64,000 nt of DNA, taken from positions 33,913 to 97,912 of IMG/VR virus record IMGVR_UViG_3300032030_000040; one strand, given 5' to 3'. The translations under genes were made by a program, and so were the position numbers. The stretch is from a virus. Its lineage: Duplodnaviria; Caudoviricetes. Shown here one piece after another: positions 1 through 64,000 of this stretch; position 1 is the first letter of the stretch, and every line of letters starts with the position of its first letter. The notes below the pieces were generated by a model that did no database searches, was not told where the DNA came from, and was given only the letters and a program-made list of their open reading frames with translations.

Positions 1-153
1 CAAGAAAGTAGAAAGCTCTGACTCATGTTCTGAGTGGGAAGATTACGAAGAGAAATAATTTTTAGTAGTTGCTTGCTGCCTGGGGTCGTCTGCCTGTCTT
101 GATTAACGGCATGACTAAGTGGACGGCCCCTTTACAGCGAAAACCGAAATGAA

Positions 154-660
154 ATGAAGGAATATACAATCAACGTAAGAACAGACGGGAGCGCCGTTAT
201 AGCGTCAGACCCGTGGAGTCACAGTTGCGAACTGGATGCAGACCCATTCGTTTACAAGGAAGGGATGAAGGTTGTCGATATCTTCAGTGAAGTTGTGACG
301 ATTAAGGAGATTCTAAAGTTCCCTCCTTCAAGGCCTGGCTGTTGTCCTGAGTGGAATATCCGAGTTGAGGAAAACGGGAATACCTACCGTTATACCGAGA
401 TTGCAGGCCCGTTTGTCTGTGAACTTACCAAAGAGCAACTCGATAGGCTGGTAGGAAAGAAGGAAGAGTCAAAGGAACGTGCTGATGGCGTTTTCGAGGT
501 CGGCGATATCGTCAAGACCAAGAAGGGTATCATGGTTCCTATTATCGACAAGGGAGAGATAAAGTCTGTGCTGTCTGGCGGATGGTATGAAGTCATCCAT
601 GACGGTTTCATGACCAATGTAAGAGGTACGGCTATGGAGCTGTTTTGCAAACCAAAGTAG
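154..660 (+). CDS. Hypothetical phage protein
   Basis: 168-aa ORF co-oriented with neighbours. Confidence 0.6.
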   Translation: MKEYTINVRTDGSAVIASDPWSHSCELDADPFVYKEGMKVVDIFSEVVTIKEILKFPPSRPGCCPEWNIRVEENGNTYRYTEIAGPFVCELTKEQLDRLVGKKEESKERADGVFEVGDIVKTKKGIMVPIIDKGEIKSVLSGGWYEVIHDGFMTNVRGTAMELFCKPK

Positions 661-929
661 AGTGGATATGGAGGCGTTAGAGGCAATAGGCTTAGTGGCA
701 GGTGGAGTGCTTTGTATCATTCTGGCATTAGCAGATATCCTGTTCATCCTGATAACAATCAATTCAGGAAAACTGGAATATGGGAAAAGGAAGTAATCAG
801 GTCTGTATGCAATGTGAGACGGCCTTCAATGCCATCAATGGGCGTTTCTGTCGGAAGCTCAACGGGTATGTTGAGTATGCCAAAGAGCCGCCATGTGGGA
901 AAGTCGAGTCAAACCAAAAGCAATGAGAT

Positions 930-1283
930 ATGAATAAAGTCAAGCATCTTAAAATGGTCACTTGTTCATGGTTCCCCATGAAGGGTTATGTGGCAATAAC
1001 CATCCTTCGCTGGATGATTGTCAGGAAAGAGTATGTCAACAAGGTTTCTCCGATAGTGAAGAACCATGAGGACATTCACTATGCACAGGAGCGAGAGCTG
1101 TGGTATATCGGTTTCTATCTTATGTACGTGCTGATGTTCGCCTGGAACTTCCTGAAGATATGGAACTGGAGTAAGGCCTACCGTGCCATACCGTTTGAGG
1201 TGGAAGCGTATGCCAATGCAATGAACCTTGGATATCTGGAAAGCAGAAAACGTTTCGCATGGAAGAAAGGAGGTCAGGGATGA
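930..1283 (+). CDS. Membrane-associated protein with HExxH zincin-like motif
   Basis: NHEDIHYAQERE ... FEVEAY plus a hydrophobic segment. Confidence 0.55.
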   Translation: MNKVKHLKMVTCSWFPMKGYVAITILRWMIVRKEYVNKVSPIVKNHEDIHYAQERELWYIGFYLMYVLMFAWNFLKIWNWSKAYRAIPFEVEAYANAMNLGYLESRKRFAWKKGGQG

Positions 1284-1425
1284 TTTGCACATTCTGCAGG
1301 GGCATAGGCTGTCTGTTGAAGAACGGTTGCCTACGCTGGTTGAGGAACCCTCTTCCAGCAGACAAAGACGATCATGCAATAGACAAGTGTGATGAGGAAT
1401 CGAGGGACTTATATGTAACGAAGGA

Positions 1426-1704
1426 ATGATGATGGAGAAAGCAGGGAATCAGCAGACTAACGGGAGCATCGAGAACAGGAACCCTGTCAATGCTCAGGAA
1501 GGCATGGAGCTGTTTGTCCTTGGCTATCGTAAGGCCATGAAGGACGTGAAGGCCAGGCTCCTTGCATCGAGGCGTAAGATGGTGGAAGCCTACGGGAAGA
1601 GTCTCGGGACGGTTCCAGACAAGGAGGCTTACCATGGAGCGACGGCTATCATGGCTCTGGAGGTTGAAATGCTCATAGAGGAATTGGGGAAGGTAGCTGT
1701 ATGA
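1426..1704 (+). CDS. Hypothetical phage protein
   Basis: ATGA overlap with next gene. Confidence 0.55.
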   Translation: MMMEKAGNQQTNGSIENRNPVNAQEGMELFVLGYRKAMKDVKARLLASRRKMVEAYGKSLGTVPDKEAYHGATAIMALEVEMLIEELGKVAV

Positions 1705-2081
1705 AGGTACACCGTTTCATGTCTGAGGGGGAATATCTGAAGCTGCTGTCTGGCGAAATGCTCTATAATGACAGCAGGCATGAAGGATGGCTGACAACGA
1801 GCGTTGGCTTCTGCTTCTTCACGGAAGACCCAGACGATGCCATTCATTGGCTGAGTGGTGTTACAGACCCAGAGTATTGTGTCACGATGGAGATTGACGA
1901 GAGGTGCCTGAAAAAGTCTGTAGGCCATTATCGCAATCCAGATGGTGGAGCAATAGATAAGACGGAATACAGTTGCATCTTCTATTCGCTGAAGACCGCA
2001 AGGATTCTAAACGTCACGGAGAAATACAGGGACAGGGCAGAGCTCAGGAAGATACTTAGAGAGTTAGGTGTTCTGCCATAA
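1701..2081 (+). CDS. Hypothetical phage protein
   Basis: 126-aa ORF coupled to upstream gene, ends before promoter cassette 1. Confidence 0.6.
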   Translation: MKVHRFMSEGEYLKLLSGEMLYNDSRHEGWLTTSVGFCFFTEDPDDAIHWLSGVTDPEYCVTMEIDERCLKKSVGHYRNPDGGAIDKTEYSCIFYSLKTARILNVTEKYRDRAELRKILRELGVLP

Positions 2082-2198
2082 AAAACTTGTAATTTTCCCG
2101 AAAAAACTTGCCTAAAAATTTGCATATTTGATAAATTCTTTGTACCTTTGAAGTAGCAAATAAGATAAGTTATTCACATTCAAAACTTCAAGATTATG
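2082..2198 (+). promoter_or_regulatory. Repeated promoter/leader cassette copy 1
   Basis: TTTG 2119-2122, 20-nt spacer, TACCTTTG 2143-2150, then GTAGCAAATAAGATAAGT...CATTCAAAACTT...ATTATG. Confidence 0.85.
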
Positions 2199-2534
2199 GC
2201 AAGTACAGTTAAAAACATCGAGAGTGCAAACAAGAGTTTGGTAATGAAGGCAGCTTGGGCTATCCTCAAGAAAGCCGAGGTAAGAACGTTGAGCGAGGCC
2301 ATGAAGCAGGCTTGGAAGGCCGTCAAGTTGAAGGTTGCTATGGCCAAGGGCGTAGTGAAGTTCCAGTACCGCAAGGCCAGTGGCGAGATTCGTACAGCTA
2401 TCGGTACCCTGAAATCAGGTGTGGTCAACTATGAGCCGAAGGGTACAACCCGTAAGCCGTGCTACTCTACCGTCGCCTATTGGGACATCGAGAAGAAGGG
2501 CTTCCGTTCGTTCTGCATCAGCCACTTAATCTAA
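2196..2534 (+). CDS. SH3 beta-barrel (WYL_2/DUF2693-like) protein
   Basis: VKFQYRKASGEIRTAIGTL...YWDIEKKGFRSF motif. Confidence 0.7.
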   Translation: MASTVKNIESANKSLVMKAAWAILKKAEVRTLSEAMKQAWKAVKLKVAMAKGVVKFQYRKASGEIRTAIGTLKSGVVNYEPKGTTRKPCYSTVAYWDIEKKGFRSFCISHLI

Positions 2535-2535
2535 T

Positions 2536-2721
2536 ATGGGAAAGAAGATAAGGAAAGTCGCTAACGGTGTGGAGCTATGGGAAAACGCCCTGCTCCTCAT
2601 CCGTTGCCCTAAATGCGGAAAGGAGAACTGGGCACCGCATGTAGCCTCTGGCACCTGTATTTGGTGCGGCTATGATGCAAGGGAGTTATTAACACAAGAA
2701 GAAAAGGAGAAATTATCATGA
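2536..2721 (+). CDS. Small zinc-ribbon protein
   Basis: CPKC...CIWC. Confidence 0.6.
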   Translation: MGKKIRKVANGVELWENALLLIRCPKCGKENWAPHVASGTCIWCGYDARELLTQEEKEKLS

Positions 2722-4274
2722 TACAGAAAGTAAAGCAGCAGTATTACGAAATGGGCTTTCACCTGATGTCGGGTGTGCTCGTTGATGAGACATTAGCACC
2801 GCAACTGGAGGCTGTTCTGTCTGAGACTCGTGAAAAGGTAAAGAAGCTTGTCCTTGAAAACAAGGAGCATATTCTTGAAACCAATTCATGCACCGTCTAT
2901 CCCAAAGGTAAGAGTACAGAAGTTTCCATGTCTATGCCGAAGGGAATATTTGACCTTGGTCTTAAAGGGAAGTTCAAAATAATGGATAGTGCCCTGGGCA
3001 TCAATAAGGTCGAGCACGTCTTTGTGTCTGACGAGAGAAGCGAGGAAAAGGTAAAGGCTTTCGCTCAGAGAGCCATCGAAGACGATCTGGATGCGAAAGG
3101 AGGTTCCCTATGAGCAACACGAAGAACGTCCGGCTTGCCATGATTGACGAGCTGGTGACAAGGAACGACGCTAATGTGCGGATGATAAACGCCAGAGCGT
3201 CACAGTCACGCAAGCCGATGCCTGACGATGACCGCAAAAGGTGTCAGGAGCTACGCAAGGCCAACACATGGCTGGGCAAGGCGAGGTACAGCATAGTTCA
3301 GGCTATCGCTGGAGCAGGCACCGAAGAGCCGAATCCCATCACGAAGCCCATACTTGCCGTGCGCTGTCATGAGTGCGGAGCAACCTATCTTGGCATTGCT
3401 CTTGCGTATGGTGTGGACTCGCAGCGTTCTCAGGAAATCATGCAGGCCGTGGCTGATGGTGACGAGGTGTTCATCACAGAGAACGTGCATCTGGAGGCGT
3501 GTAAGTGCCAGAAGCCGAAGGTTGACCCACAGAGCAGGATGGATAAGGATATCTGTACGGTATGCCGTCATTGCCTGTCCTGTATGTGTGGTGAAGAGTT
3601 CGAGGACTGTAAACTGAAGGAGGCTCATGGATAAGGACGTAAAGCTGTCCTTCTCCCAGCTAAGCAAGATGAAGCACGCCGTAGGGCTGAACAACATCAA
3701 TAAGCTGCCGAAGGACGGGAAGTATTCAGCTTACAGGAATTTCTATGCGACACAGAAGGAGGACGTGGATTGGGAAGAGCTTGTGAAGATAGGCCTTGCC
3801 ACCCGTCGCTTCATAGAGTGGAACAAGGAGTATTACTATAATGTCAGTCAGGCTGGGCTTGACTATCTGGGGAAGTTATTTGGTATAACCATAAAGGAAA
3901 TGAAATAGAAAAGTATGATTAAGGATAGTATGTTTTTCGCAGAGCGAACGATAGACGAGTACCGTGATATCAGTTTGCCAAAAGTCGTGAAAGAGTACCT
4001 ATTATTCAAGGGTACCCGCAACAAGAAAGGCGAGGCTGTCAACCAGAGAGTACGTCCGAAAGACCTGTGTAGTTCTGCTTTGTTCGTTTACAAGCTGAAG
4101 GACAATGCTACGAACAAGTCCGCAGTGGTGTACTATTGCGAGAGGGCAGCAAGAAGAATGGGTTCCATGGATGGCGAGTTTATTGTTATCAATGAAGAGT
4201 TCTGGAATGAGTGCGATAAATACAACAACAAAATGACTCAGGGAAGAGACAGAAAGGAGGATAGTCATGGATAA
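2718..4274 (+). CDS. Run of four coupled hypothetical genes (2718-3113, 3110-3634 Cys-rich, 3627-3908, 3915-4274)
   Basis: Overlapping or abutting stop/start codons on the same strand. Confidence 0.6.
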
Positions 4275-4938
4275 GTTCATGTTCAACGAGCGCTTTGGCT
4301 TGCAATCAGCAGCCATCGACGGGACAAAGACCGACACCAGACGGATTGAGAAAAGCCTGGCCGTTCTGCCTACAGAACTTGGAGAGGGTGAATACATGAT
4401 ACCCCATCTGGAGAACGACAGGTTTATCGTAAGGAAGTACTGGAAGGGTGCGCTTCTCGATACCTATACGATAGTGCCGAGGTTCAAGGTGGGTGATGTT
4501 GTGGCCATAGCCCAGAGATACAGTGAGTTCCTTTTGTTCAATCATGCCGTGATGGAAAAAGGAAAGCAAACGACTGCAGGAACCACAAAAGGCTGGAACA
4601 ACAAGATGTTCGTGAAGGCTGAGCTTATGCCAAATCGTGTCGAGATTACGAATGTCCGGCTTCAGAGGCTTCAGGATATCAGCGACGAGGATTGCTTGCA
4701 TGAGGGAATCAAGGAACATTACCCATATGTAAAATGGAATCCTAATGACAAACTGAAGTCCTACAGGTTCAGAGATAAGAAATCAAAGTACGGTTACTAT
4801 CAGCTGTCACCAGTGCGTGACTGTTTCGCAGAGTTTATCAATCGCGTCAGCGGTAAAGGGACATGGGAACGTAACCCGTGGGTTCTGGCATATTCATTCA
4901 AAAGAATCGAAAACAATGGCCAAGAAAGTAAAGAGTAA
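4267..4938 (+). CDS. ASCH/PUA-like phage protein
   Basis: AAIDGTKTDTRR...ITNVRLQRLQDISDEDCLHEGI...WERNPWV pattern. Confidence 0.65.
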   Translation: MDKFMFNERFGLQSAAIDGTKTDTRRIEKSLAVLPTELGEGEYMIPHLENDRFIVRKYWKGALLDTYTIVPRFKVGDVVAIAQRYSEFLLFNHAVMEKGKQTTAGTTKGWNNKMFVKAELMPNRVEITNVRLQRLQDISDEDCLHEGIKEHYPYVKWNPNDKLKSYRFRDKKSKYGYYQLSPVRDCFAEFINRVSGKGTWERNPWVLAYSFKRIENNGQESKE

Positions 4939-5287
4939 GTTCCTCATCATCGAGGGCAAGTGTAGCGAGTTCCTGGAAATCGACTTTGGAGCTGGCGGAG
5001 AGACGACGCAGGGCGTTGTAACAGAAGGCCCGTTCAAGGGCTGTGGCTTTATCTCAGTCGGAGGTGGTGGTTTCATGTGCTGTGATGACTGCAACAGAGG
5101 AATCCTACCGTCAGAGACCTGCTATTATGTGGCCGTGCTCAACCGTATATTCTGCAAGGAGTGTTTTGAGGACTGGCACCAGAGGGCGACCTACTATCAG
5201 GAGGATGCGCCAAGCGAGAGAAGGAACTATGCAGTGACGGCTTCCAAGTTGGCCAGTATCGGAATCGAGATAGAAGAAGAGTCATGA
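4916..5287 (+). CDS. Zinc-finger protein
   Basis: CCDDC...CKEC; in-frame ATG at 4916 preferred. Confidence 0.55.
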   Translation: MAKKVKSKFLIIEGKCSEFLEIDFGAGGETTQGVVTEGPFKGCGFISVGGGGFMCCDDCNRGILPSETCYYVAVLNRIFCKECFEDWHQRATYYQEDAPSERRNYAVTASKLASIGIEIEEES

Positions 5288-6600
5288 ACAAGCCTACAGA
5301 CGATCAGGTACGCTGGATGGTTCGCCACCCTATTACGACTATTCTATCCTTCGTGTTTGAACTGCCGTTCTATATACTGGAGCTGATGGAATGGCTCTTG
5401 TTAAAAGCGGAAACCAAGGAACAACGTATAATAAGAATCAAGGTGCAAAGAGCAATAGCATATTACATAATAAGGTTTTTCAGATATTTAGAGTCATGAA
5501 TACAAGTATAGCAAACAAGGCCATGCTCCGCTTTGCCAAGGAGTATGCACAGAAGAACTGGCTACTCGAAGGATGGGTAAGACCAGATGATTTCTGGGCA
5601 AACAAGGTTGAAAAGTTCCTGCATCCAGAGAAGCCGCAGGTGATTGAGGTGAGCTTCGTTGCTCCAGTCTTTGATGAAGACAGGGAGAAGGGGGACTACT
5701 GGAAGATTCCGAGAGTGAGGATTGACAGCTATTGGGGACACCCACGGCTCAATGTGGTTGACAAGGAACATAACTTCTGCTGTATCTCCTATGACCGAGA
5801 GACCAACAAATTCAAGGAAGGTCAGTTCTGGGGAGAGCACGGACTGGAGCTTGCTCAGCGAGTCAAGGCAAAAATAGAGTTGTATATCCAGATGATGAAG
5901 GACGGTTACGATATGCAGATAGAACAACAAAAGCAATAGAATATGAAGAACTTACCAGAAAGCATCTTCCTCAACTTAGGAGAACTGTCTGAGGAAGATT
6001 TCAGAGAGACCGATTTTGCGGAGGCCCGCAAGGAGTGGGAAATAACGTGGTGTGAAGACAAGGTGCATGAACACGACATCGAGTATGTCCGCAAGGACCT
6101 GGCAGAAGGTTCCAAGTGGCACAGGTACGATGAAGAGAAGCCCACGAAGGAGCTGAGTGCCTTAGTGGTTCATTCAGATACGAGTTTCGCCATCCGCTAT
6201 ACCATCAAGGACAGAAAGGGGAACTATGCCCTGCCAAAGAGCGAGAGAGGCTATGCGCCCTTGTTCTGGATGGAGGTGCCACAGATACCAGAGGAACTAA
6301 ATAGAAGGAGAAAGTAATATGGGACATGACCAGCCACAGATGCGGTTTTTTGCCGCAGAGCTTCGCAGGGAGCTCGAGAGGACAGCAGTGGAAGGCTGCT
6401 ATTGTGAAGTCGAGGACTACAATGACGGCACGGACGTACCGAAAATCAAGGTGAAGTCGAGTGCGCTCAATCCTGACCAGGCTTCTTTGTTCTGTCTTGA
6501 TGAAGTGGTAGAGTACTGCACCGCAAACGAGTTGCATCACTATGTGACAGTAGAACAGCAGCTGAGCGGGACAGTCATACCAATCATCGTAATCTTCTGA
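5284..6600 (+). CDS. Run of hypothetical genes (5284-5499, 5496-5939, 5943-6317 DUF551-like, 6319-6600)
   Basis: Tightly packed co-oriented ORFs; W..Y.EEKP...FWMEVP in 5943-6317. Confidence 0.55.
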
Positions 6601-6700
6601 CGGCAGTTGCGCTTCCTCAGTACTTACCTTATTTGCTACATGGGAAGTTTTGAATGAGGGGAAGCAGCCGTCTGGGGCATCCGCTTTGGGTGCCCCTTTT
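6599..6700 (+). ncRNA. Candidate 3'-UTR-derived antisense sRNA (stem-loop displaying complements of the cassette leader boxes) plus terminator
   Basis: Stem GACGGC..GCTTCCTCA / TGAGGGGAAGC..GCCGTC encloses TACTTACCTTATTTGCTAC and GAAGTTTTGAATG, followed by GGGGCATCC-GCTTT-GGGTGCCCC-TTTT. Confidence 0.55.
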
Positions 6701-6738
6701 CTAAAAAAGTTGTCGAACAAAATGAAGGAGAAATAGAA

Positions 6739-7278
6739 ATGGCAAGCAAACAGGAATCTCTTCAGGAATACTTTCTTATGGCAAAGGAGATCGCCAGACA
6801 GGAAAAGAGTCTCGGCATTGAGCATTGGGACTTCATTTCCATCGAGAGGGACGGTGACAAGGCAGGCGAGTATGTCAGGCTCTATCACTACGACCTTCCG
6901 AGGCAGATTGCGGAGAAGTACGACTGGGTTGTACGGTGGCGTGCTGCAAAGCTCCAGTGCCAATACCCTCGCTATGGTGTGCGCATCTACCATTCCCCAT
7001 ACAAGAAGGTGATGGGCGTGAACATCGGTATGCAAAAGGATATCGACACCTTTGTAGCTGCCAAGGCACAGTACACCAAGCAGAAGCGTATTCTTGACAC
7101 CTACATATCTGAGCAGAAGGTAATGAACATTTTCTTCAGCGAAGACACGGACCAGGAGGTAATCAGGATAAAGGCCAAGCTCGAAGTTAAGAGAGAAAAC
7201 ATCGAACAGGCAGAGGCAAGGCTTATCGAGAAGGTTAAACAATTCAAATCACAGCAACATGGGAAGACCTCAGTCTAA
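6739..7278 (+). CDS. Hypothetical phage protein
   Basis: 179-aa ORF. Confidence 0.65.
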   Translation: MASKQESLQEYFLMAKEIARQEKSLGIEHWDFISIERDGDKAGEYVRLYHYDLPRQIAEKYDWVVRWRAAKLQCQYPRYGVRIYHSPYKKVMGVNIGMQKDIDTFVAAKAQYTKQKRILDTYISEQKVMNIFFSEDTDQEVIRIKAKLEVKRENIEQAEARLIEKVKQFKSQQHGKTSV

Positions 7279-7516
7279 CGGACTTATAGAACTCGTTGAT
7301 TCCAAGAGCGAGAATAGCGGATTTTTCTGCATACAGCTGGTGAGCTATCTCAACGAGGAAAGAAAGATGGGTACGCCAGAGTATGCCGACTTGTGGGAAA
7401 TAAGGTTCTCGCAGGCCAAGAACCATAATTGCGCATACAAGGACAAATGCCCCATCTTTGCAAAGACCAAGGCAAAGAAGTCACACGTACCGATCCAACT
7501 GCAGCTTGATTTCTAA
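7259..7516 (+). CDS. Hypothetical phage protein
   Basis: 85-aa ORF overlapping upstream stop. Confidence 0.55.
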   Translation: MGRPQSNGLIELVDSKSENSGFFCIQLVSYLNEERKMGTPEYADLWEIRFSQAKNHNCAYKDKCPIFAKTKAKKSHVPIQLQLDF

Positions 7517-7544
7517 AACACTATCGGGAGTCGATGCCTGAAAA

Positions 7545-7659
7545 TTTCTTGTAATTTCCCCGAAAAAATATGCCTAAAAACTTGCATATTTGATAAACTT
7601 TTTGTACCTTTGTAATAGCAAATAAGATAAATACAAACTTTCAAAACTTAGGAATCATG
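7545..7659 (+). promoter_or_regulatory. Repeated promoter/leader cassette copy 2
   Basis: CTTGCATATTTGATAAACTTTTTGTACCTTTG-TAATAGCAAATAAGATAA...TTCAAAACTTAG...ATG. Confidence 0.85.
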
Positions 7660-7986
7660 CAGAAAATTAGTTTGAAGAAAGAGACAATCAAGGCCATCGC
7701 AGACCGAATCAACGGTACTGAAGCCTCTGGCCAGTTGACAACTGTCACTGATGCGGAGTTCGAGCAGGACGGTTTCCTTATCATGGTAGATTACGAGGTC
7801 TATGGTGAGTGGCGTGACCAACAGATGAGACACAGCGAGGTTCCCTATAACAACATCGAGGACCTGTCAGGCTGGGAGCGTGACGGTGCAGCCATCAGCT
7901 TCATCAATGCCTATGGGGATGACGGTGAAGACGTGGAGATTGCCCAGAGCGACCTTGATGCCCTGATGGAAGAGATAGCAGCTTAA
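7657..7986 (+). CDS. Acidic hypothetical protein
   Basis: 109 aa, very D/E-rich, first gene after cassette 2. Confidence 0.65.
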   Translation: MQKISLKKETIKAIADRINGTEASGQLTTVTDAEFEQDGFLIMVDYEVYGEWRDQQMRHSEVPYNNIEDLSGWERDGAAISFINAYGDDGEDVEIAQSDLDALMEEIAA

Positions 7987-8037
7987 CTGAGGACAGGGGG
8001 CTTGCTCCCTTTCTCTTCACCATAAAATCAGAGAAGA

Positions 8038-8373
8038 ATGAAACTATACATTGCAACACCAATCAACTCCAGAACGGAGAAGACGTTAGAAGAGAAGAAA
8101 CGTGCGGCCAAGCACCGAATAAATCTCCTGAAGGAAATCATCAGCAGCGATATGCGCTTCAGAAAGTATGACAAGCTGGTGAGCACCTTTGACATCAAGC
8201 AGATTATCAGCACGACTACTGAGGAAGTGGCATTAGGCCACTGTGTGACGGCAGTCCTTCAGAGCGATGCCATCTATCTCGATCACGGCTGGAACGCCAG
8301 TAACGGGTGTAACCTCGAATACCGAGCAGCTAAGATTTACGGGAAGGCTATTTACGAACACGATAAAATGTAA
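8038..8373 (+). CDS. DUF4406-like (nucleoside deoxyribosyltransferase-like fold) protein
   Basis: KLYIATPI...DAIYLDHGWNASNGCNLEYRAAKIYGK. Confidence 0.7.
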   Translation: MKLYIATPINSRTEKTLEEKKRAAKHRINLLKEIISSDMRFRKYDKLVSTFDIKQIISTTTEEVALGHCVTAVLQSDAIYLDHGWNASNGCNLEYRAAKIYGKAIYEHDKM

Positions 8374-8378
8374 GCATT

Positions 8379-8864
8379 ATGAACAAAGAGACTATTCAGG
8401 GATTCACCGTAGAGTGTTACGACAGCTGGAAGTTCTGTCAGGATGAAGAGCAGAACAAGGTGGTGGCACAGCTTCCTCATCTGGCATACGATGAGCTGCT
8501 GCATCACCGGAGCATGGAGCGTGGTAAGGTGTATCGGGCACAGCTGACGCTCGACGTGTCTAATCAGGATATGGAGGTGCCGATGAAGCCCGCATACCTT
8601 GGGGAAATGTTCAAGCACAACTTCGTCGAGACCACCGACAAGAAGAATGTCTTTGTCGGCTGGATAGTAAGGACTCGGACGAACTACAGCGATAAGGACA
8701 GCCTGACGTTCTATCTTGAGCACCCAGGCCCAGGAATACAGAGGTGGTGCGGAATCTGTTTCGGTTACGGAATGTTCTGGCATCCCATGCCATCGACTAT
8801 GCTCATGGATAGCACCCCACTTAACACCCCATTGAAATGCTTATTGACCATCGAGTTAATATAG
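8379..8864 (+). CDS. Hypothetical phage protein
   Basis: 161-aa ORF. Confidence 0.6.
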   Translation: MNKETIQGFTVECYDSWKFCQDEEQNKVVAQLPHLAYDELLHHRSMERGKVYRAQLTLDVSNQDMEVPMKPAYLGEMFKHNFVETTDKKNVFVGWIVRTRTNYSDKDSLTFYLEHPGPGIQRWCGICFGYGMFWHPMPSTMLMDSTPLNTPLKCLLTIELI

Positions 8865-8905
8865 AGACACAGCGCCATGCGCTGGAATTTGCTAAGTTTT
8901 GAAGT

Positions 8906-8945
8906 TGTAGCTGCTCGTCAGGGATGATAGGCAGCTACATTTTTT
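8906..8945 (+). terminator. Rho-independent terminator preceded by anti-leader sequence
   Basis: TGTAGCTGC...GCAGCTACA followed by a T-run. Confidence 0.75.
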
Positions 8946-8984
8946 AACGTGGATTTGCTTACATATTTTAACGTTATTCTTCAA

Positions 8985-9081
8985 AACTTTCTGGCCGAAA
9001 ACTTGCATATTTGATAAACTTTTTGTACCTTTGAAGTAGCAAATAAGATAAGTAACAACAATTCAAAACTTCAAAATTATG
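8985..9081 (+). promoter_or_regulatory. Repeated promoter/leader cassette copy 3
   Basis: Same -33/-7 and leader boxes ahead of ATG 9079. Confidence 0.85.
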
Positions 9082-9645
9082 GCAAATACTTGTTTTACGG
9101 ACTACACGTTTGTAGGAGAGCCAGAGAAAGCGAAGAAGCTGCTGGCAGATTTGAAGAGAGTCATTAACACCAAGCGTAAGGATTTAGGTCCTGACACCTA
9201 CCTGTCTGAAAGCGACTGGCTGGGATGGATAGTAAGGGACTTGCTTGGCAAGGATGAGAAGGCCGACAATATCCATTGTGGGGGGACGTTCTATCTGGAG
9301 GATGAGCTGACCAATAACGAGGTACGCTTTACGACGGCGACACGCTGGACGCCCTGCAGGGAAATGTTCAAGATGCTTGCAGAGAAGTACGGCCTTGACC
9401 ATTACTACTACGCAGAGGAAATCGGCTGTGAGCTGCTGGAAACCAATGACGACCAAGGAATGTACTATACCAACCGCTACATGGTCACTGGCTCAGACAT
9501 CGAGGACCAGTATTTCGATACCAAGGAAGATGTGCTGGCCATGCTCAAGGAAGAGCTCGGCAAGGATTTCGGTAGCTGGGAGGAAATGAGAGCCGATGAA
9601 GAGAATACCTACGAATACAATGTTTATGAGATAGACGTAGTGTAA
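9079..9645 (+). CDS. Acidic protein, DUF1281/ferredoxin-like fold family
   Basis: MANTC...FTTATRWTP...YYYAEEIGCE pattern. Confidence 0.5.
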   Translation: MANTCFTDYTFVGEPEKAKKLLADLKRVINTKRKDLGPDTYLSESDWLGWIVRDLLGKDEKADNIHCGGTFYLEDELTNNEVRFTTATRWTPCREMFKMLAEKYGLDHYYYAEEIGCELLETNDDQGMYYTNRYMVTGSDIEDQYFDTKEDVLAMLKEELGKDFGSWEEMRADEENTYEYNVYEIDVV

Positions 9646-9692
9646 TTATCCATAGGCGAAAAAGAATCCGTGAGGACACTTTGAGCAACCGC

Positions 9693-9730
9693 AAGACCGC
9701 CAAGGCAAAGGGCTTTGAGCGGTCTTTTTT
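9693..9730 (+). terminator. Rho-independent terminator
   Basis: AAGACCGC...GCGGTCTT followed by T-run. Confidence 0.7.
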
Positions 9731-9741
9731 GGTGTCTGGTA

Positions 9742-9810
9742 CTGCACGTTTGAGTTCACCGCTTTGCGAGACAGAAATCCCTTCACCTATTTCATTTATA
9801 CTTAATTTTG
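9742..9810 (+). promoter_or_regulatory. Putative late promoter of structural operon
   Basis: CTGCAC-N5-AGTTCAC-N43-TAATTTTG; same spacing before lysis operon; no -33 TTTG. Confidence 0.55.
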
Positions 9811-9838
9811 CTATCGTAAACCAAAGTATCAGGAAAAA

Positions 9839-11194
9839 ATGGCAAAACTATGCATTTACAACGAAATCGTTGATGAGGAAACCAAGGTGATGTACCAAGA
9901 CTGGTACGGAACCGACGGCGTATGCTTCAAGGATATCCATGAGTTCCTTGACTCCATGAAGGATGATGACGGTGACATAGACATTCGTCTGCACTGCCCA
10001 GGCGGTGACTGTATCGAAGGCTGGGCTATCTATGACGCTCTCCGTACATCGGGTAAGAACATCACGGCGACCATCGACGGTGAGTGCTCGTCAATGGCGA
10101 CCATCGTTCTTCTGGCAGCTCCCAAGGAGCGCCGTTTCGGTAACAAGAACGCAAGGCTGTGCATCCACAACCCTGCTGTTGCCTATCTCGACTTGTGGCC
10201 AGGTGACCGTCTCACAGCCGATGAGCTGGAGCAGCTGAAGAGCAAGCTGACGGCACAGCAGATGTCGCTTGTTGAGGAACAGAACAAAATCCTTGACCTC
10301 TATGTAGAGCGCACGGGCTCAGACCGCAGCGCACTGCAGGCCCTCATGAATGAGGACAAATATGTTGATATGGATAAGGCTATCGAGCTTGGCTTCATAT
10401 CATCTACCGTGGAGCCTAATACAGCATCCAAACATAACAAAAACAACAAGAAAATGAAAGTTTCGATTGAAAACAGAACGTTGGCAAAGCTGCTGTCAAT
10501 GGCAGGAGTAGCCAAGATTGAGGACGTTGCAGTTCTCGATCAGAAAATTACCGCCGCTGACGGTTCCGAATTTACCGTAGAGCGCGAAGATGGTGACCCG
10601 CAGGTAGGCGACAAGGCTTATCCAAACGGCACGTACACTCTCGACGACGGTACCGTTGTCGTAGTCTCTGATGAAGTCATCGAGAGCATCACGCCCGCCG
10701 ATGATAATAATGATGAGGATATTAACTCCTTGAAGCAGCAGGTGGCTGACCTGACTGCACAGGTAGAGACCCTGACCAGCGAGAAGGAGGCTCTGGCCTC
10801 TGAGAAGGAAGCTCTTGAGGCAGACAAGACAGCTTTGGAGAGTCAGGTGTCAGCACTGACTACCGACAAGGAGAATCTGACAGCCGCCGTTAGCACCCTG
10901 ACTTCCGAGAAGGAAGCCTTGGCAAGCGACAAGGCCGCTCTGGAGGCTGAGAAGACCACTCTCACCGAGGCTCAGAAGAGCGAGGAAGAGATTGCTATTC
11001 TCGACATCGTGAACAACGCCGGAGGCAAGGCATGGCTGGAGGCTGTTTCCAAGATGAAGTCCACCTTCCACACTGGTAACCGCTCTTTCCAAGAGCATCA
11101 GGGTGGCGGACAGCATGAGGGCGAGACCAAGACCCAGAAGATGCTCCGTGAGCAGCGTGAGCGTCAGGAGGCTAAGCGCAACGCTCGTAAATAA
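9839..11194 (+). CDS. ClpP-like prohead protease fused to coiled-coil scaffold-like region
   Basis: IRLHCPGG, CSSMAT, IHNP ClpP motifs; C-terminal heptad repeats. Confidence 0.85.
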   Translation: MAKLCIYNEIVDEETKVMYQDWYGTDGVCFKDIHEFLDSMKDDDGDIDIRLHCPGGDCIEGWAIYDALRTSGKNITATIDGECSSMATIVLLAAPKERRFGNKNARLCIHNPAVAYLDLWPGDRLTADELEQLKSKLTAQQMSLVEEQNKILDLYVERTGSDRSALQALMNEDKYVDMDKAIELGFISSTVEPNTASKHNKNNKKMKVSIENRTLAKLLSMAGVAKIEDVAVLDQKITAADGSEFTVEREDGDPQVGDKAYPNGTYTLDDGTVVVVSDEVIESITPADDNNDEDINSLKQQVADLTAQVETLTSEKEALASEKEALEADKTALESQVSALTTDKENLTAAVSTLTSEKEALASDKAALEAEKTTLTEAQKSEEEIAILDIVNNAGGKAWLEAVSKMKSTFHTGNRSFQEHQGGGQHEGETKTQKMLREQRERQEAKRNARK

Positions 11195-11230
11195 TCAAGA
11201 ATGTTAAACAAATTAAACCCATAGTGAATT

Positions 11231-12325
11231 ATGAATTTCGAACAGTACACTGTAGACAATGGTGCAATAAGAGACCTCAATGAGCTCATATTCACCTCTG
11301 TGTTCAACGACCCTGACTTGGAGCGTGTCATCACTCCAATGACGAAGGTTGAGGACGGTAAGAAGCTGGGCTATGTTGACCGCATGGGCGACGTAGGTAC
11401 GGCTGGTTCTGGTTGCGACCCCACCTATACCAAGGTGGAGATTTCGGGCTACGAAAAGGTATGGGAGCTGGGCGATTGGGAAATCCCCAAAAGCATCTGC
11501 TACAAGGAGCTGGAGCCCACCATCGCACGTTACGGTATGAAGGAAGGTACGGAGCGTGCCGACCTGCAGGACACCCCGTATTGGGATAAGTTCCTCATGC
11601 CTCTTCTGAAGAGCGCCATCAACGATATGTTCTGGCGTCTGGCATGGTTCGGTGACAAGAACGCCAAGCACACCACCGACGGCGGTGTCATCACCGAGGG
11701 CATTGACCTGAAGCTGCTCACCGTCTGTGACGGTCTGTGGAAGCGTCTGGAGACCATCATTGCCGCTCATCCCAGCCAGCAGATTGAGATTACCGCCAAC
11801 CAGCAGGCTACCTATACGGAGCAGAAGACCGCTCTCCGTGCCAAGGGCTATGCCATCGGTATCATGGACGACCTGCTGAGCGAGGCCGATAGCCGTATCT
11901 TCGACAAGGAAGACCACGCTATCTTCATGACCAACTCTCTCTTCAAGGCCCTGCGTAACGACGTGAAGAATGTGAACAACATTCAGATGCCTGTCGAGAA
12001 AATCATGTCCGGCATCCAGCTCTCTGAGTACGATGGTCATCCCGTGATTGTCATCGACATCTGGGACCGCATGATTAAGAAGTACGAGACCGTTACAACG
12101 ACCTCTGGCGAGGGCTCAAGCGCCGTGACCACCTCTAAGCTGAACTGTCCTCACCGTGCAGTCCTGGCTTCGCCCCAGAACCTCTTCGTAGGTACATCTG
12201 ACAAGGACCGCATGGCCTCTCTGACCGTGAAGTTCGATGACCGCAAGCGTGACAACTTCATCTATGCAGCCTCTAACCTCGGTACTCTCATCGGTGAGGA
12301 CGAGCTGGTACAGGTTGCTATGTAA
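11231..12325 (+). CDS. Major capsid protein
   Basis: 364 aa directly after the protease, strong codon bias, size typical of HK97-fold MCP. Confidence 0.75.
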   Translation: MNFEQYTVDNGAIRDLNELIFTSVFNDPDLERVITPMTKVEDGKKLGYVDRMGDVGTAGSGCDPTYTKVEISGYEKVWELGDWEIPKSICYKELEPTIARYGMKEGTERADLQDTPYWDKFLMPLLKSAINDMFWRLAWFGDKNAKHTTDGGVITEGIDLKLLTVCDGLWKRLETIIAAHPSQQIEITANQQATYTEQKTALRAKGYAIGIMDDLLSEADSRIFDKEDHAIFMTNSLFKALRNDVKNVNNIQMPVEKIMSGIQLSEYDGHPVIVIDIWDRMIKKYETVTTTSGEGSSAVTTSKLNCPHRAVLASPQNLFVGTSDKDRMASLTVKFDDRKRDNFIYAASNLGTLIGEDELVQVAM

Positions 12326-12351
12326 TGTGTAACCCCTAAAAAGATACGTGT

Positions 12352-12966
12352 ATGGAACTATGTGATTTCAAACTTGCTCAGGACGTTGCAGGCTCTTGCG
12401 AGAATCCGCAGGTCGCTGGCTTGAAGAACACTGGTTATCTCATCAACTACGATGATATCGACTGGGACCAGCTCGCCAAGAATGCTGATAATCCTAATAT
12501 CGTCGAGACACTGCTCTTGCTGTCTGGCAAGCGTGCCTATAAGGTTGTGGTGCCTGGCAACACTCCTTTCACTGGCACCAACGTTGCCATGACTCAGGGC
12601 ACATACCGTAATAAGTTCACCAAGACGGCTGCAATGGTTGTCCTGAACAGTGGTCCTGACGTTTCCAAGAACATCATCGACCAGCTGGCCAACGGACGCT
12701 TTGTGTTCATCTTCGAGAACAAGTTCCAAGGTGCCGACCACAAGAACACCTTCGAGATTTACGGTCTGGAGCAGGGTCTTGCTGCAAACGAGATTTCCAA
12801 TGACAAGTATTCTGAGGAAACAGACGGTGGATGGGCAGTTTCCCTCCAAGAGACAAACGCCCCGTCAAGTGGTATGTTCTTCTTCAAGACGGATATCGCC
12901 ACTACCCGTGCTGCCCTTGTATCTCTCGCTACAGGTAATACAAATAATACAGATAATAACGGCTAA
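12352..12966 (+). CDS. Structural protein (putative tail tube or auxiliary virion protein)
   Basis: Position after MCP; FVFIFENK...FEIYGLEQGL...GGWAVSL pattern seen in Bacteroidetes phage virion genes. Confidence 0.55.
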   Translation: MELCDFKLAQDVAGSCENPQVAGLKNTGYLINYDDIDWDQLAKNADNPNIVETLLLLSGKRAYKVVVPGNTPFTGTNVAMTQGTYRNKFTKTAAMVVLNSGPDVSKNIIDQLANGRFVFIFENKFQGADHKNTFEIYGLEQGLAANEISNDKYSEETDGGWAVSLQETNAPSSGMFFFKTDIATTRAALVSLATGNTNNTDNNG

Positions 12967-12987
12967 GAGCTAACATAAAATAGCGTT

Positions 12988-13809
12988 ATGGCTGATTATG
13001 AGAAAACCCTGAAAACGCTTGAAGAAATGAGAAGTCGGTTTGAATCCGGCTTCTCGTCTTCCGATAGAGTGACTATTGAACAGCTCTACTTGCAGATATG
13101 CGGTAAGAGAGTTCGCAATACAGGCTGTCGTGACTGTTATCGTGATGCCTATATTGAAATCAGAAGTAAACTTAAAATTTTAGGAAAGATGCCAAAGAAA
13201 GCTAATTACGTGCTGAAGGCTGGTGCTATCATCCATCCGCAGGGCACAAGCAAGTTTTACAGCCTGAACAACTGCCCCGATGAGGTAGCAGAAGAGTTGC
13301 TGGCTAAGTACCCGTCTGAAATCTCGAAGTTCGAGACCTTCCCCACCGATTGGGAGAGCCGTGTGAAGGCTCGCAAGGAAGGGACTGCCGTAGAGCCCAC
13401 CAAGGAAGAGCTCAAGGCTGAGATTGACAAGCTCAACGCAACAATCGAGACCAAGGAGAAGGAGATTGAAGAGCTGAAAACCGCCGCAGACAACAGCGAG
13501 GCTGAGATTGAGATTGAGACCCTGAAGGCCGATCTTGCAACAGCCAACGAGAAGCTGGAGAAGTGCAAGGCCGAGGCTCAGGAAGAGGTGAAGTCTCTCA
13601 ACAAGACCATCGCTGACCTCAAGCTGCAGCTGACCGATGCAGGCACTGAGTCGGAGAAGAAGGACGCAGAACTCAAGAAGGTCGCTGCTGAGCTGGCCGA
13701 GGCCAAGGCCAAGGACGCAGACCAGAGCGCAAAGATTGAGGCTCTGCAGAATGAGCTCGAAGCTGCCAAGAAGGCTGCTGAGCCAAAGAAAGAGACTGAG
13801 AAGAAGTAA
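12988..13809 (+). CDS. Coiled-coil protein with CxxC motif
   Basis: GCRDC; E/K-rich C-terminal half. Confidence 0.6.
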   Translation: MADYEKTLKTLEEMRSRFESGFSSSDRVTIEQLYLQICGKRVRNTGCRDCYRDAYIEIRSKLKILGKMPKKANYVLKAGAIIHPQGTSKFYSLNNCPDEVAEELLAKYPSEISKFETFPTDWESRVKARKEGTAVEPTKEELKAEIDKLNATIETKEKEIEELKTAADNSEAEIEIETLKADLATANEKLEKCKAEAQEEVKSLNKTIADLKLQLTDAGTESEKKDAELKKVAAELAEAKAKDADQSAKIEALQNELEAAKKAAEPKKETEKK

Positions 13810-13831
13810 TTGATTAGCCCATTGCCTATAT

Positions 13832-15007
13832 ATGAATATCAATAACGTACAGCGTTCAAAGAAACGTTTCGACACATCGTACCTAAGCAATCTTGGAATC
13901 CAAGCATACGGTAAGGATAATCTGTACCCACAAAGGATGAATGACCTCATCCGATGCAGTGCAACTGGCGGAACGTGCTGTGACCGCTATCAGGCGTTCA
14001 TAGAAGGCAATGGGCTGAACAATACTATTTTTGCGGAATATGAGTGCAACCGCATGGGCCAGACCGTTGACGATATCTATAGTCTCGTCGCTCAGGACAT
14101 GGCGCAGCATCATGGGTTTGCCCTTCATGTGAACTATAACATGATGTGTCAGATTGTGGAAGTCACTCATGTACCGTTTATGCAGTGCAGGCTCGAAGAA
14201 GAGACTGAGGACGGCAAGGTGGTGCATATCGCCGTGCATCCAGACTGGAGTGGCCACAAGACTCGTAAGGGCAAGCCTATCAAGGTCAGCAAGGAGAACG
14301 TCAAGAAGATTTATACCTTCAACCCACGCAAGGAGGTCGTGCTGTCTCAGATAGTGGCCTCTGGCGGCATAGAGAATTACAGGGGACAAATACTGTGGTT
14401 CTCCATGGACGGCAAGTGGGAGTACCCCATACCCATCTATGACAAGGTGGTGACGTGTCTATCTACAGATGAAGGACTGGATAACGTGAAGTACCGCAAT
14501 GTCCGTAACAATTTCCTTATGTCTGGTATGCTCGTCCATAAGAAGGGCTCAACGCTGGGCATCGACGATGAGGGGAACCCCATCAAGGAAGACAACAACA
14601 GTGATGTCAGCGAGAGTCTGAACATCTTCCAAGGTGACGAGAACGCCTGTGCTATCATGGACGTTACGATTCAGCAGGAGGAAGACAAGCCTGATTTCGT
14701 CCGTTTCGAGGCCAACAATTTCGATGGCAAGTTCAAGACAACGGATGAAAGCGTCATCAGCCGTATCTATTCGGCTTTCGGGCAGGAGCCTTGGTACCGC
14801 ATCAGGAACGGTAGCCTTGGATTTTCCAGCGAGATACTGTCTGAGGCATACGAATACTACAATTCCTATGTCAGCAAGGAGCGCCGTGCCATAAGCCGTG
14901 CATTAAAACGTATCTTCGATTTCTGGTATGAGCAGGCAAATCCTTCTGGCGACTATGAGGTACAGCCATTGGTATATGTGAACAATAAAAAGGAGGACGA
15001 CAAATGA
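13832..15007 (+). CDS. Portal protein
   Basis: YGKDNLYPQ...FIEGNG...FALHVNYN pattern of Bacteroidetes phage portals. Confidence 0.75.
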   Translation: MNINNVQRSKKRFDTSYLSNLGIQAYGKDNLYPQRMNDLIRCSATGGTCCDRYQAFIEGNGLNNTIFAEYECNRMGQTVDDIYSLVAQDMAQHHGFALHVNYNMMCQIVEVTHVPFMQCRLEEETEDGKVVHIAVHPDWSGHKTRKGKPIKVSKENVKKIYTFNPRKEVVLSQIVASGGIENYRGQILWFSMDGKWEYPIPIYDKVVTCLSTDEGLDNVKYRNVRNNFLMSGMLVHKKGSTLGIDDEGNPIKEDNNSDVSESLNIFQGDENACAIMDVTIQQEEDKPDFVRFEANNFDGKFKTTDESVISRIYSAFGQEPWYRIRNGSLGFSSEILSEAYEYYNSYVSKERRAISRALKRIFDFWYEQANPSGDYEVQPLVYVNNKKEDDK

Positions 15008-15543
15008 AACACCTGCTGAAACCAGAAGAACTACGAAAGCTCGGACGGCCTATCGGAAAGGTCGCCGATGACAAGTTGACAGCCTTCATTACGGAGGCTG
15101 AGCAGCTTCATATAAAGCCAATCCTCGGTGACAAGCTCTTCCTGGAGTTACTTGATGAAGCCGAGAAAGAAGATGGCGGAGAAAAGAATGAAACCTTACA
15201 GATGCTGTTGAACGGTGGCACGTATAAGGTCAAGGAGGGTACGGAGAACGAAAGCCCGTGTTCCTTTACTGGTCTGAAGGTGGCAATGTCTTACTTCGTC
15301 TATGCTCAGAACCTCATGGTGGGGGATATCGAGAGTACACGCTACGGCTCTGTCATCAAGAACGGTGACTATTCCAATCATGTGTCATCAAAGGAGCGTT
15401 CGGACGCTTACAACAATACGCTGGAGGTGGCTAACAGCTACCTCAAGGAGTGTGTGGCCTACTGCAAGGAGAAAAAGCTGATACAGTCTGCAGGGAAGGC
15501 CACGGCAAAAATCGGTGGAGTCATCATTAAGAAAATCGGTTAG
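15004..15543 (+). CDS. Head-tail connector/adaptor (DUF6712-like)
   Basis: EAEQLHIKPILG...GLKVAMSYFVYA; follows portal. Confidence 0.6.
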   Translation: MKHLLKPEELRKLGRPIGKVADDKLTAFITEAEQLHIKPILGDKLFLELLDEAEKEDGGEKNETLQMLLNGGTYKVKEGTENESPCSFTGLKVAMSYFVYAQNLMVGDIESTRYGSVIKNGDYSNHVSSKERSDAYNNTLEVANSYLKECVAYCKEKKLIQSAGKATAKIGGVIIKKIG

Positions 15544-15546
15544 TGT

Positions 15547-17790
15547 ATGATTGATATTCGCAGTTTGCTCAATGGAGGTTTGGATGCTTTCGGAAAAACA
15601 TCTTCCGAGAGGTGGAAACTTCTTGTGCAGGCTGTGATAGAGCTTCAGAACCGTAAGTTCAGCGGAGGCTCTTCATCATCCTATTCAAACAACAATGGCT
15701 CCGGAAGCGGCTCTGGGGACGGTTCGGGTAGTGGTGACGGTTCAACTGTCGAGAGAGCAGAAGAGGCCAATCATGCGAAAGAGGCAGACCACGCAAAGGA
15801 AGCCGATCATGCCAAAAACGCTGATTATGCCAATAACATCAATGCAGATTCTTCTTTCTTCAAGCAATGGCTAAGAAGGGATGCAGAGGACTTCGCAGAA
15901 GAGGAAATAGGATTTCTGAAAGGTCTTTGGATAAAAGCCAAGGGGCTGTTTGGTATTGACAAGGACGGTAACGCAAAACTGAGCAGCGTCAAAGTCATCA
16001 ACACCCTTAATGTGGATGGTGAGACCATCCTAAAACAGACGACCATCGGCAATTATGAGAAGGATATCTATGTAGGCATAGGTTCCAGAGAGGGAATCCG
16101 CATGAATCCAGACGGAAGCATTATCGCCCGTTCGCTGGAGCTGAGCGAATCCCTTCAGGTACCAATGATAAAATACAATTCCATCGAGGTGCTTTCTGGT
16201 ACCAGATGGGACTCTGCAGGTAAGGGTCGTGTAAAGGAGGTTATCTACGTTGACGAGAACACCCACACCTGTCAGTTCGTGCTTGACCTGAACGACGGAG
16301 AGCCTGGCGAGTTCGTGGTAAACGATATCCTGAGAGGCTTCTGGCACAACATGGACGGAACGAAGAACGCAACGGCCAACACCGATGACCATCACGGCAA
16401 CATCACCCGTGCTGGCTTCATGTCTATCTACTGCCGTGTGATTGCTGTGGCCGATGTAGTGGAGCGTACCGATGACGAGGCGACTACCTATGTAGCAAAG
16501 GACGCAGGCTATAAGCCGCAGGTCGATGACGTCATTCTGGCTAACGGCCTTGTGACCGTTCAGGTACGCCAGTTCTCGACAGACCCCGAAAGGTGGTCAC
16601 CATATCCTGAGAAGTGGTCAGTGCTCAGTGTCAGCGGATTCTTTGGTACCGACCATCCAGAGCGTCAGAACTTCTTCGTATATACCACTTCATATATGGC
16701 CCGATTCCAAGGGGTCAACACATGGGAGTGGGAAGACCATACCTTCATGGGTGGCTGGGGCGACCTTACGGGCTTCACGATGATGGAACTTGGAGAGGAC
16801 GGCCAGACTGTCTATCGTAAGGAGTTCAACGGTGAGGGCTTCGTGACCAAGGACGCACACATCTACGGAATACTGGAGCAGTTCACCCGTTTCTCTGACC
16901 GCATAGAAATCATCCTGTCCCATCCCGACGGAACGATTGCAGAGGGTGAAGATGTCAAGGCTGAGTTTGCCTTGAAGACTATGGATGACGAGCTCATCAC
17001 TGGCGGCTACATGATGACGATAACAAGGCAGTCCGGCGACGCAGAGGCCGATACCCTTTGGAACGAGCGAATGGAGGGAGAATACCCAGACGGAATACCG
17101 CAGGCGCTCTACTTCCATTTTGCGGACGTTCCTGAGCACGGTGCGGTGTTCGTGGTTGTCGGGAAGCGTCAGGTGCAGACCGAGGACGGATATGACACCT
17201 ATACCACTTCTGCCTCTTTCGTGCTGTCCCGTGCAGTCATTCAGGAGGACTTCAAGGGGGAATGGAACCCGAATACCACCTACACCCGTTCAGGCAGGGT
17301 CTATCCTACCGTGACGTGGGGAGGTTGCAAGTGGTATCTGGCTGCAGAGTCAAGCAAGGGTGAAGAGCCCTATCCTGGCTCATCGGTATGGAAGATGCTC
17401 TATGGAGTCACAGACCTCGAAATCCGCTTCTTTGACTCCAACGGCTTGCGTATCACATCATCACAGCAGGTGCCAGGCAATGTTGACCTCTATCTCAATC
17501 CTCGCCTTTTCTGTGGGAACTTCGACATCACGGGGCTGCTGAATGACTCAGACTGGACGTGGGAGCGTTACAGTGGAAACTATGACGAGAAGGTTGACAG
17601 CCGTTCGGAAGAAGACAGGCAGGCAGACCAAGGGTGGCCTTCACTCCACTGGCAGGAGAGGACACCGACACGCCAGATACGCATCATGAACGAGGATATG
17701 CCGCCGATATGGGGAAGTGGTCCTGTGGTGAACTTCATCGTGACGGCTGTCTATGACGGTATCGAGATTCCGAATATAGTATCAATATAA
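15547..17790 (+). CDS. Tail/virion protein with Gly-Ser linker and (EADHAK)n repeats
   Basis: 747 aa in structural operon; FKGEWNPNTTY carbohydrate-binding-like motif. Confidence 0.6.
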   Translation: MIDIRSLLNGGLDAFGKTSSERWKLLVQAVIELQNRKFSGGSSSSYSNNNGSGSGSGDGSGSGDGSTVERAEEANHAKEADHAKEADHAKNADYANNINADSSFFKQWLRRDAEDFAEEEIGFLKGLWIKAKGLFGIDKDGNAKLSSVKVINTLNVDGETILKQTTIGNYEKDIYVGIGSREGIRMNPDGSIIARSLELSESLQVPMIKYNSIEVLSGTRWDSAGKGRVKEVIYVDENTHTCQFVLDLNDGEPGEFVVNDILRGFWHNMDGTKNATANTDDHHGNITRAGFMSIYCRVIAVADVVERTDDEATTYVAKDAGYKPQVDDVILANGLVTVQVRQFSTDPERWSPYPEKWSVLSVSGFFGTDHPERQNFFVYTTSYMARFQGVNTWEWEDHTFMGGWGDLTGFTMMELGEDGQTVYRKEFNGEGFVTKDAHIYGILEQFTRFSDRIEIILSHPDGTIAEGEDVKAEFALKTMDDELITGGYMMTITRQSGDAEADTLWNERMEGEYPDGIPQALYFHFADVPEHGAVFVVVGKRQVQTEDGYDTYTTSASFVLSRAVIQEDFKGEWNPNTTYTRSGRVYPTVTWGGCKWYLAAESSKGEEPYPGSSVWKMLYGVTDLEIRFFDSNGLRITSSQQVPGNVDLYLNPRLFCGNFDITGLLNDSDWTWERYSGNYDEKVDSRSEEDRQADQGWPSLHWQERTPTRQIRIMNEDMPPIWGSGPVVNFIVTAVYDGIEIPNIVSI

Positions 17791-17805
17791 CCAAAGAATA
17801 AGATT

Positions 17806-18234
17806 ATGGCAAAGTTATCATTCACAAACAGTCCGCATGGATTTATCTCAGACACCTTTGAAGGTGGTGTGAGCTTGCAGTGTATCTTCGCTGGCAACGC
17901 CAAGCACGTACTGTTTCTTGAGACAAGACTTTCAAGCGAGCTGCCTTGGACGCTTCACAGAAGCATTGTCATAAAGGCGCAGCAGGTCATTAACGTAGTG
18001 TATGCTGCAGAGGGGCAGGAGTACCGACTTCGCTGTGGCACGGAGCCCGAGTCTGTTGACACGTCGAAGCTCAAGAACACGGGAGGCGGTTCTGGCTCAG
18101 GCTCAGGTGGCGATGAGGAAATGGACTTCGAGCCAGAGGACTTTGACGGAATCGGAGAGGATGAAGCCCGTAGCATCGTCGCAGACGCAATAGCTGCTGC
18201 AGAAGGCGGCGGCTCACAGGGTGGAGAGCCCTGA
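17806..18234 (+). CDS. Virion-associated protein with C-terminal PEDF...AIAAAE motif
   Basis: C-terminus similar to that of the next gene. Confidence 0.55.
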   Translation: MAKLSFTNSPHGFISDTFEGGVSLQCIFAGNAKHVLFLETRLSSELPWTLHRSIVIKAQQVINVVYAAEGQEYRLRCGTEPESVDTSKLKNTGGGSGSGSGGDEEMDFEPEDFDGIGEDEARSIVADAIAAAEGGGSQGGEP

Positions 18235-18308
18235 TAACGGTAGACTGAAACTGGAGCAATCCAGACAGTATATTATTCACTTTATTTATTAACTAAATTT
18301 CAAGTTTT

Positions 18309-18971
18309 ATGACAAAAGCTGAAATTCTCGCAGCTCTGAAGCAGTTGCTGAGCAAGGCGGACTTTACCGCCGCCATGAACGACCTTGCAGTATGGGTGCA
18401 GGGCAAGTTTACAACCCTCAAAGGCCTCATTGAAGACAATGTAGTCAGTGTGACCGAAGCCGCCAACGCCACCTCTGGCAGCGTGAAGACCTTCGACGTC
18501 CAGAACGCAAAGGGTGTGTCTCTTGGCAAGGTAGAGGTTCCCGCCGACCTGTCGGACTACGACAACACCACTTCTGACTTCCAGAGTGGCGCAGAGGTTG
18601 ATGCCAAGATTGCCGCTGAGATTGGTAAGGTTTACAAGCCTGCCGGAAGTCTCGCTGCTGATGGTGTCGTATCAAGTCTGCTTGTTGCCGCTAACCTTGG
18701 CAAGGTTTACAACCTCTCTGAGGACGTGACAACCGACTCAGACTGGGTTGACGGTGCTGGTCACACAGTGAAGGCTGGTACGAACATCGTCATTGCAGAG
18801 GTTGACAACGAGGGTACTCCTGCTTACAAGTTCGATGCGCTGACCTTCGCTCTCGACCTGTCGAACTACCTGCAGCCCGAGGACTTCGAGACCATCGGTG
18901 CTACAGAGGCAAAGGCCATCGTTGCAGCAGCTATCGCAGCTGCCGAGACTCCTGCTCAGAGCGGCGACTAA
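18309..18971 (+). CDS. Virion-associated (fiber/decoration-like) protein
   Basis: Ala-rich, strong codon bias, followed by hairpin 18981-19020. Confidence 0.55.
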   Translation: MTKAEILAALKQLLSKADFTAAMNDLAVWVQGKFTTLKGLIEDNVVSVTEAANATSGSVKTFDVQNAKGVSLGKVEVPADLSDYDNTTSDFQSGAEVDAKIAAEIGKVYKPAGSLAADGVVSSLLVAANLGKVYNLSEDVTTDSDWVDGAGHTVKAGTNIVIAEVDNEGTPAYKFDALTFALDLSNYLQPEDFETIGATEAKAIVAAAIAAAETPAQSGD

Positions 18972-19056
18972 TCTCTCGACCAAGGCAAGGTGTGGGGAAC
19001 GTCCCCTGCCTTGCTTCTTATGCTTTTTCAAGTAAGGAACCGTAAAGAACAAAGAA

Positions 19057-19732
19057 ATGACAAAGGCACAATTCTCATATTTTCTGGCCTTCATTCAACT
19101 TGTCTGTCAAGAGCTCTGGAAAAGCGCCTTATCGAAGTATGCCACGAAAGCGGAGAACGCTGCTGTAAGTGACCGAATCACTCAGATAGAGGCCAACGAA
19201 GGAGCATTGATTCTGGCGGTTGACTTTGAAACAGGCTGTTTGGTACAGGTAGGCTCAGTGAACGGAACGTTCGGAGTTGACTACGAGACGGGGTATCTGA
19301 CGTTTGAACCAGCGCCGACCCAATCCCAAGAGCAAAACGAATCTGAATAAATACAAAACGCAATAGATTATGTTATACTTACAGAAGATTTTGGCACTGA
19401 GCAAGGGAACCTATTCAGATTCCCAGACCTACGACATTCTGGACTTCGTGCAGGTAGGCCCAGCCATCTATCAGTCCAAGAAGCCAAACAACCAAGGCCA
19501 TGCGGTCACAGATACCGAATGGTGGAAACTGCACTTTGACTTGGGAGAGGCTATTGCAGCAGCTACCAATGTCAACAGTCCTCAGACGCATACCGCAGCA
19601 CAGATTTCAAGACTCATGTGCATCGGTACTGACGGACAGCCTAAGAGCATCACTCCAAAGGAGTTGATAGACTATGTAATCAAGGAACTTCTCGACTACG
19701 ACCTCATAGCAAGGGATAAGCCGACAACATAA
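19057..19732 (+). CDS. Two small structural-module genes (19057-19350, 19370-19732)
   Basis: Co-oriented ORFs with AT-rich leaders. Confidence 0.55.
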
Positions 19733-19742
19733 CGACTGACCT

Positions 19743-20921
19743 ATGAGAAAGCTCAACAACTCACAGCCGTTATCCGTTACGACCATCTACAGGCCGCTCA
19801 CCACGTCGCTGAAGATCGTGTCAATAGGGGAATTACCGACCACGCAGTTCTACTATCAGTCTGCAAGGGAGTGGTTCCCTGACCACACGAAGAATCCAGT
19901 CTATGACGAGAACGGGCTGCAGCAGGATGGTATCTTGCGTCTCAAAGCCGACTATTTCCTTCAGGATGAGGATGACCTTCTCGACACCTCTACTATCACA
20001 CCGCAAATCTACTGGTTCGTCAATGGCCAGCAGGTAAACAACCCTGATACGTCGAGGGACTATTACAATGTCGGGAACGACCTGTATGTGAAGAAGAACC
20101 TCACCCACCTTGAAGCCGCTACGATACGGTGTGACGTGGAGTTTACCGACCCACGTAACTCACAGAGAATCGTTCTCAGTGACACGCTCGTACTCAATGC
20201 CGTGCTGAAAGCCAAGGATGCCTGGCAGATAAACCTCCTTTGTGACAGGACACGCAAGCACTATCCCATCACATCTACGCAGACAGTCTATGACTTCGAG
20301 GCAGAGGTGCGTGAGGGTGCTATCCTGAGAAACAATGAGGTATCGTGGTTCTGGGACTATTCTCTTGACAACGGTAAGACGTTCAAGACCATCAACTCTG
20401 ACTGCCTGTGGTATGTAAGAGGACTGAAGACAAATAAGCTGACTGTCGATATGGACTATATTGAGAACCTGATGGTACGCTGCCGCATCGGAAGCACCAA
20501 GACCAAGACGGCTCCAGATATGCCCAACGAGGCGACGGTCTCAATGGCGTGGAGGTGGCCAGCCCTGAAGCCAGAGGTATTCAGCTATGGAGGAAACCGC
20601 ATCTTTGCTGAGAACGCAAGTATGCGTTTCGGCTTCTTCGTCCATGTGCCCAAGCACAGCGACATGACGGAAGCCCAGAAGCAGCACTGGCTCACAACAA
20701 GCTGGGTGGTACGCAGGCAGGGAAGCACGGCGGCTCCTGTTGTGCTCAACGAGCACGGCATGGAGGTGGAAATCGCACAGCGTTTCTTGACAAATAACGC
20801 GCTGGGAAAGTTCATCCCAGACCCTCAGATTGGAGTACGTGGCGTGTATGACGTGGTGGCTTTTCATGACGGACAACTGATAGAGCTTTCCAACGGACAG
20901 ACATTTGCCATACGTAAATAA
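19743..20921 (+). CDS. Tail protein with Ig-like beta-rich domains
   Basis: 392 aa; IYWFVNG and SWFWDY motifs; precedes DGR target. Confidence 0.55.
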   Translation: MRKLNNSQPLSVTTIYRPLTTSLKIVSIGELPTTQFYYQSAREWFPDHTKNPVYDENGLQQDGILRLKADYFLQDEDDLLDTSTITPQIYWFVNGQQVNNPDTSRDYYNVGNDLYVKKNLTHLEAATIRCDVEFTDPRNSQRIVLSDTLVLNAVLKAKDAWQINLLCDRTRKHYPITSTQTVYDFEAEVREGAILRNNEVSWFWDYSLDNGKTFKTINSDCLWYVRGLKTNKLTVDMDYIENLMVRCRIGSTKTKTAPDMPNEATVSMAWRWPALKPEVFSYGGNRIFAENASMRFGFFVHVPKHSDMTEAQKQHWLTTSWVVRRQGSTAAPVVLNEHGMEVEIAQRFLTNNALGKFIPDPQIGVRGVYDVVAFHDGQLIELSNGQTFAIRK

Positions 20922-20949
20922 AAGTATTTACCTATTAAAAAGATTTCAT

Positions 20950-22191
20950 ATGATTAAGTCAAAAACAGAACTTGCATCTGGTGAGGGGATTTCAAAAGTC
21001 CTTTGTGTCACCAACCTCGGCAACGTCTTTGAGGCAACGCCGGAGGAACTGGGTAATGCCCAGACCCCTTCAACGGTCATCGGTGCTTTAGCCACCAATT
21101 TCACGCTGGAGGAAAACAGCAATCCAGCCTTCACGCTCAACAACCGTGGAGCTGCTGAGCTCTATCAGGCCCAGATGGGCGGTTATATGTTCCTTATCAA
21201 GGACGGAAAGGTTTACGCTGCCAAGCTGAACAGCGGAAACTGGGACTATTTCGCAGACGGCACTCAAGTAGCAGACGCCTCGAAGTTCGAGACGATGGTG
21301 CACGTTCCTGACTGTAACTTCAAGGGTGAGGGCAAGCACCTGAATTTCGGTGGCCTCGTTCCTGTTGACGGTGGTGAGGTGTTCGATTCTCCGCACTGGG
21401 TAGGAGCATACGAGATGTATGTCGATGGAAGCAACAAGGGTCACTCACGTCCCGATGTCGCTCCTGCTCACTCTAAGACCATGAGCGCATTTTGGAATTG
21501 CGCACAGAACCTCGGTTCTGAGTTCGGTCTGGCCAACTATGGTTTCCACTGCCTGATTAACGCTCTGTACCAGGCACGTTACGGCAATCTCAATTCTCAG
21601 GAGACAATCGGTGCTGGATTCCAGCACTCTTCATGGGAAGCTGCCCGTGACGTTCCTATGGGTCTGCTCCGTGCTCTTGGTGACGGCTCAGGTAAGGTTC
21701 TCTTCAATAACGCAACGCTGGGCGACCAGTACCCCGTGAAGCTCTTCGGCTTCGAGGACCTGTGGGGAAAGCTCTGGGAGTTCCGTCCTGGCATCCGCTT
21801 CTACATGGACGGTGCCACACGTAAGGCTGTTGTCTATAAGGGCAATGTCGTGAGCAACACTGCTACAGGCCGTGAGTTCGAGTGTGGATGCACTGGCTCC
21901 AGCGGTGCTTATATCCGCTCAATGGAGTGTGGCCAGTATTGGGATATGATTGCACGTAGTACCAGCGGTGCAGGTGCTTCTACCTACTACTGTGACGGCT
22001 ATTGGTTCGCTGATAGTGGAGAGCTGCTGGGCGTTGGGGGTCGCGCGAGTGCTGGCGCTCTTTGCGGTCTTGCGTGCTCGTACTCGAATAACGACTTCTC
22101 GGACTCGAGGCCGCACATCGGCGCTCGGTTGGCCTTCTACGGAGAACCGGAAATCGTGAGCGGTGCAAAACTTGTGGCCTTGGCTGGATAG
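20950..22191 (+). CDS. DGR target 1: tail fiber/receptor-binding protein with C-terminal CLec-type variable region
   Basis: GFEDLWGKLWEF motif, YYCDGYW, C-terminal VR ending IGARLAF. Confidence 0.85.
   Translation: MIKSKTELASGEGISKVLCVTNLGNVFEATPEELGNAQTPSTVIGALATNFTLEENSNPAFTLNNRGAAELYQAQMGGYMFLIKDGKVYAAKLNSGNWDYFADGTQVADASKFETMVHVPDCNFKGEGKHLNFGGLVPVDGGEVFDSPHWVGAYEMYVDGSNKGHSRPDVAPAHSKTMSAFWNCAQNLGSEFGLANYGFHCLINALYQARYGNLNSQETIGAGFQHSSWEAARDVPMGLLRALGDGSGKVLFNNATLGDQYPVKLFGFEDLWGKLWEFRPGIRFYMDGATRKAVVYKGNVVSNTATGREFECGCTGSSGAYIRSMECGQYWDMIARSTSGAGASTYYCDGYWFADSGELLGVGGRASAGALCGLACSYSNNDFSDSRPHIGARLAFYGEPEIVSGAKLVALAG
22021..22140 (+). repeat. DGR variable repeat VR1 (with putative IMH)
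   Basis: Ungapped match to TR at offset 540; 14 mismatches in 111 nt, all at TR adenines (4 more A-site differences in the last 9 nt). Confidence 0.95.
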
Positions 22192-22228
22192 GCCAAGAGC
22201 CAGCAAGTCGCTGAACGGAAAACGGATT

Positions 22229-22242
22229 GGGGCGTAAGCCCC
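22229..22242 (+). other. GC hairpin downstream of VR1 (candidate DGR target-recognition cruciform)
   Basis: GGGGC-GTAA-GCCCC. Confidence 0.45.
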
Positions 22243-22560
22243 TCCGCTTCCTTTCAATGGGAATAATAACAAACAGAAAAAGTAACAATTTAAAAAAGTC
22301 GCATTTGGAGAGAGAGCCGTTTCGCAGAAACATCACTTGAAGGATGCTTGAACTAAGAAGAAAACTGGGGCTGAAAAGGCTATGACAGCGGTCTGGCTTT
22401 CCAGAACACGAAGAAAGAAAAGACATTGTGCCTGCCGTTGCGTGAGGTTTTTACCTTCTACTACGTCTCGGAGGAACAGGCACATAGGGCAGACGAAAGA
22501 GAAAAGTCCCATGCTGCTTCGAGAGGCACGGGATTCTGCCCGAAAAGGCGATACATCGTG

Positions 22561-22680
22561 GAGCTGCTGAACGTTGGGGGTAACGCGAATAATGGCGCTA
22601 ATTGCGGTCTTGCGTACTCGAACTCGAATAACGACTTCTCGAACTCGAGGACGAACATCGGCGCTCGGTTGAAATTATAC
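22561..22680 (+). repeat. DGR template repeat (TR)
   Basis: 10 in-frame AAY codons; adenine-only differences from two VRs; lies upstream of RT. Confidence 0.95.
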
Positions 22681-22936
22681 ACTATAAATAAAAAGAATTA
22701 CACTGTCCAACGAGAAATCCAAGGACACGCGATTGAGCCTACTCGATGGAGGGCATACAGGTAAGTCCCGACAGAGTGAACATAAAAGGCGTAGGGTATG
22801 AGGGCATGAAGCCCAACAGAGTCCCCTCACGTAAGTAAGCAATACAGTTGTACGTATATACCGAACACCTGAGAGCCGAGAAGTGTAGAAGGCCTGGCCA
22901 TAGAAAGCCGATCAGCCCAAGGCAGAGAAAAGACGA

Positions 22937-24304
22937 ATGGCAGAAGTCGAACTGGCATACAAGCGCAAGGCTCGCCTGAGAGGTAAGAACCGCAAGGTGA
23001 GAATCGAGCAGGTTTACGACATGCAGAACCTCATAGCTGCTGACCATGAAGCCCGCAAGGGGAAGCGTGGCCATAAGGGTGTGCGTGAGTTCGACAAAGA
23101 CAAGGATGGTAACTTCCTGCTTCTTCAGCAGATGATTAAGGAAGGAACCTACCACACGTCGCCAGGCCATGAGTGCGTCCGCCACTGTCCCTGTGGAAAG
23201 GACAGGCTGCTGCATAAGCTGCCGTACTTCCCAGACCACATAGACCATCATGCGCTCATGCAGGTTATCATGCCAGTGCTGCTGAAGTATTACTACTATG
23301 ACTCTGCAGCCAGTATCAAGGGGAAGGGTATGCACTTTGCAGCCCGTAGGACGGAACGATGGATAGACGAGAACAAGGACGCCGGAAGGCTGTACTATGC
23401 CAAGCTGGACTTCGTGAAGTTCTACCACCTCATTAACCAGCTGCTTATCTACGAGTTCCTTTGCAGTATCTTCGGCAACAAGGGAATCCGTTACCTTCTC
23501 TGGGAGGTGGTGACGGCCTGTGAGCAAGGGCTGGGAATCGGGCTCTATCCCATCCAGCCTATCGCCAATGCCTATACTTGTCCGCTTTGCCGCCTGCTGA
23601 TGCGGAAGTTCCGTGTCAGGATAGAGATATACTGTGACGATATCCTTATCATGTCACGCTGGAAGAAAGAGGTCTGGAGAGCCGTGAATTTCGTTCAGTG
23701 GTATGCGAGGGAGGTCATGCGCCAACCTCTTCATGACAATATCGGAGTCCAGATTATCGACACCACTCGCAGGGTGGACTTCGTGGGCTATCAGTATTTC
23801 TTCTGCCACACTCTTCTTCGCAAGAAGATGAAGTGCAAGTTCAAGCAGCGCATGAGCCAGCTGAAGGACGAAATGCTCCGCTATCAGGTGGCCACATCTT
23901 ACAAGGGGTGGATGATGCACTGTGACGGCTACAACCTCTGGTGTGCAGTGATGAAGATGAAGTCATTCAAAGAACTGGGAGTTCCCACCTTTGAGAAGAA
24001 GGATGCCGACGGCAAGCGGATGCTTGAAGGTACCCGTGTGTCGATGGAGTCTCTTGAAGGCCATGAGATAGCTTTCCTTGATGTCGAGTTTGATGTAAGG
24101 TCTAAGTATGACGGCAAGAAGAACGAACCGAAATTCTCCGCTGTCGTGCAGGTTGAGGAATACGGAAAGAAGAAAAAGTTCTTCACCAACAATCCCAAGC
24201 TGCAGGACACGCTTAGATACGTGAAAGATAACGGAATGTTCCCCTTCAAGGGTACGCTGGTGCCCATCAACAAGACGGGACTGCCCGACTACGAGATTCA
24301 GTAA
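22937..24304 (+). CDS. DGR reverse transcriptase with fused C-terminal domain
   Basis: KLDFVKFY, GLGIGLYPIQ, YCDD (23630-23641) and VDFVGY motifs; adjacent TR/VR. Confidence 0.93.
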   Translation: MAEVELAYKRKARLRGKNRKVRIEQVYDMQNLIAADHEARKGKRGHKGVREFDKDKDGNFLLLQQMIKEGTYHTSPGHECVRHCPCGKDRLLHKLPYFPDHIDHHALMQVIMPVLLKYYYYDSAASIKGKGMHFAARRTERWIDENKDAGRLYYAKLDFVKFYHLINQLLIYEFLCSIFGNKGIRYLLWEVVTACEQGLGIGLYPIQPIANAYTCPLCRLLMRKFRVRIEIYCDDILIMSRWKKEVWRAVNFVQWYAREVMRQPLHDNIGVQIIDTTRRVDFVGYQYFFCHTLLRKKMKCKFKQRMSQLKDEMLRYQVATSYKGWMMHCDGYNLWCAVMKMKSFKELGVPTFEKKDADGKRMLEGTRVSMESLEGHEIAFLDVEFDVRSKYDGKKNEPKFSAVVQVEEYGKKKKFFTNNPKLQDTLRYVKDNGMFPFKGTLVPINKTGLPDYEIQ

Positions 24305-24326
24305 TAACCCATAAAATTAGTTCAAG

Positions 24327-25001
24327 ATGGAAATTAAGAAAATTGAGTTCAACGAGCGTCCTTCGCTTATCGAGCAGGAAGGCTCAGTAGTCCGTATCAA
24401 CTTCGACGTCGAGAAAGGTACGGTAGTAGTAAACAATGGTGCCGAGGGTGAAGAGCCAGAGACAAGGGAGATTTTCCTTGCTCACATCATCCGTGTTCCA
24501 CAGCCTCTTACCTTGGAGCATATCAAGGCAGCTCTGGAGGGCAAGGGCTTCGATGCCTACAAGTCAGAGGCCGTGGCTGCTGAGGTCATGATGGAAACCA
24601 TGAAGGGCTTCGGCAACGAAGAGAAGGCTCTGGCCTACGCTAAGCAGATGGTCATTGCGAAGATTTCCGCCTACGACAAGTCGGATGCTGTGAACCAGTT
24701 CACCTACAACGGTGTACCGATGTGGCTTGACAAGGAAATGCGTAACGGTCTTATCGCCCGTCTCAATGCTGAGAAGGCCGTGGGTAAGACAGAGACGACG
24801 CTGTGGCTTGACATAGCTCCGTTCTCCCTCGCTATTGACGATGCGCTGTCATTGCTCACAGCTCTTGAGGTCTATGCTTCTGAGTGCTTCGACAAGACTG
24901 CAGCACACAAGTCCGTCGTAGCTAATATGGAGAGTATCGAGGACGTGCTGGCCTACGACTATACAGACGGTTATCCAAGCAACCCCGTATTCGGTGAGTA
25001 A
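24327..25001 (+). CDS. DUF4376-like tail fiber assembly protein
   Basis: YDKSDAVNQF...MWLDKEMR...LEVYASECFDKTAAHK...YDYTDGYP. Confidence 0.7.
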   Translation: MEIKKIEFNERPSLIEQEGSVVRINFDVEKGTVVVNNGAEGEEPETREIFLAHIIRVPQPLTLEHIKAALEGKGFDAYKSEAVAAEVMMETMKGFGNEEKALAYAKQMVIAKISAYDKSDAVNQFTYNGVPMWLDKEMRNGLIARLNAEKAVGKTETTLWLDIAPFSLAIDDALSLLTALEVYASECFDKTAAHKSVVANMESIEDVLAYDYTDGYPSNPVFGE

Positions 25002-25006
25002 GCCCT

Positions 25007-25510
25007 ATGATGACGTATCTTCTCATATCCGCCTTGCTGGTCGTGCTCTATCTGGGTGCGGCCACATGGCGGTTGCGGAAGCTGCCAGACAGCGTTTCCG
25101 CATTGGTCTATGACCTTCCCAAGAAATGGCAGTGGGTGTGGTCTGCATGGCTGGCACTGGTGACGGTTCTCTTGGCTCCGGCTCTTACTGAGGCCATGCC
25201 GTCCGAGTGGTATGCCATCGCTGCGCATATCTTCATCATATGCCTCGCCATGACAGCAGCCATGCCTCTTGTTCCTGGAAGTCACAACAGGGCGCACTAC
25301 GGACTCAGTATAGCTGCAGGGATTTTCTCTCAGGTGTGCGTGGCCATCATCGGCCCGTGGTGGCTACTTGTATGGCTCCTGTTCGTGGGGATTTTCTGCT
25401 ATGCCATCACGGGGAAGGATAAGTCTGTCTTTGACGGTAAGGGCGTACTCGTCATTGAGATTATATGCTCTCTGTCTCTGATAGGGTGCCTGATTTGGAA
25501 ACTAATGTAA
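25007..25510 (+). CDS. Multi-pass membrane protein
   Basis: About 5-6 hydrophobic segments. Confidence 0.65.
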   Translation: MMTYLLISALLVVLYLGAATWRLRKLPDSVSALVYDLPKKWQWVWSAWLALVTVLLAPALTEAMPSEWYAIAAHIFIICLAMTAAMPLVPGSHNRAHYGLSIAAGIFSQVCVAIIGPWWLLVWLLFVGIFCYAITGKDKSVFDGKGVLVIEIICSLSLIGCLIWKLM

Positions 25511-25529
25511 AACTAAAAAGTACGAAGAC

Positions 25530-26612
25530 ATGAATGCTATCAGTAATCATTTTGCCATCACTGCACTGCAGGAAGGCGTGACCGTTCAGGGCTCCTTGCG
25601 TATCAACGGAACGCTGGCACAGAACTGGAACCCTCGCACGGGTGTACCCATCCCGAACTGGAAGGCAGACGCCTCTACACGTCCGTCAATCTATCCAGTC
25701 ATCCGTAAGGGCTCAGTATATATGACCCGCAACCAGATTAACAACGCAAAGTGGTACTATAACGGTCTGGAGATTTTCGATACAAACGGCAACTGCAAAA
25801 TCAAGGACTCTGCAGGCGATCCGATGTTCGAGCTTGGCACTACGACTGTAGAGCTGAACGGTGTGTCGTATTCTCTGGATAAGCTGACCATCATAGGAAA
25901 CGTGGCCAGCGAGGGCAATACCGATATCGACACTATCAGCTATCAGGGCAGCGTGGAGCTGAACGGAAAGCAGATAGCCTTCCCGTTGTGTTCTGTGGAT
26001 ATCAAGATTTCCCAGATGTCAACGACGGGATATCTGGGTCTGTTGTCGCCTGAGAGTGCCATCATCAGCGAGAAGGGGCAGAGCGTCGATATCACGGCTA
26101 CGCTGTATGACGATGCAGGACAGCAGCCTACGACATGGTTTGCCAAGTGGTTCGATGCTGGTACTGGCTCTGAAATCACAGCAGCCCGTGGTAAGAAGAA
26201 GCTCACCATTACTGAGGCTCAGGTGACGGACAATCTGGTCATCCGCTGTGACTTCTATACGGACAGCGCCTACACGAACAAGGTCACGTCGGCCTTTGCG
26301 TCCATTGATGACACACAGGACCCAGAGTATCTGTATGTGTCGCTGAACGGAAGCAATTCTGACTTCAGTGGCCAGCTGTCACCAGGCGAGAGCTGTACCG
26401 TCACCATGTGGGTAGCCACCATGGAGGACAGCACGGCAATCAACACTGGCTATTCGAGATTCGACGTGAAGTTCTACGACGGCAATCAGGCCGAGATAGT
26501 GTCAGGGACACCGAATGTCAGCGTCAGCAACAGCAAGGGCCAGACGACTATCACGTATGACTTTGTGGCTTCGCACGGCTATAAGATTGTCGGCATTGTC
26601 ACAGCTCAGTAA
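25530..26612 (+). CDS. Tail protein
   Basis: 360 aa, Thr/Ser-rich beta-type; precedes large fiber gene. Confidence 0.55.
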   Translation: MNAISNHFAITALQEGVTVQGSLRINGTLAQNWNPRTGVPIPNWKADASTRPSIYPVIRKGSVYMTRNQINNAKWYYNGLEIFDTNGNCKIKDSAGDPMFELGTTTVELNGVSYSLDKLTIIGNVASEGNTDIDTISYQGSVELNGKQIAFPLCSVDIKISQMSTTGYLGLLSPESAIISEKGQSVDITATLYDDAGQQPTTWFAKWFDAGTGSEITAARGKKKLTITEAQVTDNLVIRCDFYTDSAYTNKVTSAFASIDDTQDPEYLYVSLNGSNSDFSGQLSPGESCTVTMWVATMEDSTAINTGYSRFDVKFYDGNQAEIVSGTPNVSVSNSKGQTTITYDFVASHGYKIVGIVTAQ

Positions 26613-26643
26613 CCAATATGTATTACCTCTAAACAAGTAGTAG

Positions 26644-29600
26644 ATGCAACCACTCATATCAAACACCTTTTCCGTGTCAGCCCTCAAGGAAGGTAAGGAT
26701 GCCTATGTCCTTGACCTGACAAATCAGATGAACTCTATTCCCGTGGATGCAAACGGTAAGGTGACGTATGCCACTACACTCACAACCGTAGCCCGTATCA
26801 TGAAAGGTGCGGACTACGTGCGTGAGAACATCGGCCTGCCGTCTGCCAGTTCCCTGAAAATCGGTGATGTCACTCCGACGGTCACGAACAACGGGGGACT
26901 CGTCACGATAGAATGGAAGTTCACGACGGCCCACACACTGACATCTGAGAGGTATGTCAAGACCATTCAGATGACCCATGACGGTAAGTCGTATTCAGCA
27001 GACTATGTTGCGAGGACGGATAAGAGCGGTGCTATCTACGACCTTCTGACATCCATGACAGAGGTTCCTTTTGTCAGGGATTCAGACTACAAGCTCATAC
27101 CAGAGAAGCAGACCATCTATTGCGGTTACACCAAGAACCAGAACGGCACGATAACGTCCTTCAACGGAAAGACAGCCAGCCACTTGTCAAACATCGACAG
27201 CAAGTACTACATCTATTACCGCATGGTAAACGGGGACGGTACGTTCGGAAGCTGGACGAACATGACCACAAGCGGTATCGAGGTGAAGAACAGCGACACC
27301 TACGCAGGTATTGAGTTTGTCTTTTCTTCTGCAACAGCCAAGGCGAATGTGGCAGACTCCAACATCATAGACCGTGAGACGGTGCCTATCGTCAGGCAGA
27401 GTGAACGTGGCTACGGTATCGTCACATCGGTACAGCGTGACAACTTCACGGAAGCACAGTGGAACACGGACCCAGGCTATGGCGTGGTAGGCCATGAAGA
27501 GACGTGGGACAGCACAAGTGGCATCAGGAATAACGCTCGCATCGGTGACCTCTTTACTGTAGTAGGAAAGGCCACCGACACGGGTAACGGCCACACGGCC
27601 ACTTACCGATGCACGAACAGCAGTGGCAATCTGAAGGGTATCTGTATTGCCCACCAGATTGCGAAGGCTGGTGAGACGGCTTTCACGGCTGACATATCAA
27701 ACGAGGCAGACCTCTTCGGTACCGATGCAAGCGGAAAGGTCATCGAGGCCCAGCAGAGAAGCACGAAAGGCCACCTGTTCTATGGCACGAAGCGCCAGAC
27801 GCTAAGTGAGAACCCGACGGTGAGCCTTACATACGCATCAAGCGGAAGCGCAGTTCCTTCAACGGTAGCTGCTGCAACCACCCTGACGGGTAAAGACACG
27901 GAAGAGGCGGATATTACAATAACCTTGAAGGCCAATCAGACGATTACGGATGCCATCTATGCGGATATCACTCTCAAGTGTGATAAAGGTACAAAGGTTT
28001 GTCGTTTCACGCTGAAGCCTGTCAAGTCAGGAAGTAACGGTGTCAGTCCTGAGCTGTGGCAGCTCGCTCTTGACAAGGATGACCTCTCTTTCAGCCGAAA
28101 TGATGACAACTCGCTTTCTCCTGACAGCATTACCCTCCATGCCTATGCGGAAAAGACCGTAGGGGCAACGACTACCAAGCACACGTCAGCCGTAACAGGT
28201 CTGTCTATCAGCTGGGGCTATGATGAGGAAGACGCACAGGAAACGGATAAGGCTATCGGAACGGCTATCTCCGTCAGCAATTCAACGGCTGCATCCAAGC
28301 GTTTTGTGTGGGTAGAGCTCTACCAGAGTGGAGTGTCTGGATGGATAGACCGTGAGACGGTGCCTATCAACAAGGACGGTAAGGTAGGTGAGACAGGTAA
28401 CGGTATCAAGTCAGTAACGTTATACAGAATGTTCACCATGGTATTCTCTGCCCCGTCGATAACCGATAGCGGATGGATAAGCGAGAACAACAGCAACTAC
28501 CCGACACCTTCAGGACTGACCAAGGAGAAGAGATACCTGTGGCAGAAGAAGGTAACGACATACGAAAAGACCAGCACGACCTACGAGATATCGCTGGTGG
28601 CTCAACTGGATTCGGGAATCTGTGAGAACCTTCTGGAAGATACGGGCTTCAATTCTGAGGGACAGATGGAAGCCTGGGAGCTTATATCGAAATACGTTCC
28701 AGACTCCCTTACAGTCGAAAGTGGGGCTGGTATCAAGAATGGTACTCAGGGCCATAACGCATACTATGACAAGACCGCCTACGGTTCCGACAAGCTGACA
28801 TACAAGGAAGTCCTGAAGCAGAAGGTTTGGGAGTATGGAACGAATGGCATCAAGAAGATAGAGTATTCGGAATGGTACACCTTCTCGTTCTGGGTGAAGG
28901 GAACATCATACACGAAGCTCAACACCTATATTTATCCGAGCTGTGTCAATCAGAGTGCGGATTTCTATATTGACGGTGTGAAGCAGTCATCGGCTCCATC
29001 AGACGCAGGTGTGAGCTGGAACGTTACGGGAAGCTGGGTAAGGCACTCCGTGACCTTCAAGACCAAGAACTCGTTCTATAATTCGTCTGCGGCAGAATAT
29101 TCTACTCAAGCCGTACTGTTCCGGCTTTTGCCTGCAGGGACCTCTTACAATGAGGTTTACATCTGTATGCCGAAGCTGGAGAAGAATACCATTGCCACCG
29201 ATTGGGTGGAGCATACCAATGACCGCATGGCAGACGATATCCAGCACGTCTTTGTAGGAGAGTGGTCAAGCGGAACCACATACTTCTACGGCGGCGGTAC
29301 TGGAGTGCGTCATGTAGTCCGTGCGAGGAAGTCCGCAACTGGAGCCAAGACCTATTTCCGTATGAAGAAGCGCACGACGAGTCAGGGCTACTACTCCATC
29401 AAGGAACCGTACAGCGATACGGCATATTGGGAGCAGGCCGACTACTTGAAGTTCGTGGCCACTGATTTCCTGCTTGCGGAGGAAATAGAGACCGACAAGC
29501 TGACTGTCACAAAAATCAAGGGAAAGAACAACTGTTTTGTGGTCGATGGTGACGGAAATGTGACTGCAAACTCTGGAACATTCAAGAATGTAAAGATACA

Positions 29601-30273
29601 GAGTGGAGAAATAGCTGGATTCAAGATTAGCGGTACGGGGCTGACCAACGACCCGTTTACGAATGATGCTTATGTTATCTTCAGGAATGATGCTCGAAAA
29701 GCCTTTGCGGGTATTGGTGGTAATGTTCTTCCTGCTGCCACTGGTTTACGTGCGGTCGCTCGTTTTGAAAATGAAGATCAGAATAACTATTGGGGGCTTG
29801 GTGCGAACTATGCAATGATTCTGTCTGCCAAGAATGCAGATAGAAACTATGCTTATGCAGGTAGCGGTCATGGAGTCCTGAACGGTCACGTCGTCGGCTA
29901 TCAACTGAACGATTTCACGCCTTCATCCTCATTGAATGTGATTGACCCGAATAAAGGAAAGTATGTGCTGGTGAGAGGGTCTTACGGCACTTGCTATCTG
30001 CCTACATTGTCGGTATGCCAAAACTTCCTTGGAGTTGGAACATCGGCAAAATTTGCCTTTGATTTGTATGTGGTAGGTGCATCAGGAAGCTCATTTACTC
30101 TATACGGTTACAGGAGCGCATCTTACGGTGCCAAGTGTCCGCACATGAGAAATCCAGATGACAATGGGGACATGACTGGCGGTTTGGGTATGGCAGAAGG
30201 AGATACCTGTCATTTGCTCATCATCTATGACGGTAGCAACTTCAATGCTTATATCATGGGACATCTTGACTAA
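26644..30273 (+). CDS. Large tail fiber/spike protein with duplicated ~325-aa modules
   Basis: 1209 aa, two IDRETVPI motifs, CBM-like YTFSFWVKG region, IAGFKIS motif. Confidence 0.7.
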   Translation: MQPLISNTFSVSALKEGKDAYVLDLTNQMNSIPVDANGKVTYATTLTTVARIMKGADYVRENIGLPSASSLKIGDVTPTVTNNGGLVTIEWKFTTAHTLTSERYVKTIQMTHDGKSYSADYVARTDKSGAIYDLLTSMTEVPFVRDSDYKLIPEKQTIYCGYTKNQNGTITSFNGKTASHLSNIDSKYYIYYRMVNGDGTFGSWTNMTTSGIEVKNSDTYAGIEFVFSSATAKANVADSNIIDRETVPIVRQSERGYGIVTSVQRDNFTEAQWNTDPGYGVVGHEETWDSTSGIRNNARIGDLFTVVGKATDTGNGHTATYRCTNSSGNLKGICIAHQIAKAGETAFTADISNEADLFGTDASGKVIEAQQRSTKGHLFYGTKRQTLSENPTVSLTYASSGSAVPSTVAAATTLTGKDTEEADITITLKANQTITDAIYADITLKCDKGTKVCRFTLKPVKSGSNGVSPELWQLALDKDDLSFSRNDDNSLSPDSITLHAYAEKTVGATTTKHTSAVTGLSISWGYDEEDAQETDKAIGTAISVSNSTAASKRFVWVELYQSGVSGWIDRETVPINKDGKVGETGNGIKSVTLYRMFTMVFSAPSITDSGWISENNSNYPTPSGLTKEKRYLWQKKVTTYEKTSTTYEISLVAQLDSGICENLLEDTGFNSEGQMEAWELISKYVPDSLTVESGAGIKNGTQGHNAYYDKTAYGSDKLTYKEVLKQKVWEYGTNGIKKIEYSEWYTFSFWVKGTSYTKLNTYIYPSCVNQSADFYIDGVKQSSAPSDAGVSWNVTGSWVRHSVTFKTKNSFYNSSAAEYSTQAVLFRLLPAGTSYNEVYICMPKLEKNTIATDWVEHTNDRMADDIQHVFVGEWSSGTTYFYGGGTGVRHVVRARKSATGAKTYFRMKKRTTSQGYYSIKEPYSDTAYWEQADYLKFVATDFLLAEEIETDKLTVTKIKGKNNCFVVDGDGNVTANSGTFKNVKIQSGEIAGFKISGTGLTNDPFTNDAYVIFRNDARKAFAGIGGNVLPAATGLRAVARFENEDQNNYWGLGANYAMILSAKNADRNYAYAGSGHGVLNGHVVGYQLNDFTPSSSLNVIDPNKGKYVLVRGSYGTCYLPTLSVCQNFLGVGTSAKFAFDLYVVGASGSSFTLYGYRSASYGAKCPHMRNPDDNGDMTGGLGMAEGDTCHLLIIYDGSNFNAYIMGHLD

Positions 30274-30289
30274 TTAAAACGATACGATT

Positions 30290-30586
30290 ATGAAATTGAA
30301 TTTTGACCAAGTGATGATTTTCTCTTCCATCGACAAGAAGCAGGGAGAGATAAGGAATATCCGAAAGTCTTTTGCAGACTTCATCTATACAGAGGAAACG
30401 GGTGTATTGGCCCGTGCTGTTGCCACAAAGATATTCAATGCAGATGATGAGACAGAGTTTACTCCAGTAGAGTGTGCTCTTATCAGGGAGTACAGCCAAC
30501 ATCTTCCGGCGAATCTAATGGACGCTATCGAGGAAATGCTGGACTGCAATCAGGATGAGGGTGCTCCAGAAGAAAAGATTCAATAG
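30290..30586 (+). CDS. Small tail-associated/chaperone-like protein
   Basis: Last gene of structural operon. Confidence 0.55.
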   Translation: MKLNFDQVMIFSSIDKKQGEIRNIRKSFADFIYTEETGVLARAVATKIFNADDETEFTPVECALIREYSQHLPANLMDAIEEMLDCNQDEGAPEEKIQ

Positions 30587-30710
30587 GTGTATTATTATAT
30601 AGGTAATAGTTAGTAGTTAGTTTTTTAGTAGTTTGTTATCCTCAAAGCGTTGGGGAAAGTGAACTGAAAACTTTTTCTTTCATACGGAAAAAGAATCGTG
30701 AATAACTCAG

Positions 30711-30750
30711 AGTCGTACCACCCGTGATGGGTCGTGCGACTTATTTTTGT
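30711..30750 (+). terminator. Terminator of structural operon
   Basis: AGTCGTAC..CCCGTGATGGG..GTGCGACT followed by TATTTTTG. Confidence 0.65.
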
Positions 30751-30853
30751 ATATTTGATAAAAATTTCCCCTAAATTATTTGCATATTTGATAAATTATT
30801 TGTACCTTTGTCGTAGCAAATAAGATAAACGATTTCAAAACATTCTAATTATG
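30751..30853 (+). promoter_or_regulatory. Repeated promoter/leader cassette copy 4
   Basis: TTTGCATATTTGATAAATTATTTGTACCTTTG-TCGTAGCAAATAAGATAA; extra ATATTTGATAAA upstream. Confidence 0.85.
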
Positions 30854-31837
30854 GTAAAATTGTGTAATATCATACCTACGTTATTGGCAGAAGTTCTTCT
30901 GCTTATGTGCATAGCTGGAGCTATATATGGTATGGAGACAAGGAACGCTGCTGGAACAGCAAACTGTGTGTTTTTCGGAATCATGGCTTATTCCTTCGTT
31001 CATGTTCTGAGAAAGGAACGTAAGGAAGAGGAAGGAGGCGACGATGAGTAAGGAGGAAAAGGCAGAGCAGCTGACTCAGGCAATCATCAACACCTGCAAG
31101 AATCTGGGTGTCGAGCCAGACGAGACGCTGGACGTACTGGGCATGGCCACTGGGAATATCCTGACGACCATTGCGCCGTTGTTCGGTGTAAGCCCACGTC
31201 AAATGCTCCAGATATTCGGAAAGGGTATTGCGAACGCAGAACTGACAGAGAGGAAAGGGAGTTAGTCATGAGAAGGTTCAGGTTAAGAAAGACAGGTGAG
31301 GTTGTCGCCATCATCAGCTACGTGGGTACGACTACAAGGCGTGAGGGTGACAAGGTTAGCTTTATCGACAGTAAAGGTATTGAGCACGTCGATGAGCATC
31401 TGAATTACTATTGGGACTTTGAGGAACTGACAGGGCTTGATGACAAACGCTTCCAGTTGGCAGTTATGGCCTTGCAGGGTATTCTTTCAAGGTCTGTCCT
31501 ACATGACAAAGACGAAAAGGAAATAGCTGAAAAGGCACTGAGGTATGCAGACGCTCTTCTCGAGAAGATGCAGAATCCAGAGCCGAAGCAAGAGGCAGCT
31601 CCGAACAGGAAACGTGAAGATGTGCCTATCGGTGGTTTCTATAAGTGTAATGGTAAGGTTTACACAGCTGTCAAAAGTCCAGAAGCGAACAATGAAGACG
31701 GCAGGGAGTGTGAAGGGTGTGACTTCCACGATGACGCCTGTGACGGCTGTACTCTGGTAGAGTGCTGTCCTGAATACCGTAATGACAAGCTGAGTGTCAT
31801 CTTCAAAGAGGTGGTAGGCGGTGAAAAGATAGTATAG
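30851..31837 (+). CDS. Three hypothetical genes (30851-31051 membrane, 31044-31265, 31268-31837 with Cys-rich C-terminus)
   Basis: Coupled ORFs after cassette 4. Confidence 0.55.
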
Positions 31838-31839
31838 TT

Positions 31840-32370
31840 ATGGCAGACACGAAACTGACAGTAAAGGAAATCGAGCTGGCCCTACGGAACAGCGGTTTGT
31901 GGAACAAGCGCAATGACGTTATGCTTCCAAACCTGTCTTGGGGATTGCTCAACCATGAGGCAGATTTCTGTGTTATCACCAAGTCCGGCTACTTGACCGA
32001 AGTGGAGATAAAACGCTCGTTTACAGACCTAAAGGCGGACTTCAAGAAAGACGTGTTCCACAAGGATGAGCGTGTATATAAGTTCTACTATTGTCTGCCT
32101 GAGTCCATCGTTGTGAAGTCCTTGGAGCTCTTCAAGGAGAATGAAGACAAAATCAAGCAGCTATACAATACAGATTACTACCATGACCCAGCCTTGCTCG
32201 TTTACGATGAGCATGGTGCGATCAAAAAAGAAGGAGGCTACCCGTATCGAGGTGGCCGAAAGCTCTTCCTTGAAGAACGTGAGATTGTAGGACGTCTGAT
32301 GTCGCTGCGCTATTGGGATATGCAAGAGAAACTGAATAAGGAGAAGAAAGATGGAAGAATTGAATTTTAA
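31840..32370 (+). CDS. PD-(D/E)XK nuclease-like (MmcB-like) protein
   Basis: HEADF...EVEIKRSFTDLKADFKK. Confidence 0.65.
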   Translation: MADTKLTVKEIELALRNSGLWNKRNDVMLPNLSWGLLNHEADFCVITKSGYLTEVEIKRSFTDLKADFKKDVFHKDERVYKFYYCLPESIVVKSLELFKENEDKIKQLYNTDYYHDPALLVYDEHGAIKKEGGYPYRGGRKLFLEEREIVGRLMSLRYWDMQEKLNKEKKDGRIEF

Positions 32371-32675
32371 GAGGCTGGCAGATATCGTCAATTCGCTTCA
32401 CCCTGCAATCGAGGACACGGATGACGGGACTATCTACACGTTCCGTACAGGCACCTATCCTGATAGTGAGAATCCTGGCAAGTATATCTGGCTTGCAGGC
32501 TATTACTCAGAGGAAGCGGATGCGTGGTGGTGCGTGGGAAGGGGTGCAACGATGTTTAAGGCCATACGTCACCTGAAAAAGCAACTTTCCATTCGGGAAC
32601 CAAACGAAAAGAGATTATAAATGCTGGATATATGGTTAGAAGATTAAATATGTATCACAATTAAAATAAGTAAGT

Positions 32676-33245
32676 ATGAAACTTTTACTGTTCGATTTAG
32701 AGACTACTGGTACTGATGTCGTGAAGCACGGCGTCCACCAGATTTCAGGTAGAGTCATCATCAATGGCGAGGTGAAGGAGAACTTCGACTTCAAGGTACG
32801 TCCGAAAGATGGTGCAGAGTATGACCCTGTGGCCCTGCAGGTCGGTAACGTCACCAAGGAGCAGCTGGAGGCCTACCCCTCAATGCGTGAGGTGTTCCCC
32901 AAGCTCAAGGCCATGCTTGACAAGTATGTGAACAAGTTCGACAAGTTCGACAAGTTCTTCCTTGTGGGCTATAACAATGCCCATTTCGACAACCAGTTCT
33001 TCCGTCAGTTCTTCTTGGATTGTGGGGAGAAGTATTTCGGTTCTTATTTCTGGTCCAACTCTTGCGACTGTATGGTACTGGCCACTCCGTTCCTGATGGA
33101 TAAGCGGAAGGAAATGGTTGACTTCAAGCAGGCCACCGTTGCAAAGGCTCTGGGTGTAGAGGTAGAGGCAGACAAGCTGCATGATGCCTCCTATGATATC
33201 ATCCTGTGTCATGCTATCTATGACAAGGTTTGTGGCAAATACTAA
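32676..33245 (+). CDS. DEDDh 3'-5' exonuclease (DnaQ-like)
   Basis: FDLETTG, GYNNAHFD, LHDASYDI. Confidence 0.88.
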   Translation: MKLLLFDLETTGTDVVKHGVHQISGRVIINGEVKENFDFKVRPKDGAEYDPVALQVGNVTKEQLEAYPSMREVFPKLKAMLDKYVNKFDKFDKFFLVGYNNAHFDNQFFRQFFLDCGEKYFGSYFWSNSCDCMVLATPFLMDKRKEMVDFKQATVAKALGVEVEADKLHDASYDIILCHAIYDKVCGKY

Positions 33246-33258
33246 ATCCTGACTGAGT

Positions 33259-35794
33259 ATGAGAGGCAGAAATGGAATCCTTATGCTGGCGGCAATGATG
33301 GTTGCTGCAGCTGGTGGCAATTCTCCGTTTATGACGGACTATCCAGAGCGTCGCAAGTTGAGTGACGAGGAAATGAAGAGACGTGCCCATGCTCTGAATC
33401 CTGTCGATCTGACTGAGCATGAGTTTATCATCAAGGGTGAGAAGATTATGGCCAGCAACAAAAAGACGGCCATGAAGATTTATGCGAATCGTCATCCTGA
33501 GTCGAAGAAACGTAAAAAGTAGCAGCTATGGAAATAGGAATGATTATCATGTGTGTGTGTTGTGCTCTACTTGGTGGAGTTATCGGATTCCTGTTTGGAA
33601 CAAGCACTTACAAAGAAATGAGAGTACGTGTTACGGCAGAAATCATTGGGCGTATGCGTGACGCCATGAAGTCACTTTGCTATGATGACGAGTCTGTATG
33701 GTTGATAGTAAAGCGCATGGGTTGTAAGATAATGCCTCCAGGCGTACCTCCACCACATATGAGTCGTGGGGCAAGGCTGATTGCCATTGAGCGTGAGAGG
33801 CAAATTACAGCAGAGGGCTATGACCGAGAGCATGACAGCAAAGAGAAGGTCAGTGACTTCATTCTTGCAGCTATAGGGTACTGTGAAAGTGCTATGTCTG
33901 GAGTTCCACTTACTGTAGATAAGCTGAGATTTAGATGGCCATGGGATGCAAAGTATTTTAAGCCAAAGGGTACTCTACGAGATTTAGTACGAGCTGCAGC
34001 TTTGTTAGCAGCAGCTATCGACAGAATGAAATATAGCGAGAAGGAGGACTGACCCCATGATGACCCACGATGAGATTTCACGCTTCTTCAGCGAGGAATA
34101 CGAAAAGAAGGCTTTCCAACTACCCGACTGGCCTGCGGGAACGGAAATAGTGTGCTACTGCCGCTCTACCGACAGCCGTGACACCATTGAGAAGATAGCC
34201 CAGCGAGTCGGTTGGAAGATTGTGAAGTACGTTCACATCGACGAACTGCCGATAGCCCAGCTCTACAAGCCAGGGCAGGTGGTGCTCGCCAAGCACGAGG
34301 CGGTGGAGTTGGAGTACACGCCAACTCCGATAGAACTTTCAACGTGGAGCGATCAGATGCTGGGCGGAGGAATAAAGGCTAATTTTATAAAAACAACGAA
34401 ACAATGAGACTGATTTACATGATTGCAGCCGACGTACTGAGAGCACTCGGCTGGGAAGTAGATATTAACGAGAAGGAAAGTTATTGGAACCTCGTGCTTA
34501 CCAATACCACCAGCAGCGAGGATATGCCCCAGTCGCACAAGTCGTGCCTGCGGGGACTGTTGCGCGGTTGGCTGATGGAGTTCAACTTCGAGGGTGGCCG
34601 TCAGCAGGTGAACATCTACAAGGAGTTGCAGGGGCTCGACCCCGAGGACGACCGTTATTCGTGTCTGGATACCTGTGTCAAGCGAACGGATAGCAATACT
34701 CCCGTATCTAAGTTGAACGACAGGGAGATTTTCGTCCGCCGCAAAGACCGCTTCGACCGCTACGTGCTTACAGAGCCTGTGTCAGAGAACATCACCACAA
34801 GGCTAACAGCCGTGCGCCAGATGAGTGTCAAGGCCTCCGACTTGGATGGTTACAAGGTGCAGACACCGCCGAAGCCTATCGGCTACCTTGAACATGAAGA
34901 GTCAAAGACGCGCATCCAAGTATTCAAACACATTGGCTGGTTCCGTCGCTGTATGCTTCGTTGGTGCTTTGGAGTGAAATATAACAAGGAGGACTGACCG
35001 ATGAAAGTGTTATCAGGAAGGGTTTCTTGCAAGCATTGTGGTGCAAATCTCGAATACAATTCCAATGATATTGAGGTAGATTGTGTAAGGCCTGAAGATT
35101 GGAATAGCGCACCAAGATACATCACTTGCCCATTATGTAAACATCGAATATATTTTTAGAGTCCTGACCTATGGCAAAGAAGAATCAAAAGACCACAACG
35201 GAGGTGCTTCAGGAAATGGCCGATGAGCTCGGAAAGACGGCTGCTGACTTAGCAGCGTTCATGACTGGCGGTATCGGACCGACACAGCAGGAGTACATCG
35301 ACAAGATAAATGCCGACTGGAACGGCTATAACTTCATCGTCATCTTTGGTCATGTGTACCGTCTGACAAACGAGAAGAAATACAAGGATAACGGTGCCCT
35401 GCGCTGTCCGTGCGAGGTGTGCGAGCTGAGAGACAATTGCTGTCAGGATGGCGATAAGGCACTCTGCAGAATCCTTCGTGCTGATACCGACGAGTATTTC
35501 TATGATGCTGGAGAGCTGGTCATCGACAAGCGTGGAAAGATGAAGGTTGAGAAATGGTTTGAAGATAAGTAAAGACTAAGATATATGGCAAAGAAAGTAT
35601 TTCTCGGAAATGGACTGAGCCGCACGGCGATGGTGTTCAAAATTGCGACGCTGGCAGGACATAAACTGACCGTCCCTGAAATGAATCGAATCAAGACGAT
35701 CAATCCCCGTGCTCTGGAGAAAGTCTATGACTCCGTAGTGGGGGGGGTAAGTAAAGGTGATGCGTTATTCGCACTCAGACTGGTATTGAAATAA
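33259..35794 (+). CDS. Run of hypothetical genes (33259-33522, 33528-34052, 34057-34407, 34404-34997, 35001-35159 zinc ribbon, 35171-35572, 35585-35794)
   Basis: Tightly packed co-oriented ORFs; 33528-34052 has the ERERQI.EG...WPW...RDLVRAAAL phage motif. Confidence 0.55.
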
Positions 35795-35813
35795 TATAAA
35801 GGAATATAACTAT

Positions 35814-36104
35814 ATGAACATCGGACAAGCAATCGTCACTATCCGTAAGGCACGGAAGATGATACAAAAGGAACTGGCAGGGCGCTGCGGCATGTCGCAG
35901 AACGCCATCGTGGCAATAGAGAAGAACCGCTCACAACCGCCAATGGAAACAATGAAGCGGTTGCAGGAAGCACTTGGTGTACCGCAGTCGTACATTCTAC
36001 TATACAGCATTGAGGACTGTGACATTCCAGAGGACAAACTGAAAACGGCCAGGCAGTTGCTAATGCCACTGAAAGATTATTTATTGAAGGAGGATGAAGT
36101 ATGA
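35814..36104 (+). CDS. XRE-family HTH regulator
   Basis: IRKARKMIQKELAGRCGMSQNAIVAIEKN. Confidence 0.85.
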   Translation: MNIGQAIVTIRKARKMIQKELAGRCGMSQNAIVAIEKNRSQPPMETMKRLQEALGVPQSYILLYSIEDCDIPEDKLKTARQLLMPLKDYLLKEDEV

Positions 36105-36288
36105 TTGACATTCATTTACATTGGTCGTGGCTTTTGATAGCCGCAGTTGTGATAATCGGGATATGTGTGGCATATCCATATCTAAGAGAACGTAATGAAG
36201 GTATTGGCGGTGCTGTCAGTGGTGCTATTGGCTGCGCTATTCTCGTTGTTGCCATCCTTGTAGCGCTTGTTTTAGGTGGAATCTTTAT

Positions 36289-36705
36289 TTGGTAATGGAG
36301 GACAGAAAGATGTTTGACTTAAAGAAACTGAAAGACAATAATGCAACGTTCTGGGTGTTCTGGCTTCCAGAGCTGAGAAAGATTGCCGCCGAGTGCGGCT
36401 GGGCTATTGCCATACACGGCTCACTGGTACACGACCTTGACCTTATGGCCATGCCTTGGGTGGAGAACCATACGACAGCTGACGAGCTGGCTCAGAGGTT
36501 CACGGATATCAACGAGCCGAATTGGAGGCGCCCATATGAGAAGAGCAAACCAGGCGACAAACCAAACGGGCGGATTGTCTATACTATCTTTATGGGTGAT
36601 ACCTATATCGACATGAACGTTATCGAGAGTCGGTATTATGTCGGGGTAGATATCGGAGAAGGGAAGGACTGGAGTCCTGAATTCATTGAATCAGAAAACA
36701 AGTAA
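36289..36705 (+). CDS. Minimal nucleotidyltransferase-like protein
   Basis: IAIHGSLVHDLDLM (GS..DxD motif). Confidence 0.55.
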   Translation: MVMEDRKMFDLKKLKDNNATFWVFWLPELRKIAAECGWAIAIHGSLVHDLDLMAMPWVENHTTADELAQRFTDINEPNWRRPYEKSKPGDKPNGRIVYTIFMGDTYIDMNVIESRYYVGVDIGEGKDWSPEFIESENK

Positions 36706-36716
36706 AAATAGGAACT

Positions 36717-37645
36717 ATGGAAATTGTAGGAGTAATTGTAATTGTTGCGCTGGTAGCCATATTCTTCGGGGTTGTCATTGCAGCGTTTTTCTGGGCTGGA
36801 AAAGCAGTAGAGCAGAACACAGAAGAGAATGATGTGCAGGAGAGGAAGCCAAAACTGAATCCCCCATCGGAAGGTGCTTACTACACCAGCAAGCAGGACC
36901 GTATGCTTACTGATGAAGAGCTCCAGCAGATGGATGACAAGGGCTGGGTTCTGGTGAATGTCATTCCTGAGTCTTACCATGACTATCTTGGTGTGTACCC
37001 AGAGGCTCCAATGGTGTTGAGGACTCGTTATACATACCTGTTCAGGAGAATAAAGCAGGCAGAATTGAAATGAGTAACGTCATGCAGTTTATGAGTACTA
37101 CGGGAATTGTCATTCTGTCATTTGTGCTTGGTGTGACCGTCGGGCGTTTAGGTGCCTATGCTATGGGTATGAAGTTCGGTATGAGGTACGGAATGGAAAT
37201 GACCATGATTAACCTATACAAGATATTCAAGAAGCACGGTGTATATGACAAGTTCCGTGAGGCTATGGAAAAGGAAATCAGCGAACAAAACTGGAGTAAA
37301 AACAATCAATAGCATTTTATTATGGAAGAAAAGAAATTGAAAATCAATGGAGAGCACTTTGCAGAAGTGCTGGAGTCTGAGATTAAGAACCTTCTGTTGA
37401 GGGTGAGTGCTAAACGTGCCTCGTTAGGCAAGGTGAAATCCAATCCGTTGCTGAAGCTAATCGACAGTGGAAGGATGACCAAGGAGTATATTCTTACTGA
37501 AATGCCGAAACTCCAGAACAAGACATCGACACTGCCAAGCGGCGAGAGGGCTGTTCTGCGAGACATCATAGGCACGGCGATCCATCGTACTGCTATCGAG
37601 CAGGCCAAGAAGGAAGCAGAGGAAGAACAGAAGAAAGGGAAGTGA
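36717..37645 (+). CDS. Three hypothetical genes (36717-37073 and 37070-37312 membrane-anchored; 37322-37645)
   Basis: Coupled ORFs. Confidence 0.55.
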
Positions 37646-37646
37646 T

Positions 37647-38198
37647 ATGGCTTACATACTGGCTGAGAATGAGCGAAGGCCGATGACGAGGCGCATCCCT
37701 GCCCTGCCTGAGAAGCAGCTGGCCAGAGACGGGAAGATTGCCGCTCAGTTAATCAGGGCCTATGAGGTGGAGAATGATATCCAGAAAGTCAAGGATATCT
37801 TCTTCCGCAAGGCCAAGCTGTTGTCGAATCCCCGTTACTGGGAGTTGATGCGCACGGTATGGGTAGTGGCCGGAAGCACAGAAACGTCAAATGAGTTTCG
37901 GCCTTACTTCAAGTCGGCACGTCCCTGCAAGGGATGGTTTATGACCGTGGAGGATGCAGAGGCTCTGGAGAACATGGAGTTCCCTCTTACCGTCTATCGG
38001 GCATACGACCCATACTACGACAGCCCTGAAGGACTTGCAGAAGGCGGTGACCCAGGCATATCATGGACTACTGACAAGGATTGGTGCGAGGGCTATGCCA
38101 AGGCGAAGGGCCGTGTCATCAAGTCCCGTGTCGTTGAACGTAAGGATATCTTCGCCTACATCAGCAGACGTGGTGAAGAGGAAATCATGATTCTGTGA
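37647..38198 (+). CDS. Putative ADP-ribosyltransferase-fold protein
   Basis: VYRA ... ISWTTD ... GEEEI resembles the R-S-E triad. Confidence 0.45.
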   Translation: MAYILAENERRPMTRRIPALPEKQLARDGKIAAQLIRAYEVENDIQKVKDIFFRKAKLLSNPRYWELMRTVWVVAGSTETSNEFRPYFKSARPCKGWFMTVEDAEALENMEFPLTVYRAYDPYYDSPEGLAEGGDPGISWTTDKDWCEGYAKAKGRVIKSRVVERKDIFAYISRRGEEEIMIL

Positions 38199-38683
38199 TG
38201 AAGAGAGAGGAACTATTTGCCAAGATATCATGCCAGACTGGTAAGATGCCAGTCCAGTGCTGTTGTGAACGGTGCAAGGCTCAATGCCATACGCCATGCC
38301 TCGGAACGCCTCACGATATCCTTGCCCTTATTGATGCAGGGTACGCCTGGAGTCTGTGTTTCACGGAGTGGGCTGCTGGTGTTACGCACAGGATGACGGA
38401 CAAAATCATTCCGATGGTGCAGATAAAGGAACGTTTCGGGTGGTGTGTCCTGTATCATGATGGATTGTGTGAGCTTCACGAAAAAGGTCTGAAACCCACT
38501 GAAGGCAGACTGTCATCCCATGAGTTCAGGGAGATAGAGCTTAGGCCAGAGTTCAATGTCACATACCAAGTGGCAGCTACATGGCTTGATGATAGTCATC
38601 TTGATGTGGTGAAGGAGATTGTCAGGAAGCTCGGAGAGTATTGGGATTCAACAAAAACAAATAATTCAAATCAAACGTTATGA
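38195..38683 (+). CDS. YkgJ/CxxCxxCC-like cysteine-cluster protein
   Basis: CCCERCKAQC...CVLYHDGLCELHE..KP. Confidence 0.6.
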   Translation: MMKREELFAKISCQTGKMPVQCCCERCKAQCHTPCLGTPHDILALIDAGYAWSLCFTEWAAGVTHRMTDKIIPMVQIKERFGWCVLYHDGLCELHEKGLKPTEGRLSSHEFREIELRPEFNVTYQVAATWLDDSHLDVVKEIVRKLGEYWDSTKTNNSNQTL

Positions 38684-39618
38684 AGAGTATCTTATTAAGT
38701 CTGCCTGATGGTCAGGCGGAAGTGTTCACCAAAAGATTGGTTGAGCTCATGAAAGAGTGCGGTGTGTCCGCACAGATAACGGCTCCTGAAGCCGAAGTGT
38801 TCAATCCAGAGGCAGGCTGTTTTGTCGCCTTTGGTGATGACACCTGCGAAGAGAATCCGTTTGTCGGTATCTTCAAAGAATGGTACAATGGTTCCAACGA
38901 CAAGATTATCTGCTATGCTCATGTCAATGGCGAAGGGATACTACAGGCTGAGGAAGAGTACTGGAATGCCGACAAGGTTTTACGTCCTGCCACTGATGAG
39001 GAAACAGAGGCGCTTATCAAGGCACTTGCCAAGAACGGCAGACGATGGAACAGTGAAGAGCTGGAGTTTGAGGACTGTGGTACCTACGAGGCGATCCGCA
39101 CTTTTGAGGACGCTCTGGAGAAGGTCACGGAACTGTCAGAGAAGCAAGAGGGTTTCAATGAGGGCAAGGACAATGTGTATAGTGCCATGCTTTATGCCTA
39201 CTATCATCTGGAGAACCATGTGGAGAAGGCTTACACCGAAAACAAGTTCAATCAGGACATCATTGCCTTCATTAAGTTGCGTATCATCGTAGCTGCTATA
39301 AATGACGGTTGGATGCCTAAATTCGTGGAGGGTGAATACCGTTGGTTCCCTTGGTTCCGTCTCTACACTCAGGCTGAGATAGACGCTATGAGCGAAGAAC
39401 AACGTGCGAAGGTTCTGCTCGTTGGGGGTGGCGCGAATAGTGGCGCTGTTTGCGGTCTTGCGTGCTCGATCTCGAATGACGACTTCTCGATCTCGAGGAC
39501 GCGCATCGGCGCTCGGTTGGCCTTCTCGGACAAAGCGAGAGCGGAATATGCTGGAAAACGGTTCATCGAATTGTATGCAGCCCTGAATTTCAGGGCGGTG
39601 GAACGGAAAGCGGAATAA
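38680..39618 (+). CDS. DGR target 2: non-structural phage protein with internal variable region
   Basis: Contains VR2; RPATDEE..L..NGRRWN and KLRIIVAAINDGW.P motifs; 33 codons follow the VR. Confidence 0.85.
   Translation: MKSILLSLPDGQAEVFTKRLVELMKECGVSAQITAPEAEVFNPEAGCFVAFGDDTCEENPFVGIFKEWYNGSNDKIICYAHVNGEGILQAEEEYWNADKVLRPATDEETEALIKALAKNGRRWNSEELEFEDCGTYEAIRTFEDALEKVTELSEKQEGFNEGKDNVYSAMLYAYYHLENHVEKAYTENKFNQDIIAFIKLRIIVAAINDGWMPKFVEGEYRWFPWFRLYTQAEIDAMSEEQRAKVLLVGGGANSGAVCGLACSISNDDFSISRTRIGARLAFSDKARAEYAGKRFIELYAALNFRAVERKAE
39415..39527 (+). repeat. DGR variable repeat VR2 (remote)
   Basis: Ungapped match to TR 22567-22671 at offset 16848; 13 mismatches, all at TR adenines. Confidence 0.93.
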
Positions 39619-39683
39619 TCGGAATCGTGGTAGCCTGTAATGGTGGCCACGACATTCTTTTTGGTGTGTTTCATGGATATACC

Positions 39684-39752
39684 CTGCACTTCCAAGTTCA
39701 CTAAAACTTTCTATAGCCTACGGCAAAGAGTAGCAGATTATCACTAACTTTG
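39684..39752 (+). promoter_or_regulatory. Putative late promoter of lysis operon
   Basis: CTGCAC-N5-AGTTCAC-N43-TAACTTTG. Confidence 0.55.
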
Positions 39753-39774
39753 TCGAAAACAAAGCAGAAAGATA

Positions 39775-40347
39775 GTGAACTGGATTTTGAATATAATTAA
39801 CTGGTGCCAGACTTGGAAAGTCGTATGGGCTGTACTCGGAGGAATCTTCGGGTGGTTCATCGGGGAGTTCCAGCCGACATTCCCCCTCATGGGAGCTGTG
39901 ATAGTTTTGATTGTCAGTGATGCTTGGACGGCATACCAACTTGACAAGAGAGTGCATAGGAAATATCCGAGTAAGGTAAAGAGGGATGAAGCCAAGTTCA
40001 CAAGTTTTGCTTTCGGAAAGGTTGTCAGGCAGACCATTCCGAAACGTCTCTGGCTCATCATTCTTGCCTTCATCGTCGAACACTGGATATTCATTCATGT
40101 GGAGATTCCTTTGAGCTATATTGTGGCCGGAGTGATTGCTTTTGAGCAGATATTAAGTATTCTGGAAAACGAGGCTTCATGTCGGGAAGATGACAGTGAC
40201 GGGCGTTTCTGGAAGATGCTCAAGAAACTCCTTATTGACAAGACCGAAAGGCATTTTGACGTAGAGCTTGGGGAATTGCGTGACCCAGACCAGAAGCGCA
40301 AGCGTCCAAGGCACAAGCCAAGCTACAGGGAAAACGAAGAATTATAA
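39775..40347 (+). CDS. Holin (Phage_holin_4_1-like)
   Basis: Three TM segments, SILENEAS motif, basic C-terminus. Confidence 0.75.
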
Positions 40348-40357
40348 AACCCAAAAT

Positions 40358-41644
40358 ATGTTTTCAAAGCACAGTTTATTTACATCTGAGGCAGTATCAG
40401 AAGGCCACCCCGACAAGGTGGCCGACCAGATTTCTGACGCTATCCTCGATGCGCACATTGCGAAAGACCCGTCATCGAAGGTGGCGTGTGAGACGATGGT
40501 CACCACTGGCCAGGTCATCGTAGCTGGAGAAATCAAGTCTGCAGCAAAAGTTGATGTTCAGGAGGTAGTGAGGAACACCATCAAGCGTATTGGCTATGAC
40601 AGGCCAGAGTTGAAATTTGACGGCGAGAGCTGTGGAGTCATTAACCTCATGCACGAACAGAGTGCCGACATTCGTAGGGGTGTCGAGCGCCATGAACCCA
40701 TGAATCAGGGCGCAGGCGATCAGGGCATGATGTTCGGATATGCGACAGACGAGACAGAGGCTTTCATGCCTTTGCCTATTTACTTGGCCAACCTCATCGT
40801 GAAAGAGCTGGCTGCTATCCGCAGGGAGCACGTCTGCATGATGTACCTACGTCCAGACGCAAAGAGTCAAGTAACGGTTGAATATGACGAGAACGGAAAA
40901 GCCGTTCATATCGACACGATTGTAGTTTCCACCCAGCATGACGAGTTTATTACGCCAGACAACTGCAATCTGCCAGACGAAGCAGATGCGGAAATGCGAG
41001 ACCTTATCACCTACGATATCGAGAACTATGTACTGCCAAGGGTGAAGGAGCGTATCAGCTCTGATGAAATCCTGGCACTCTTCGACAAGAACACGAAGCT
41101 GCTGGTGAATCCGACTGGAAAGTTTGTCATCGGTGGCCCTCATGGTGACACAGGTCTGACAGGCCGTAAGATTATCGTAGATACATACGGAGGCAAGGGC
41201 GCACATGGCGGTGGCGCTTTCTCAGGGAAAGACCCCAGCAAGGTTGACCGCTCTGCTGCTTACATGGCACGTTACATTGCGAAGAACATGGTAGCTGCTG
41301 GAGTTGCCAAGGAAATGCTGGTACAGCTGAGCTACGCCATTGGCATAGCGGAGCCAGTAAGCGTGAACGTCCAGACCTTCGGCACCTGTAAGGTCAACAA
41401 GACCGATGCGGAGATAGCCGGAATCATCAGGGAGATTTTCGACCTGAGACCAAAGGCCATCGAGTGCCAACTGTCACTGAGACAGCCTATCTATGAAGAG
41501 ACAGCTGCCTACGGTCATGTAGGTCGAGAACAGACGTGCGTGACCAAGACCATCGAAGGAGTGTCCTACAACGTAGCTCTGTTTACGTGGGAAGCCCTTG
41601 ATTCCGTGGAGAAGATTCTTGAATACTTGAAGACAAACTCATAA
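40358..41644 (+). CDS. metK: S-adenosylmethionine synthetase
   Basis: [42 protein letters not shown] signatures. Confidence 0.97.
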
Positions 41645-41654
41645 TAAGTGAGCT

Positions 41655-42365
41655 ATGAAGAAGTTTTTCATCCTCGGCTTTTTGTTGGCGATAGTCAGCA
41701 TCATGGCCACGGGCTGCTCTTCCTGCCAGTCCGAGAAGAAAAAGCAGGTTGACGGGATTGAGAAAGTGGATTCGGTTGCACAGGCCGATTCCGTTGTGTC
41801 TGTTGTCGCAGAGGACTATGACGGTGTAGTTCCTGACATTACGGCATCAGTGGAGAATATCATTGCCACAGACCGACAGGCAATGTACACTATTGCGAAA
41901 GGAGCAAGCTACAGGTTCTTCGAGAGTGATATCAAGCTATGTGACTTCCTTGACTCAGAGAATTGTGACGGAAAGATTCTATCTGTCAACAATGTATTCC
42001 AGCAGATTATTGAAAAAGGCAACGGTGCAGATACTAATGTGCTGATGTTCCTAACAACAGGAAATGGAACTGAGGTCAGTATATATGAGCACGCTTTCTA
42101 TCTTGAGAACGAGCCTTTGAACGACAAACCGATGCCAATTACATTCGAGAAGGCGTTTGAGCGTATGATGAAGGCGAACGTGGTCAAGCCCAAAAGTAGA
42201 AATTGCATATTGCGAAAACCTGTAGGACCTACCCCATGCAACGCTCAGTACATCTTTGGTAACCGAGTACAGCAGATTTATGTCGATGCCGTCACTGGAG
42301 AGGTAAGAACAAAGAATCCTGCATTTGACGGATATCTTGGTAAGCCTCTTGGAGAGTGGCCCTGA
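41655..42365 (+). CDS. Lipoprotein of unknown function (PepSY-like C-terminus)
   Basis: Signal with ATGC lipobox; IYVDAVTGEV. Confidence 0.6.
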   Translation: MKKFFILGFLLAIVSIMATGCSSCQSEKKKQVDGIEKVDSVAQADSVVSVVAEDYDGVVPDITASVENIIATDRQAMYTIAKGASYRFFESDIKLCDFLDSENCDGKILSVNNVFQQIIEKGNGADTNVLMFLTTGNGTEVSIYEHAFYLENEPLNDKPMPITFEKAFERMMKANVVKPKSRNCILRKPVGPTPCNAQYIFGNRVQQIYVDAVTGEVRTKNPAFDGYLGKPLGEWP

Positions 42366-42428
42366 CTCATAGGACATAGAAAGCGGGAGAAGATTCCCCT
42401 TATTGAATAACTTAAAACATCACCGATT

Positions 42429-42992
42429 ATGATTATACTGACGAAACAGCAGCTGAAACAGGTTATGCCCAACGCCCTATCGAAGAACGTTGACAAGTAT
42501 CTGCCACATCTTAACGCCCTGATGCCCAGATTCGACATCAACACGAAGTTAAGGGTTTGTCACTTTCTCGCTCAGATCGCTCTTGAGAGCGGAGAGCTTC
42601 GCTATAGCCAGGAGATTGCAAGCGGCAAGGCTTACGATACGGGAAAACTGGCAGTTGCTCTTGGTAACACTCCACAGGCTGACGGTGATGGGCAGAAGTA
42701 TAAAGGCCGTGGGCTTATCCAGCTCACGGGCACTGCGAACTACCGTAAGTTCAACAAGTATCTGCATGAGAACATCGCCAAGGCTCCAGATGTCCTGAAG
42801 AATCCCGAAGTTCTCAGTACCAACGACTACTATGCCGTCCTTGTTGCCTGTTGGTTCTTCAAAACCAGTGGTTGTCTTGCCCTTGCAGACAAGGATGACA
42901 TCAGAGCTGTAACAAAGCGTGTGAACGGAGGCCTTAACGGCTTCGACCAGCGCAAGCAGTACTACGAAAACGCTAAAGAAGTAATCGCATGA
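42429..42992 (+). CDS. Endolysin, glycoside hydrolase family 19
   Basis: FLAQIALESG, YKGRGLIQLTGTANY, TKRVNGG.NG...R. Confidence 0.9.
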   Translation: MIILTKQQLKQVMPNALSKNVDKYLPHLNALMPRFDINTKLRVCHFLAQIALESGELRYSQEIASGKAYDTGKLAVALGNTPQADGDGQKYKGRGLIQLTGTANYRKFNKYLHENIAKAPDVLKNPEVLSTNDYYAVLVACWFFKTSGCLALADKDDIRAVTKRVNGGLNGFDQRKQYYENAKEVIA

Positions 42993-43567
42993 AACAAGTT
43001 GTAAGATTGATTGTTTGCCTTTTGCTCCTTACTTCATGTGGGAGCGTTCAGAAGGCAGTGAAGGAGGATATCAGCCAGACTTCTACCGTGACCTCTTCCA
43101 GCACGGAGAACAGCCAGACCGTGACTTCCGCCACATCTGAATCGTCACAGACTCAGGTGTCAACCACACAGGAGCAAGTCGATGACAGTACCGAGACCGT
43201 TACTGTCACTCACACCACATGGTATGACACCAGCAAGGCTGACAGCAATGGTGTTGCGCCTATCCTCAAGGAGGAAACCGTTACCAGTAAGACGCGTCAT
43301 GGTAAACGCAGCACGAAAGGTTCAGAAGAGAAGAACAATACCGAGGACAAATCTCAGTCCTCGTCAACATCTACAAATTCTGCCACGAAGGAAGAGTCTG
43401 CTGAGAGTGATTTGAAAAGTAAAACAGAGAAAGACACGTCCATGACTGAAACCAAGCAGTTCGCATATCTATCTCAGGTGCTATATGGACTTGCTTTCTG
43501 CATCCTGATGGCGGTACTCGCCTACTGGGTATTCACCAAGTACCGACAACGAAGGAAGGATAGTTAG
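42989..43567 (+). CDS. Putative unimolecular spanin
   Basis: N-terminal lipobox LLTSC and C-terminal TM helix; overlaps endolysin stop. Confidence 0.7.
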   Translation: MKQVVRLIVCLLLLTSCGSVQKAVKEDISQTSTVTSSSTENSQTVTSATSESSQTQVSTTQEQVDDSTETVTVTHTTWYDTSKADSNGVAPILKEETVTSKTRHGKRSTKGSEEKNNTEDKSQSSSTSTNSATKEESAESDLKSKTEKDTSMTETKQFAYLSQVLYGLAFCILMAVLAYWVFTKYRQRRKDS

Positions 43568-43640
43568 CCAACTTCCTGAAGTTACGTCCCCTCGCCCACA
43601 GCAGACGGGTGAGGGGAATTTAGTATAAATACCAGACCTA

Positions 43641-44080
43641 ATGAAGACTAAAGAATATGGCACAACGCTGTTGGCCCTTATCGACCAGATGAGGGATTGC
43701 CGCAAGAAGCAGAATGCTTTCAGACAGCAAAAGAACACTGAGAACTACAAGGCCATGCTTGCCTCTGAGGAAACGACAGACGCCCTTCTCAGGGACGTGC
43801 GTCGCTATGTGGCTGCTCAGATGAAGGAACGTAATATTGAGGTCATGCCATGAGTCGATGTGAGTTTATAACACCAAAGAAGAAAACGATGACAGCCCGT
43901 TTCGGCGTATGGATTCATACGGCGGACGGTGTGACAATCATATCGTTCTGGACGCACAGGGGGCAGCAGGTGTCACTACGTTCCCGTGCTCCATTCACGG
44001 AACACTGGTGGAAGAAACTCAGGGGGCTTTATGGTATGCACAGACCCAGGAAGCCACGCAAAGGCTACTCTCCCAAATAG
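43641..44080 (+). CDS. Two small hypothetical genes (43641-43853, 43850-44080)
   Basis: ATGA-coupled; followed by terminator 44078-44105. Confidence 0.5.
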
Positions 44081-44120
44081 CACTCCCAACGGGTGCTATT
44101 TTTTTGTGTTTTTGGTAAAA

Positions 44121-44235
44121 CTTTCTCCCGAAATATTTGCATATTTGATAAAATTTACCTACCTTTGTAATAGCAAATAAGATAAATACAAGGTAACGGC
44201 CATCTAACCAGTGGCCACAATTCAAAACTATTATG
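44121..44235 (+). promoter_or_regulatory. Repeated promoter/leader cassette copy 5 (leader with GGCCA..TGGCC hairpin)
   Basis: TTTGCATATTTGATAAA...TACCTTTG-TAATAGCAAATAAGATAA...ACAATTCAAAAC. Confidence 0.85.
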
Positions 44236-45321
44236 GCACATAATTTGGAAATCAATGCTGGAGTAGCCAGCTATGTAGAGAACGGAAGGCAGGAGCGTGC
44301 ATGGCACAATCTCGGCCAGGTATTTGACGGACCGATGACGGTAGAGCAGGCTCTTGAGCTGTCTCATGCCGACTATCAGGTAGAGCTTCAGCCCGTGATA
44401 GCAATGTCACCTGAGATTCAGGATTTGATGGCGAAGGGCGAGAAGATTGACCCAGACCTGCTGCTGTCTCTCGTCATCCCAAAGCGCAAGGCGACTATGC
44501 GCATGGATAAGACGAAGGCGCTGGGTGTGGTATCAGACCAGTACGGCGTAGTCCAGAACGCCGACGCCTTCAAGTTCATCGACACCATCTGCACGGGTGA
44601 AATGGGTAACAGTCACGTCCCTGTCATCGAGACGGCTGGTGTTCTTGGTCAGGGTGAGCGTGTTTTCATCACCGCCAAGTTCCCTGAGCAGATTCGTCTC
44701 GACAACAAGGGAGAGGACATCGTGGAAATGTATGTGGTATTCACCACCAGCCATGACGGCACGGGTGCTGTGAATTGTCTGGTGACTCCTACCCGTGTGG
44801 TATGTAACAACACTCTTAACTTCGCCATGTCGCACAATGTCGGCAAGCTGTCGCTTCGTCATTCCTCCGGAATCATGAACCGTCTCGATCTGGCCAACAA
44901 GGAGAACGCTGAGTTTGCCTACAAGGCCCTGAATATGTATAACATCTATAAGAAGTCGATGGAGCAACACTTCGAGCATCTGCAGAACATCAAGATATCG
45001 GAGAAGCAGCTTGACTCAATCCTTGCGGAAGTCCTGCTGTCTGAGAAGAATCTGGAGGTCTATAGAGCAACGGGCGACGTTCATCATCAGGATATCACAG
45101 CCATTGGCCGTAACCTCATAGACAAGGTACGTGGTACGGTGGAAAGTGGTATCGGTCAGGAGTACGGAGAGCGTGGTACTGGAATGTGGGTCATCAACGG
45201 CATAACGTCATACTACCAAAACGAGGCACGTTTCCGTAATGACGAGAGCAAGTTTGACAGCATCATGCAGGGCAACGCTGCCAAGAAGGTGCAGCAGGCC
45301 TACGACCTTATCACCGCTTAG
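44233..45321 (+). CDS. DUF932/TIGR03299-like phage/plasmid protein
   Basis: AWHNLG, YGVVQNADAF, ETAGVLGQGERVF, TSHDGTGA, TPTRVVCNNTL. Confidence 0.85.
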   Translation: MAHNLEINAGVASYVENGRQERAWHNLGQVFDGPMTVEQALELSHADYQVELQPVIAMSPEIQDLMAKGEKIDPDLLLSLVIPKRKATMRMDKTKALGVVSDQYGVVQNADAFKFIDTICTGEMGNSHVPVIETAGVLGQGERVFITAKFPEQIRLDNKGEDIVEMYVVFTTSHDGTGAVNCLVTPTRVVCNNTLNFAMSHNVGKLSLRHSSGIMNRLDLANKENAEFAYKALNMYNIYKKSMEQHFEHLQNIKISEKQLDSILAEVLLSEKNLEVYRATGDVHHQDITAIGRNLIDKVRGTVESGIGQEYGERGTGMWVINGITSYYQNEARFRNDESKFDSIMQGNAAKKVQQAYDLITA

Positions 45322-45323
45322 GA

Positions 45324-45572
45324 ATGGCCAAGATAGAGTTTCTGGGCGTACTGGCAAAGGAGAAGCACGAATATGAGGAACTGTACAGACTATTCAGTTC
45401 CTCATACAAGTGCGCCTGTCGATGCGACCCAGACTTCTTTCCCAACGTCAAGAAGCTGTGCGAAACCATCAGCACGGACAGGGAGCTTCAGTACGGGCTC
45501 CTTACCCTGCTGAAGAACTTCAAGGTGGCCGTCGAGCAGAACCAGAAGTTCAAGGAGAGTCTGGAGGACTGA
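45324..45572 (+). CDS. Hypothetical protein
   Basis: 82-aa ORF. Confidence 0.5.
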   Translation: MAKIEFLGVLAKEKHEYEELYRLFSSSYKCACRCDPDFFPNVKKLCETISTDRELQYGLLTLLKNFKVAVEQNQKFKESLED

Positions 45573-45580
45573 TAATCACT

Positions 45581-45699
45581 AAAAAAACTTGCAAATTTCC
45601 CAAAAAAACATGGTCAAAAATTTGCATATTTGATAAACTTTTCGTACCTTTGAAGTAGCAAATAAGATAAGTATTAACATTCAAAACTTAGAGATTATG
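45581..45699 (+). promoter_or_regulatory. Repeated promoter/leader cassette copy 6
   Basis: Same boxes ahead of ATG 45697. Confidence 0.85.
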
Positions 45700-45975
45700 A
45701 AGTCATTGAACAGCATCAAGAAGCAGGCCGAAGTGCTTAAAGCACAGGTCAAGGTGGCAGAGCAGAACCTTCAGGGCTGCGAGGTCGATTACCAAGAAGA
45801 GCCAAGCGCCGTGAACTTTGAGGCTCTGGAAACCGCCAGAGACGAATACCGCAAGGCTTTCTCCCTGTATGAGAGCTGCATCAGCTACATCGAGAACTAC
45901 GATTTCTACCGTCAGTGCGAGAAGCTGGAGAAAGAAGAAGCTGAGAGCCGCCAGATGGCTATGGCATATTGTTAA
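45697..45975 (+). CDS. Small coiled-coil hypothetical protein
   Basis: First gene after cassette 6. Confidence 0.6.
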   Translation: MKSLNSIKKQAEVLKAQVKVAEQNLQGCEVDYQEEPSAVNFEALETARDEYRKAFSLYESCISYIENYDFYRQCEKLEKEEAESRQMAMAYC

Positions 45976-45994
45976 ACATAATAATTCAAGTAAA

Positions 45995-46621
45995 ATGAAC
46001 AAGAAGATTATCAAAGCGATGTTCGCAAACATCTGCGCAAAGGACGAAATGCGTCCTATCATGGGTGGTGTGCATTTCGAGAAGGAACGCTGTTACGCTT
46101 CCGACGGGAAGGTGCTCGTCATCTTCAAGGAAGGCAGTGAGAAACTGGCCGACAAGACCATCAACATTGACGGTGGTGAAATCGAGGGCCGTTATCCGAA
46201 TGTGGATAGCGTCATGCCGAGCAAGGGCAATGAAGGCACCCCGTTCCAGATTGACTTCGTGCAGTTGAAGAACGCCTGTGCCTACCACATGAAGAAACTG
46301 TCATCGAACCAGAACGACAAGGTTATCATCAACGATGTAGGCTTCAATATCCGAAACCTCTTCCGTCTGCTGGCCACCATCCTCACTGGTAGCAATCCGA
46401 GAAAGGTCACGTTCTTTGCTCTTGACAGAGGACACGCCGTGAAGTTCACGGCAGAGCAGCTGGAAGGTCTAATCATGCCGTGCAATTATGAAGAGGCTGA
46501 TATTGACATAGAGCAGGAGTTTGGGGATATCAAGACCCTGTCCTATGAGAACTTCATCAACGACTACGTATTCAATTCATGGAAGAAAGAGACCAAGACC
46601 GAACTGGCCTGGGCCATCTGA
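45995..46621 (+). CDS. Protein resembling part of the DNA polymerase III beta clamp
   Basis: DEMRPIMGGVHF...ASDG..L...EGRYPNVDSVMP...LIMP. Confidence 0.55.
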   Translation: MNKKIIKAMFANICAKDEMRPIMGGVHFEKERCYASDGKVLVIFKEGSEKLADKTINIDGGEIEGRYPNVDSVMPSKGNEGTPFQIDFVQLKNACAYHMKKLSSNQNDKVIINDVGFNIRNLFRLLATILTGSNPRKVTFFALDRGHAVKFTAEQLEGLIMPCNYEEADIDIEQEFGDIKTLSYENFINDYVFNSWKKETKTELAWAI

Positions 46622-46668
46622 CCTCCGACAAATAAAACAAGTTATTCACAATTCAAAACGTTACAACT

Positions 46669-48342
46669 ATGCAAGTAAGAAACATTCCATTGACAGACAT
46701 CTGTCCGAGTTCACTTAACCCTCGTAAGACCTTCGACCAGGAGGCATTGAACGAACTGGCCGAGAACATTAAGGAGAACGGTCTGATCCAACCTATCACA
46801 GTGCGCAAGCTCCCAAAGGGCAGTGACCACAAGTTTGAAATCGTATGCGGTGAGCGTCGCTTCCGTGCAACGGCCATTGCAGGACTGGAGGAAATCCAGT
46901 GTGTGGTGAGAGAGCTGGATGACAAACACGCTTTCGCTGCCATGATTATCGAGAACCTTCAGCGCAAGGACGTTGACCCGATGGAAGAGGCAGCAGCCTT
47001 CCATAAGCTCTACACCGAGGGCACCATGAAGATTGCCGAGATTGCTAAGATGCTGGGCAAGTCATCGAGCTTCGTGACCAGCCGTATTCAGTTGAACAGC
47101 ATCATCCCAGAGTTCGAGAACCTGATGCGCAACGGCACCCTGTACCTCGTACACCTTCTGGAAATCTGCAAGCTGACTCAGGAACAGCAGCAGGTACTCT
47201 TCCGTGACTGCTTCAACGAGGCCAGCATTGCCCGTTGGCCACAGAAGATTCTGAAGCTCGAAATCCTCCACGACATGATTGATGAGCACGTCATGAACTT
47301 CCTTGACACGGCTCCATTCTCACAGACAGACGGAACGTTCAGCTGCAACAAGGACTGTGAGGGCTGTCCGTTCAACACCAAGAACAAGCCAGAGAGCTAC
47401 AAGGACAGTGCCCGTCCCCGTTGTATGGATGCTACTTGCTTCAGGAAAAAGACACGGGAGTACATCTTCCGCACGGCCAAGTCCCTTGATATGCCTATCG
47501 TCTATCAGGGCAGCATTGACGATGATATCGTGAAGGCAGCGAAGGAGTACGGACTGGAGCTGGTGGATATGACCAACCGCAGTTACGTGCAGCTCCCCAA
47601 GGAGCCAGAGAAGGCCAACTTCACCGATGAAGAGTTCTATGAGAAGCGTATGCAGGCCTACCGCCACGTCAAGGCCATCTTCGACAGCAACATCGAGGAC
47701 GGAAACGTTCAGAAGGTGTATGAGATTTGCTTCCATGGGAACCTCAGTGGTCAGTTCAAGTACGCATACTCTATCCCGAAGGAGGCTGAGGACAGCACGG
47801 CCATTGCCGACAGTGACCGTCAGAAGGAACAGGTGACCAAGCTCAAGGACGCATTGCTCAAGACCGAAGAGAAGGAACAGGAAGAGCTTGTAGAGAAGAA
47901 GCGTGAGGCTCTGGAGAGCTCCGACTATTCCAAGCAGAACACGGCCCTCTCTGGAGAGGAACAGCGTATCTTCCACGCTCTGCTTGTGAAGCGTCTGTCC
48001 TATGAGTTCAAGAAGTCTATCGGTCTGGAATGGAGCAACACCCCTGACTGCTTCGAGAAGTGTGCCAAGGTCATTGAGGAAAACCGCAATGCCATCAAGC
48101 GAGAGTTCATCAAGCAGGCGCTCAGCGAGAAGAGCGTATGCTACTCCCATGACCTTGCAGGTCTGCTGGTGGCACTGTTGGCCGAGAGTGACCAGACGGC
48201 ATCCAAGGAGATTGAGGATGAGGTGGCCAAGAAGTACGAGGCCCAGCGTGTCAAGTTGCAGACCGATATCGACAAACTGAACGGCAAGCTGGAGCCTGGC
48301 GTAGTCAATGAGCCTGCCGATGGTACCAACGTCGCAGAGTGA
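46669..48342 (+). CDS. ParB/Spo0J-family protein (plasmid/PRTRC type)
   Basis: NPRKTFD..L.ELAENIKENGLIQPITVR...VCGERRFRA...ENLQRKD. Confidence 0.9.
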   Translation: MQVRNIPLTDICPSSLNPRKTFDQEALNELAENIKENGLIQPITVRKLPKGSDHKFEIVCGERRFRATAIAGLEEIQCVVRELDDKHAFAAMIIENLQRKDVDPMEEAAAFHKLYTEGTMKIAEIAKMLGKSSSFVTSRIQLNSIIPEFENLMRNGTLYLVHLLEICKLTQEQQQVLFRDCFNEASIARWPQKILKLEILHDMIDEHVMNFLDTAPFSQTDGTFSCNKDCEGCPFNTKNKPESYKDSARPRCMDATCFRKKTREYIFRTAKSLDMPIVYQGSIDDDIVKAAKEYGLELVDMTNRSYVQLPKEPEKANFTDEEFYEKRMQAYRHVKAIFDSNIEDGNVQKVYEICFHGNLSGQFKYAYSIPKEAEDSTAIADSDRQKEQVTKLKDALLKTEEKEQEELVEKKREALESSDYSKQNTALSGEEQRIFHALLVKRLSYEFKKSIGLEWSNTPDCFEKCAKVIEENRNAIKREFIKQALSEKSVCYSHDLAGLLVALLAESDQTASKEIEDEVAKKYEAQRVKLQTDIDKLNGKLEPGVVNEPADGTNVAE

Positions 48343-48394
48343 TCAATCAGGGGAGGCGGTGGCAATACCGCTGCCTCCCATTATATAATAAGGT

Positions 48395-48694
48395 ATGGCA
48401 CGGAGTTCTTACAAGCAGCTCAACAGAGAGGCAGACCAGTGTGGGTACGGCACTTTCGAGACACAGCTAATCAAGCTGACGTTCGCCGGAAAGGACAGTG
48501 ATGTAGATTTTCTGCTGGAGTCCGCTTCATGCCATGCAAAGAAGAAGGTACTGCTTGACCTGATACGCACACTGGGAGAGTGTCACGAATGGTATTCCCA
48601 GGAACAAGTGGCAAAGGTGGTCGGACTGGCCACGAAGATAGTGGAACAACTGTTAAACCAAGATAAAGAGACACAGATATCATCTGAGTTTTGA
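48395..48694 (+). CDS. Hypothetical protein
   Basis: 99-aa ORF; followed by terminator 48712-48750. Confidence 0.55.
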   Translation: MARSSYKQLNREADQCGYGTFETQLIKLTFAGKDSDVDFLLESASCHAKKKVLLDLIRTLGECHEWYSQEQVAKVVGLATKIVEQLLNQDKETQISSEF

Positions 48695-48760
48695 ATTGTA
48701 AATGTTTGCTCGGCTCATCGTCCCCTGTGTGGCGGTGGGCCATTTTTTTTGCATTTTCGC

Positions 48761-48858
48761 CAAACTTTCTTGCCTAAAAACTTGCATATTTGATAAACTT
48801 TTTGTACCTTTGAAGTAGCAAATAAGATAAGTATAACATTCAAAACTTAGTGATTATG
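48761..48858 (+). promoter_or_regulatory. Repeated promoter/leader cassette copy 7
   Basis: Same boxes ahead of ATG 48856. Confidence 0.85.
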
Positions 48859-49509
48859 TTACAGTCAGAATTTGAAGCAAGAGTCCAGATGACGGTTCCA
48901 GAAGCCGAGTACTGGCACATAAACGAAGTGTATAACAATTCAGACCTCGACAAAGACGAGTTCTGCAAGTTGTGGGTGAAGATGAACCAGAACCGTGTCG
49001 CCAAGGCCAAGGCAGAGACCAAAGCCAGGGAAGAGCAGGAAGCCCTCAAGTCCAAGCTCTGGAGAATACTCGAGAAGTATGCCCCAAAGGACTACTACTG
49101 GAAAGAGGTGCATTTCGCCGACATGGTGATGACCATTACCGAGGTCAAGAACGTGCAGAAGGCTGGCATCCCCCTCACTGAGTACGGCAGAGCCAGCAGA
49201 CTGAGCACAGTCCTCTACGAAATCCGTAAATACCTGAAGGCAGCATAAGGAAGGAGGTACGCTATGGAGTCACTGAGAATATACACCAGTTCTGTCATCT
49301 GCCCTCTCATCGAGGGCAAGACGATGGCTGAGTGCAGCCGCATTATGAGCCTGTGTAAGGAGAAGGTCGTTGACATCTGTTTCTTTGACGATCAGGTTCG
49401 TATTACAGGTGAGCACACCCGTAAGATGAAGGTGCCAGCAAAGGCATTGAAGGATGGCCAGGCACTCATCAGCTGGATGGAACAGCGCATCGACAAGGCA
49501 TGGTCATAG
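48856..49509 (+). CDS. Two hypothetical genes (48856-49248, 49264-49509)
   Basis: Cassette-7 operon; ends at hairpin TGGAGGC-TCCG-GCCTCCA plus T-run. Confidence 0.6.
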
Positions 49510-49544
49510 TTCTGGAGGCTCCGGCCTCCAAACTTTTTTGCAGA

Positions 49545-49648
49545 TTTCACGAAAAAACTTGGCCAAAAGTTTGCATATTTGATAAATTCTTTGTATCTTT
49601 GTAATAGCAAATAAGACAAGTACTCACATTCAAAACTTAGAAATTATG
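49545..49648 (+). promoter_or_regulatory. Repeated promoter/leader cassette copy 8
   Basis: TTTGCATATTTGATAAATTCTTTGTATCTTTG...CATTCAAAACTTAG. Confidence 0.85.
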
Positions 49649-50179
49649 AAGAAGATTACAGTTTACCAAGTGAACGACGAGGCTCCCAATGCCCATTATC
49701 TCATGTTCAGTAGCTTAGACCTGGTTCACAAGATGGGTCTGAAAGTTACCCGTGACAACTACACCATCGTATGGCAGGGTGAAGTCGAGGACAAAGGTGA
49801 TGCAGATGCTACTCTCGAAGGCGTTTTCCATCTGCTAAACGTCGGCCAGAAGCCGGAAGGCTACAAGGGCCACAGCCTGTCTGTCTCAGACGTCATCGAA
49901 ATGGACGGCAAGTTCTATTACACAGACGACTACGGTTTCGAGGAAATCCAGTTCGGGTCAACTACCCAACCGAAAGCTAAGAAGGACGTGTTTGTGATAT
50001 TGATTCAATACAGCGGTTCTGGAAGGACAGAGCGCAAAAAGTTCAATACCAAGGAGAAGGCCGATGCCTACTACGAGGGAAAGAAGAACAAGTCCCAGCT
50101 CGCCTGTGAGCCAAGGGAGAAGTGGTTTACTTACATCAGCTCATGGGGGCGTAACGTCCACGTCCAGAAGATGTACTAA
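49646..50179 (+). CDS. YodL-domain protein
   Basis: PEGYKGHSLSVSDVI...YYTDDYGF. Confidence 0.75.
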   Translation: MKKITVYQVNDEAPNAHYLMFSSLDLVHKMGLKVTRDNYTIVWQGEVEDKGDADATLEGVFHLLNVGQKPEGYKGHSLSVSDVIEMDGKFYYTDDYGFEEIQFGSTTQPKAKKDVFVILIQYSGSGRTERKKFNTKEKADAYYEGKKNKSQLACEPREKWFTYISSWGRNVHVQKMY

Positions 50180-50196
50180 AGATAGGAGGTAATGAT

Positions 50197-52196
50197 ATGA
50201 CGACACATGAGTATCTGCAGAAGCTGGGTATCAAACCCGATTCAGAAATTCAGCTCGCCTTCATGGTGGGCGAGGTACAGGAGGTGACTCACAGCTATAA
50301 GCGCATGGTCTATCACAGCACGCCAGTCTGGTGTGTTCGGAGCTGGTACAACATTGACAGGGTGAATCCTGAAGAGCGAGTGAGGAACAAGGTCCTTGAC
50401 TACGTTATCCTGAATACAGAGGTGCACGATCTGAACTGGATGAGCGGCGCCAACTGGAATATTGCCATTGACAATCATCGGATGATGATGCTGCTGGTTG
50501 TCTCTCGGGAGGAACTGGAGAAGTTCTACTGTCCCAAGCAGGCGTTAGACACTGAGGACTACATCACAAAGAGAATTATCGACGACATCAACGAGGGGAG
50601 GAATCCTTGGGTTGAGAAGCAATAAGGTAAGAGCTATGAAGATTATCGAGAAGAAAACAGAGTATGGTGGCCACGAATACAGGTTCGATAACGGCGAGTG
50701 GGTTTGCCTGTGGCCAGAGGATGAGTCTTGGGAATATCAGAAAGACCCAGACGATGAGGAAACCTACATGAGTGGGGGCTACGAGCTGGAGGGCAGCACT
50801 GTAGAGGGCTATGACGGTTGCTTCGAGCTTCCGCAGGCCGTTCAGGATGCCATGCGTGATTACGGTTACAAGTTGGACTTATAATAAAAGAGGTATGAGC
50901 AGAAGATATAAGTGGCTCTTCACAGAAGAGTGGGATGAAGGTGGCAAAAACCATGTCGCCGCCTATGGTAAGCGCAAGGTGTCTGAGATAGAAAAGCTCA
51001 GTGACCAGATGGATAGATATTCTCCTTACGACTATTGTTGCACGAATGAGAGCGACACGGAAGAGGAATACAAGTCAAGGCTTCAGGCCCGTATCAATGA
51101 CGGTGCAGAAGTGAAATACTACGATGAGAACAATAAACAGATAGAAATATGCCAGGAAAGAATAAAATAGCCCTGTTTGGTATGGGTGGAGTAGGAGGCG
51201 CTTGTGCGAAGGCTTTGCTGGCATCAGAAGCAGACTGCTTAGAGTTGAGGGAAGCCGTTGATGTTCCGCAGATAGATATTGAGACGCTCCGCAATAAGAG
51301 GCCATTTGTGATAATTGGAAAAGAGCAGTATGATGTATTGGGGCCTGTGCACCTAAAGAATCTGGAACAGAAATATGGAATCTGTATCGTAAGCGATGCC
51401 ATGCAGTTTCCGTTTCCGAAAGATGAACTTTTGGAAATGAAAGATAAGCTGAAAGATGTCGCTCTGGAAGATAAGCCTGTTCCACCATTGGTAAATATAT
51501 GCAGCAGTTCTAAGGGGCGTAGCCATCAGCAAGAGGCAAGGAACATGGCTAAGAAGAAAAAGGCCAAGCGTCGCCAACAGAAGGACGCAAGACGTAACAA
51601 TAGACGGTAGAATGTCGAGAAATCACAATTAAAAAGTTGCAGGAAACAAAATAATTTGTAAATTTGCACCCATGAATACGAAAGAACTAACAGGGAATTG
51701 GCGCAGTACTGTAGAGAAGCCAGAAGATGAGTCGATAATCTTAGTGGCCTGTGAGATTGTCGGAGGCTATAGGATTGAAGCTGCTTACTATGATAAGGAG
51801 AATGACTGCATATCACTCATCTCTGGTTATGGGGGCGGTGAAGATTTCGACATCTGGCAATGCTGGAAGTATGCAGATGAGAATACTATGGTAGGCCGAA
51901 GCAGGGAATTGCGCAGAGCAATCGAAAATTTCAAGGCCAGTTTGGCTGAAGAATCTCCATTCAAGGAATTTCTAAAGATAAACGAAGCCCTATCAAAGAT
52001 GGCTTCAGCCTCGGGAGCAACAGTAGAGCAAATGAAGGTTACGGGTGAGGCATTAGGGGAACTTGGTAAGGCCGTAGGCCCTTATTCTCAGGAAGAGATT
52101 ATGTTACGGAAAGGTAAGAAGTACTGTTGGCATTGGTGGGTGCTGGCAATACTTGTGATACTTGGACTTCTGGCCTTGGTGACTATCCTCCTGTAA
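50197..52196 (+). CDS. Run of hypothetical genes (50197-50625, ~50636-50884, ~50894-51170, 51149-51610, 51672-52196)
   Basis: Co-oriented ORFs; TAAATTTG -7-like element before 51672. Confidence 0.5.
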
Positions 52197-53426
52197 TCAA
52201 AATCCCATTTCATCAATCAGTTCGTCCATTGTCTTGTCAGAAGCAACGGCGTCGAACACCTTACGGATGGCTGCATCAGCCATCCTTTTACTTACGTGTA
52301 TATAGTTGCCGATGGTCTTACTCCCTGTCGATGTGGAGTCACCGATACAAAACTCAATGACACTTTCCTTAATCATCAGCTCATTGGCAAGCTGGGCGAA
52401 GGTCTTTCTTGCTGAGTAGTAGATTAGCCGACTGTCAATATCGCAGGCTTTGGCCACGTCCTTCAAGTGACGGTTCAGGGTTCTGGTCAAGGAGCAATAT
52501 GTCCTACCCTTATGCTTGTACTGAATCTGTCCTCTGACGATCAGACGGTCTATAAGCTCCCGTGCTTCTGGCTGTATGGTGAACTCGGTGGATTGCTCTT
52601 CAGGTCTGTAGTTCATGGTCTTTTGTCTCAGGAAGCGGATGGACGGCTTTGAGAAATCAAGGCGCATGATATCTACGAGATTCATGCCGCACAGGTAGAA
52701 GGACAGCATGAAGAGGTCACGGGAAAATGTCATCTGCTCCTTGTAGCGTCCCTCAAACTCCTTGTCTCTTATAGTGCGTAGCTGCTCTATGGTCAGGCCA
52801 ACGTTACGAATCTTGTTCTTCGGCATATCGAAGTCTCGGAATGGCATGACATCATACTGAACCTTCTTGTATCTGACAGCGAAGGCGACGGCACCACGGA
52901 GATAGCCAAGGTACATGAGCTGGGTCGTGGAGTTCAGTCCTTTCTTTGTCAGGTAGTCTCTCAGCTCAAATAGCTTCATGGCATCCAGACGCTTCAAGGC
53001 ATAGTCCTCCGGAAAGAACGGTTCAATAGCAGCAATGGCCGTATTGAGGATGCGGATGGTGGAGTCAGAGGTGGAACGGAGTTTGTTCTGTCTGTAAAGC
53101 TGGAAGGCTTCATGCAAGGTAATAGGCCTTTCACCCTTAATCCTTTCCTCTATCATGTCAAGCAACTGTGAACAGGTAAGGTAGTCTGTGTCCTCTATCT
53201 GGTCGAAGGCTTTATATATATCAGACATCTGTTTGAGTAGCTGCTGGTTTATGTATGAGGCATTGGGGATTCCAGAGACGCTACCACCGACCAAACAGCC
53301 TGGCGTGTTCACCTTAAAGCGTGTCATGAAGTAGCGAGTGGTTCCTCGATGAGACATGGCAATCCTGATTCGGTGTGTCCCATCGGAGAGCACCTTGGCT
53401 GGAAGTATTGTCGGTTTGAGCTTCAT
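52197..53426 (-). CDS. int: Tyrosine recombinase/integrase (Bacteroidales type)
   Basis: Arm-binding N-terminus; RDLFMLSFYLCGMNLVDI, YSARKTFA and NYIH motifs. Confidence 0.88.
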   Translation of the reverse strand: MKLKPTILPAKVLSDGTHRIRIAMSHRGTTRYFMTRFKVNTPGCLVGGSVSGIPNASYINQQLLKQMSDIYKAFDQIEDTDYLTCSQLLDMIEERIKGERPITLHEAFQLYRQNKLRSTSDSTIRILNTAIAAIEPFFPEDYALKRLDAMKLFELRDYLTKKGLNSTTQLMYLGYLRGAVAFAVRYKKVQYDVMPFRDFDMPKNKIRNVGLTIEQLRTIRDKEFEGRYKEQMTFSRDLFMLSFYLCGMNLVDIMRLDFSKPSIRFLRQKTMNYRPEEQSTEFTIQPEARELIDRLIVRGQIQYKHKGRTYCSLTRTLNRHLKDVAKACDIDSRLIYYSARKTFAQLANELMIKESVIEFCIGDSTSTGSKTIGNYIHVSKRMADAAIRKVFDAVASDKTMDELIDEMGF

Positions 53427-53440
53427 ATCTGAATTTCCCT

Positions 53441-53698
53441 AAAATTGTCGGACAACAAAACGGTTCGTCTGTAGCTTAAAAATGGGCTCGGACAACTGTC
53501 GGACAACGTTTTTTTGATATATTTCTATTGAGTTAAAAACTCTGGAACCTCTTTATTTTCGGCAGTTTCCCATAAACCAGAAACCTTATCAATTCTCCAA
53601 CCTCACTTTGGCTACTAAGTTTGCCATATTTATTTAGTATGCTTATTATCAATCATTTACAAATCTTATCAAAATTCTCGGACAACAAATCGGTTCGT
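53441..53698. repeat. Putative attP with integrase arm-type repeats
   Basis: TCGGACAAC x4; 28-bp direct repeat (26/28) at 53441 and 53671 flanking an AT-rich core. Confidence 0.6.
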
Positions 53699-54066
53699 GT
53701 GCGTCTTGCCATCGACACCAATTCTGCCAGTCTCTGGGGGCTATCAATCACTTCGTCAATGATAGCTTCCCTGAAATAAGGACACTCCAGAACACCGCAT
53801 TTCTCAGCATAGGTGTAAACCTTATGGAAGAGCTTGCCCTTGGCCTTGTCGGTATGGGGCATGGTGTCTGGAAGGCAGACCATTAGCCTGCATCCCCATC
53901 CTTCGACTTGGGAAGAAAGACGGCATCTGTCTTTATCCCATTTCTCACAGCATTGTCTTACGAGTTCAGTCATACCCTTCTTGGAAGTTCTAAGATTAAA
54001 CAGCGTCTTTCTTTTCAGGAACGAAGTCCTCCGCACCGAGTTTGGCACGAAGAAGGTCAAGTTCAT
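53653..54066 (-). CDS. Hypothetical protein in the lysogeny operon (true start may be ~53973)
   Basis: Lies between repressor and integrase on the - strand. Confidence 0.45.
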   Translation of the reverse strand: MNLTFFVPNSVRRTSFLKRKTLFNLRTSKKGMTELVRQCCEKWDKDRCRLSSQVEGWGCRLMVCLPDTMPHTDKAKGKLFHKVYTYAEKCGVLECPYFREAIIDEVIDSPQRLAELVSMARRTRTDLLSENFDKICK

Positions 54067-54481
54067 GTTCCCTTCTCATCAGCTCGATTTCCCTCTTGTT
54101 CAGCTCCGCTTCTTTGGCCAGAAGGCGTTCGGCCTTCTCCATGAGGTCGCTTTGCATCTGCATGGCCTTCGAGAGAATGGCAGTGGCTTCGCCTCCGGCT
54201 ACGGGGTTCTGGATGAGGTCTGCAGGAATGTCAGAAGAGAGTACTGGTCCCTCTCCAGTATAGAGGAACTCCTTGCGGACTTGTGGGAAAGCAGCCACAA
54301 TCATGTTCACCACACCAGGATTGAACTTCTTGGTACGGCCACGCTGGAGGTCATAGATACGCTGGTATGCTATGCCTGTTGCAGTGGAGAACGCTGGAGC
54401 GTTCATCTGCAGGGTGTCGAGCACTTGTGCTATGATGACTTTGGCATCGACGTTGTTCTGTGCGTATTCGCTTTCTTTCAT
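53996..54481 (-). CDS. CI-like HTH repressor
   Basis: N-terminal HTH (FSTATGIAYQRIYDLQRG), FLYTGEGP motif; divergent from lytic genes. Confidence 0.7.
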   Translation of the reverse strand: MKESEYAQNNVDAKVIIAQVLDTLQMNAPAFSTATGIAYQRIYDLQRGRTKKFNPGVVNMIVAAFPQVRKEFLYTGEGPVLSSDIPADLIQNPVAGGEATAILSKAMQMQSDLMEKAERLLAKEAELNKREIELMRREHELDLLRAKLGAEDFVPEKKDAV

Positions 54482-54578
54482 ACCTATATATATAATAATG
54501 TGAATAACCCTTTTTGGCAGTCCGTCACGGAGTGCTCAGATATTTTTTTAGTATTTCCCGTAAAAAAGATAAGAAAAG

Positions 54579-54667
54579 TTTGCGTATTTGATAAACTTTT
54601 TGTATCTTTGCAACAGAAAATAACGATAACAACGGCAAAGATAAGCATTTTTCCGTTCCTATGCAAA
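54579..54667. promoter_or_regulatory. Face-to-face lytic/lysogenic promoters
   Basis: + strand TTTG..TATCTTTG (54603-54610); - strand TATCTTTG (54636-54643) with TTTG (54664-54667); both have 20-nt spacers. Confidence 0.7.
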
Positions 54668-54764
54668 TTTGATATATACCTAAAAATAACAAAATGACAA
54701 TGAAGGTTATCATTTCTGTTAGGAAGTAGAAACCTCCCCCTCACGGGGGAACAAAATTAAAAAG

Positions 54765-54977
54765 ATGAATCGAATGACAGAAGTAAAGAAGAAACCCATC
54801 TCTGGGGAACTTCGCAAGATTGGCATCGGCGGCAAGGCCGTTTTCCCCATCGAGCAGAGAAGTTCAGTTATCACGGTTGTCAACAAGCTACGCAGGGAGC
54901 TTATCAGAAACAACTGGGACTGTGAAGTGAAGGACAACCTGAGCAAGTTTCAGGTAGAGGTAACGAGAATCCGCTGA
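54765..54977 (+). CDS. Small Cro-like/DNA-binding protein
   Basis: First gene divergent from repressor. Confidence 0.5.
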   Translation: MNRMTEVKKKPISGELRKIGIGGKAVFPIEQRSSVITVVNKLRRELIRNNWDCEVKDNLSKFQVEVTRIR

Positions 54978-55330
54978 TGAAGGAACTGAGCGACACCGAG
55001 GTTTGCGTAGCCGAGCAGTATTGCCACGGGCTGACAGACAAGGAGATTGCCGATGTCCTTGACAAGCCGATCTGGACTGTCAGGACGCACAAGAAGCATA
55101 TCTACAAGAAACTGTCTATCGCCTCTACGCATGAGCTTGTGCTGTATATGGTGTCACGGTATGTCGGCAAGGCTTGGGATGCAAAGGAGGTTAGGCGCAT
55201 GGGCCTGGCTGCATTGCTCACATTGCTCATGCTGCTGCACATCACCATTGTAGAGAACAAGGACGTGTACCGTCGTGGTCGCAGGGTCGAGGTGGAAATG
55301 GAAATGAGGATTGAAGATGCAGAACGTTAG
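54977..55330 (+). CDS. LuxR-type HTH protein
   Basis: GLTDKEIADVLDKPIWTVRTHKKHIYKKL. Confidence 0.85.
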   Translation: MKELSDTEVCVAEQYCHGLTDKEIADVLDKPIWTVRTHKKHIYKKLSIASTHELVLYMVSRYVGKAWDAKEVRRMGLAALLTLLMLLHITIVENKDVYRRGRRVEVEMEMRIEDAER

Positions 55331-55556
55331 CGGAATGGCCGTCATGGCCCAGAAGTACCAGTCAATCATCGAGAGAACGGAGGACATGACTTTCTCTTGG
55401 GCTGTGGCCGTGAAACTCGTAGGAGGCAAAAAGAGACTGGAGAGGCTGATGCTTGAGGAAAAGGTCAGGTACGACAAGCCGTTTGGAGCAGCAAACACCA
55501 GATGGAAGTTCGCCGCCAGCGATATTCTAAGGAACGTAAAGCCGCTGAGCACCTAA
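55311..55556 (+). CDS. Excisionase-like small DNA-binding protein
   Basis: AVKLVGG..RLERL...WKFAASDIL. Confidence 0.45.
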   Translation: MKMQNVSGMAVMAQKYQSIIERTEDMTFSWAVAVKLVGGKKRLERLMLEEKVRYDKPFGAANTRWKFAASDILRNVKPLST

Positions 55557-55702
55557 AAGTTAAACTTTCTAAAAATGACTTTCAGGGTGTCTGAGGATGG
55601 TCTGAATCGTAGAAAAAACGACCTGAGATTAGAAAAAATGCGATGGTTGCAGAAACTTATCAAAGATACAATATTTGTTTAACATTTTAACGATATTACA
55701 TT

Positions 55703-56767
55703 ATGGGTTTAATCAAGAAAAAGAACGAACTGGACGTAAACGTCCGTTTGAAGATGTTGATTTACGGTCAGCCTGGTATGGGTAAGACCACGTTGGCGCT
55801 CAGTGCGCCCAAACCTCTGCTCGTTGACTTTGACGGCGGTATCAATCGTGTGGACTATGAGTTTATCAAGGACACCGTTCAGGCCGAGAAGTACGAGGAC
55901 ATTCTTGACCTGTTGAACAACGAAGACCTGTCCGACTACGAGACACTGGTAATCGACACAGGCGGCAAGCTGCTGGACGCTATGGCCGAGTACATCATCA
56001 AGCAGTACCCGAAGATGGCCAAGCGTAACGGCTCACTCACTCTGGAGGGCTTCGGACAGCGCAAGCGTGAGTTCAGTGACCTTCTGAAGCTCATCGACAC
56101 AAAGAAGAAGAACGTCATCTTTGTAGCCCACCGTCAGACGGAGAAGAACGGTGACGTTACGAGGTATGTCCCACTGTTCGGAGGCTCCAATTACGACAGC
56201 CTTGCTACAGAGCTTGACCTTATCGGCTATCTGGTTGCAGATGACCGCAAGCGCACCATCACCTTTGACCCGACTTCTGAATCAGAGGGAAAGAATACCT
56301 GTAATATGCCGTCGGTAGTGGAATTGCCCAACCTGAAGGATAAGGACGGGAACGTGGTCGGCATAAACAACTTCCTTGAAGAGAAGGTTTTCAAGGCTTA
56401 CCGTGCCCGTCTGATTGAGCGTTCTACTGAAGGTGAGGCATACACGAAGCTCATGGAGCAGATAGATGCAGACATCGAGACGATCGACTGTATCGAGGGT
56501 GCCAACAACTACAAGGATAACGTGAAGACAGGCTATGACCATATCGGAAACTCGCTTGCCGTAGCACGTCAGAAGTTCTTGGCCAGAATGAGCAAACTTG
56601 GCTTCGTGTACAACAAGGATAAGAAGGAGTACGAGCTTCCTTCTGAGCAGCCTGCACCAGCAGAGGCTCCGGAGCAGAAGCAGGAAGAGAAACCAGCTAA
56701 CGGAAACAAGCCAGCAGATGAGCCACAATCAGGAAAACAGACCAAAGGAGCAAAAGCAGGAAAGTAA
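55703..56767 (+). CDS. AAA_24/Sak4-like ATPase (single-strand annealing recombinase)
   Basis: GQPGMGKT Walker A, LVIDT Walker B. Confidence 0.8.
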   Translation: MGLIKKKNELDVNVRLKMLIYGQPGMGKTTLALSAPKPLLVDFDGGINRVDYEFIKDTVQAEKYEDILDLLNNEDLSDYETLVIDTGGKLLDAMAEYIIKQYPKMAKRNGSLTLEGFGQRKREFSDLLKLIDTKKKNVIFVAHRQTEKNGDVTRYVPLFGGSNYDSLATELDLIGYLVADDRKRTITFDPTSESEGKNTCNMPSVVELPNLKDKDGNVVGINNFLEEKVFKAYRARLIERSTEGEAYTKLMEQIDADIETIDCIEGANNYKDNVKTGYDHIGNSLAVARQKFLARMSKLGFVYNKDKKEYELPSEQPAPAEAPEQKQEEKPANGNKPADEPQSGKQTKGAKAGK

Positions 56768-57542
56768 TTTCTGCTTCTATGCTACGTTGCTGGACGCCTT
56801 CCAGAACTATCTCGACACAGACGAGCTGTGGGAGAAGTTCTGGGGGCACTCAGACGACCCGAAGATGACCTACGACGAGTATGCAGACAAGCAGTTCGTC
56901 GAGATTATCAACCGAATCAACCGTGTGCCATTCACGAATGATGCGGTTGAGAAGGGTACGGCGTTCAACAACATCGTGGATATGCTACTTGACGGGAAAA
57001 CGGATAACGGCCAGTTCCTCTTGCAGACTGATGATGAGAAGCAGCTCATCACCATAAGCGAGAGGGAGATAAAGGTTGATGATGACGGCCAGCCATCCGA
57101 GACATTAATCAACCAGAGGTCGTTTTCCCTTCCTGTCGTTAAGGAGTTTGTCAATTACTATGAGGGTGCCATGAAGCAGTACTTCACGAAAGGCGTCCTT
57201 GATACCTGTTATGGAAACGTCGAGCTGTACGGGTTCATCGACTATCTGCTTCCGTTCAGCATCCATGACATGAAGACGGCTAAGAGCTATTCTGCTGGTT
57301 CCTATCGGAAGCACTGGCAGCATATCGTCTATCCGTTCACTCTTCAGCAGAATGGAATCGAAATCAGCAACTTCGAGTATAACGTCACGAACTTCAGGGA
57401 AACGTTCACGGAGCTGTACGTGTTCAAGGCTGAGAGGGACGTCCCGAGACTCAGGGATATGTGCGAGAGGTTCATCGGTTTCCTTCTGAATCATAAGGAC
57501 TTGATTACAGACGAAAAGATATTCAACTATAGAAAGGTATAA
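56718..57542 (+). CDS. PD-(D/E)XK exonuclease-like recombination protein
   Basis: KGTAFN...YGFIDY...IHDMKT...WQH.VY. Confidence 0.7.
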   Translation: MSHNQENRPKEQKQESNFCFYATLLDAFQNYLDTDELWEKFWGHSDDPKMTYDEYADKQFVEIINRINRVPFTNDAVEKGTAFNNIVDMLLDGKTDNGQFLLQTDDEKQLITISEREIKVDDDGQPSETLINQRSFSLPVVKEFVNYYEGAMKQYFTKGVLDTCYGNVELYGFIDYLLPFSIHDMKTAKSYSAGSYRKHWQHIVYPFTLQQNGIEISNFEYNVTNFRETFTELYVFKAERDVPRLRDMCERFIGFLLNHKDLITDEKIFNYRKV

Positions 57543-57543
57543 T

Positions 57544-57969
57544 ATGGCAGACAGTAAGTTAGTTGGCTCAGTGAATCTGGGCCGTTTGGAGAATGTAGGG
57601 GTCATGAACGTCAAGGGGAAAACAGCCACAAAGAAGTGTCTGGTCATCCCCATTGAAGAGAATGATATCTATGTGAAGGTTGAGGAAAAGACCAACGAGC
57701 AGACGGGTGAGATTACTATCTCGAAGCTCTATGCCCTTGGGATTGAAATCATGGAGAAGCGTGAGCCAGACCAATGGGGTAACGTGTGCTATGCCAAACT
57801 TGCCACAAGCAAGGAGTGGATAAACGCACATACTCCGCAAGAGCTGGAGGCACGTAACAAAGTGTACCTTGGAAACTTCAAGTCCGTTGCTATACCAAGC
57901 AGCAACCAGGCATCAACGATGGAAGCTCCGACAATGGAGGCAGACCAAAACGATGACTTGCCGTTCTGA
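57544..57969 (+). CDS. Putative single-stranded DNA-binding protein
   Basis: Acidic C-terminal DDLPF tail; position in recombination module. Confidence 0.65.
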   Translation: MADSKLVGSVNLGRLENVGVMNVKGKTATKKCLVIPIEENDIYVKVEEKTNEQTGEITISKLYALGIEIMEKREPDQWGNVCYAKLATSKEWINAHTPQELEARNKVYLGNFKSVAIPSSNQASTMEAPTMEADQNDDLPF

Positions 57970-58376
57970 TGGGAAAGGTGATCAGACTTGAAAAGAGCCC
58001 CTTCGGAAGTACGAAGCTAAGTTCCTCGCTTGTCGAAGCGGTTGACGCACTGCCTTGTGGAAAGTACGTTATCCTAATCGAGAAGCAGGGCTTTGCCCGT
58101 ACCATGTCGCAGAATCGGCTGTTCTGGATGTGGATGGCCCAGCTGGAATACTGGTCAGGTACGCCAAGGAAGGTGTGGCACGACCATTACGTCTCGCTGT
58201 TCATACCGCCATACAAGCATGGTACCAGCGACCTGAGTACTGAGGCCATGAAGCACTTCATGAACCAGATACACGCCGATGCGCTTACGGAATGGGGAGT
58301 AAACCTTCCCCTTCCTGATGATGAAGATGACAACGATACTTTCTATGAGTTCGTTGACGAGTTCAAGTTTAAATAG
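57969..58376 (+). CDS. NinB-like protein
   Basis: RTMSQNRLFW...TSDLSTEAMKHFMNQI...LPLP. Confidence 0.7.
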   Translation: MGKVIRLEKSPFGSTKLSSSLVEAVDALPCGKYVILIEKQGFARTMSQNRLFWMWMAQLEYWSGTPRKVWHDHYVSLFIPPYKHGTSDLSTEAMKHFMNQIHADALTEWGVNLPLPDDEDDNDTFYEFVDEFKFK

Positions 58377-58405
58377 TTATTCACAAATTAAAAATCAAAA
58401 GCATT

Positions 58406-58900
58406 ATGAGAAGTAGAACAGCAGAATGGTTTGAAGTCAAAATCCGCTATGAGAAAGTCATGGAGGATGGCTTACAAAAGAAGATTACCGAGAAGTACAC
58501 TGTTGACGCCCTGAGCCATACAGAGGCAGAAGAGCGCATCACCGAGGAAATGTCAGCGTACATCAGTGGCGAGTTTGAGGTCAAGGGTATTGTTCCGGCA
58601 TCCTACAAGGAGATATTCTTCTCAGACAATGAGAACGACGACAAGTGGTATAAGGCCAAGCTCCAGTTCATCACCATTGACGAGAAAACTGACAGGGAGA
58701 AGCGTTCAAACGTTTATTATCTAATTCAGGCAGGCTCGTTTGGTCAGGCCGTGAAGCACATTGATGAAGTCATGGGAGGAACCATGATTGACTATGTGAT
58801 AGCGTCTATGGCCGAGACTACGCTGATGGACGTTTTCGAGTACAAAAAGAAGTCTGATGATGACGTCGTTGACGGCAAAATGAAGGCAGCTGGTGAGTAA
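58406..58900 (+). CDS. DUF4494-like protein
   Basis: WFEVKIRYEK...VDALSHTEAEERI...ETTLMDVF. Confidence 0.75.
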   Translation: MRSRTAEWFEVKIRYEKVMEDGLQKKITEKYTVDALSHTEAEERITEEMSAYISGEFEVKGIVPASYKEIFFSDNENDDKWYKAKLQFITIDEKTDREKRSNVYYLIQAGSFGQAVKHIDEVMGGTMIDYVIASMAETTLMDVFEYKKKSDDDVVDGKMKAAGE

Positions 58901-60161
58901 GTTCGTCCTCAGAGACTATCAACAGCAGGCCAGCGATATAGCGGTAGATTTCTTCCGATCGAAGGCTAAAGGGAACGGCATTATCGTTGCCCCAACGGGC
59001 AGCGGTAAGTCGCTCCTGATTGCTGATATTGCCAGACAGCTAAACGGAAGCGTCATTGTCCTTCAGCCATCGAAGGAGATTCTCGAGCAGAATTTGGCAA
59101 AGCTGCAGAGCTATGGAGAGACTGCAGAGGTCTATTCGGCTTCCATGAAAAAGAAGAACATCGGCAGAATCACCTATGCCACCATCAAGAGCGTCATCAA
59201 TCATCTGGAACTGTTCGATGAGTTTGCAGCCGTCATCATCGACGAGTGCCATGAGGTCAATTCGGAAGGTGGCCAGTATAAGGATTTCATCGAGAAGGTT
59301 CCTCGAAAGGTTCTGGGCCTGACAGCGACTCCATACAGGCTGTACGCTTCCCAAGGTATTGAGGTTGACGGGAAATACAAGCCTAACGGTTCCTTCAAGG
59401 ATGAAGACTATTTCGATGAGTACGGAATCCCGAAGAACGGAGCCGTGCCAGCCAACAGGTGCATCCTGAAGTTCCTGACTCGGACACGACCCCGTATCTT
59501 CAGTAGAATACTATACAATATCGGTATAGACACGCTTCTGCAGCAGGGCTACCTTGCCCAGCTCCGATATTTCCCGATAAACGTAATCAATCCGGCCAAC
59601 GTTCGGAAGAACAGCACTGGCAGAGACTATGATGAGAGGTCTTTGTTTGCTGAGTACGAGAGGTGTTCGCTGAATCAGCAGCTTGCGTCCATCGTAAAGC
59701 GGTTGCTCAATCCGAAGGACGGAGTGCCAAGAAGGGGCATACTGGTATTCACCAGATTCATTGCAGAGAGTGAAGCCCTCTGCCGTGCCATTCCTGGCAG
59801 TGCGGTCCTGACTGGAGAGACCAAGCCGAAGGAGCGTAAAAGGATAATCGAGGACTTCAAGAGCGGAGCGATCAAGGTACTTGCAAATGTCGGAGTCCTG
59901 ACAACAGGATTTGACTATCCAGAGCTTGACACTATTGTAATGGCCTGTCCCACGATGTCGCTTGCCAAGTGGTATCAGTGTGTTGGGCGCATAATAAGGC
60001 CGTTCCCAGGGAAGAGAGGTTGGGTGGTTGACCTCGGAGGCAATATCGAGCGTTTCGGTTACGTGGAGCATCTTCGCCTGTGTGAGCCGAAGCCAGGTAT
60101 ATATGTCATCAATGGATGGGTAAACGGAGAGTGGAAACCACTGACAAACGAATATTTCTAA
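58893..60161 (+). CDS. SF2 DEAD/DEAH helicase
   Basis: LRDYQ, PTGSGKS, DECH, TATP, QCVGRIIR. Confidence 0.92.
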   Translation: MSKFVLRDYQQQASDIAVDFFRSKAKGNGIIVAPTGSGKSLLIADIARQLNGSVIVLQPSKEILEQNLAKLQSYGETAEVYSASMKKKNIGRITYATIKSVINHLELFDEFAAVIIDECHEVNSEGGQYKDFIEKVPRKVLGLTATPYRLYASQGIEVDGKYKPNGSFKDEDYFDEYGIPKNGAVPANRCILKFLTRTRPRIFSRILYNIGIDTLLQQGYLAQLRYFPINVINPANVRKNSTGRDYDERSLFAEYERCSLNQQLASIVKRLLNPKDGVPRRGILVFTRFIAESEALCRAIPGSAVLTGETKPKERKRIIEDFKSGAIKVLANVGVLTTGFDYPELDTIVMACPTMSLAKWYQCVGRIIRPFPGKRGWVVDLGGNIERFGYVEHLRLCEPKPGIYVINGWVNGEWKPLTNEYF

Positions 60162-60646
60162 TGGCTACGAAATCATCAAAACAATCATTCAACAAGAGGT
60201 TGCTTGCAGCTATTGTGGCAGGTAAGGATAAGACAAGTGTTCCTGCGTGGGTCATGAAGGAGAACGGCCAGACAGAGAGCGAAATCCAGCAGGACTGCCT
60301 CCAATGGTTTGCGGCACAGTACCCTGTTCTATGGCAGGAAGGTATGCTCTTCCACATTCCCAATGAGGGCGTCCGTCTCGGGAAGATGGGTGCGAGGATG
60401 AAGAGGGAGGGAATACGCAAGGGGGTGGCAGACCTTTGTCTGTGCATCCCTCGCTGTGGTTATGGGGCTCTGTATATTGAAATGAAGAAGCCTGGAGGCT
60501 ATCAGAGCCCAGAGCAGAAGGAATGGCAGCGGAACTGTGAGAAATACGGCAATCTCTATGTTGTCTGCAAGTCACTGGAAGAATTTAAGGAAATAGTAAC
60601 AAAGTACCTCCGTGGTGAATACCAGCGTGAGGTCAAGAAGAAATAA
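60161..60646 (+). CDS. VRR-NUC nuclease
   Basis: ESEIQ...FHIPNEG...GVADL...IEMKKPGGYQSPEQ. Confidence 0.85.
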   Translation: MATKSSKQSFNKRLLAAIVAGKDKTSVPAWVMKENGQTESEIQQDCLQWFAAQYPVLWQEGMLFHIPNEGVRLGKMGARMKREGIRKGVADLCLCIPRCGYGALYIEMKKPGGYQSPEQKEWQRNCEKYGNLYVVCKSLEEFKEIVTKYLRGEYQREVKKK

Positions 60647-60647
60647 T

Positions 60648-61559
60648 ATGGGTGAAGGCTGGCTAAAGATATATCGGAAACTGACAGAATGGGAGTGGTA
60701 TAACCATTCTGAAATGGTTCATCTGTTCATACACCTTCTTATCAAGGCGTCACCGATAGATAAGACGTGGCAAGGAAGGCAGGTCAAGCGTGGTCAGGTG
60801 GTCATCAGCAGGCCAAAAATAAGTGCTGAGACTGGCATTTCTGAGCGCACAATCAGGACTTGTCTTGCACGTATGGTTGCATCGGGTGAAATTGAAATCG
60901 AAACGACCAACAGATTTAGTATAGTAACTATCTGTAAATATGACGATTATCAACCAAAGGAGAAACAAAGCGACCAGCAGAACGACCAGCCAAACGACCA
61001 ACAGAGTGACCAGCCAAGTGACCATATCATAAGAAGTAAAGAAGTAAAGAATAATAATATTTCTCCTGCACACCCTGACGGGGATGCAGGAGCAGGGACG
61101 GAAATCAAGAAGAGTCCCAAGAGAAAAAAGCCAGAGGACTATACCATCGTCACCAAGGGGCGCAAGGTATATGAGGCCTTTTTCAAGGAACTGTATGAAG
61201 TCGATTATGTATGGAGTTCTAAGGACGGAGGCGTTATGAAGGCTATACTGAATAAAATCATCTCCAGCAGACGGGCACGTAATATGTCTGTGGATGACGA
61301 TTCGGTGGTAAGCGCTTTCTCTGCACTTCTGCAGAGCATAACGGATGACTGGATATTGAAGAACCTGTCTTTGGACTTAATCGTAAACAAATATAATACT
61401 ATCGTGGCTCAGGCCAAGGCTAATAAAACAAACGGAAATGGAGCAAGACAAAAAGTTAGTACGAGGGGAGACGGTGAAAGCGTCCTCGCTGGTCAGTCAG
61501 CAGCTGTTATCAATGACATCGCAAAGGCAGATGAATACTACTATAACGGCGGTGAGTGA
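60648..61559 (+). CDS. Replication initiator (replisome organizer, lambda O-like)
   Basis: GWLKIYRKL..WEWY...HTH; internal iteron-like repeats. Confidence 0.75.
   Translation: MGEGWLKIYRKLTEWEWYNHSEMVHLFIHLLIKASPIDKTWQGRQVKRGQVVISRPKISAETGISERTIRTCLARMVASGEIEIETTNRFSIVTICKYDDYQPKEKQSDQQNDQPNDQQSDQPSDHIIRSKEVKNNNISPAHPDGDAGAGTEIKKSPKRKKPEDYTIVTKGRKVYEAFFKELYEVDYVWSSKDGGVMKAILNKIISSRRARNMSVDDDSVVSAFSALLQSITDDWILKNLSLDLIVNKYNTIVAQAKANKTNGNGARQKVSTRGDGESVLAGQSAAVINDIAKADEYYYNGGE
60969..61062 (+). repeat. Five 12-bp iteron-like repeats plus AT-rich tract (candidate origin)
   Basis: AGCGACCAGCAG AACGACCAGCCA AACGACCAACAG AGTGACCAGCCA AGTGACCATATC. Confidence 0.6.
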
Positions 61560-62208
61560 AGCGGCCAAAGCGTTGCGTAAGGCTTACAAGCCGTCCAAGA
61601 TAACGGCAGAGTACCCAATCGACTTGCAAATAATCATCATGGGAGCCTGTCCTACTGTGGATAGCTGTGCCAAGGTGGAGTCACCTATGCTGTGCGTACT
61701 GTCTGAGGCTTTTCCGGCTTTCGTTGACAAGCAGATGAATAAAGTCGAGAACACTGCGATATCATGGATGCGTGGCCAGTTGATTGCCGTAAGCGCCTTT
61801 ACCAATGTCCGAGACAAGATGAGCGACTGGCAGATGACGGCTCTCTGCCAGCAGATACTTGCAGACTACCCCACTACTACCATGCTGGAGTTCGTGCTGT
61901 TCTGCGCCAGGCTCAGGACGGGAATGTATGAGGACTTCTATGGTTCCGTTGACCCCATGCGAATAATCAAGTCGTTCCGATCCTTCATGGATGACAGGAG
62001 GCATGACTATGATAGGCTGTATGAGGAAGAGCAAAAGGTCAAGGCCGAGCGTGAAGCTGAGGAAAGCAAGAAGAACGCTGTGGGACTTGACTGGGTTCAG
62101 GAACAGGTCAATCAGGGAAAGCTACTGACTGTGGCCAAGCTGTTCGACATAGAGATACCAGAAGAGTTCAGGGATGAGGAACCTTCAGAAGATGAAAAAA
62201 ACTTGTGA
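61438..62208 (+). CDS. DUF6633-like protein (possible helicase loader)
   Basis: EFVLFCARLRTGMYEDFYGSVDP; follows initiator. Confidence 0.55.
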   Translation: MEQDKKLVRGETVKASSLVSQQLLSMTSQRQMNTTITAVSEAAKALRKAYKPSKITAEYPIDLQIIIMGACPTVDSCAKVESPMLCVLSEAFPAFVDKQMNKVENTAISWMRGQLIAVSAFTNVRDKMSDWQMTALCQQILADYPTTTMLEFVLFCARLRTGMYEDFYGSVDPMRIIKSFRSFMDDRRHDYDRLYEEEQKVKAEREAEESKKNAVGLDWVQEQVNQGKLLTVAKLFDIEIPEEFRDEEPSEDEKNL

Positions 62209-62314
62209 TTTTTCCGAAAAAACTTGCTGAAATATTTGCATATTTGATAAAAACTTTGTATCTTTGTAATAGCAAATAAGATAAATAACAAACATTCAAA
62301 ACTTCAAAATTATG
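62196..62314 (+). promoter_or_regulatory. Repeated promoter/leader cassette copy 9
   Basis: Same boxes ahead of ATG 62312. Confidence 0.85.
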
Positions 62315-62578
62315 GCAACGTTTAGCAAAGACAATTTCGTAGCAACGAAAAAGATGATAAACATTACTTTCAGTGGTTGGGACGGTAAGAGTTATAACGG
62401 TGAGTCTCGTAATCTTCGTGCATATTCTCACCCTGAGCATCCAGAAATGCAGTTTGTAAGAACAGAGCAGAGTGTTCACGGAAACAGAGTACGTGTCTAT
62501 CATGTGCTCACTGGTGAGAACCACAAGGTAAGCGGAGCCCCGATGGTACGTGTGTTCACGTTCTTCGATGCCGACTAA
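62312..62578 (+). CDS. Hypothetical protein
   Basis: First gene after cassette 9. Confidence 0.6.
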   Translation: MATFSKDNFVATKKMINITFSGWDGKSYNGESRNLRAYSHPEHPEMQFVRTEQSVHGNRVRVYHVLTGENHKVSGAPMVRVFTFFDAD

Positions 62579-62643
62579 TTCAATGCAAATAAGATAAAAC
62601 AAAGGTAACGGCCAGCCAACCACTGGCCACAATTCAAAACATT

Positions 62644-63288
62644 ATGGAATTATTCAAGAAACTATCCGAGAGTATGGAAGCAGGCAGTACCGTGGTTATG
62701 ACGGTGGCCAAGAGTGAGAACGGAATGACGGTGAGTGTCCTGCCTGGCAACAGTCTGGTCAAGGATGCAGCCAAGAACAAGTTCATCCCCATCTGCATGA
62801 CGGGAACGCCAGAGGAAATAGACGAGAGCTTCCTCGATACTGCGCTGCGTCCTATTGCCAGAGCCAACGGGCTCCTGTCTAACATCAAGGACTTCGAGCA
62901 GTCCACGATAGCAGCCAAGGCCGCATCTGAAATGGAGAAGAAGGCCAAGGAAGAGCAGAAGAAGGTTAGCAGCACTTTCTCTGACTGGCTGGCACTGGCC
63001 GAGAAGAACTACGGCGAAGACAAGTTCAAGGATGCTATCACCTGTCTCAACAATGCTGAGAAGATTGCTGACAAGGTGAATGGTGGCCAGACGAAGATTG
63101 ACGCCATGCGTAAGAAAATCCAAGAGGTTCTGGGTGAGGGCACGATGTTCGGAGCAGCCAAGGAAGACAAGAGTGACGGGAAGAACGTCAAGCTCAACGG
63201 CAACACCAAATCTGCAGCAGCCGAGAAACCAGCCGAGAAACCAGCCGAGGAAACGGCAGACGAGAGTGAGACAACGGAAGAAGAATAA
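62644..63288 (+). CDS. PRTRC system protein E
   Basis: MTVSVLP...DAA....P....GTPEEID..F...I pattern; precedes protein C. Confidence 0.8.
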   Translation: MELFKKLSESMEAGSTVVMTVAKSENGMTVSVLPGNSLVKDAAKNKFIPICMTGTPEEIDESFLDTALRPIARANGLLSNIKDFEQSTIAAKAASEMEKKAKEEQKKVSSTFSDWLALAEKNYGEDKFKDAITCLNNAEKIADKVNGGQTKIDAMRKKIQEVLGEGTMFGAAKEDKSDGKNVKLNGNTKSAAAEKPAEKPAEETADESETTEEE

Positions 63289-63307
63289 CCCTTAAAAAAT
63301 TACGATT

Positions 63308-63517
63308 ATGGCACTTCATGTAAAAGAGTACAAGCGTGTTTTCAAGCACAATGGCCAGAAACTCTCTGACCCCAACCCTGATATGACACCTGAAGAGGTG
63401 ATGAACTTCTACAGCAACCAGTACCCAGAGCTCACGACGAGTAACGTCCATGGCCCGAAAATGGAGAATGACGAGGCCGTCTATGAGTTCAAGACAACAG
63501 TAGGCACCAAGGGATGA
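63308..63517 (+). CDS. PRTRC system protein C (prokaryotic ubiquitin-like)
   Basis: RVF....LSDPNP.MTPEEV..FYS..YPELT....GP......YEF...VGTKG. Confidence 0.85.
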   Translation: MALHVKEYKRVFKHNGQKLSDPNPDMTPEEVMNFYSNQYPELTTSNVHGPKMENDEAVYEFKTTVGTKG

Positions 63518-63554
63518 AGAAGAAACGAGACAAGAAGGACAAAATTACAGAGTT

Positions 63555-64000
63555 ATGGCAGTTCCATCAAGCAATAGGTCGGGTGTTGTGTCTGGAAGAG
63601 AGCAGAGAAGAGAGAAGGGGCGTTCTACCCGAAAAGGGGTGTGCTCTGATTTTCTGAACTTCCAGTTCGAGAACCTGTCAGGCTATGACCTCTGTACTGT
63701 CACTGCAAGGTGTGAAGATATCGACTTGCCTGCTATCGAAGGGCAGGTACAGGAGTTTCTTCACGTCCTTGGCAGTGATGTGGAAGTTGAGCATAGTGGG
63801 AACCCATACAAGGATGCAGCAAACCTCATCGAGCAGGTCAAGGGAAAGACCGATAACGAGTGGGTGGAGTTTGCCAATGTAGAGGATGACAAAGGCAATA
63901 GGCATCAGGAACTAATCGGCTATACGGTATGCGACTTTGATACCTATCATCTGTTTTTCCTTCCTGTGAAGATTGTCACGGGAGTTGACGACGATCTGCG
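63555..64000 (+). CDS. Partial ORF, probably the next PRTRC-cassette gene
   Basis: Open frame from ATG 63555 to window end. Confidence 0.5.
   Translation, partial: MAVPSSNRSGVVSGREQRREKGRSTRKGVCSDFLNFQFENLSGYDLCTVTARCEDIDLPAIEGQVQEFLHVLGSDVEVEHSGNPYKDAANLIEQVKGKTDNEWVEFANVEDDKGNRHQELIGYTVCDFDTYHLFFLPVKIVTGVDDDL

Follow-up and report, generated by a model that had tools for sequence, protein, structure and literature searches.

A conserved 3' UTR hairpin complementary to a phage-wide leader is a probable regulatory RNA in a Bacteroidales phage

Does a hairpin that follows the last gene of one phage operon, and whose loop is complementary to a leader found throughout the same genome, act as a regulatory RNA, and if so on which genes? 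Bacteroidales phages rank among the most abundant viruses of the gut and rumen. To our knowledge, gene control in these phages is almost unknown, and we know of no Hfq, ProQ or Shine-Dalgarno-based initiation in their hosts. The DNA analysed here (the window) is a stretch of 64,000 nucleotides, taken from an IMG/VR virus record of 97,912 bp that has direct terminal repeats (bases 33913-97912), and coordinates refer to the window unless the genome is named. Its phage has genes for a head maturation protease, ParB-like and Cro/C1-type HTH proteins, a helicase, a SAM synthetase and an integrase-like protein. Related copies come from sheep or bovine gut and rumen samples and from rumen Bacteroidales/Bacteroidaceae MAG contigs, and a blastn search of GenBank phages with positions 5000-9000 returned no match.

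The sequence to which the loop is complementary belongs to a repeated module that the initial annotation took for the head of accessory-gene cassettes. The repeats are instead a general Bacteroidetes-type promoter joined to a common 5' leader of about 45 nt. Each copy, of which there are 10 in the window and about 14 in the genome, consists of TTTG, 20 nt, TAccTTTG and then the conserved leader up to the ATG, and the promoter part matches the Bacteroides sigma-A consensus TTTG / TAnnTTTG (PMC7366714). Because these modules head structural and replication operons too (the head protease operon, a DUF932 gene, the operon preceding a ParB-like gene, and others), the leader is phage-wide, and the description of its genes as accessory cassettes had to be abandoned. 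Among relatives the leader is nearly invariant.

The promoter of the WYL_2 operon, the operon that ends in the hairpin, lies on the plus strand at 2119-2150 and agrees with the consensus, with the -33 TTTG at 2119-2122, a 20-nt spacer and the -7 box TACCTTTG at 2143-2150. Two boxes make up the part of its leader that is complementary to the loop. Box A (2153-2171) begins 2-3 nt past the -7 box and is therefore the predicted mRNA 5' end, comprising about the first 19 nt, the transcription start being a prediction from the promoter consensus only. Box B (2177-2189) spans -19 to -7 from the ATG at 2196, close to the distance given in the initial annotation, and thus ends about 7 nt 5' of the start codon, within the A-rich region that serves Bacteroidetes in place of a Shine-Dalgarno sequence (PMC7366714). 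Further predicted targets on the plus strand are the leader (boxes A and B) of the head maturation protease operon at 9036-9072 and the leaders whose box A stands at 7615, 30813, 44170, 45655, 48815, 49604 and 62269. A search of the window for box A with at most three mismatches found 10 matches against 0.01 expected in shuffles; nine of the 10 follow promoters on the plus strand, and the sole minus-strand match is the loop of the hairpin, at 6621-6639.

From its promoter and leader the operon runs through the WYL_2 gene (2196-2534; Pfam WYL_2, PF10902, E = 6e-21) and several variable genes to a gene for a 93-aa protein (6319-6600, plus strand), the element and a terminator. The same frame is kept among relatives, with the leader and the WYL_2 gene first, the 93-aa gene and the element last, and variable genes between. 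No Pfam or PHROG family was matched by the 93-aa protein, whose AlphaFold model (pLDDT 74.7) found no PDB match better than E = 0.035, and no TAnnTTTG motif was found on reading its gene.

The element (6599-6702, plus strand) occupies the 3' UTR of this last gene, directly at the stop codon (TGA, 6598-6600). Its closing helix has a 5' arm at 6599-6619, made up of an outer GACGGC (6599-6604) and an inner GCTTCCTCA (6611-6619), and a 3' arm at 6655-6672, made up of an inner TGAGGGGAAGC with a GG bulge (6655-6665) and an outer GCCGTC (6667-6672), and it holds open a loop of about 35 nt. The loop contains anti-A (6621-6639), which is complementary to box A at 18 of 19 positions and has a core, UUAUUUGCUAC, that is predicted to be unpaired, followed by anti-B (6644-6656), which is complementary at 13 of 13 positions to box B, a part of the translation initiation region; the complement of anti-B is found at box B of the WYL_2 operon and again at 62293-62305. 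An intrinsic terminator comes next (6674-6702), a GC-rich stem-loop with a 10-bp stem (6674-6696, seven of 10 pairs GC) directly before a U tract, TTTTCT, on the transcribed strand. The stems, the loop, both complementary blocks and the terminator were thus all found where the initial annotation had placed them. It was equally right about the order of the blocks: since anti-A precedes anti-B, the loop is no plain inverted copy of the leader. For the 110-nt RNA the folding energy is -45.7 kcal/mol (z = -3.97), and none of 200 shuffles is as stable. The central 12 nt of anti-A, UUAUUUGCUACA, have a probability of being unpaired of about 0.9 in the phage genome, and anti-B is partly sequestered, with a mean probability of 0.34.

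Homologues of the 93-aa protein, with their DNA contexts, were drawn from IMG/VR, ENA, Logan and JGI and include 14 at 68-94% identity. In every readable context an element follows the 93-aa gene, which gave 16 distinct variants from rumen or gut phage contigs, the most divergent being L122, L123 and L124 at 71, 58 and 54% protein identity. A single plan is common to all 16, namely a stop codon, a helix, a loop with anti-A and then anti-B, and an intrinsic terminator, and complementarity of the loop to the leader is kept in each of the 16 variants. The helix is 12-17 bp long, apart from 8 bp without an outer stem in L124, and its sequence changes in nearly every variant with pairing kept. Among 13 aligned variants 98.5% of the cells of the 5-bp outer stem are paired; one pair is GC in seven variants and AU in six, another changes from CG to UA, and four cells are G-U. 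When helix arms were swapped between variants, a test that needs no alignment, own arms paired at a mean of -20.2 kcal/mol against -14.1 kcal/mol for permuted arms, and 0 of 20,000 permutations were as low; this test and the loop-leader permutations given below ignore relatedness, and kinship inflates their results somewhat.

The terminator is likewise present in all variants, with compensatory changes in its stem and a T tract on the plus strand only. The G-U pairs and the T tract both point to the plus strand as the functional one. A minus-strand ORF (6205-7242) that runs across the element was rejected as spurious, all three minus frames being stopped in nine of the 13 variants checked. Within the loop, the columns that are invariant in the alignment of 13 variants are the cores of the anti-boxes, TTTGC and AGTTTTGA(A)T. 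The anti-A core TTTGC is unchanged in all 13, and the anti-B core GTTTTGAAT in 11, one of the two exceptions retaining the pair as G-U. Anti-A is perfect in no variant; a mismatch or one-base bulge always falls in mid box A, at a variable position, which fits a designed imperfect duplex and slow decay equally. In one relative (G001) a neighbouring 179-aa protein is 88% identical, yet the leader and the element are both absent and other leaders are used, and a search of that genome for an anti-leader matching its own different leader found none. We conclude that the element is a real, conserved and strand-specific RNA structure.

Searches by pattern added little to this collection. A first scan of viral contigs with an exact pattern gave no match, a looser pattern gave 55 matches of which two were true homologues, and scans of metagenomes and genomes returned near-identical copies, two rumen Bacteroidales MAG contigs and few new variants. 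Assembled metatranscriptome contigs from four sheep or bovine gut runs span 6328-6713, contigs in which DNA carry-over is possible and from which ends, strand and level are not readable. A contig in which 6700 joins 2080 was considered as a circular RNA, a reading that we rejected; it is a genomic variant with a promoter cassette 3' of the terminator, and such a cassette also stands 3' of the terminator in L086, L088, L089 and L117. In the phage analysed here the genes at 6739-7516 lack their own promoter, and the terminator must therefore leak or play another role.

Complementarity between loop and leader exceeds what loops of the same composition would give. Scored against both boxes, each of 13 loops reached z = -4.8 to -8.6 relative to shuffled loops, the three most divergent variants having been found after this scoring. 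The predicted duplex at box A has -13 to -19 kcal/mol over the leaders and about -19 to -21 kcal/mol with box A of the element's own operon, and that at box B has -10 to -17 kcal/mol; the predicted cost of opening is 9.3 kcal/mol for both loop blocks together and, in most leaders, no more than 3.5 kcal/mol per box. The modelled energetics of pairing are thus plausible. In the phage genome the element is predicted to pair best with its own leader (2153-2189), at -38.5 kcal/mol against -37.5 and -36.7 kcal/mol for the leaders that follow, and in eight of nine loci no predicted partner surpasses the own-operon leader. Leaders also rank high in a genome-wide scan of duplex energy (-26 to -30 kcal/mol, the mean being -15 kcal/mol), where GC-rich coding stretches score equally, so duplex energy alone fails to single out the leaders.

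Because the leader is almost invariant, classical covariation between loop and leader is scarce, and the case for it draws on a few changes and on permutation tests. In L123 three of three leaders read AAAACUCC for AAAACUUC, and anti-B reads GGAGUUUU for GAAGUUUU; in L073 the own-operon leader and anti-A are each shorter by one base. When loops and own leaders were swapped among 11 genomes, own pairs had a mean of -30.15 kcal/mol against -27.88 kcal/mol for swapped pairs, and 33 of 20,000 permutations were as low. A candidate covariation at a single position, where anti-B ends in G or A and box B starts with C or U, was dropped as inconsistent across loci. The compensatory change looked for between loop and leader is therefore directional in L123, in L073 and in the swap tests, but it is small, and the aligned sequences argue modestly for a small, directional co-evolution of the two.

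A second RNA complementary to the leader is encoded outside the window, on the minus strand at genome positions 8795-8960. This RNA (sRNA2) is non-coding, about 165 nt long, has its own canonical promoter and terminator hairpin, and folds at -66.7 kcal/mol (z = -8.1). In this RNA anti-B and anti-A are contiguous, and a 5' arm that resembles the leader masks part of them; three other viral contigs keep sRNA2, with compensatory changes. UAUUUGC is single-stranded in the three closest versions of sRNA2, and the same seed is exposed by the 3' UTR element. Against the Rfam GibS model sRNA2 scored 26.4 bits (threshold 115), and an E-value scan otherwise gave chance-level matches. The sRNA2 gene stands back to back with that of a double Cro/C1-type HTH protein, an arrangement reminiscent of an immunity region. 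As an independent anti-leader RNA, sRNA2 makes leader-directed RNA control in this phage family much more credible. A division of the leaders into one class for the element and another for sRNA2 found no support; predicted pairing of sRNA2 is about equal with all shared-box leaders.

Taken together, we lean towards the view that the WYL_2 operon mRNA ends in a regulatory RNA directed against the leader, and the pairing models suggest that this element probably represses translation, that of its own operon most strongly. The element RNA would base-pair with leader RNA while it forms the tail of the full-length mRNA, or else in the form of a stable 3' fragment that its two hairpins protect. Its seed stretches would be UUAUUUGC and GUUUUGAA, and pairing may begin at the always-unpaired UUAUUUGC, opposite GCAAAUAA near the mRNA 5' end, and then spread over box B, which would block initiation or ribosome loading and perhaps alter decay. 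The own-operon leader would be hit hardest, resulting in negative feedback, and other leaders of the GTAGC...AAGTA class would be the next targets. The swapped order of the blocks could let the closed loop clamp the linear leader as two side-by-side helices with the stem unmelted, anti-A running up one helix and anti-B down the second, and the 5-9-nt spacer of the leader crossing at the stem end; the linear sRNA2, by contrast, has the ordinary contiguous block order. The element was originally proposed as an antisense RNA that could silence a dispersed regulon as a delayed timer. A conserved RNA structure with a loop complementary to the common leader is indeed present, but since its strongest predicted target is its own operon, feedback on that operon, or pairing between the two ends of a single mRNA, has at least the same likelihood as silencing of the whole regulon purely in trans. 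More tentatively, the phage may possess one leader and two anti-leaders, a possible though doubtful scheme in which sRNA2 would be an immunity-type silencer, the element would report that its own operon has been fully transcribed, and the swapped order would be an adaptation.

Among the other explanations, the one that survives best is that the 3' UTR loop pairs only with the 5' end of its own mRNA, to a protective or positive effect and with no diffusible repression; the closed mRNA loop would shield the 5' end from 5'-dependent RNases or tie stability to translation. The conserved frame of the operon, the preference for the own leader at all but one of the loci compared, the predicted location of box A at the very 5' end of the mRNA and bacterial precedents for pairing between 5' and 3' UTRs, in icaR (PMC3868564) and hbs (PMC5737220), are all consistent with it. 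We nevertheless consider it unlikely, since the energies of own and other leaders differ so little that cross-reaction seems unavoidable, since anti-B spans the ribosome-loading region, which argues for repression, and since the phage family has a free-standing anti-leader RNA gene that necessarily acts in trans.

Rather less likely again is a purely structural 3' end, in which the hairpin and terminator would block 3' exonucleases or bind a phage protein and the loop would be an old, rearranged copy of the leader with no pairing role. Tandem 3' hairpins commonly stabilise mRNAs, and the imperfection of anti-A in every variant would suit such a remnant; a neutral remnant, however, would not hold the cores of both anti-boxes invariant across 16 variants, down to 54% protein identity, in which stems, linkers and flanks have changed, nor would its loop be expected to follow the leader changes in L123 and L073, or a second, unrelated RNA to expose the same seed. 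A role at the DNA level, with boxes A and B as operators at every promoter and 6621-6656 as an extra or decoy site, or with the hairpin acting in single-stranded DNA, is very improbable: although the boxes occupy +1 to +40 at every promoter, where operators are typically found, although Cro/C1-type HTH and ParB-like proteins are encoded by the phage, and although double-stranded DNA sites function in either orientation, the boxes are inverted singly with their order kept, so that the geometry of a two-box protein site is not preserved, the helix covaries with G-U on the plus strand (four G-U cells against one C-A), the order of stop codon, element and T-tract terminator is fixed in all variants, and a closing helix is needless for an operator.

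As an anti-leader regulatory RNA the element would have several partial counterparts. The initial annotation compared it to the C4 RNA of P1 and the CI RNA of P4. The c4 RNA carries two blocks, a' and b', directed against a2 and b2. In P1/P7 (immI), it is reported to be needed for a full block of ant expression (PMC8198154, citing Citron & Schuster 1990). The element shares with c4 and P4 CI that it is a phage RNA with short complementary blocks displayed on a folded RNA, one of them over a translation start region, and the likeness is one of mechanism only: the Rfam C4 family is absent from the whole window at the gathering score and from the matches with E up to 10 at 6550-6750. Moreover, c4 lies upstream of a single target in the same operon, whereas the element lies in a 3' UTR and faces the leader of about a dozen operons, in a host without Hfq and Shine-Dalgarno-based initiation. 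Another parallel is found in icaR of S. aureus (PMC3868564) and hbs of B. subtilis (PMC5737220), where, as in the WYL_2 operon mRNA, the 3' UTR is complementary to the site in the 5' UTR at which ribosomes load. In those two a single short motif is at work and the mRNA is monocistronic, whereas the element displays its two blocks in the loop of a hairpin, is carried by a polycistronic phage mRNA of 2-5 kb and faces a target repeated genome-wide.

The element also has the layout of 3' UTR-derived sRNAs (reviewed in PMC7821165), candidates for which exist in Bacteroides (PMC7366714): in 16 of 16 variants it stands between the stop codon and a shared intrinsic terminator, with a conserved, exposed seed and a stable fold. 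It differs from them in that its predicted targets are the phage's own leaders rather than host mRNAs. In Bacteroides the sRNAs FopS and GibS repress translation by pairing at mRNA 5' regions, free of Hfq (PMC11697453, PMC7366714). These B. thetaiotaomicron RNAs share the element's host phylum and the action proposed for it, in which extended AU-rich duplexes form at the 5' or translation-initiation regions of mRNAs; unlike it, they are encoded in intergenic regions of the chromosome and have susC-type mRNAs as targets. The element matched neither the GibS nor the FopS model of Rfam, an E-value Rfam scan of 6550-6750 gave chance-level matches only, and the whole window gave no Rfam match at the gathering score. 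A limited search of the literature found no such element described in Bacteroidales phages.

If confirmed, the element would be a natural case of a hairpin loop that binds two separated target sites in swapped order, and the compact RNA/leader pair would be usable as a translational switch in Bacteroides or Prevotella engineering. For the phage itself, nearly all operons stand under near-identical promoters and one leader, and timing and dosage must therefore come from elsewhere. A conserved RNA complementary to the common leader is a concrete candidate for such control, and a second RNA of this kind adjoins a repressor-like gene. Judged from sequence, the element is probably a regulator of the leader-headed phage genes at the RNA level.

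A second anti-leader RNA gene lies outside the window, on the minus strand at genome positions 8795-8960 (G000:C1:8795-8960, or L076:1795-1960), and comprises a canonical promoter, a long hairpin and a terminator. In this RNA the anti-B and anti-A segments are contiguous, and in its predicted fold (z = -8.1) the sequence UAUUUGC is single-stranded. The gene is retained at three further loci (L113, L114 and L115), and its terminator hairpin carries compensatory changes. A gene encoding a double Cro/C1-type HTH protein (L076:2084-2488) is arranged back to back with it.

An additional motif, TTTTTTGTAnTTTTCCCGAAAAAAC, precedes the core promoter in most cassettes (window 2083-2118 and equivalent positions); in the cassette at 30743 a second copy of TTTGTATATTTGATAAA takes its place. 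This stretch could represent an UP-like element, a site for a regulator or a second, tandem promoter. Boxes A and B are separated in the leader of the cassette at 44100 (44170-44232) by a GC-rich hairpin insert of approximately 25 nt, GGCCATCTAACCAGTGGCC, and a second copy carrying the same insert is found at 62585-62640. The promoter copy at 54543-54700 is followed by a different leader (CAACAGAAAATAACGATAAC...) that lacks both boxes and would escape both anti-leader RNAs. A second promoter whose leader lacks box A and box B is located at genome position 12326.

In most relatives, a promoter and leader immediately follow the terminator of the 3'-UTR element (L013, L071, L086 and L117), whereas in this phage (window 6700-7544) the 179-aa gene (6739-7278) and the gene at 7259-7516 follow it without a promoter cassette. 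The pair therefore resembles an inserted segment, expressed solely by read-through of the terminator. The 179-aa gene is also present, in a different context, in the unrelated phage G001. Shine-Dalgarno-like GAAGGAGAAA motifs occur at 6300-6318 and 6722-6738, 7-10 nt upstream of the ATG of two operon-internal genes, whereas operon-first genes use the A-rich leader instead. The helix of the element often appears to have a CCUCC-like 5' arm and a GGAGG-like 3' arm.

The window also encodes a weak reverse-transcriptase-like match (22937-24304), a full SAM synthetase (40268-41644), a ParB-like protein (46669-48342) and, on the minus strand, an integrase-like gene (52197-53426). Relatives have received "provirus" calls, and copies are found within MAG contigs of 134-163 kb; taken with this gene content, these observations suggest that the lifestyle of the phage is temperate or plasmid-like.

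Follow-up and report, generated by a model that had tools for sequence, protein, structure and literature searches.

The c4 antisense RNA of phages P1 and P7 (the immI locus) is excised from the transcript of its own target and has two short complementary boxes. It is made by the phage and pairs with a phage mRNA around the ribosome binding site, which blocks translation, and the specificity of the pairing stretch varies between related phages (PMC12197685; PMC8201110). Base-pairing small RNAs (sRNAs) that act on start regions have also been demonstrated in Bacteroides, where MasB and GibS bind the 5' regions of the mRNAs that they target. The GibS duplex spans the start codon, and that of MasB was confirmed by compensatory mutants (PMC7366714; PMC10994844). 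A study of B. thetaiotaomicron reports 21 candidate sRNAs that derive from 5' or 3' UTRs (PMC7366714). A different arrangement is known from the hok mRNA of plasmid R1 (hok/sok), in which closure between the 3' and 5' ends prevents translation until the 3' end is trimmed (PMC9841398). Few sRNA mechanisms are known in the Bacteroidales, whose translation is initiated without Shine-Dalgarno pairing. The full text of a 2025 review of phage-derived sRNAs has no occurrence of Bacteroides, and our literature search found no paper describing an anti-leader design in 3' UTRs of the kind presented here.

The element under study, E2, is carried by a phage with a genome of 97,912 nt (97.9 kb), of which the window analyzed, to which the coordinates below refer, is the last 64 kb (64,000 nt). 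The first 100 nt of the contig, but not the first 200, were found again at contig position 97,785, in the last ~128 nt, and this end repeat indicates that the genome is probably complete and circularly permuted. The phage is a prophage of rumen/gut Bacteroidales and nearly all of its genes are on the + strand. About a dozen of its operons open with one type of promoter and a leader of ~40 nt, a combination we refer to as a cassette. The cassette promoters are of the Bacteroidota type, with TTTG near -33 and TAnnTTTG at -7 (consensus from PMC7366714). The conserved leader has box A (TAGCAAATAAGATAAGTA) at or near the transcript start, and box B (CATTCAAAACTT; core TTCAAAACTT), often with AG next to it, at about -17 to -6 relative to the ATG. 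The word GCAAATAAGA was found at 14 sites genome-wide, 12 of which have the full word TAGCAAATAAGA. The full word is restricted to the + strand, nine of its 12 copies are within the window, and most of the sites are preceded by a promoter cassette. The same genome has a minus-strand RNA gene, with its own promoter, that carries the full reverse complement of the leader. Two leader-like sequences (44171-44240 and 62583-62650) have a hairpin, GGTAACGGCCA...TGGCCAC, inserted between boxes A and B; at the 62583 site ATGCAAAT replaces TAGCAAAT and the upstream cassette promoter is absent.

E2 is at the 3' end of the operon that cassette 2 opens (Table 1). The products of this operon are a 109-aa protein with no family, a 111-aa DUF4406 or nucleoside 2-deoxyribosyltransferase-like protein, and a 161-aa protein with no family. 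The first-pass annotation of this DNA had placed an element, ATTTGCTAAGTTTTGAAGTTGTA, at 8887-8909 between a small hairpin and the terminator, and both its letters and its coordinates were confirmed. In order after the stop codon there is a 6-bp hairpin, the stretch ATTTGCTAAGTTTTGAAG (8887-8904), and the terminator, which is a strong one. The anti-A core at the start of this stretch, ATTTGCTA, is complementary to the opening eight bases of every leader and is, as had been proposed, the reverse complement of TAGCAAAT. The proposed 12/12 match to box B was also reproduced: CTAAGTTTTGAA (8892-8903) is the reverse complement of TTCAAAACTTAG in four of the window's nine cassettes (2, 6, 7, and 8), where the perfect 12-mer targets are at 7640, 45680, 48839, and 49629, respectively. 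Direct reading likewise recovered the gapped extension of this match to TACAAACTTTCAAAACTTAG of cassette 2, at 18/20 with two 1-nt gaps. No TAnnTTTG -7 box was found between 7605 and 9026, so that no internal promoter is visible; E2 is probably part of the operon transcript and not a separate gene. A 16-codon open reading frame at 8877-8927 (MRWNLLSFEVVAARQG) was dropped, as its counterpart is absent from the ortholog of E2 in the diverged provirus G001 described below.

Table 1. Positions of E2, its operon, and related elements. Positions are those of the window except where a contig handle (L) is given.
Feature	Position	Strand	Remark
Cassette 2	7579..7656	+	Opens the operon that E2 closes; ATG at 7657
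Cassette 2 -7 box, TACCTTTG	7605-7612	+	Bacteroidota-type promoter
Cassette 2 box A, TAGCAAAT	7616-7623	+	Leader
Cassette 2 box B, TTCAAAACTTAG	7640-7651	+	Leader
Three operon genes	7657..8864	+	Last stop codon ends at 8864
E2 5' hairpin	8870..8884	+	CAGCGC (8870-8875), CAT, GCGCTG (8879-8884); in MFE and centroid folds
E2 anti-A core, ATTTGCTA	8887..8894	+	Complements first 8 nt of the leader, TAGCAAAT
E2 anti-B seed, CTAAGTTTTGAAG	8892..8904	+	12/12 box B complement
E2 intrinsic terminator	8906..8945	+	Stem-loop 8906-8939, T-run 8940-8945
Box-B-like direct copy, CTTCAAAACTT	8979..8989	+	85 nt downstream of the seed
Cassette 3 (promoter and leader)	9000..9078	+	Top predicted pairing partner of E2, -17.4 kcal/mol
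E1	6599..6700	+	Larger; 18-nt anti-A and 12-nt anti-B in hairpin loop, terminator after
E3	48684..48749	+	Third anti-leader seed (48684-48696), missed in the earlier annotation
Group-2 stop-codon seeds	L189:10064-10125, L225:7662-7723, L305:7105-7165, L197:6943-6975, L215:9091-9123, L300:3650-3680
Group-2 ATGTTTAGAG-GAG-TTCTTATTTGCTA element	L165:900-1015, L216:7460-7570		Between short hairpin and terminator
Group-2 upstream box A copies	L215:6570, L219:986/2844/7758, L189:1329/3924/6243/7961, and others

The window has two sister elements, E1 and E3. The earlier description of E2 as an independent, compact instance of the design at 6599-6700 (E1) was supported, in that E2 is a separate and compact anti-leader element. 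The seed of E3 (CTGAGTTTTGAAT) overlaps the stop codon of the gene at 48395-48694 and is followed by a terminator and then by cassette 7. It is 13/13 complementary to the leader of cassette 3, and its sole DNA mismatch to the TTAG leaders would be a G.U wobble in the RNA sense. In the G001 homolog of E3 (L017:8929), ATTTGCTA is located 4 nt upstream of the anti-B seed. E1, E2, and this E3-like element of G001 all have anti-A followed by anti-B, an order that is the opposite of that in a reverse-complemented leader and is unlike that of the minus-strand RNA gene. As a result of this reversal, one leader could not form a single continuous duplex with both parts, and we speculate that anti-A and anti-B may be alternative seeds, or may bring the 5' end next to box B. 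Between E1 and the gene at 6739-7278, which comes directly after it, there is no cassette; in a close relative, in the MAG RUG10554 (CACWFV010000001.1; L319:2409), a cassette and a different gene come 133 bp after E1.

The nine-nucleotide seed core AGTTTTGAA has three copies on the + (coding) strand of the whole genome, at 6646 (E1), 8895 (E2), and 48687 (E3), and all three are situated between a stop codon and a terminator. The first-pass annotation had called for such a count, on the ground that a motif at background frequency irrespective of position would speak against its proposal, and the terminator-proximal location of every copy is the opposite of that outcome. The converse search was for complements of the E2 seed genome-wide. 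All four perfect complements of at least 12 nt are in cassette leaders, as are eight of the nine of at least 10 nt, the ninth being the box-B-like sequence at 8979-8989, which with the seed (8894-8904) makes an 11-bp inverted repeat. Leader complements of 12-13 nt, no more than 45 nt before the stem, precede three of the ~9-11 detectable + strand terminators. In the related phages that we term group 1, the word AGTTTTGA, which reads identically backwards, was found in seven of 31 distinct terminator-upstream windows, against an expectation of 0.09 (the mean over 420 same-composition permutations of the word). Two weaker complements were considered as further anti-leader elements and rejected. 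The sequence GTGAATAACT (30688-30697), immediately 5' of the terminator ahead of cassette 4, is complementary over 10 nt to the variable spacer AGTTATTCAC in the leader of cassette 1 and is within chance expectation. Similarly, ATAATCACTAA (45572-45582), right after the stop codon of the gene at 45324-45572, is complementary over 11 nt to the end of the cassette 7 leader together with the start codon (TTAGTGATTAT) and is within chance expectation, or of borderline significance.

RNA folding of the 84-nt E2 stretch gave a hairpin, an open linker, and the terminator, with an energy of -32.1 kcal/mol (z = -3.9). Positions 8885-8900 were predicted to be mostly unpaired, with probabilities of 0.4-1.0 and segment means of 0.5-0.8 in contexts of 80, 300, and 600 nt, and the last four bases of the seed, GAAG (8901-8904), were predicted to pair with the U-tail. 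Cofolding of E2 with the leaders gave net gains of -12 to -17 kcal/mol with the cost of unfolding included, and in the duplexes inspected, those with cassettes 2 and 3, the predicted pairing starts at about -23 or -20 and ends at -6 or -3 relative to the AUG. The predicted hybridization energies with leaders are -14 to -17 kcal/mol. Controls with shuffled seeds had a mean of about -5 kcal/mol and none of 150 attained the observed value, while only 0.7% of random 56-nt targets were at -12 kcal/mol or lower. The trans-antisense arrangement of an accessible seed that is complementary to the start regions of its targets beyond chance was therefore found here. Cassettes 3, 9, and 1 (-17.4, -17.2, and -16.6 kcal/mol) gave larger gains than the operon's own cassette 2 (-15.0 kcal/mol). 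The annotation had hinted that E2 fits its own leader best; as this leader is not the top partner, the hint of self-pairing receives no special support. A simple genome-wide scan of duplex energies was abandoned as non-discriminating, because large loops let some coding sites score like leaders, and was replaced by the exact-complement counts and the cofolding with shuffled controls.

The leader family is present in many IMG/VR contigs and in prophages of Prevotella lacticifex JCM 34664, a sheep-rumen Bacteroidaceae MAG, the rumen MAG RUG10554, and Bacteroidaceae/Bacteroidales MAGs from the Hadza gut. E2 is identical in three further records, namely IMG 3300021256_000768, the prophage of RUG10554 (a Bacteroidales MAG), and one metagenome contig. 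The IMG record has the 81-nt UTR unchanged at 81/81 positions, next to two upstream genes with identities of 90.5% and 95.5%. The distinct versions of E2 are few, amounting to four near-identical copies and one diverged ortholog. That ortholog is in G001, a 74.6-kb provirus (IMG 3300037400_008007) and diverged relative with a syntenic operon that shares the first gene and the DUF4406 gene, has two extra genes, and ends with a different gene. At the end of this operon there is a different 5' hairpin at the same place, followed by CTAAGTTTTGAAG at 13/13 identity and by a terminator homologous to that of E2, the stem of which shows four compensatory changes (double and pair-preserving). The G001 ortholog of E2 does not have the anti-A core. 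The retention of the seed in the orthologous UTR of a diverged phage bears on the second outcome by which the first-pass annotation would have been refuted, absence of the motif from orthologous UTRs, and that outcome was not what we observed.

Wider searches returned little beyond these relatives. The composite ATTTGCTA...AGTTTTGA was in none of 25 other contigs with box A. A scan of viral contigs for ATTTGCTA-N(0-10)-AGTTTTGAA gave, among the matches listed, only the known relative; checking covered the matches in loci where GCAAATAAGA is present too, and the rest of these were chance occurrences in unrelated contigs. A metagenome scan with the seed and the start of the terminator had one match in the family, identical to E2, its other matches being in loci without GCAAATAAGA. 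Of 21 loci reached through the DUF4406 gene, 19 were in phages without the leader system and yielded no orthologous UTR. The P. lacticifex JCM 34664 prophage (NZ_BPTV01000001.1; L250, L267, L279, L294, L296) has at least nine cassettes and a box B variant, CACTTAAAACTCC/TNAACA, and no 3'-UTR seed was seen in the stretches of it that were examined. Downstream of E2, the intergenic region with cassette 3 (8946-9200) is 99% identical to the closest relative (L001:3570-3850) and the gene behind the cassette is different, with 66% identity over the first 120 nt (MANTCFTDY... versus MATTRRTAKEIR...), which indicates that the cassette is a mosaic joint.

A second set of related phages, group 2 (several IMG 3300045988 contigs and a Hadza MAG), has kept box A and has CACTTAAAATTCTAAAC as its box B instead of TTCAAAACTT. 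In group 1, with box TTCAAAAC, seeds of the AGTTTTGA type are in seven of 31 terminator-upstream windows and the other seed type was found in none. In group 2, with box CACTTAAA, AGTTTTGA was in none of 23 distinct terminator-upstream windows, and these phages have instead a mirror seed of their own, TAG-TTTAG-TTT-TTTTAAGTG (GTTTAG-TTT-TTTTAAGTG), directly 3' of stop codons. This seed mirrors the group-2 box with 9 + 6 bp around a small internal loop. It is found behind two different genes with differing downstream sequences, and one of these contexts (the L197 type) has no cassette after it. A further group-2 element, ATGTTTAGAG-GAG-TTCTTATTTGCTA, has anti-box-B before anti-box-A, the reverse of the group-1 order. 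The group-2 phages also have a terminator homologous to that of E2, from which the group-1 seed is missing. Seed and target thus changed together across relatives, in the direction that pairing predicts, in what are few independent events. Many cassette promoters of group 2 have a second, direct copy of box A (TTGCAAATAAGATAAAC) ~66 bp upstream, and box A may therefore also be an operator at the DNA level.

Together, these data indicate that E2 is a real, non-random, and conserved element. What is new here is E3, the diverged ortholog with its compensatory changes, the mirror seeds of group 2, and the finding that E2 is not predicted to pair best with the leader of its own operon. Short AT-rich words are common in intergenic DNA and the 10-11-nt complements near 30688 and 45572 are at chance level, but a chance similarity of an AT-rich intergenic stretch is hardly credible for E2, given that all three copies of the 9-mer genome-wide are in terminator-proximal UTRs, that seven of 31 terminator-upstream windows have the word against 0.09 expected, and that no shuffled seed of 150 equaled the real pairing energy. 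We consider it unlikely that the seed acts by folding back on the leader of the same mRNA (5'-3' closure), in a manner similar to the tac/fbi interaction of hok (PMC9841398), such that the full-length mRNA would be protected, or translated poorly, for as long as its 3' end is untrimmed. This explanation would account for the 12/12 complementarity to the operon's own leader, extendable to 18/20 with two gaps, and for the good match of E1, E2, and E3 each to the leader of its own operon, and the order of anti-A and anti-B could set the extreme 5' end beside box B on one splint. However, the leaders are nearly alike, which makes an own-leader match uninformative, and other leaders pair equally well or better, cassettes 3, 9, and 1 all exceeding the own leader in predicted energy. 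In addition, the gapped extension needs GTTGTA, which is part of the terminator stem, and the 3' element is missing from most of the leader-bearing operons.

Function at the level of DNA, whether as an operator or DNA-looping site bound by a phage regulator or as the arms of a segment whose inversion would flip the terminator or the promoter, seems to us quite improbable. Invertible promoters are common in Bacteroides (PMC10994844), and the terminator and promoter are indeed enclosed by inverted repeats, made up of the seed and the following cassette's box B, with the 11-bp repeat 8894-8904/8979-8989 enclosing the terminator alone. These arms are only 10-13 bp, though, the anti-A/A and anti-B/B pairs cross instead of nesting and so do not together make one inverted repeat, and a single orientation was found in all related contigs, with the promoter in gene orientation in ~150 of ~150 cassettes in relatives. 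An operator would fit the distance of 125-142 bp between the seed and the next leader in most instances, the strand bias (which a fixed orientation would also give), and the operator-like direct box A ~66 bp upstream of many promoters in related phages; it would not fit E1 in this genome or the L197-type seed of group 2, neither of which has a downstream cassette, and a DNA site would have no need of an open stretch between two covarying RNA hairpins. It is improbable, too, that E2 is a non-functional relic, that is, pieces of an inverted leader or of the sRNA gene left at operon ends by recombination at cassette joints. The joints are mosaic, as seen from the gene after cassette 3 (66% identity after 99%), and E1, E2, and E3 could be paralogs of one ancestral anti-A/anti-B unit, the order being shared. 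Against such an origin, neither an inverted leader nor the sRNA gene has the boxes in this order, the seed is 13/13 identical in an ortholog with diverged flanks, the UTR is conserved above the neighboring genes, and another phage group has a different seed that matches its own box.

We infer that E2 acts as an antisense element at the RNA level because it is in a transcribed 3' UTR, has an open seed between two hairpins, and has complementarity exclusive to the starts of a regulon, and also because the seed is constant while the hairpins change, group 2 has a matching seed of its own, and the phage has a minus-strand anti-leader RNA gene. Based on these features of the sequence, pairing of some kind by E2 as RNA is likely, and E2 is probably an RNA brake on the genes of about a dozen of the phage's own mRNAs. 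We favor trans action on many leaders over intramolecular pairing, and the more specific proposal, that E2 is an antisense seed in a 3' UTR and covers, in trans, the site where ribosomes land on leader-bearing mRNAs, has in our estimation an even chance of being correct. In this proposal the open stretch GAAUUUGCUAAGUUUU between the 5' hairpin and the terminator, which complements box B and the first bases of the leader, would be presented either by the terminated 3' end of the mRNA or by a fragment of ~80 nt cut from it and protected by both hairpins. Pairing with box B of leader mRNAs would cover the A-rich ribosome landing region used by the Shine-Dalgarno-less Bacteroidota, and would lower translation of the regulon and perhaps the stability of its mRNAs. 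Since the seed would be made only while a leader-bearing operon is transcribed, the outcome would be negative feedback or a delayed shut-off, with E2 working alongside the dedicated anti-leader sRNA gene of the phage.

If the seed does act as RNA, one shared leader would govern about a dozen dispersed operons, with the control encoded in part in the 3' ends of the regulated mRNAs themselves, and the whole would be a compact post-transcriptional feedback circuit in the Bacteroidales. The matched change of box and seed between the groups would be a natural specificity swap, and it hints at RNA-based cross-immunity among the prophages of gut and rumen. Experiments are feasible with P. lacticifex JCM 34664, a cultured lysogen that carries this leader family.

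With respect to known RNA families, no Rfam family was found at its gathering score in the whole window, and in 8780-9000 the C4 family of P1/P7 did not appear even with E <= 1 allowed. A permissive scan had one match, that of RF04177 (BTnc201, i.e., MasB), the full model of which (1-99) aligned to 8866-8948 with 30.0 bits against a gathering score of 105 (E of 0.00097 for a 221-nt search). Membership was rejected on the basis of this score and because neither the G001 ortholog nor E3 has a match, and the resemblance of E2 to MasB is a likeness of layout. Both have a 5' hairpin, a linker, and an intrinsic terminator, and the E2 seed aligns to the single-stranded linker of the model. MasB and GibS, trans-acting sRNAs of B. 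thetaiotaomicron, also share the host phylum of E2, a phylum without Hfq. They are, however, chromosomal genes with their own promoters and host targets, whereas E2 is promoterless, belongs to the 3' UTR of a phage operon, and is the mirror of a leader that the phage's own mRNAs share. E2 is similar to the 3'-UTR-derived sRNAs in that it comes after a stop codon, shares the intrinsic terminator of its parental mRNA, and has its seed just upstream of the terminator hairpin; the definition of that class (PMC7366714) requires a processing site or an internal start, and its known members regulate unrelated host genes and not the leader of their own regulon. With the tac/fbi of hok mRNA it shares a 3'-terminal element that is complementary to the 5' end of its own mRNA, and it differs in that the complement is common to many mRNAs, its own leader is not the best partner, and there is no toxin gene.

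Among phage systems, c4 is the closest to E2 in its logic. The c4 RNA is upstream of a single target operon (icd-ant) in an enterobacterial host, in contrast to E2, which is at the 3' end of an operon and has about a dozen dispersed predicted target operons in a Bacteroidales host. A broader and more doubtful possibility is that the sRNA gene and the operon 3' ends E1, E2, and E3 make up a distributed anti-leader network against the common leader, in which box B and seed would be a group specificity code, with TTCAAAACTT paired with AGTTTTGAA and CACTTAAAATTCTAAAC paired with GTTTAG..TTTTAAGTG, and by which the phage would throttle its own regulon and perhaps those of incoming relatives. If this were the case, the network would be a type of RNA immunity comparable to the heteroimmunity of P1 and P7, but regulon-wide and, in a host that initiates translation without Shine-Dalgarno pairing, located partly in the 3' ends of mRNAs.

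Follow-up and report, generated by a model that had tools for sequence, protein, structure and literature searches.

A single DGR in a Bacteroidales phage from the sheep gut acts on two genes, one of which encodes a tail protein (target 1), while the other (target 2) lies outside the structural operon, its variable repeat being located 16.8 kb downstream of the template repeat. One template repeat (TR) serves two variable repeats (VR1 and VR2), the remote VR is diversified in nature, and LoVEphage, a phage apparently of a different lineage, has a target of the same family and a related TR. Considering the evidence laid out below, it is highly probable that the target 2 gene is a true remote second target of the phage's only DGR, with a product that would be a cytoplasmic, non-virion protein engaged in conflict. 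The window analyzed here is a stretch of 64,000 nucleotides (bases 33913–97912) from a complete genome of 97,912 bp with direct terminal repeats. Its source is a sheep gut metagenome, and relatives are present in sheep and goat gut samples. The features are collected in Table 1.

Table 1. Features of the DGR, its two targets and their surroundings, in window coordinates
Feature	Position	Strand	Remarks
Target 1, tail protein (phrog_5302)	20905..22191	+	VR1 within
VR1	22027..22131	+	In target 1
VR1 counterpart of the IMH-like end	22120-22138		Same G+C-rich end, then GCCTTCT
TR of the DGR	22567..22671	+	25 adenines; 15 A-containing codons, 10 of them AAY
DGR reverse transcriptase	22937..24304	+	455 aa, intact, YCDD motif
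Two upstream genes, 183 aa and 162 aa	37647..38683	+	phrog_25265 and phrog_19147, function-unknown families
Target 2 gene	38680..39618	+	312 aa, acidic, pI 4.7; member of phrog_11581
N-terminal module (aa 1-135)	38680..39084	+	Only in forms of ~290-312 aa
Conserved core (aa ~100-312)	38977..39615	+	Common to ~195-aa LoVEphage-type proteins
Middle helical cassette	39115..39316	+	Exchanged among phages otherwise ~99% identical; contig joints 39114>39315/39317
VR2	39415..39519	+	13 substitutions relative to the TR, all at TR adenines; codes for aa 246-280 of target 2
IMH-like 3′ end	39508..39526	+	G+C-rich end common to TR, VR1 and VR2, then GCCTTCT; sequence read directly
Downstream conserved genes	39775..41644	+	190-aa gene, then S-adenosylmethionine synthetase (MetK)

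One template repeat and two variable repeats

Aligned without gaps, the TR and VR2 differ at 13 of 105 positions, and all 13 mismatches fall on the 25 adenines of the TR (hypergeometric P = 3.7e-10), a recomputation that returns the same count as a preliminary description of this DNA. Between the TR and VR1, adenines likewise account for 14 of 14 mismatches. When the adenines of the TR are relaxed to any base, a scan of the window recovers exactly three copies (VR1, TR, and VR2), and the whole 97.9-kb genome holds the same three only. Nine A sites carry a substitution in VR1 and VR2 alike, and since just four of the nine have the same new base, the two VRs must have been filled independently, as the preliminary description had proposed when it called the substitutions mostly unlike and spoke of independent retrohoming. 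Both VRs are in frame with their host genes (frame 0 of the ORF for VR2), and BLASTP confines the similarity between targets 1 and 2 to a 40-aa VR stretch, in agreement with the earlier view that the two proteins are otherwise unrelated; the 33 codons said to follow VR2 are 32 codons and the stop. The A-containing codons of the TR allow ~4e14 protein variants without any stop codon arising.

Beyond the G+C-rich end that all three repeats share, GCCTTCT is carried by VR1 and VR2 only, whereas the TR has AAATTAT there. This difference between VR and TR at the 3′ end, which also holds in a distant relative (L010) and in LoVEphage, appears to be an IMH-type asymmetry. Because the VRs share both the G+C-rich end and GCCTTCT, and the TR is without GCCTTCT, information would flow one way. 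A hairpin of the BPP-1 kind after the VR is unsupported: folded as DNA, the 80 nt that follow VR1, VR2, and the TR gave nothing better than shuffled sequence. A motif, GAACGGAAA(A/G)CGGA, is found at 22213–22226 and 39601–39614, where it begins exactly 82 nt past both VR ends. Close relatives keep it behind VR2; in L010 and LoVEphage it is absent at the 82-nt offset, so that it is not a general DGR signal.

The adjacent reverse transcriptase (RT) matches phrog_1423 (E 3e-60), is ~30% identical to the DGR RTs of LoVEphage and Hankyphage, and matches Pfam RVT_1 under the cut-off of that family. It is a long protein, in which ~110 additional C-terminal residues match phrog_19665. The cassette is not canonical, as no Avd gene is seen: the intervals separating target 1, the TR, and the RT (22192–24304) contain no suitably sized ORF, and in the six ORFs scanned at the cassette Pfam reports nothing of Avd type. 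Some DGRs have no Avd, so its absence here does not exclude membership among them. Target 1, searched against PDB sequences, matched nothing.

Comparisons among relatives indicate that VR2 is functional as a DGR site and diversified in nature. In an alignment of 31 full-length target 2 homologues, 40–77% identical, the VR columns are hypervariable even between the closest homologues. Three relatives from other samples are 98–100% identical to this phage over the 100 nt upstream of VR2 and 95–97% over the 150 nt downstream, and 82–85% identical within VR2 itself; relative to this phage's TR, their VR2s have 14–23 substituted A sites and just 1–2 changes elsewhere. Over the RT and tail region, contigs of other sheep and gut samples diverge from the window by ~0.4%, yet the same contigs show 17 differences within VR1 and ~24 in the 384 nt around VR2. 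This variation was measured on contigs; some, from an RNA library, cover the region, which is in itself no sign of transcription. Invariance of VR2 across populations, which the preliminary description had raised as a counter-indication, is thus not what is seen. The arrangement extends to L010, whose target 2 protein is 45% identical and in which VR1, TR, and VR2 are all present: VR1 ends a long upstream ORF, the TR sits beside it, and VR2 lies 6 kb away in the target 2 homologue, with 16 of 16 TR–VR2 mismatches at adenines. IMG/VR classes L010 as a provirus. A search of IMG/VR for exact matches to the A-relaxed core of the TR returned nothing.

Target 2 and its protein family

Target 2 combines an N-terminal module of about 100–135 aa with a shared core, and the match to phrog_11581, a function-unknown family of PHROGs, covers aa 100–303 (E 9e-39). 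The family of target 1, phrog_5302, also matches the VR stretch. Pfam gives nothing for target 2, and PADLOC finds nothing in it or in nine neighbors. AlphaFold confidently models the N-terminal module as a small beta-barrel (aa 40–106) followed by a helix and a hairpin. The core comprises a helical bundle, the motifs TFEDA and EYRYYPWF, the VR, and a C-terminal helix; a model of the core built on 92 sequences (pLDDT 81) shows three bundled helices, a segment of poor structure, the VR, and, at the C-terminus, a pair of helices. In both AlphaFold models, full-length and core, the VR stays below pLDDT 50.

Searches with these models and sequences yielded few leads. For the full-length and core models, no PDB match reached E <= 0.001 in Foldseek, and among 48,161 chains compared by VIA-align none exceeded Z 5.6; the weak matches from the two programs are to generic helical bundles and to Sm/SH3-like structures, the latter with the beta-barrel at aa 40–106 (Z 5.6 over 62 residues, rmsd 2.4). 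No lectin-fold protein is among the Foldseek and VIA-align matches listed, which were obtained with a VR modeled at pLDDT < 50. The family profile found nothing among PDB sequences, a BFVD search returned uncharacterized viral proteins only, and a protein atlas search with the N-terminal part returned unnamed viral clusters only. Target 2 contains no recognizable fiber, Ig, or attachment domain.

Target 2 is only ~70% identical between phages whose flanking genes are 98–100% identical. The exchanged middle helical cassette is present in at least three types in the alignment, unrelated to each other, and such swapping, read from sequence, would represent a second, non-DGR source of variation in target 2.

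The family is large. In a protein library clustered at 50% identity, the core profile recovers 3,309 representatives at E <= 0.001 and 416 at E <= 1e-30, mostly of 160–210 aa and some with N-terminal extensions; a word-indexed search recovers 113 homologues. The proteins are acidic (median pI 4.6–4.8), and genes of the family are seen in non-structural neighborhoods in three kinds of phage context. One short form of 227 aa (P0055) contains a tandem pair of VR-like segments, which reflects either duplication of the VR or an artifact of assembly at the hypervariable site.

In two members, P0053 (L019:2876–3688) and the full ORF of L018 (9917–10735), a Tad2-like domain (PF11195) precedes the core; P0053 scores 31.3 bits against PF11195, for which the cut-off is 25. 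In the public annotation, the start of the L018 copy (P0052) is placed too far downstream, which truncates it. Both copies adjoin primase-like genes, and the L018 copy also ThyX, Dam, and YopX genes. The fusion is rare, at 1 of 26 extended forms scanned. Tad2/DUF2829 proteins sequester gcADPR, the signal of Thoeris (bioRxiv 10.1101/2023.05.01.538930), and the domain related to them occupies in P0053 and L018 the place of the beta-barrel module found here. That module is itself no candidate Tad2 relative, as there is no PF11195 match at E <= 1 and the hhalign probability is 0.5%. The N-termini of the family therefore look modular and interchangeable, and the Tad2-like fusion favors a core that acts inside the cell, in conflict with defense systems.

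Genomic surroundings and kinship with LoVEphage

The structural operon that precedes target 2 comprises protease, capsid, portal, tail, target 1, RT, and a 1209-aa protein, and the target 2 gene lies outside it; to call the gene non-structural is a statement about its position. All genes around it are on one strand, the same as that of the cassette, and its position tells little of its timing. The upstream 162-aa gene overlaps the start of target 2 by 4 bases, and both this gene and the 183-aa gene adjoin target 2 even in remote members of the same phage family, within which the order of 107-aa gene, 183-aa gene, 162-aa gene, target 2, 190-aa gene, and MetK is kept. No name for the conserved neighbors of target 2 was obtained from PHROGs, Pfam, or PADLOC. 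MetK (40358–41644) has all three MetK domains and is present in all relatives examined. The gap of 157 nt behind target 2 holds a T-run and a TAnnTTTG motif, and a transcription end of its own there is probable.

Farther out, an RNase T-like exonuclease (32676–33245) lies upstream, and an endolysin downstream, with the lysis genes ~3 kb from target 2. The preliminary description had placed the gene at the end of an accessory block with nuclease, exonuclease, NTase-like, ART-like, and Cys-cluster genes; of these, Pfam and PHROGs bear out the exonuclease, as RNase T-like, and add an HTH regulator, while the NTase-like, ART-like, and Cys-cluster assignments are unsupported. A tyrosine integrase (52197–53426) is the sole long gene on the minus strand, and because of it the phage is probably temperate. 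At 30776–30831, where the structural operon gives way to the accessory block, numerous contigs of other samples are broken or joined, or pile up, with a summed depth of up to ~880; this pile-up fits a short repeated promoter-and-leader element common to related phages.

Outside its own phage family, target 2 has homologues in LoVEphage and in cultured relatives from Bacteroides and Phocaeicola. In tblastn searches against phage records, aa 195–299 match a hypothetical protein of ~194 aa in these phages at 45–49% identity, and the 194-aa CDS of LoVEphage is 49% identical to the C-terminal part of target 2 over 105 aa. In LoVEphage (OY731444), VR2 is contained in that CDS (15651–16235), with the TR and VR1 ~16 kb away on the other strand; 9 of 9 mismatches between this VR2 and its TR are at adenines, and the TR is ~80% nucleotide-identical to the one described here. 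The two phages therefore have in common a target of phrog_11581, a related TR, a tail protein diversified by the same DGR, and a target gene located in a non-structural region at a distance from the RT. Because the target family is shared and the TRs are related, the two represent the same DGR and target system and not a convergent one.

The two also differ. The LoVEphage target is a single-domain protein of ~195 aa on the strand opposite to the cassette, whereas here the protein has 312 aa with an added N-terminal beta-barrel module and is encoded on the same strand as the cassette. The LoVEphage RT matches in three pieces (published as frameshifted), whereas the RT here, ~30% identical, is a single intact ORF. 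The neighbors of the LoVEphage target are DNA methyltransferases and a tRNA ligase, in place of the RNase T-like exonuclease, MetK, and lysis genes found here, and by tblastn no partner gene is common to the two loci. In megablast the phage has no match to any phage record. For the portal, the closest match among the best 12 of 147 is Bacteroides phage BS-TP3 at 56%, and LoVEphage is absent among those best 12. Judged by its genome, the phage appears to belong to a different lineage from LoVEphage, rumen-type, 98 kb in size, and from the sheep gut.

A remote, non-structural DGR target has already been published. In Quimbyvirus, genes for methyltransferases and a tRNA ligase surround a second target (Benler et al., 2021; PMC8008677), a description that the LoVEphage locus fits, and four cultured prophage species have a second, distal VR near counter-defense genes (Dahlman et al., 2025; PMC12629997). 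The Quimbyviridae-like precedent that the preliminary description named is thus correct, and by homology, with phrog_11581 shared and the TRs related.

More distant systems provide further points of comparison. With the DGR of Bordetella phage BPP-1, which diversifies the Mtd tail-fiber tip, the present one shares the A-specific transfer from TR to VR, an AAY-rich TR, a VR near the C-terminal end of the target, and a VR-specific IMH-like 3′ end. The BPP-1 target is a tail fiber, whereas target 2 is not and lies 16.8 kb from the TR, and here neither an Avd gene nor a significant hairpin after the VR is found. A C-type lectin fold, the kind of Mtd and TvpA, has been assigned in the literature and may apply to target 2, whose VR is modeled at pLDDT < 50 with no lectin fold among the matches listed. 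The tentaclins are likewise two target genes of one phage DGR that resemble each other only in the VR-bearing part; they carry a C-type lectin domain at the N-terminus with Ig domains behind it, and a receptor-binding role has been proposed for them (PMC10743442). Unlike in these proteins, the VR of target 2 is C-terminal, no Ig domain appears in Pfam or in the model, and the gene lies in non-structural surroundings.

Possible roles of the remote target

In the mechanism that best accommodates these observations, the adjacent RT would copy the TR RNA, making errors specifically at adenines, and the cDNA would replace VR1 of the tail protein and, in separate events, the VR2 located 16.8 kb downstream. 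The fifteen variable codons, with the ~4e14 variants that they permit, would be borne on the C-terminal part of the conserved core. Target 2 would then be a binding protein whose specificity the DGR resets in the course of phage–host or phage–phage conflict, and we infer that its variable surface is directed at changing molecules of the host or of competitors. As to where it does so, we lean toward the cytoplasm, outside the virion.

The opposite location has a case of its own. Target 2 might be a virion component, that is, a second receptor-binding or adhesin module (a decoration or a fiber tip) that is encoded apart and widens host range as VR1 does. Characterized phage DGR targets bind receptors, the VR is of the same type as that of the tail protein, phrog_5302 matches the VR stretch, and the lysis genes ~3 kb downstream are of a kind usually expressed late. 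Other two-target phage DGRs, those of the tentaclins, have moreover been read as double receptor binders (PMC10743442). We nevertheless judge a place in the virion unlikely, given that target 2 has no recognizable fiber, Ig, or attachment domain and lacks the tentaclin architecture of N-terminal lectin and Ig domains. Its relatives point the same way: in LoVEphage the homologues lie on the opposite strand with methyltransferases and a tRNA ligase around them, those in a third phage context sit beside primase-like, ThyX, and Dam genes, and one form is fused to the domain of a Tad2-like small-molecule sponge.

An action inside the cell could also take another form, in which target 2 serves the lysogen as a prophage-expressed hypervariable sensor or blocker of superinfecting phages, in superinfection exclusion; this is a variant of the intracellular reading, and we give it a slim chance. 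No effector or NTPase domain is attached to the protein, and the gene is embedded in a long run of lytic-cycle genes on the same strand, away from the immunity region. In its favor can be counted the integrase and thus a probably temperate phage, the classification of the relative L010 as a provirus, the probable transcription end behind target 2, and the DGR-diversified putative sensors that are described in bacterial conflict systems (PMC10907252). To the idea that VR2 is a passive relic, copied once from the tail gene by recombination, unserviced by the DGR, and without selected function, we assign next to no weight. The restriction of the similarity between targets 1 and 2 to the VR is what such a copy would leave, whereas the substitutions in VR2 are A-specific and unlike those in VR1, VR2 differs among phages with 95–100% identical flanks, and the arrangement is kept in L010, with its 45% identical target 2, and in LoVEphage. 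The reading frame is, in addition, always open, both in the 113 homologues of the word-indexed search and in the 3,309 representatives of the profile search. An A-specific, population-variable, and conserved VR2 excludes a dead relic.

Returning to an intracellular conflict protein, a tentative extension, which we hold to be possible rather than probable, is that the phrog_11581 core is a DGR-programmable targeting domain combined with interchangeable N-terminal modules (none, the beta-barrel, or the Tad2-like domain), such that the family would act as antibody-like intracellular counter-defense adaptors. If true, these adaptors would be aimed at fast-changing factors of the host or of rival phages by the very retroelement that also retargets the tail. 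The Tad2-like fusion offers a concrete handle for experiments on this idea.

Although the kind of arrangement was already known, the locus described here adds the link between rumen and human gut, the size and modularity of the family, and testable leads; by homology, it ties the rumen and human-gut cases into one system. Of the phage DGR targets described, most bind receptors. A second target that lies apart from the structural genes and is conserved across unrelated gut and rumen lineages would point to a second use of targeted hypermutation in phages.
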